Shown: in pieces, positions 1 through 64,000 of the stretch
How the letters are laid out: each line of letters starts with the position of its first letter
Position numbering within the stretch: the first letter of the stretch is position 1
NCBI GenBank assembly: GCA_965223265.1
Contig: OZ244999.1
Location: 1,216,001 to 1,280,000, forward strand
Source of the DNA: Planctomycetota bacterium
GTDB lineage: Bacteria; Planctomycetota; UBA8108; SXIK01
Length of the DNA: 64,000 nt
Direction: 5' to 3'
The notes under the pieces: generated by a model
What the model saw: the letters and a program-made list of their open reading frames with translations, nothing else
Databases searched by the model: none
What the model was told of the DNA's origin: nothing
Position numbers and translations under genes: made by a program

Positions 1-21196: not shown

Positions 21197-21592
21197 AGAT
21201 GATGCCGAACGCGTGGAAACGCAGGGGTGGACGGCGGTTGTAAGTTACCTAACGGGACACGTTCTTCTGCGGGCGTTTTTCGCTTTCCACACAGGTGGGA
21301 GACGTCTTGACCGGCGACGATCAAGATCCCGCGCTTGCGTTCTAATTGGTGTCGATGAGTCGCTGATCTTCGCGCGTCGTTTGGCGGGTTCGGCGCGGCT
21401 TGAGCCGACGGTCTTCCAGCTGACGGTGTCACCGACTCTCACAACCGTCGAGTCGAGCCCGCGCGGGAAAGACGGACGGCGGGATGTCCAAGATCTGAAG
21501 TAGTCGAGCTGGCGACCGCGCGGTAACATTGCGGGAGAAGGCTTTGGTCGGCCTTATGGTTAGGTTTTAACGAGGACAATCGGCGCACTGCT

Positions 21593-24172
21593 ATGTGCGG
21601 AAACTCCTTCTTACGCTTGGCTGTCGGCGTGGGGCTACTGGGATTCTCTGCCCTCGTTCCGAACGTTCAAGCTGACGAGTCCTATGGCCACGCTCCCGGA
21701 ACCGTGCCGTACGACTTCTCGGACAGGTTCTACAGGGCCCACGGCATCGATCCGGCCGGGCTCACCCTCCGCGTGACCGAACGAGGCGGCGGCGCGGGTG
21801 CCGTGATCGAAGGCAAGGCGCCTGATCCAACCCGCAGCAAAGTTCGCATCATCGCCACCAACGGCGGGTTCGACGCCGGTGGCGCGCTTCTTTTCTATCC
21901 GGATCCCCCCGCCTTCATCACGGAGGCCGCCTTCATGGACAACGCTGCGGGGCGTCACGCCCGGCAGCTCGCTGACCAGTTCCGCGCCTACATCTTTCCG
22001 CTGAAGGACGGCGATCCCTTCTCCCCGGCGCCGCCCAACCGTCGCCAGGACAACCTTTTCGATACCGGCCTCGGCTACCTGACTCACAACCCCCTCGGGC
22101 TGTGGACCCTGCAGTTCGTTGAATACACGGACGCAGCGCTCAACGGCGGCACATCCGAGCAGGATGCGCTCATGGCTGAGATGGAGGCCCGCAACGGCCT
22201 TGATCTTGACGGGACACCGGTGATACGGCGCAAGCATGAAGTCTTCGCGCTCGAGGAGGCAGGGCTGATCCATCTGTACACACGTGACAAGGAGACGTTC
22301 GAGAACGGACCGCCATGGGTCGTCTGACCGACTCTCATCGACCCCCGTGAGGGGTCAGTAGCCGCCGACGCGTTCTTGGTCCCGACCATTGATCAAGAGG
22401 TCATTGATAACTTTAACTGCCTGCAGGCGACCGGCGACTTCTGCGACTCGCGGCGCATTGAGTTGCAGCCGTTCGTGATGCAGCTGCCGCGGCTCGTGGA
22501 TGCCGATACCGCGACGGACCGGTTCGGCAACTCGATCCGAGTCGATGCGCTCCCGAACATGCCGTTTTCCAACTCGGGTCGGCCACACCAGCGCTTCGAA
22601 GAGTTTGCTCCGCAGAAGCTCTATGAGGTGCATGTTCGCCCGATGCCGTGGCGGTTTCACCCTGATCTCGCACCGAGCATGATCTGGGGTTACTCCGACT
22701 TGTCGCCTGGACCACTTTACAAGGCACGCTACGGTGCGCCGATCGTTGTGCGTCAGTACAACGACCTCAATCCCGGTGGCGACGGCACTGGTTTCGGTCG
22801 TCCCGAGACGATCACCCACCTGCACAACGCGCACACAGCTTCGGAATCCGACGGTTTTCCTGGCGATTTCTATCCGGGGCTGGAAAGCACAAACACCGAT
22901 GCCGGTCCTGACGCTCTCATGGGAACCGCTGACGACATCGACGTGGGAGCCGTCCACCCCGGTGAGGACTACATCATGGGGAATGAGGACGACTACCTGA
23001 CGGGAGCTGTCGGGGAGTTCCACGACTACCACTACGCAAACGTATTGGCCGGCGGCGATCCGAACGAAGCGCTCAACACGTTGTGGTACCACGATCACCG
23101 CGGCGACTTCACGGCCCAAAACGTCTACAAGGGCCTGATCGGGATGTATCTTCTGTTCGACGAAGTCGATTCCGGTGACGAGACAGATCCCAATCCGAAG
23201 GCACTTCGGCTACCAAGCGGCGACTACGACGTCCCGCTGGTGTTCGGCGACAAGTCGTTCGACGACACGCCCGACCACCAGTTGTTCATGGATGTGTTCA
23301 ACTTCGACGGGTTCCTCGGCAACCACGACACCGTCAACGGCGCCGTCGATCCCTACATGGAGGTCGACCGCCGCAAGTATCGCTTCCGGCTGCTGAACAC
23401 GGGACCGTCGCGATTCTATCAGTTCGTTCTCTCAAACGGTGAGCCGCTGGTGATGGTTGCCAATGACGGCAATCTTCTCAAACACCCGGTCAGAATGGAC
23501 GACGGCGTCAAAATCACCCCAGCTGAGCGCATGGACGTCATCATCGACTTCTCCGACACCGAAATCGGCGACACGATCTACCTGATCAACGTCATGGATC
23601 AGTGGCATGGCGCTGGACCGACTGGAATCGTTCTCGACGTTGACGAGGGCGATCCGGTCCTTGAGTTTCGAGTCACGGGCGACGCCCCGGATCCGAGTCG
23701 AGTGCCGAGAAAGCTTCGTGAACGCACCAAGATTCACGCCAGCGAAGTCGAACGAACGCGGCTGTTCGAGTTCGACAACCAAACGGACGGGTGGACGATC
23801 AACGGTCGACAGTTCGACGCCAATCGGGTCGATGAGGTGGTGCCACTCGGCGCGACGGAGGAATGGACCCTGCGGAACATGGCCGAGGATTGGGATCATC
23901 CCGTTCATATCCATCTCGAGGAGCATCAGATCGTCACGCGCAACGGCAAGAAGCCTCCGCAGCACGAGCGCGGTCGCAAGGATGTGACCGTCATCGGACC
24001 AGGGGAAGAAGTCGTGATCCGGATCAGGATACGCGACTGGACCGGTCGCTATCCGCTGCACTGTCACAACACAGTCCATGAGGATCACGCGATGCTCATT
24101 CGTTGGGACGTTGTCGATTTTGGTGACGGTGAAGACGACGACGGTGAGAGACGAGGAAGACGAAGTCGATGA
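21593..24172 (+). CDS. Candidate selenoprotein: exported multicopper oxidase (bilirubin oxidase/CotA-like) fused to an unknown N-terminal domain; TGA 22325-22327 read as Sec245 (859 aa)
   Basis: ORFs 21593-22327 and 22376-24172 share a frame with a single TGA and an open linker (GPPWVV-U-PTLIDPREGSVAADAFL). A SECIS-like hairpin follows. All four Cu motifs are present: HLH, WYHDH, HPVHIH, HCHNTVHEDHAM. The only signal peptide is on the upstream part. Confidence 0.75.
22340..22356 (+). promoter_or_regulatory. Putative bacterial SECIS element (MCO gene)
   Basis: gacccc-CGTGA-ggggtc; the loop begins 18 nt after the in-frame TGA, with G as its second base. Confidence 0.72.
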
Positions 24173-24948
24173 GCACGACAGAGTCGTTCAGCGTTTCGAG
24201 CTTCCATGTCCGCGTCGCGATGTTCGGGCTTGTGGCACTGCTTGGAACGACGGTAGCGGCACTGTTCTCTTCCTGTACGCGCGTGTCGACAGCCGACAAC
24301 CCGTCGGAGACTTTGGGCGCGACAACTGAACTTGACCCGGCGGCCTACTACGATCCGCCCACTGTCGATGCGAAGCTTCCGAAGACGTTCACCCGCAGCA
24401 GAGCGGCGCCCGACTTTCCCAACGTCACGCTCATCGATCAGGATGGGAAGGAGGTGAAGTTCTACGATGACCTCGTCAAGGACAAGATCGTCGTCATTAA
24501 CTTCATGTTTGCGACCTGCCAGGGGACGTGACCTCTGACCACCGCGAACCTCGTGAAGGTTCGAGACAATTTGGGGGATCGATTCGGTGAAGACTTCTTC
24601 TTCGTATCGATCACGCTCCTTCCCTCAGAGGATTCGCCGGCGGTCCTCCGCCGATTCGCCGAGCGCTACGGGATTCCGGACAAGCCCGGTTGGACCTTCG
24701 TCACGGGTCGCCCGAGAGATATCGAGCTGTTGCGAAAACGTCTCGGCTTTTCCTACGTCGATCGGAAGCTCGATGCCGATCGCACCAATCACATCCGACT
24801 CGTCCTTGTGGGCAACGAACCCTACCGCTGGTGGGGGACGCTTCCTGGCGCGGATATGTCATCGAATCAGATCACGCAGTACCTCAAGTGGATGGACCCC
24901 GGGGTGTCGGGCATGAAGACGCCGCAGACGATCTCCCGGCGAGAGTAG
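24169..24948 (+). CDS. Candidate selenoprotein: SCO1/SenC-family copper chaperone with CxxxU motif; TGA 24529-24531 read as Sec121 (259 aa)
   Basis: FPNVTLIDQDGKEVKFYDDLVKDKIVVINFMFATCQGT-U-PLTTANL continues in frame into SITLLP..DSP..L, GWTFVTG and the His in RTNH. ATGA overlap with the MCO stop. Confidence 0.85.
24545..24563 (+). promoter_or_regulatory. Putative bacterial SECIS element (SCO gene)
   Basis: cgaacct-CGTGA-aggttcg, a perfect 7-bp stem; the loop begins 20 nt after the TGA and is identical to the loop at 22346. Confidence 0.78.
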
Positions 24949-24955
24949 ACGCGTC

Positions 24956-25660
24956 ATGCCTATTCTGATCAACAAAAAGTCCTGGTTGGGAGTGGGAGCG
25001 TTGGCGGCGCTAGCGCTCTGGTTCTGGCTCACTCCGGGTGCCGACCATAGTGAAAGCACCCGCGTGAATGAAGCCGCGCCGGATGCAGCAGGCGCACTGC
25101 GGCACGCAGAATCTGCAGAGAGCACGGTGACGGAGATCGCATCGACCGAGGCGCCGAACGAGCGTGGGAGCGACCCGGCGTGGAATCCCGGGGGCCCGAG
25201 CGAACCCACCGTCGAGGACGTTCAGCAGTGGGGATGGCTCGTGGATGACCTTGACCGGTTGATCGACGAGACCCGCCCCAAGGCACGCAGACGCCTCGAC
25301 GCCGGTGACTTCGCCAGGAAGTACCTACGGGCTAGCCTCGAGTACTTGAAGCTCGACGAAGAGGAAGGAGTGCGATTCGAGACGGCCGTGCGAGAGGGCT
25401 TGAAGGCCATCGAAGAGGCACGAGAAGAAATGCACAACGTTCGAGCGGCGACGGCGTACGAAGAAGCCCAGCCCCGTTCGATTCAGGTGTGGAAGGACAG
25501 CCAGGGTGAGTTCCTAAGACGGCAGAAGGAGGCGGCGCATCGCATCGTCGCATCCCTGCCCGTTCGGCCTCGCACGACTCTGATGCGGGAACAGGCGCTC
25601 AGGTGGATTCTCCGCTGCGACTTCGGAATCCGGCACGCAAGTCGCCCGCCGCGCCTTTAG
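24956..25660 (+). CDS. Hypothetical membrane-anchored helical protein, probable third gene of the MCO-SCO operon
   Basis: Starts 7 bp after the SCO stop; N-terminal TM (WLGVGALAALALWFWL), low-complexity linker, helical C-terminus. Confidence 0.7.
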   Translation: MPILINKKSWLGVGALAALALWFWLTPGADHSESTRVNEAAPDAAGALRHAESAESTVTEIASTEAPNERGSDPAWNPGGPSEPTVEDVQQWGWLVDDLDRLIDETRPKARRRLDAGDFARKYLRASLEYLKLDEEEGVRFETAVREGLKAIEEAREEMHNVRAATAYEEAQPRSIQVWKDSQGEFLRRQKEAAHRIVASLPVRPRTTLMREQALRWILRCDFGIRHASRPPRL

Positions 25661-25687
25661 GAGGCGTACCCTTGCTCCCCCGACAGA

Positions 25688-25873
25688 TCAGGCGGAGGCT
25701 CCACCGTCCACTGCGAGCGTCGCTCCGGAGACAGACGCCACACCAAGGGCGACGTTCTCGCCCTCGTTGGCGAAGAGAATCGCCGTGGCGCGTCCGATCC
25801 CCGAAGCTGCGCCAGTGACGCGGGCCGCCTGACCGTGTAGACGACCTTGATCGTTGGATTGGGCGTTGTTCAT
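25688..25873 (-). pseudogene. Internally deleted short-chain dehydrogenase (SDR) remnant
   Basis: VTGAASGIGRATA (N-terminal Rossmann motif) is joined almost directly to the C-terminal VSGATLAVDGG; no YxxxK core. Confidence 0.75.
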
Positions 25874-26147
25874 CGAAGTTCCTGGAAGCTGGCTTGCGTC
25901 TCCTCGGCTGCGGGGAGAGCGCTGTGTCTATATCCCCATATTTCGCATCCTACCCTGGCGAAAGCACCACTATCCAGTCGCTGGAGTCTCACTTGCAAAC
26001 GTCTGACGCTGCTCTATGTTGTAGAGATTCAACAGACAACCGCTGGGCTGCTTTCGGGCTGTTTAATGTACGCTCCTCTCCCTACGGCCCGCCCGCCGCG
26101 GGGGAGCCTCTGCGAGAGTTACCGCCAATGGACAACGGAGAAACTCT

Positions 26148-27011
26148 ATGAGAACGCACATTCTATTGCTGGCAATCGCGATCGGTGGTTTTTCGCTGGG
26201 CACCCAAGCCGTTGTCCACGGCGACGACGCACTGAACGCACGGGTTGCGGCCGCATTGCCGACGGTTGAGGCAGTCGCCAAGGCGGCGAAGGCGGAGAAG
26301 ACCTATCTCGAAGTCGACGGTCGCCCTGCGTTTCTGATGCGTCCTCGAGGGAAGAAGCCATCGGCGCCGATGCCGTGGGTGTGGTACGCCCCGACGATCG
26401 GCGGACAGCCGAGGCCTGCCCACGTCTGGATGTTTCGGCGGTTCCTGGCCAAGGGCATCGCCATCGCCGGCATCGACGTCGGCGAATCGATGGGCAACCC
26501 CAAGGGCCGAGCTGTCTACAGCGCATTTCACAAGTTGCTCACCGAAAAGCACGGATTCGCGAAGAAGGCGAACCTCATGCCCCAAAGTCGCGGCGGGCTG
26601 ATGCTCTACAACTGGGCCGCCGAGAATCCTGACCACGTCGCGTGCCTCGCCGGCATCTACACCGTTTGCGACATGAGCGTTTGGCCAGGGCTCAAGCGCG
26701 CCGGGGTCGCGTACGAGATGAGTGAGAAGGAGCTCGCCGCGGTTTTGTCGAAGCACAATCCCATTGACCGACTGGCGCCTTTGGCCGAGGCCGGCGTCCC
26801 GATCCTGCACATCCATGGAGACAGCGACCGGCCCGTCCCCATCGAGCGAAACGCAGCCGAGTTGGTCAGGCGCTATCGAAAGCTAGGCGGCAAGGCCGAG
26901 CTCATCGTGGTCCCCGGCAAAGGACACGAAGAGGCAACGGAGATCTTCCAGCGCCAAGAGGTCGTTGACTTTGTGATCAAAAATGCACGGCGGGGCGAAG
27001 AGAAACGTTGA
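26148..27011 (+). CDS. Secreted alpha/beta hydrolase (esterase/S9-like)
   Basis: Signal peptide; PQSRGG nucleophile elbow, HGDSD, KGH. Confidence 0.85.
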   Translation: MRTHILLLAIAIGGFSLGTQAVVHGDDALNARVAAALPTVEAVAKAAKAEKTYLEVDGRPAFLMRPRGKKPSAPMPWVWYAPTIGGQPRPAHVWMFRRFLAKGIAIAGIDVGESMGNPKGRAVYSAFHKLLTEKHGFAKKANLMPQSRGGLMLYNWAAENPDHVACLAGIYTVCDMSVWPGLKRAGVAYEMSEKELAAVLSKHNPIDRLAPLAEAGVPILHIHGDSDRPVPIERNAAELVRRYRKLGGKAELIVVPGKGHEEATEIFQRQEVVDFVIKNARRGEEKR

Positions 27012-27123
27012 AGCGGAGATGGTACTTCGTGAGTCGACCAGTCCACCTTTAGCAGTCCGCTTTCTCGGCCGAATGACGTTTGAGCAGGCTGCTAGCCCGC
27101 GTAGGGCCATTCGGTCCACCAAA

Positions 27124-27191
27124 GTAGCAGGCACACGCCGTGTGCCGTGGCCTGACAAAAGCATGAACGGCACACGGCGTGTGCCTGCTAT
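27124..27191. repeat. Inverted REP doublet
   Basis: gtagcaggcacacgccgtgtgccgt (27124-27148), 18-nt spacer, acggcacacggcgtgtgcctgctat (27167-27191). Confidence 0.85.
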
Positions 27192-27377
27192 TTTTGGGAC
27201 AGGAGTGCTTACGAGGATTCTCTAAGGTAGAAGAAAACGCCCAAAAGACCTCCCGGCAAACTCGTCCGGGCCAGGTCGACGCGAAGTGGCCATTTGTCCA
27301 CACGGCGCCGGTTTTCCATCCGATCTGGAGGTCAAAAGTGATCGACTTTCGATCTGCGATCGCCTTGCGTCGGTCGC

Positions 27378-28289
27378 ATGGTCGCGGAGGCTAAGTCGAC
27401 TCGCGTGAAGCATCGGTTTTATCTAACGATCGGAGCGATCTTCCGCGACGAGAATCCTTATTTTCGGGAGTGGATCGCCTTCCACCAATCGGTTGGTGTC
27501 GACCATTTTGTCCTCTACAACAACTGCAGTACGGACGCATCGCTCGAAACACTCAGGCCCTACGTTGACGCCGGCCTGGTAGAGATCGTCGACTGGCCAA
27601 TCCCGTTTCATCAGCGTGCGGTTGTCAAATCGTACGCTGACTGTCTCGACCGCGTCCGCGGAACGACCCGCTGGTTGGCTCTGATTGATCTCGACGAATT
27701 TCTCTTTTCCCCCAGCGACGGTACGTTGCCATCGGTGCTCGCCGAGTTCGAATTCGCGCCGGGAATCGTGGTCAACTGGCAGAATTACGGATCGGCTGGT
27801 CACGAGCGGATGACAGACGAGCCAGTGACGTCTCGATTTCAATGGCGCGCTCACACGAATTGGATTCGAAACCAGCGCGTCAAATCTATCTTTGATCCCG
27901 AACGCACCGTCGCGCCCATCAACGGTCATGTGTTTCGCTTCGAAGATGATGCGTTGGCAGTCAACGAACTGAAGCAGCGTATGCGAACCACTCGCTATCC
28001 GACGGTAAAGAAGCGGCTATTTCCTCTCATGCGGCTCCTTGGTCCCTGCCTAAGATGCGTCGACCCTTACGGCACCCAAGGGGTGGCAAGTCGTTGCGTC
28101 TCGGTTGACCGCTTGCGAATCAATCACTATCCGATCAAATCACGCCAAGAGTTTGATCGCAAAGCCAAATTGAAACAGGAGCTGCAAAGGTATCGGTTTG
28201 TCGATTACTTTGCCTACCATGATCGAAACGACGTGTTCGATCCGATTCTCGCCGAGTGGAGCGCCGTGCAGGTGGTGAGCGACGACTAA
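27378..28289 (+). CDS. Glycosyltransferase family 92-like protein
   Basis: AIFRDENPYFREWIAFH..GVDHFVLYNNCSTD, LIDLDEF, RINHY. Confidence 0.85.
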   Translation: MVAEAKSTRVKHRFYLTIGAIFRDENPYFREWIAFHQSVGVDHFVLYNNCSTDASLETLRPYVDAGLVEIVDWPIPFHQRAVVKSYADCLDRVRGTTRWLALIDLDEFLFSPSDGTLPSVLAEFEFAPGIVVNWQNYGSAGHERMTDEPVTSRFQWRAHTNWIRNQRVKSIFDPERTVAPINGHVFRFEDDALAVNELKQRMRTTRYPTVKKRLFPLMRLLGPCLRCVDPYGTQGVASRCVSVDRLRINHYPIKSRQEFDRKAKLKQELQRYRFVDYFAYHDRNDVFDPILAEWSAVQVVSDD

Positions 28290-28377
28290 CCGCCGACCGT
28301 TTTTGCGTCGTCGCCGAAAAGATTTCTCGCTAGTGAGAGCGATTCTGGCGCCGTGGACTCTGTCGGGCGGCGACTGA

Positions 28378-28773
28378 TTAATCTGCCGCTTTCGGATGCG
28401 GCACGTGCTGGTCGACCAGAATCGGGTTGCCGTCCGGGTCGACAACCACAAAGCTCGCCGGTCCAGTCGTCGATTCGTCGGCGCGCGTCGTGATCTCGAC
28501 GCCACTGGTTTCTAAGCGACGTTGTAGATCTCGAACGTCCTGGAATTCCTTCGGATGATTCTCGGGGTCGTTCGACCAGCCCGGGTTGAAGGTCAAAATG
28601 TTCTTTTCGAACATGCCCTGGAAAAGCCCGATCGTACTGGTCGCGTTGCGAAGAATCAGCCAGTTCTGCGCCGCGTCACCACCAATTGTCTCGAAGCCGA
28701 GCCTTTCGTAGAATGCCTGAGACGCCGCCAGGTCTTTCACCGCCAAACTCACGGAGAATGCACCTAACTCCAT
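28378..28773 (-). CDS. VOC/glyoxalase family protein
   Basis: [18 protein letters not shown]...[12 protein letters not shown]. Confidence 0.92.
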
Positions 28774-28922
28774 TTTTTTGGGTCCTTTCGTCGATTGGTA
28801 TTCTCAGAGTAGGATTCACGCCTCCGGTCGAATCGCAAAGCCTTCCTTGCCACGATACGACTTACGGCTCCTCGCTACGGATTCTGGTAATGCGGGCTAG
28901 CAGGCAGGGGTTGGCGAGCAAG

Positions 28923-29471
28923 ATGAGAGATCAGAAAACTACAACTCGAGGGACTTTGAGAGTGGTGCGAGAGACAGCTGCACCGAGTCTCTCTCGTTCG
29001 CAGACGATTGTGGTTTATCAGGCTCAAGGCACTCGTGACGCAGTCGAGCAGCGTTTGCACTCGGCTCGCAGTTTGCGGGAATTCGCCGAACTGTCGCGAA
29101 CGTATGATTTCGACTCGAGGAGAGATCACTCCGCTCGCTTTCAGCTCGGTGATGAGTTCTATCTGCTGGTGGATCATAGCCGTGCTGTCAGTTGGGGATG
29201 GGTGGCTCGGGCACGTTCGTTCTACATTGAGGAGATCGATCGCACCGTAAACCTCGTAAGTACTCTCCTGTACGACTTCTTCACACCAGTCGAATTTCGC
29301 GGTAAGGGTTATTACTCGACCTTGCTGAAAGAAATGAGAAAGTGCGTGAACGATCGACGCCTCACAATCTTTGCTCTCGAGGACAACACTGCGTCGGTGA
29401 AGGGAATCCAGAGAGCGGGCTTCGGGAAGGTGGGGGACTTTCGTTGGTCGTCAGGTGCTTTCGTTCTCTGA
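28923..29471 (+). CDS. GNAT-family acetyltransferase
   Basis: YDFFTPVEFRGKGYY and NTASVKGIQRAGF motifs. The start is uncertain (28890 or 28923). Confidence 0.7.
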   Translation: MRDQKTTTRGTLRVVRETAAPSLSRSQTIVVYQAQGTRDAVEQRLHSARSLREFAELSRTYDFDSRRDHSARFQLGDEFYLLVDHSRAVSWGWVARARSFYIEEIDRTVNLVSTLLYDFFTPVEFRGKGYYSTLLKEMRKCVNDRRLTIFALEDNTASVKGIQRAGFGKVGDFRWSSGAFVL

Positions 29472-29542
29472 TCGTGGTATCGGCTGCTATTTCGCTGCGC
29501 TCTGATGATCCACCGTCCGCGTTCGCAGTTAGCAGGCCGAAT

Positions 29543-30454
29543 TCAGCGTGCCGCGAGTAGCTTGGTAGCCAACCCCACGTTCCGCAGTGAGAACGGTGAC
29601 GCCCGAAAGGCAGACCAGGCGTGCTTGCGAGCCACCTCGATATTTCCGGCACGCAGTGCCATGCTCGCCCACGTGCGGAGCGTGCTATCCCAAGACTCGT
29701 TGAAGGGGCCTGGCATTTGAAAGTCGCTGGGAAGCGATTTGCCGCAGCGACGATACGCGTCACTCACGGCGCGCCGTGAGCAGGAGAGCTGAAGTTCGCG
29801 TCGGCGGATGGTAGTGGATTTGCCGTGAACGCGACATCGCAGAAGCTGATCGTCAACGTTCGCTAACTGCCCGATTTCAGAAAGGCGAAGCCACAGATCG
29901 AGATCTTGAGCGCAAATGAACTCTTCTCGATAGGCGCCGACGCTGCGGAGCGACTGCGCACGCAACATAGCAGAGGGGTGCGGTATCGCGCCGCAACCGG
30001 TGAAGAGTTCAGCGACGATGTCATCATGAGACTGGGGAGGTTTGTGCTCGGCGAGCGGATCGCCGTCGGCGTCGATGAGCAGAAGTCTCGAACCGAGCGC
30101 GACGCACGTTGGGTGCTCGTGCATGAATTTGAGCTGAATTTTGAAACGGTGCCGTTCGGCGATGTCATCTGCATCCATCCGGGCGACAAACTCACCCCGC
30201 GCGAGGCTGACGCCTCGATTCAGAGAGTACGTCAGCCCTTTGTGTTTCTGGTCGATGAGCTGGATGCGTCGGTCCTGAGCCGCATACGAGCGACAGATTT
30301 TCAACGAGTCGTCAGTTGAGCCGTCGTTGACGATGATCCACTCGAAGTCTCTGTAAGATTGACAGAGAATACTCTCGACCGCTTCGGACAAATAGCGTGC
30401 GCCGTTAAAAACTGACATGACGACGCTGATCGAAGGTGCAGGTTTGGGCGTCAT
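29543..30454 (-). CDS. Glycosyltransferase family 2
   Basis: ISVVMSVFNG, VNDGSTD, ARMDADD, AQDLDLWLR; ATG 30454. Confidence 0.92.
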   Translation of the reverse strand: MTPKPAPSISVVMSVFNGARYLSEAVESILCQSYRDFEWIIVNDGSTDDSLKICRSYAAQDRRIQLIDQKHKGLTYSLNRGVSLARGEFVARMDADDIAERHRFKIQLKFMHEHPTCVALGSRLLLIDADGDPLAEHKPPQSHDDIVAELFTGCGAIPHPSAMLRAQSLRSVGAYREEFICAQDLDLWLRLSEIGQLANVDDQLLRCRVHGKSTTIRRRELQLSCSRRAVSDAYRRCGKSLPSDFQMPGPFNESWDSTLRTWASMALRAGNIEVARKHAWSAFRASPFSLRNVGLATKLLAAR

Positions 30455-30512
30455 CTCGCTTCCCTTGACGATCAGTTCGGTTTCGCGCGTGCTGCGGTGC
30501 TGCCCAGGGACG

Positions 30513-31787
30513 CTACGGCAAGAGCTCTGCGATGGGCCTTGCCGATGCGTCGACCAGCGGCATGGGACGTGCTCCGGGGGCGAGGAATTCCTGCTGGATG
30601 TCGATGCCGAGAGCCGTGCAGATCGTGGCGATGAAGTCGGGTGAAGTGACGGGGCGGTCGACGATTTCCGCTCCAGGGTTCTTGCCTTCGCTCGTCTTGC
30701 CGACGACTTGGCCGGTCCTGATGCCACCGCCCGCCAAGACCGCACTCCAGGCCTTCGAGAAGTGATCCCTTCCTGCGCCGGGCGAACGCCCGAACTCGCC
30801 CATCCAGACAATCAGCGTGTCGTCGAGCATGCCGCGAACCTTGAGGTCGCGGATCAACGTCGCCATGGCGCTATCCATCCAGGGGGCCCTCTGAGCGATG
30901 GGCCCCGCGGCTCCTTCGTGATCGTCCCAGCCGCGGTGCACGACTTCCACGAACGAAACTCCCGTTTCGACCAGTCGCCTGGCGAGCAGACACGATTGGC
31001 CGAACTTGTGATCGCCGTAAGCCTCACGCAGATGGGGAGGTTCGCTGTCCAGGTCAAACGCTTGGGACCTCTTGGACCGCATTAAACGCACCGCTCTATC
31101 GAACGCAGCCTGCTTCGCCCGGACCGCCGGGAGTGCAAATCGCTGTGCGAATCGGTTCTCGCTTTGCAGAAGAAGTTGCAGGCGATTGTCTAAGTCGCGA
31201 CCGGTCGTGGCCAAATTCTCCAGTCCTTTGCGTGGATCATTGACGGCCAGCGGGGCGTGTTGCGGTCCTAAGTACGCCGGCACGCTGCGATAGAGTCGGC
31301 CGCCGTCGTTACGAATGTCCCAGCCTGCGTCGATCGTCACGAAGCCCGGCATGTCCTCGTCTCTAGGTCCGACTTGCGACGAGGCGAGACAACCGATCGC
31401 TGGATGTTCGAACTCCGTTGTTCGTTTGTACCCCGTGTGCAAGAAGTACTTGGCGTCGTAGTGACCGTTGATTTCGGTCGTCATCGATCGCACGATGGCC
31501 ATGTCTTGCATACACCGCGCGAGCTTTGGCAACTGCTCAACAATCTGAATGCCAGGCACTGACGTCGAGATCGTTTTGAACTCACCACCAGGCTTTGGAT
31601 CGAAGGTGTGCTGCTGGCTCGGTCCACCGTCCATCCACAGTAGGATGCATGCCTTCTTCCTGCGCGTCTGCGCAGTGGCCGCATGCGCCAGCGACTCGAA
31701 CCACGGCACGCTACCTCCAGATAAGACCCCTGCGGCGGAGAGTTTGAGCAGATCGCGGCGTTTGATGGTTCGGTCAGAAGTGTTCAT
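30513..31787 (-). CDS. DUF1501-family protein (Tat signal)
   Basis: KRRDLLK, WMDGGPSQQHTFDPK, LLARRLVE, GWDDH, GEFGRSP. Confidence 0.92.
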   Translation of the reverse strand: MNTSDRTIKRRDLLKLSAAGVLSGGSVPWFESLAHAATAQTRRKKACILLWMDGGPSQQHTFDPKPGGEFKTISTSVPGIQIVEQLPKLARCMQDMAIVRSMTTEINGHYDAKYFLHTGYKRTTEFEHPAIGCLASSQVGPRDEDMPGFVTIDAGWDIRNDGGRLYRSVPAYLGPQHAPLAVNDPRKGLENLATTGRDLDNRLQLLLQSENRFAQRFALPAVRAKQAAFDRAVRLMRSKRSQAFDLDSEPPHLREAYGDHKFGQSCLLARRLVETGVSFVEVVHRGWDDHEGAAGPIAQRAPWMDSAMATLIRDLKVRGMLDDTLIVWMGEFGRSPGAGRDHFSKAWSAVLAGGGIRTGQVVGKTSEGKNPGAEIVDRPVTSPDFIATICTALGIDIQQEFLAPGARPMPLVDASARPIAELLP

Positions 31788-31850
31788 TTGATTTCGCTTC
31801 ACTGAGTCGTGTCGGCAGGTCGTCGTCAGCAGTCTTTCCCTGCCCTCGGC

Positions 31851-34337
31851 TCATTGTACCAAAACGTATTCGCTCCGATTCACCAACATCCACAACACTC
31901 CAGTCAGCGCGACCCGATGATCTGACAGCTGGCGAGCGTACTGTATCGCTTCCGCGGCTTCGTTCTCGGTCGGTCGGCGCGAGAGCGTGCTTAGGTACAA
32001 CCACTCAATCGCCTCGGTGAGTGTCGACGCCGTGAGCACAATGTCTTGCGAGCGTGGACTTTTTTCCGATTGATCTGCGCCCCGGCGTGAGGAATCGCTG
32101 ACGCGCGTCCATGCCTTGCCGTCGAGCGAGACCTCGATGCGGTACTGCTGAGGCGACCGATCTTCGTACTTACCTTCGCGGTCGCGACCCCAAACGACGC
32201 GGTTGATCTCCGTCGGAACTGCAAGCTCGATCTGAGCCCAACCACCGCCGACCTCGTTGCTGATCCAGCTGTGCGAGTTACCGTATAGGCCGTCGTTGAG
32301 ATGCGCGATCTGATGGAGGTCGCAACTCGGCAACAGCAGTGACGAGGCGTCTGCCTTCGCTCCGAACGCCGCGAGCGCTATGTTCGTGTCGCTTCCCGGT
32401 GCGTACACCTCCAGTTCGTCAAGGCAGGGCTCGTCGTCCGACTGCCCGACGGTGAAGCGCACAAATTGGGCCTTCACTGCGGGAAAGAAGTCGTCATTGC
32501 GGCGCGAATTGACCGGCGGCAAGCGGACGAAACCGGGAAAGTAGATGGCGTCGAGAGCGCTACTGCCGGCGAGCAAGCGCGGATGATTGATCATGGTCAG
32601 CATTTGCGCGACGCCGTGGGTGAAGTCGGTGGCGTCCTCCTCGTTGGTGCTGAACCTTCGCCGAAACTCCAGGTAGGGATCGGCCACCGCGGCGGACATT
32701 CCCACCGTGACATGTTCCACACTGGTTCGCAGGTCGAGATTCGGATCGCCGTATGCCAGCCTCAACGAGTCGTAGAGCATGTCCGCTGTCATGACGCGGA
32801 GCGGCATCCGGCCAAACCCCGCCGTCAAAGCGTCTCGCGCCTGCTCATCTGTCCCCGGCTCCATCCAGCTCGTTCGCTGATACGCCTCTGAATTGCACAC
32901 GCTTCGGAAGAGATGTTTGACGTCATAGCCGGAGGCGATGAACTCGCCGGTCAACAATTGAAGCAGTCCCGGATGCGATGGCGGGTTCAGCTCGCGAAGG
33001 TCGTCAATTGGATTGACGATTCCTCGAGAGAAGAGGTAGAACCAAACGCGGTTGGCGAACGAGCGCGCGAAATATGGGTTCTCCTTGGCCGTGAGCCAAT
33101 CGACGAACGACCCCCGGAGGTCGTCTTGGTCACTGACGTCAAACCTTTCCCCTCGTGGGAAGGCGGCAGGTACCGTAGTCCCGGCGTTCTTGAAAGCGGA
33201 ATCGGGAATGTTGATTTCTCCGGGCTTCTTGCTGGGTCCCTTGCCGGTTTCGATCTTGCTGAAATCGCCTGCCGCACGGCCGAAGAAGGCGGCCAGCGCC
33301 CAATGGTCTCGCTGCGACCAGTCGCGGTAGGGATCGTCGTGGCACCGTGCACATTGCAGCTGCACGCCCATGAACAGCGAGGCTGCGGCTCGTGCTGATC
33401 CATCCGCAGTCGTTTTGGAGTCTTGGCCGACGAGCCCAAAGAAAATCAACTGAGGCTTGTTCTTGGTCTCACCGTGCGCGGTGAGAATGTCCCGCGTGAT
33501 TCTGCCCCACGGCTGGTCGGCAGTGATCTTCGCGCCGATCCATTTGCCGAAGTCTCTGGCCTGCTGATGCGGCTGTTCTCCAGCGTTTCCCGTCGACGGC
33601 AACTCCGGCGGGCAGATCCAATCGCGCCAGGTTCGGCCAAACTGATCACCGAACGCAGGCATGGCGAGGAGCGAATCGATCAGCTGCGCGCGCTTGTCCG
33701 CGTCGCTCTTGTCGAGAAACTCTGCGGCTTGTCTCGCCGTTGGGACACGTCCTGTCAAATCGAGATAGACGCGGCGCAGAAATTCAGCGTCGCCGCTGCG
33801 CGGTGTCGGCTTCTGGTTTGCCGCAGCCAAGAAGCGGTCGACGTGCTGATCGATCGCCGCTGCGACTTCCTGCGGCATGTGCTTTTCGCCAACCGGCAGC
33901 AAAGGGTCGACGTTTTGATGCTTCTCAGAAACGGTTGGAAGTCCGGCATCGATCCAGGCTTTGATGGTCGCCTTGGCTTCAGTCGAGAGCTTCTCGCGGT
34001 CATCCCCCCAGGGCATCTCGTCGTTGGCAATACGCTTCCAAAGCTCGCTCCTCTCTGCATTGCCAGGCTGGAGGGCGGAGCCAGATTCACCACCAGCGAG
34101 CATGGCTGGGAGGGTGCGCAAATCGAGTCCGGCCTCTTGGTGCAGTCCACCATGACAGCCCATGCAATGCTTCGTGAGGATTGGCAGCACGTCGCGCTCG
34201 AGAAGCGGTTCCTTGGTGAACGCGGCCCGGGGAGCCACGAGCGCACAGAGAACCGTCATCACTTTGGCGGCGATGCCCGCGAGACGGAAGGCGTACATTG
34301 GCAGATGTCGCACGCTCCGGAAGACAACAGATCGCAC
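31851..34337 (-). CDS. Planctomycete cytochrome c / DUF1549 / DUF1553 protein with inserted discoidin (F5/8)-like domain
   Basis: CMGCH, LRRVYLDLTGR, CARCHD, FANRVW...RGIVNP, NPPSHP; insert LNDGLYGNSHSWIS...YRIEVSLDG. The start may be 34298 or 34259. Confidence 0.88.
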   Translation of the reverse strand: MRSVVFRSVRHLPMYAFRLAGIAAKVMTVLCALVAPRAAFTKEPLLERDVLPILTKHCMGCHGGLHQEAGLDLRTLPAMLAGGESGSALQPGNAERSELWKRIANDEMPWGDDREKLSTEAKATIKAWIDAGLPTVSEKHQNVDPLLPVGEKHMPQEVAAAIDQHVDRFLAAANQKPTPRSGDAEFLRRVYLDLTGRVPTARQAAEFLDKSDADKRAQLIDSLLAMPAFGDQFGRTWRDWICPPELPSTGNAGEQPHQQARDFGKWIGAKITADQPWGRITRDILTAHGETKNKPQLIFFGLVGQDSKTTADGSARAAASLFMGVQLQCARCHDDPYRDWSQRDHWALAAFFGRAAGDFSKIETGKGPSKKPGEINIPDSAFKNAGTTVPAAFPRGERFDVSDQDDLRGSFVDWLTAKENPYFARSFANRVWFYLFSRGIVNPIDDLRELNPPSHPGLLQLLTGEFIASGYDVKHLFRSVCNSEAYQRTSWMEPGTDEQARDALTAGFGRMPLRVMTADMLYDSLRLAYGDPNLDLRTSVEHVTVGMSAAVADPYLEFRRRFSTNEEDATDFTHGVAQMLTMINHPRLLAGSSALDAIYFPGFVRLPPVNSRRNDDFFPAVKAQFVRFTVGQSDDEPCLDELEVYAPGSDTNIALAAFGAKADASSLLLPSCDLHQIAHLNDGLYGNSHSWISNEVGGGWAQIELAVPTEINRVVWGRDREGKYEDRSPQQYRIEVSLDGKAWTRVSDSSRRGADQSEKSPRSQDIVLTASTLTEAIEWLYLSTLSRRPTENEAAEAIQYARQLSDHRVALTGVLWMLVNRSEYVLVQ

Positions 34338-34592
34338 CAGCTGGCACCAGGTGACGAGCAGAGGAACTCACGCCACGAACAACAGTACCATGATGACCGA
34401 TTTCTGCTGGCACAGCAATGTTGTTGCGTGCGTGGTAGTTGCGACCCCCCAATCGTTCGACTCCGTACTTTTTAGGCCAAGGAGCGTGGGGGGCGCGATG
34501 ACAGAACTCCGTGAACTGAAGTGATGGAGACTGAACGAAGCTGCGCGACTACGATTACGCGCCTGGATTCGCGATCGGTCGTTGCGAGCCTT

Positions 34593-36152
34593 CTACTCTG
34601 GCAGGTACTCGAAGCGTCGACCCAATCGAATCATCGTCTGCACGAGGTCGGACTTGGCGTTCTCGCGGGCCCGATCGAACCCGTGAATCTCCGGGTGTTC
34701 GTCGGCTTTGAGAACGACGACGCCGGTCTGGCCATCGGCGAGCCTCGTCGACATGGTGATCGCGCGTATTCCCCCCTGACCCACATAGGGCTCCCCGGCA
34801 GGAACGACTTCGTAGTCTCCCTCTTCCAACGCTTGCTCCATGAGTAACTCGACGAGGAGGTTTTTGTGGGTCTCCGTCGCCTTGTAGTTGGCTTGAAAGA
34901 TGCCCCATGCGCGCACGAGTTCCGCTTCGAGCTCGATCGAAGTCTCGTCCGTGAAGAGGGTCTCGTGCGCTAGTTCGAGGAAAGCGTCGAGTTTCATCTC
35001 CCCGAGCATGTCCGCATCGTACTGTGCGAGCTTGGCGAGCTCAGGCGGAACCGGCGCGTCTGCTGGCTCCTCGGCCGCGGTCGGGTCGTCCGGTGACTCA
35101 ACCGGAGCCGGCTGTGCCCGCAGCTGCCGCAAGGTGTCTTCAAGTGCTCGATTTCGAGAGACCATCTCGTCGCGCTCTCTTCCGAGCCCAGCGTTCTCTT
35201 CGTTCAGCTCTTCGATGACGGCGCGGAGTTGTGTGGAAAGCTCGTCGAGCTTGTGTCGTTCGATGAGATCGTACTCTTGCATGGCACGATCTTCGTCCAT
35301 CGTGGGCGTCGTGAGCTTGACAACCGAGCCTGTCCCCACGATCAACAGAGCAGCCGCACTCGCTGTGACAAGAGCTTTTTTCGCCATGATCGTCCCTCCT
35401 ATGGACGCGGCTGTAGAGGCCACGGAAACGGAAGCTGTCTGCGACGCAGCGGTGATGGCTGGTGACGCTACTGCGCTCGAGGAGCCTTCAGCGGCCAGCA
35501 TTGACTTGGACGCTGGCATGGCGAGCGTCGTGAGAACCAGAGCGAGTGTGCGGCCACGCGTCTTCCATTCGCGCGTCGACGGGACGAGCTCCCTGATCTG
35601 CTCCTCGAACTCACGCCACAGTCGTTCGCGCAGGAGGTCCCGTGCACGCTTTAGGCGCGCCTTCACGGCAGGTACGGACAGCGCGAGGGTCCTTGCGACC
35701 TGCCTGACGGATTCTCCCTCAAAGTAGTACAAGAGAACGGTCTCGCGCAGCGACTGCGGTAGCCGTTGAATCTGGTCGGCCACGTGCGCCGTCAGCTCCT
35801 TGAGCGTTTCAGATTCCGTACTAGGCGCATAGAGCGTGTTCAGGTCGTCTGTCGGGTGGAGGTTGTTCTCTTTGGCGGCGCGGTACTGTTTGCGACAGAC
35901 GTTTCTGACGATTTGGAGAAACCACGACTCGAACGCCGCCGGCGCTCTCAGCTTGGGCAGGCTGCCGAGAGCCTTCAGAAACGCTTCTTGCACAACGTCA
36001 TCCACTGAGTCCGCGGCAATGCCGAACGCCCAAGCGATGGCGTAAGCCTTGCGCTGGTAGCGAAGCACGAGCGTTTCGAACGCGCCTGGCTTATCCGCGA
36101 TCGCGCCGCGGACAAGCAAGCTGTCTGGGAGACAGGATCTTGGGGATGTCAT
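34593..36152 (-). CDS. ECF sigma-70 factor with long C-terminal extension (TM segment and coiled coil)
   Basis: DDVVQEAFLKA, FESWFLQIVRN, LYYFEGESVRQVA...VKARLKRAR, followed by about 330 aa of extension; ATG 36152. Confidence 0.88.
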   Translation of the reverse strand: MTSPRSCLPDSLLVRGAIADKPGAFETLVLRYQRKAYAIAWAFGIAADSVDDVVQEAFLKALGSLPKLRAPAAFESWFLQIVRNVCRKQYRAAKENNLHPTDDLNTLYAPSTESETLKELTAHVADQIQRLPQSLRETVLLYYFEGESVRQVARTLALSVPAVKARLKRARDLLRERLWREFEEQIRELVPSTREWKTRGRTLALVLTTLAMPASKSMLAAEGSSSAVASPAITAASQTASVSVASTAASIGGTIMAKKALVTASAAALLIVGTGSVVKLTTPTMDEDRAMQEYDLIERHKLDELSTQLRAVIEELNEENAGLGRERDEMVSRNRALEDTLRQLRAQPAPVESPDDPTAAEEPADAPVPPELAKLAQYDADMLGEMKLDAFLELAHETLFTDETSIELEAELVRAWGIFQANYKATETHKNLLVELLMEQALEEGDYEVVPAGEPYVGQGGIRAITMSTRLADGQTGVVVLKADEHPEIHGFDRARENAKSDLVQTMIRLGRRFEYLPE

Positions 36153-36371
36153 TGCATCTTTCCAAGATCTTGTTTGGGCGGTTTGGTTACGAGAAAAATT
36201 CGAAATCTTTGAGATCGCCGACCAGAGTCTAACCTGCGCGAGTTGTGGCGAGTATGAGCCGAGGCGCACACGAGTGACGATGGATCGGCGATCTCAAGGA
36301 CTGAGGATGATGGAAACTTAGGGCATGACAGACTCGAACGCGCCCGACGAGTCGCTTAAGATGCCAAGCCT

Positions 36372-38087
36372 ATGAGCACCCCGACCTCGACGAAAAAGTC
36401 AGCCCGATTTTGCGGCAGACTGACGCTCCTTGTTTTTCTTGCTTTCGGCGCAGCCGTCTCCGCTGTTGAGTTTGTGGGCACTGTGGTTGACGCTAGCACA
36501 AACCGGGTGATTCCAGCCCGCGTCTATGTCAAAGGAGCAGGCGACCGTTGGCTCTTTGTCGAGTCGGTTGCCGCCGACGGCTCCGCCTTGACCTACCGTG
36601 AAGAGTGGGCGCCGATGGAAGACTCGGTCGAAAAGCACACGACCGTGTCTGCTCACCCCTTTCGCATCGACCTTGAACCCGGCGAGTACGAGATCACGAT
36701 CGAGCGTGGCAAGGAGTATTTGCCTTTGAGCGAAAAGGTCGTCGTGGAAGATCGAGCGATTCGAAGGACCTTTCGACTCGTCAGGTGGATCAATATGGCC
36801 GCGCGCGGCTGGTATTCCGGCGAGACGCACGTACACCGCCGCATTGAGGAGCTACCGAACGTCATGCTCGCCGAGGATCTGAACGTTGCGTTCCCGGTGA
36901 CGTTTTGGACGATTAACGCCTACGAGGCCCCTGGGCTCGAGCCGTCGCCGCTCCGGCGTCAGGGACCGTCGCCGTTCGGGGCTCGGAAGGACCTTGGAGC
37001 GCAGATGATTGCGGTCGACCGCACGCACGTCATCTTTCCGCGCAACACCGAGTACGAGGTTTTTAGCGTCGACGGCAAGTCACATACCCTGGGCGCGCTC
37101 TTCATCCTCAATCACAAGACAGTCTTTCAGCGTGGGATGCCGCCGGTCGCGGAGATCGCCCGACAGGCGCACCACGAGGGAGCGTTGCTCGACCTCGACA
37201 AACACAATTGGCCGTGGTCGATGATGCTCGTGCCGATCGCCAAAGTTGACCTCTACGAACTGGCAAACAACCACGTCTGGCGCACCAGGTTTGGCTTCAG
37301 GCGTTCGTCGACAAAACCGCCGGAGTACATGAAGCTGGAGAGCGATGAGGATGGCTTGACCGAGTGGGGCTGGCTCGAATTCGGATTCCAGAATTACTAT
37401 GCGCTGCTCAATTGTGGATTCCGCCTGCAGCCAACGGCCGGCACCGCGTCCGGCGTCCACCCCGTGCCTCTCGGCTTCGGCCGCGTCTACGTCCAGCTCG
37501 ACGGTTCATTCGACGGCGAGCGTTGGATCGACGGGTTGAGGCGTGGCCGGAGCTTTGTTACGACCGGGCCGATGCTCTTCGCCACGCTTGACGGTCAACA
37601 TCCTGGGCACACGTTCAGCGAGGCCAAGCCACGCGAGGAGCCGTACCTCCTCCGCATAGAATCGGTCAGCCGGCGTCCGCTCGACAGGATCGAGGTGATC
37701 GTCGATGGCCAAGTCGATCAGACGCTGCGACCTGATGCCGGTGAGACTGCACGGCGGACGTCGTCGGGCGCCTATGAGGTGGTGCGCGAGGTCACCCTTA
37801 CGATCAAAGAATCATCCTGGGTCGCGGTGCGCAGTTTCCATGACGAAGGCCCGGAACACCTTCGCTTCGCACACACTGCGCCGTGGCACATAGAGATCGG
37901 GGACCAGCCGGTACGGCCACGAAAGCCTGAGGTCGACTTCCTCATTCGACGCTTGCGTGACGAGATCGAGCGCAACAAAGATGTCCTACCCGAAGCCGCC
38001 ATGGCTGAGTTTGAGTCAGCTTTGAGAATCTATGAGCAGCTTCGCAGTCGCATCGACGATGAGCCGCATCCTCCCGGTCGCGGATGA
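36372..38087 (+). CDS. Secreted CehA/McbA-like (PHP-type) metallohydrolase
   Basis: ERGKEY, GWYSGETHVH, YYALLNCG, AGTASGV, GRSFVTTGP, FAHTAP. Confidence 0.82.
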   Translation: MSTPTSTKKSARFCGRLTLLVFLAFGAAVSAVEFVGTVVDASTNRVIPARVYVKGAGDRWLFVESVAADGSALTYREEWAPMEDSVEKHTTVSAHPFRIDLEPGEYEITIERGKEYLPLSEKVVVEDRAIRRTFRLVRWINMAARGWYSGETHVHRRIEELPNVMLAEDLNVAFPVTFWTINAYEAPGLEPSPLRRQGPSPFGARKDLGAQMIAVDRTHVIFPRNTEYEVFSVDGKSHTLGALFILNHKTVFQRGMPPVAEIARQAHHEGALLDLDKHNWPWSMMLVPIAKVDLYELANNHVWRTRFGFRRSSTKPPEYMKLESDEDGLTEWGWLEFGFQNYYALLNCGFRLQPTAGTASGVHPVPLGFGRVYVQLDGSFDGERWIDGLRRGRSFVTTGPMLFATLDGQHPGHTFSEAKPREEPYLLRIESVSRRPLDRIEVIVDGQVDQTLRPDAGETARRTSSGAYEVVREVTLTIKESSWVAVRSFHDEGPEHLRFAHTAPWHIEIGDQPVRPRKPEVDFLIRRLRDEIERNKDVLPEAAMAEFESALRIYEQLRSRIDDEPHPPGRG

Positions 38088-38441
38088 TCAAGAGGATTTG
38101 GGAACGATCCAACGTACTCAGCTACGACTTCGGGATCCGACACGCAAACCGCGGGCCGCGACGGTAGGGACATATCGCTACTCCTTCGAAACCCGTCGTG
38201 TCCAAGAGACGAAGCGATCAAGTCCCCGCGTTGTTTTCGCTCGTCCGGCGCGGAGGTCATCGACTACCATCGAACTATCAGACCGGACTCGACATCGTGC
38301 GCGTCGCAGAGGGCTGGGCAAGGAAGCTTTCTTGCTTTGACCGCCATGAAATACCACTGACGTTAACGTTAAGCGAGAAACCGCTGTTCTTGATACAGCG
38401 GCGGGTGACGAATCCATCAAGAGGCGGAGATCATCGCGGTT

Positions 38442-39602
38442 ATGAAGAAACTCATCCTTATCGCATTGATTTTGAACGTCGTGATTCTGGCGGGTCATTT
38501 TTGGCGGCAGTCGTCGGTTGCGGAGCAGACTCAGTTCGCGGTCGAAAACGGCGATGTGAATGGGGATCTGGCCATCGACATCAGCGATCCGGTTTACTTG
38601 CTGCTCTATCTCTTCAAAGAGGGCAACCCGCCGGTAGCGATCGCGCAGGAGAATCCCGAGCTGGAATCTCGAGTGGCCGCGCTGGAGGCGGTGCACAGCG
38701 TCCAGGAGCCACCGTCTCCGGATCCTGCGGTGTCCTTAGACCGCAGGATGTTTTTACGCGTCGATCAGATCGACGGTGGAAGCGAAGTTGAGGGGCGCGA
38801 AGGTTGGATCGACGTGGTGGCGCTCGACGAATCTGTCACCCTTGGAGCTGGTGGCGTGCTCCGTCTTCTTGTCGCCGTCGACCAGGCCGCACCGCTCCTT
38901 GTCGGCAGAGCCTACAGCGCTTCGCCGATCTCTGACGTGTCCCTCACGATGGAGCGCCTCATCCCGGGCGGAGCATCGACCGAGGTGTTCTACTCCATCA
39001 AGCTTGACTCGGCGACGGTCCAGAGTTACCGCGTTCTCGCAAGTGGTCTTCATGCCGAAGTGGCCTTCTGCTACGACCGCGCTGAGCATGAGTGGCTCGC
39101 CGGTGGACAGGTCCTCGCCCGTATTGGTGCGTGCTCAAGTGGGGTCGATTCGCTTGGAACCTCTTCCACCCCGCTCGCACGCGATCCAGAAGTTCCTGCA
39201 GACCGCAGAATCTTTCTTAACCTCGACGGAATTAGCGGTGGTAGCGAGGCTCCTCGGCGGAGCGGTTGGATTGACGTCCTAGCGGTCGACGAGAGAGTCA
39301 CCGAAAGCGCCGCTGGTGAGCTGCGTCTCCTGGTTGCTTTTGACCAATCGGCCCCGGTTCTCATCGATAACGCGTTCGACGGTTCAATTCTTGAACGTGT
39401 TCGCGTTGAGATGGAGCGTCTGAATCCCGATGAAGGATCGAGGGAAACCTACTATTCGATCGAGCTCGCCGCCGCGACTGTGAAACGCTACCGCATTCTA
39501 CGCAGCGGCCTTCACGCCGAAGTCGTTTTTTGCTATGGCAGCATCGATCACACTTGGCATTCCGGTGGCCAGATCCGAACGGCCGTCGGTGCGTGCGAAT
39601 AG
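38442..39602 (+). CDS. Secreted protein with dockerin-like domain and two Hcp (T6SS tube)-like domains
   Basis: Signal peptide; NGDVNGDLAIDISDPVYLLLYLF; two repeats FLxxDxIxGGSExxxRxGWIDV...DQxAPxL...YSIxL. Confidence 0.7.
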   Translation: MKKLILIALILNVVILAGHFWRQSSVAEQTQFAVENGDVNGDLAIDISDPVYLLLYLFKEGNPPVAIAQENPELESRVAALEAVHSVQEPPSPDPAVSLDRRMFLRVDQIDGGSEVEGREGWIDVVALDESVTLGAGGVLRLLVAVDQAAPLLVGRAYSASPISDVSLTMERLIPGGASTEVFYSIKLDSATVQSYRVLASGLHAEVAFCYDRAEHEWLAGGQVLARIGACSSGVDSLGTSSTPLARDPEVPADRRIFLNLDGISGGSEAPRRSGWIDVLAVDERVTESAAGELRLLVAFDQSAPVLIDNAFDGSILERVRVEMERLNPDEGSRETYYSIELAAATVKRYRILRSGLHAEVVFCYGSIDHTWHSGGQIRTAVGACE

Positions 39603-39633
39603 CCTCACACACGCCCATATCTGAAGGATCTCC

Positions 39634-64000: not shown

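What the first reader, a model, noticed from the sequence alone, without database searches (positions are those of the whole stretch)
21593..22444. Unfamiliar N-terminal domain ending in PWVV-U-P, fused to the oxidase through the UGA
Seen: a signal peptide without a twin-Arg motif, then about 220 aa I cannot assign to a family (DFSDRFY, TNGGFD, NRRQDNLFD, NPLGLW, NGLDLDGTP), then U245, Cys276 and Cys284 (FNCLQATGDFC) before the cupredoxin domains. The mature region before U245 has no Cys. Inference: Sec245 could form a selenenylsulfide with Cys276/284 or bind metal. The oxidase gets its export signal only by read-through, so selenium supply could gate oxidase production, while termination releases a 244-aa stand-alone secreted protein.
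Basis: partly seen in the sequence, partly recalled or inferred. Interest (0 to 1): 0.85.

Follow-up and report, generated by a model that had tools for sequence, protein, structure and literature searches.

The report
Selenocysteine domain fused to copper oxidase
The stop-like TGA is almost certainly a selenocysteine codon inside an uncharacterised secreted domain that is fused to a working copper oxidase, which would make this a selenium protein family missing from the current published inventory.

Summary
ORF 21593-22327 ends at TGA (codon 245) and runs in frame into a multicopper oxidase ending at 24172 (859 aa). I read the TGA as selenocysteine:
- The genome has SelA, SelB, SelD and tRNA-Sec.
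- All 15 related loci with DNA keep TGA at this position, keep conserved coding on both sides, and keep a hairpin GACCC[CU]-5 nt-GGGGUC starting 15 nt after the U of UGA. The hairpin is built from locally rare codons.
- Other homologues have Cys at this position.

The N-domain folds through about residue 286, so U245 lies inside it. The domain matches no Pfam or NCBIfam family and no PDB fold. It belongs to a large family of mostly stand-alone 260-300 aa secreted proteins.

Cys276 and Cys284 vary together, independently of residue 245. That looks like a structural disulfide, not an obligate partner for Sec.

All 13 fusions with intact copper ligands carry U or C at 245. The three fusions that lost all copper ligands do not.

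A SCO1 copper chaperone with CxxxU and its own hairpin follows in 12 of 12 loci.

What Sec245 does chemically is inferred, not shown.

The parts
21593..21673 (+). Start codon and N-terminal leader (residues 1-27). It looks like a Sec-type signal peptide with no twin-Arg.
   Evidence: Sequence read directly. No predictor was run. Orthologues differ: one has a lipobox-like LTAC, and three have RR near the N-terminus.
21674..22450 (+). N-domain, residues 28 to about 286. It belongs to an uncharacterised secreted alpha/beta family and contains U245 and the Cys276/Cys284 pair.
   Evidence: 234 representative homologues at E<=1e-3. AlphaFold pLDDT 91.9 and pTM 0.89. No Pfam, NCBIfam or PDB match.
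22325..22327 (+). In-frame UGA, codon 245, read as selenocysteine.
   Evidence: TGA in 15 of 15 related loci. Cys at this position in 52 representatives. SelA, SelB, SelD and tRNA-Sec are in the genome.
22340..22356 (+). SECIS-like hairpin GACCCC-CGUGA-GGGGUC. The stem starts 15 nt after the U of UGA, and the hairpin overlaps codons D-P-R-E-G-S.
   Evidence: Present in 15 of 15 Sec-form loci. Codons at the site in the 8 genomic loci: CCC 8/8, CGT 7/8, GGG 8/8, against gene-wide use of 0.28, 0.13 and 0.20. Absent from the one Cys-form locus with DNA.
22451..24172 (+). Linker plus a three-domain multicopper oxidase of the bilirubin-oxidase/CotA type, with its stop codon. Copper motifs: HLHNAH 22817-22834, WYHDH 23084-23098, HPVHIH 23897-23914, HCHNTVHEDHAM 24059-24094.
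   Evidence: Pfam Cu-oxidase_2 and Cu-oxidase. Best PDB sequence match is bilirubin oxidase at 1e-60, then CotA. Ligand motifs are invariant.
24169..24948 (+). Downstream SCO1/SenC-like gene. Its ATG overlaps the oxidase stop (ATGA). It has an in-frame UGA at 24529-24531, giving a CQGTU (CxxxU) motif, and a hairpin GAACCU-CGUGA-AGGUUC at 24546-24562.
   Evidence: Pfam SCO1-SenC at 9.8e-15. TGA plus hairpin in 12 of 12 loci with enough flank.
24956..25660 (+). Conserved third gene of the module (234 aa, N-terminal hydrophobic segment, no family).
   Evidence: tblastn hits downstream of SCO1 in 9 related loci. Pfam and NCBIfam give 0.

Best explanation
Codon 245 (UGA, 22325-22327) is decoded as selenocysteine with the help of a small hairpin 15 nt downstream. 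One 859-aa exported selenoprotein is made. It consists of a leader, a ~260-aa domain of an uncharacterised secreted family (residues 28-286) with Sec245 just after the strand WVV, and a bilirubin-oxidase/CotA-type multicopper oxidase with all copper ligands. The gene heads a conserved three-gene module, followed by a SCO1/SenC copper chaperone whose CxxxC motif is CxxxU, and by a small membrane-anchored protein.

Shown here: the reading frame, the Sec/Cys pairing, the hairpin and its codon bias, the Sec machinery, the domain limits, and the synteny.

Inferred (about 0.4-0.5): Sec245 is a lone reactive selenol whose job is tied to the active copper oxidase. It could be a redox or substrate-contact residue that passes electrons to the type-1 copper, or the point where copper arriving from the Se-bearing SCO1 is received. 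It is not a partner in a structural bond with Cys276/284, which I read as a disulfide of their own. If selenium is lacking, termination gives an incomplete, probably unstable N-domain and no oxidase.
For: Decoding:
- SelA scores 474 bits, tRNA-Sec 70.3 bits, SelB wing domain 68 bits and SelD 309 bits, all in the same genome.
- TGA sits at the aligned position with open frames of ~800-900 aa in 6 of 6 matching genomes among 401 sampled from the phylum.
- TGA is also there in G007, L027 and 7 of 7 metagenome loci that reach the site. With the window that makes 15 of 15.
- Cys replaces it in fused P0001 (PWVVCPLMHDPRAG), in stand-alone G012 and in 52 representatives.
- Of the 120 closest 90%-identity clusters, 117 are gene calls that stop exactly after xW[VI][VIT].

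Hairpin:
- It is the same in 15 of 15 loci, including AT-richer marine contigs, with one G-U wobble change.
- It uses locally rare codons.
- The genome's FdhA-like gene (…CSRAUHAP…) also has a 6-bp hairpin at +15 with GU in the loop.
- The SCO1 UGA has a hairpin of the same layout. Its stem differs at two base pairs, with both sides changed.

Domain:
- The model is confident through residue ~285.
- Stand-alone homologues are 260-310 aa and cover the same span.

Link to the oxidase:
- All 13 fusions with intact copper motifs have U (12) or C (1) at 245.
- The 3 fusions with every copper motif lost (P0022, P0032, P0150) have W or a gap there.
- Every Sec form with readable DNA is fused to the oxidase, and SCO1(CxxxU) follows in 12 of 12.
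Against: - There is no protein, 75Se or RNA evidence.
- The 91-nt region around the UGA folds no better than shuffles (z 0.10). The hairpin stands on conservation and codon choice, not on stability.
- No Rfam family matches the region.
- One locus (L027) has loop CGGGG without GU.
- The peptide DPRxG encoded by the hairpin is also conserved in Cys and Ala forms. Part of the nucleotide conservation is therefore protein constraint, and only one Cys-form locus was available as a DNA contrast.
- My loose genome-wide hairpin scan shows no enrichment after TGA. The share in open frames is 9.7% for TGA against 10.4% for TAG. After a coding filter the counts are 36 against 18, with about 3 times more TGA triplets in the genome.
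- Against an oxidase-tied role: Cys forms also exist as stand-alone proteins and as fusions with dockerin or ricin-lectin. About 40% of the family has Ala, Ser or Gly at 245. No His or Met is specifically conserved with Cys/Sec245.
- The copper-ligand correlation rests on 3 against 13 related sequences.
- The full-length model was too uncertain to show how the domains pack (pLDDT 74.6, pTM 0.64).
Confidence: 0.8

Rival explanations
1. Sec245 forms a selenenylsulfide with Cys276 or Cys284, making a redox-active U...C pair.
For: All 15 Sec-form loci and P0001 keep both Cys276 and Cys284. Most known selenoproteins use a Sec/Cys redox pair, as the motif column of the review table shows (PMC13188914, section 7).
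Against: C276 and C284 behave as a pair of their own. In the family, 77 proteins have both, 19 have neither and 7 have one. 44 of 50 proteins with no Cys at 245 still have both. 17 of 53 with Cys/Sec at 245 have neither, and in 12 listed proteins Cys245 is the sole Cys outside the leader. C276 lies in a helix and C284 just after it, 8 residues apart, which fits a local disulfide.
Confidence: 0.15
2. The TGA is a true stop. On this view there are two genes, a 244-aa secreted protein and an oxidase started at the internal TTG 22376, as gene callers annotate it.
For: Public gene calls split the locus this way (P0154 and 116 other truncated calls; P0002 and P0003 start just after the site). The local fold energy is unremarkable.
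Against: Amino-acid conservation runs straight across the TGA. Cys homologues exist. The predicted fold spans the site. The oxidase part has no leader. TGA, never TAA or TAG, is found in 15 of 15 loci, together with a conserved hairpin made of rare codons. The full Sec machinery is present.
Confidence: 0.04
3. A selenium-gated switch makes two functional products: a free 244-aa N-fragment when selenium is scarce and the full oxidase when it is plentiful.
For: Any UGA-Sec codon competes with termination, which is established knowledge of bacterial Sec decoding. Stand-alone members of the family do exist.
Against: Stand-alone members are 260-310 aa and include the 40 residues after position 245. 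No complete member ends there with another stop that I could verify. The truncated product would lose a helix and the Cys pair.
Confidence: 0.08

Closest known systems
Bilirubin oxidase / CotA-type three-domain multicopper oxidases (e.g. PDB 2xll, 1gsk)
   Same: Residues ~300-859 carry all four copper-ligand motifs, including HCHNTVHEDHAM. They match bilirubin oxidase at 1e-60 and CotA at 1e-49.
   Different: The known enzymes have no ~260-aa N-terminal domain and no selenocysteine. This protein's leader has no twin-Arg motif, and a SCO1-type chaperone gene is translationally coupled to it.
Bacterial selenoproteins with Sec/Cys homologue pairs (the 119 families listed in PMC13188914, Table 1)
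   Same: In-frame UGA, a hairpin just downstream, Cys in homologues, and Sec machinery in the genome.
   Different: No multicopper oxidase, no SCO1/SenC and no family matching this domain appears in the parts of that table I read (section 7, parts 1 and 2 of 3). The NCBIfam selenoprotein models did not hit. There is no thioredoxin fold and no UxxC or CxxU motif around U245.
Formate dehydrogenase alpha subunit (FdhA)
   Same: A selenoprotein that is part of a metalloenzyme. This genome's FdhA-like gene has a hairpin at the same spacing from its UGA.
   Different: In FdhA the Sec ligates Mo or W inside the catalytic domain (review text). Here the Sec sits in a separate accessory domain of unknown fold.
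SCO1/SenC copper chaperones
   Same: The next gene matches Pfam SCO1-SenC and has the motif in the usual place.
   Different: The second Cys of CxxxC is Sec (CxxxU) in 12 of 12 loci. I found no Sec-containing SCO1 in print.
FtsP/SufI-like copper-less multicopper-oxidase homologues
   Same: P0022, P0032 and P0150 join the same N-domain to cupredoxin domains that have lost all copper ligands.
   Different: Those proteins lack Cys/Sec245. The window's protein keeps every ligand.

Membership tests
Bacterial selenoprotein (UGA decoded as Sec) | In-frame UGA with conserved coding sequence on both sides | tested here: met
   15 of 15 loci; PWV[VIT]-U-P...DPRxGS is conserved.
Bacterial selenoprotein (UGA decoded as Sec) | Homologues with Cys aligned to the UGA | tested here: met
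   P0001, G012 and 52 representatives.
Bacterial selenoprotein (UGA decoded as Sec) | SECIS hairpin shortly downstream of the UGA | tested here: met
   A 6-bp stem starting at +15 with a 5-nt loop, 15 of 15, with rare-codon bias. But the fold z-score is 0.10 and there is no Rfam match. The published spacing and loop rules are recalled, not tested.
Bacterial selenoprotein (UGA decoded as Sec) | SelA, SelB, SelD and tRNA-Sec in the genome | tested here: met
Bacterial selenoprotein (UGA decoded as Sec) | Selenium found in the protein | not testable with these tools
   Needs 75Se labelling or mass spectrometry.
Three-domain multicopper oxidase | Four copper-ligand motifs (HxH, HxH, HxxHxH, HCHxxxHxxxxM) | tested here: met
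   H409/H411, H500/H502, H769/H772/H774, H823-C824-H825-H829-M834.
Three-domain multicopper oxidase | Pfam cupredoxin-domain models above their cut-offs | tested here: met
   Cu-oxidase_2 scores 75.6 bits (cut-off 20.4) and Cu-oxidase 25.4 (cut-off 21). Cu-oxidase_3 scores 20.5, just under its cut-off of 21.
Three-domain multicopper oxidase | Oxidase activity and copper content | not testable with these tools
   Needs enzyme assays and metal analysis.
Tat-exported multicopper oxidase (CueO type) | Twin-arginine leader | tested here: not met
   There is no RR in the window's leader, read by eye. Orthologues vary and three have RR. No predictor was run.
Thioredoxin-fold or CxxU/UxxC redox selenoproteins | Thioredoxin-like fold with a Cys two residues from the Sec | tested here: not met
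   The sequence around U245 is PWVVUPTL, with no Cys within 30 residues. Foldseek gives no thioredoxin-fold match.
Any Pfam-A or NCBIfam family (N-domain) | A profile match | tested here: not met
   0 families for the window's domain. In 77 members the only hits are dockerin in 2 and one weak DUF6117. NCBIfam gives 0 for 6 N-domain sequences.

The most novel reading that the evidence does not exclude
This would be a selenium-copper oxidase system. A selenocysteine in a domain of previously unseen fold would work directly with the multicopper centre, either as an electron or substrate relay to the type-1 copper or as the acceptor of copper handed over by a selenocysteine-bearing SCO1. Selenium chemistry would then be wired into extracellular O2-dependent oxidation and into copper trafficking. 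The module appears widespread in planctomycete-like and marine uncultured bacteria and is currently mis-annotated as two or three 'hypothetical' genes.
Probability: 0.3. Interest if true: 0.85.

Novelty: new variant of a known kind. Interest (0 to 1): 0.72.

Why it matters
- It would add two entries, an N-domain-multicopper-oxidase fusion and a CxxxU SCO1, to the list of bacterial selenoprotein families. The 2026 inventory of 119 families names neither in the parts I read.
- It would be the first multicopper oxidase, as far as my searches show, that depends on selenium.
- It exposes a sizeable uncharacterised secreted protein family (234 representatives at 50% identity) whose confident model has no match among solved structures.
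- Gene callers split the locus in public data. At least 117 close clusters are truncated at the UGA, so the oxidase appears to lack a leader and the N-domain appears to be a small orphan.
- Sec/Cys pairs normally mark reactive residues, so position 245 gives a direct handle for experiments on what this domain does for the oxidase.

Tried and rejected
- Alignment queries for related loci failed because no stretch was conserved enough (A2; A3). One single-protein query got no answer. The table-11 ORF later gave one locus.
- Structure libraries pdb_via_wide and pdb_via were not on the machine. One collect call failed.
- The ESM Atlas gave no usable hit for P0005.
- Rfam at E<=10 gave nothing relevant between 21400 and 25000.
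- No RNA holder was listed among sequencing runs.
- The full-length model of Cys-form P0001 with a 15-row alignment reached only pLDDT 74.6 and pTM 0.64, so I draw no conclusion on domain packing.
- The 'longer' protein search with A2 found nothing in the 754-2150 aa range, which the tool itself calls weak evidence.
- The first fused-form search found only 3 proteins.
- The genome-wide hairpin scan was not selective. I use it only to point to the FdhA-like example.
- The promoter scan found none. One terminator-like site at 21259-21276 lies between the upstream gene and this one.
- Complex prediction was not used. The Sec-containing chains cannot be sent under code 11, and a stand-in pair would not change my odds.
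- Supplementary tables of the selenoprotein papers were closed and may list families that the main texts do not name.
- Rejected readings: a sequencing error or pseudogene, because the site is conserved in 15 loci; and a reassigned genetic code, because TGA ends the oxidase gene itself and Sec machinery is present.
Full report
WHAT IS THERE. The ORF 21593-22327 (+) ends at TGA after ...ENGPPWVV. The same frame continues PTLIDPREGSVAADAFLVPTIDQEVIDNFNCLQATGDFC... into a multicopper oxidase that stops at 24170-24172, giving 859 codons. The 244-aa part matches no Pfam family. The rest matches Cu-oxidase_2, Cu-oxidase and, just under its cut-off, Cu-oxidase_3.

IS THE TGA DECODED?
- The window lies in a 9.18-Mb single-contig genome (60.8% G+C) that encodes SelA (474 bits), tRNA-Sec (70.3 bits), SelB and SelD.
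- A fused homologue, P0001 (809 aa), reads PWVVCPLMHDPRAGS, with Cys where the window has TGA.
- A profile of the N-domain hit 6 of 401 sampled genomes of the phylum. All 6 have exactly one TGA inside the match and open frames of about 800-880 aa. G007 among the 61 relatives shows the same, and so does the one locus from the species-genome collection (L027).
- In seven metagenome contigs related to P0207 that reach the site, the stop is TGA in 7 of 7 and the oxidase follows in frame. L039 stops short of the site and was left out.
- Counting the window, that is 15 of 15. Some contigs are near-duplicates (L035/L036/L037 and L033/L034), so the number of independent lineages is smaller.
- Of the 120 closest 90%-identity clusters, 117 are gene calls that end exactly after xW[VI][VIT], 2 continue with Cys and 1 is cut earlier. 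I could not see the stop codons of those 117.

THE HAIRPIN.
- In all 15 loci a 6-bp stem GACCC[CU]/GGGGUC with a 5-nt loop starts 15 nt after the U of UGA. The loops are CGUGC in 7, CGUGG in 6, CGUGA in the window and CGGGG in L027. In the window the hairpin is at 22340-22356.
- It encodes D-P-R-x-G-S, a peptide that is also conserved in Cys and Ala forms, so the peptide alone explains part of the conservation. The codon choice is not explained that way.
- In the 8 genomic loci, Pro is CCC 8/8 (gene-wide 0.28), Arg is CGT 7/8 (0.13) and Gly is GGG 8/8 (0.20). The same bases persist in AT-richer marine contigs.
- The only Cys-form locus with DNA reads GAT CCC CGC GAC GGC GTC and has no such hairpin.
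- The genome's FdhA-like gene (...CSRAUHAP...) has a hairpin at the same spacing, with loop GGUCU.
- Against: the 91-nt region is no more stable than shuffles (z 0.10). Rfam has no match. My loose genome-wide scan is not enriched after TGA.
- I put Sec decoding at about 0.9.

THE N-DOMAIN.
- An exhaustive HMMER search found 234 representatives at E<=1e-3. Most are 260-310 aa proteins whose match runs to query residue ~258, which is full-length ~285. 26 representatives end exactly at the UGA position.
- With a 77-row alignment AlphaFold gives pLDDT 91.9 and pTM 0.89. The fold is mixed alpha/beta and confident through residue ~285. U245 follows the strand WVV, Cys276 is in the last helix, and Cys284 comes just after it.
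- The domain therefore does not end at the UGA, and U245 is internal.
- Family-wide conserved polar residues are D41, D44, Y47, N50, R60, R85, R151, Q152, N201, D206 and D259. That suggests a conserved pocket independent of residue 245.
- Other members carry dockerin or ricin-lectin domains, so the family works outside the cell.

RESIDUE 245 AND THE CYS PAIR.
- Among 152 sequences, position 245 is Cys in 52, the ORF end in 26 (plus the window), Ala in 23, Ser in 8 and Gly in 5. A few have other residues, and 23 are fragments.
- Cys276 and Cys284 go together (77 both, 19 neither, 7 one) whatever is at 245. 17 of 53 Cys/Sec245 proteins lack both. In 12 listed proteins Cys245 is the only Cys outside the leader, two of them incomplete.
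- I read C276-C284 as a structural disulfide and Sec245 as a lone reactive residue.
- Residues that track Cys/Sec245 are W171, F163, D153 and G239. None is His or Met.

THE LINK TO THE OXIDASE.
- The oxidase part has all copper ligands and is closest to bilirubin oxidase (1e-60) and CotA.
- Aligning all fusions shows that the 13 with intact HLHNxH, WYHDH, HPxHxH and HCHNTVHEDHAM motifs have U (12) or C (1) at 245.
- P0022, P0032 and P0150 have lost every copper motif and have Trp or a gap at 245. The sample is small and the sequences are related, but the pattern points the same way as the fact that every Sec form with readable DNA is oxidase-fused.
- The full-length model was too uncertain to show domain packing.

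THE MODULE.
- The oxidase stop overlaps the ATG of a SCO1/SenC gene (24169-24948). That gene has its own in-frame TGA (24529-24531), giving CQGTU, and a hairpin GAACCU-CGUGA-AGGUUC at 24546-24562.
- Both features recur in 12 of 12 loci with enough flank, followed by a conserved 234-aa protein of no family.
- The upstream DUF6807 gene is not conserved beside it, and a terminator-like site separates the two.
- A chaperone that loads copper outside the cytoplasm fits a leader without a twin-Arg motif. However, leaders differ among orthologues and I ran no predictor.

MECHANISM. I commit to this reading. SelB reads the hairpin and inserts Sec at codon 245. The whole protein is exported and the SCO1(CxxxU) partner supplies copper. 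Sec245, a lone selenol in an accessory domain, serves the active oxidase, either as a redox or substrate-contact residue feeding the type-1 copper or as the copper-receiving point. The first two steps follow from established knowledge of bacterial Sec decoding and SCO1 proteins. The last is inference, at about 0.4-0.5. A selenenylsulfide with Cys276/284 gets about 0.15. A functional 244-aa by-product gets about 0.08. A plain stop gets about 0.04.

WHAT IS KNOWN.
- The 2026 review's table of 119 prokaryotic selenoprotein families names no multicopper oxidase, no SCO1/SenC and nothing resembling this domain. I read section 7, parts 1 and 2 of 3.
- Term searches inside that review, the 2022 review, the GOS paper, deep-Sep and BSepDB found no relevant mention of copper oxidases or SCO1.
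- Library-wide searches for selenoprotein with SCO1/SECIS, and for selenocysteine with multicopper oxidase and in-frame UGA, returned 0 papers. The nine papers holding selenoprotein, multicopper oxidase, selenocysteine and bacteria were seen as a listing only, and none is about such a protein by title or abstract.
- Supplements were closed.
- The window's other genes (PSCyt1, PSCyt2, PSD1, DUF1501) are of planctomycete type.

VERDICT. This is a real feature, mis-split by gene callers. It is a selenocysteine-bearing domain of an unnamed family and unmatched fold, fused to an active multicopper oxidase, in a conserved module with a selenocysteine-bearing SCO1. Its domain boundary and its selenenylsulfide idea are not supported. 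The chemistry of Sec245 remains to be tested.

Noticed in passing
window 24169-24948 (+); UGA 24529-24531; hairpin 24546-24562: The SCO1/SenC copper chaperone has CxxxU in place of CxxxC, plus its own SECIS-like hairpin. Both are conserved in 12 of 12 related loci. It is not in the selenoprotein inventory I read, and no NCBIfam model hits it.
   Followed up: partly
window 24956-25660 (+): A 234-aa protein with an N-terminal hydrophobic segment and no Pfam or NCBIfam family follows SCO1 in 9 related loci. It appears to be a conserved third gene of the module.
   Followed up: partly
P0022, P0032, P0150 (proteins): The same N-domain is fused to cupredoxin domains that have lost all four copper-ligand motifs. 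In these proteins position 245 is Trp or a gap.
   Followed up: partly
P0029, P0030, P0098, P0099: Stand-alone-type members of the N-domain family carry a dockerin or a ricin-type lectin domain, which suggests a role on extracellular polymers.
   Followed up: no
G000:C1:8400141 (+) and G000:C1:4726619 (+): An FdhA-like gene has an in-frame UGA (…CSRAUHAPTVAG…) and a hairpin at +15. A second candidate, …GCFGGGUGISRF…, has a hairpin at +18. Both came from a crude scan.
   Followed up: no
L021, L022, L025, L020 (orthologue N-termini): Leaders of orthologues differ. One has a lipobox-like LTAC. Three have RR close to the N-terminus (MSRRTLFAL, MAARRIGL, LQRRARC). The export route may vary between lineages.
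   Followed up: no
L027:3953-6625 and window 24113-24169: The oxidase ends in an acidic tail. It is short in the window (DFGDGEDDDGE) and long in L027, where it is Asp/Ser-rich (…DDDDDSDSDSDSDS…).
   Followed up: no
window 10482-16088 (+): An 1868-aa ORF combines 11 FG-GAP repeat stretches with a PPDK_N (pyruvate phosphate dikinase ATP-binding) domain.
   Followed up: no
window 30513-34337 (-): There is a DUF1501 gene next to a PSCyt1/PSCyt2/PSD1 gene. This pairing is typical of planctomycetes and is the basis for my guess at the organism's phylum.
   Followed up: no
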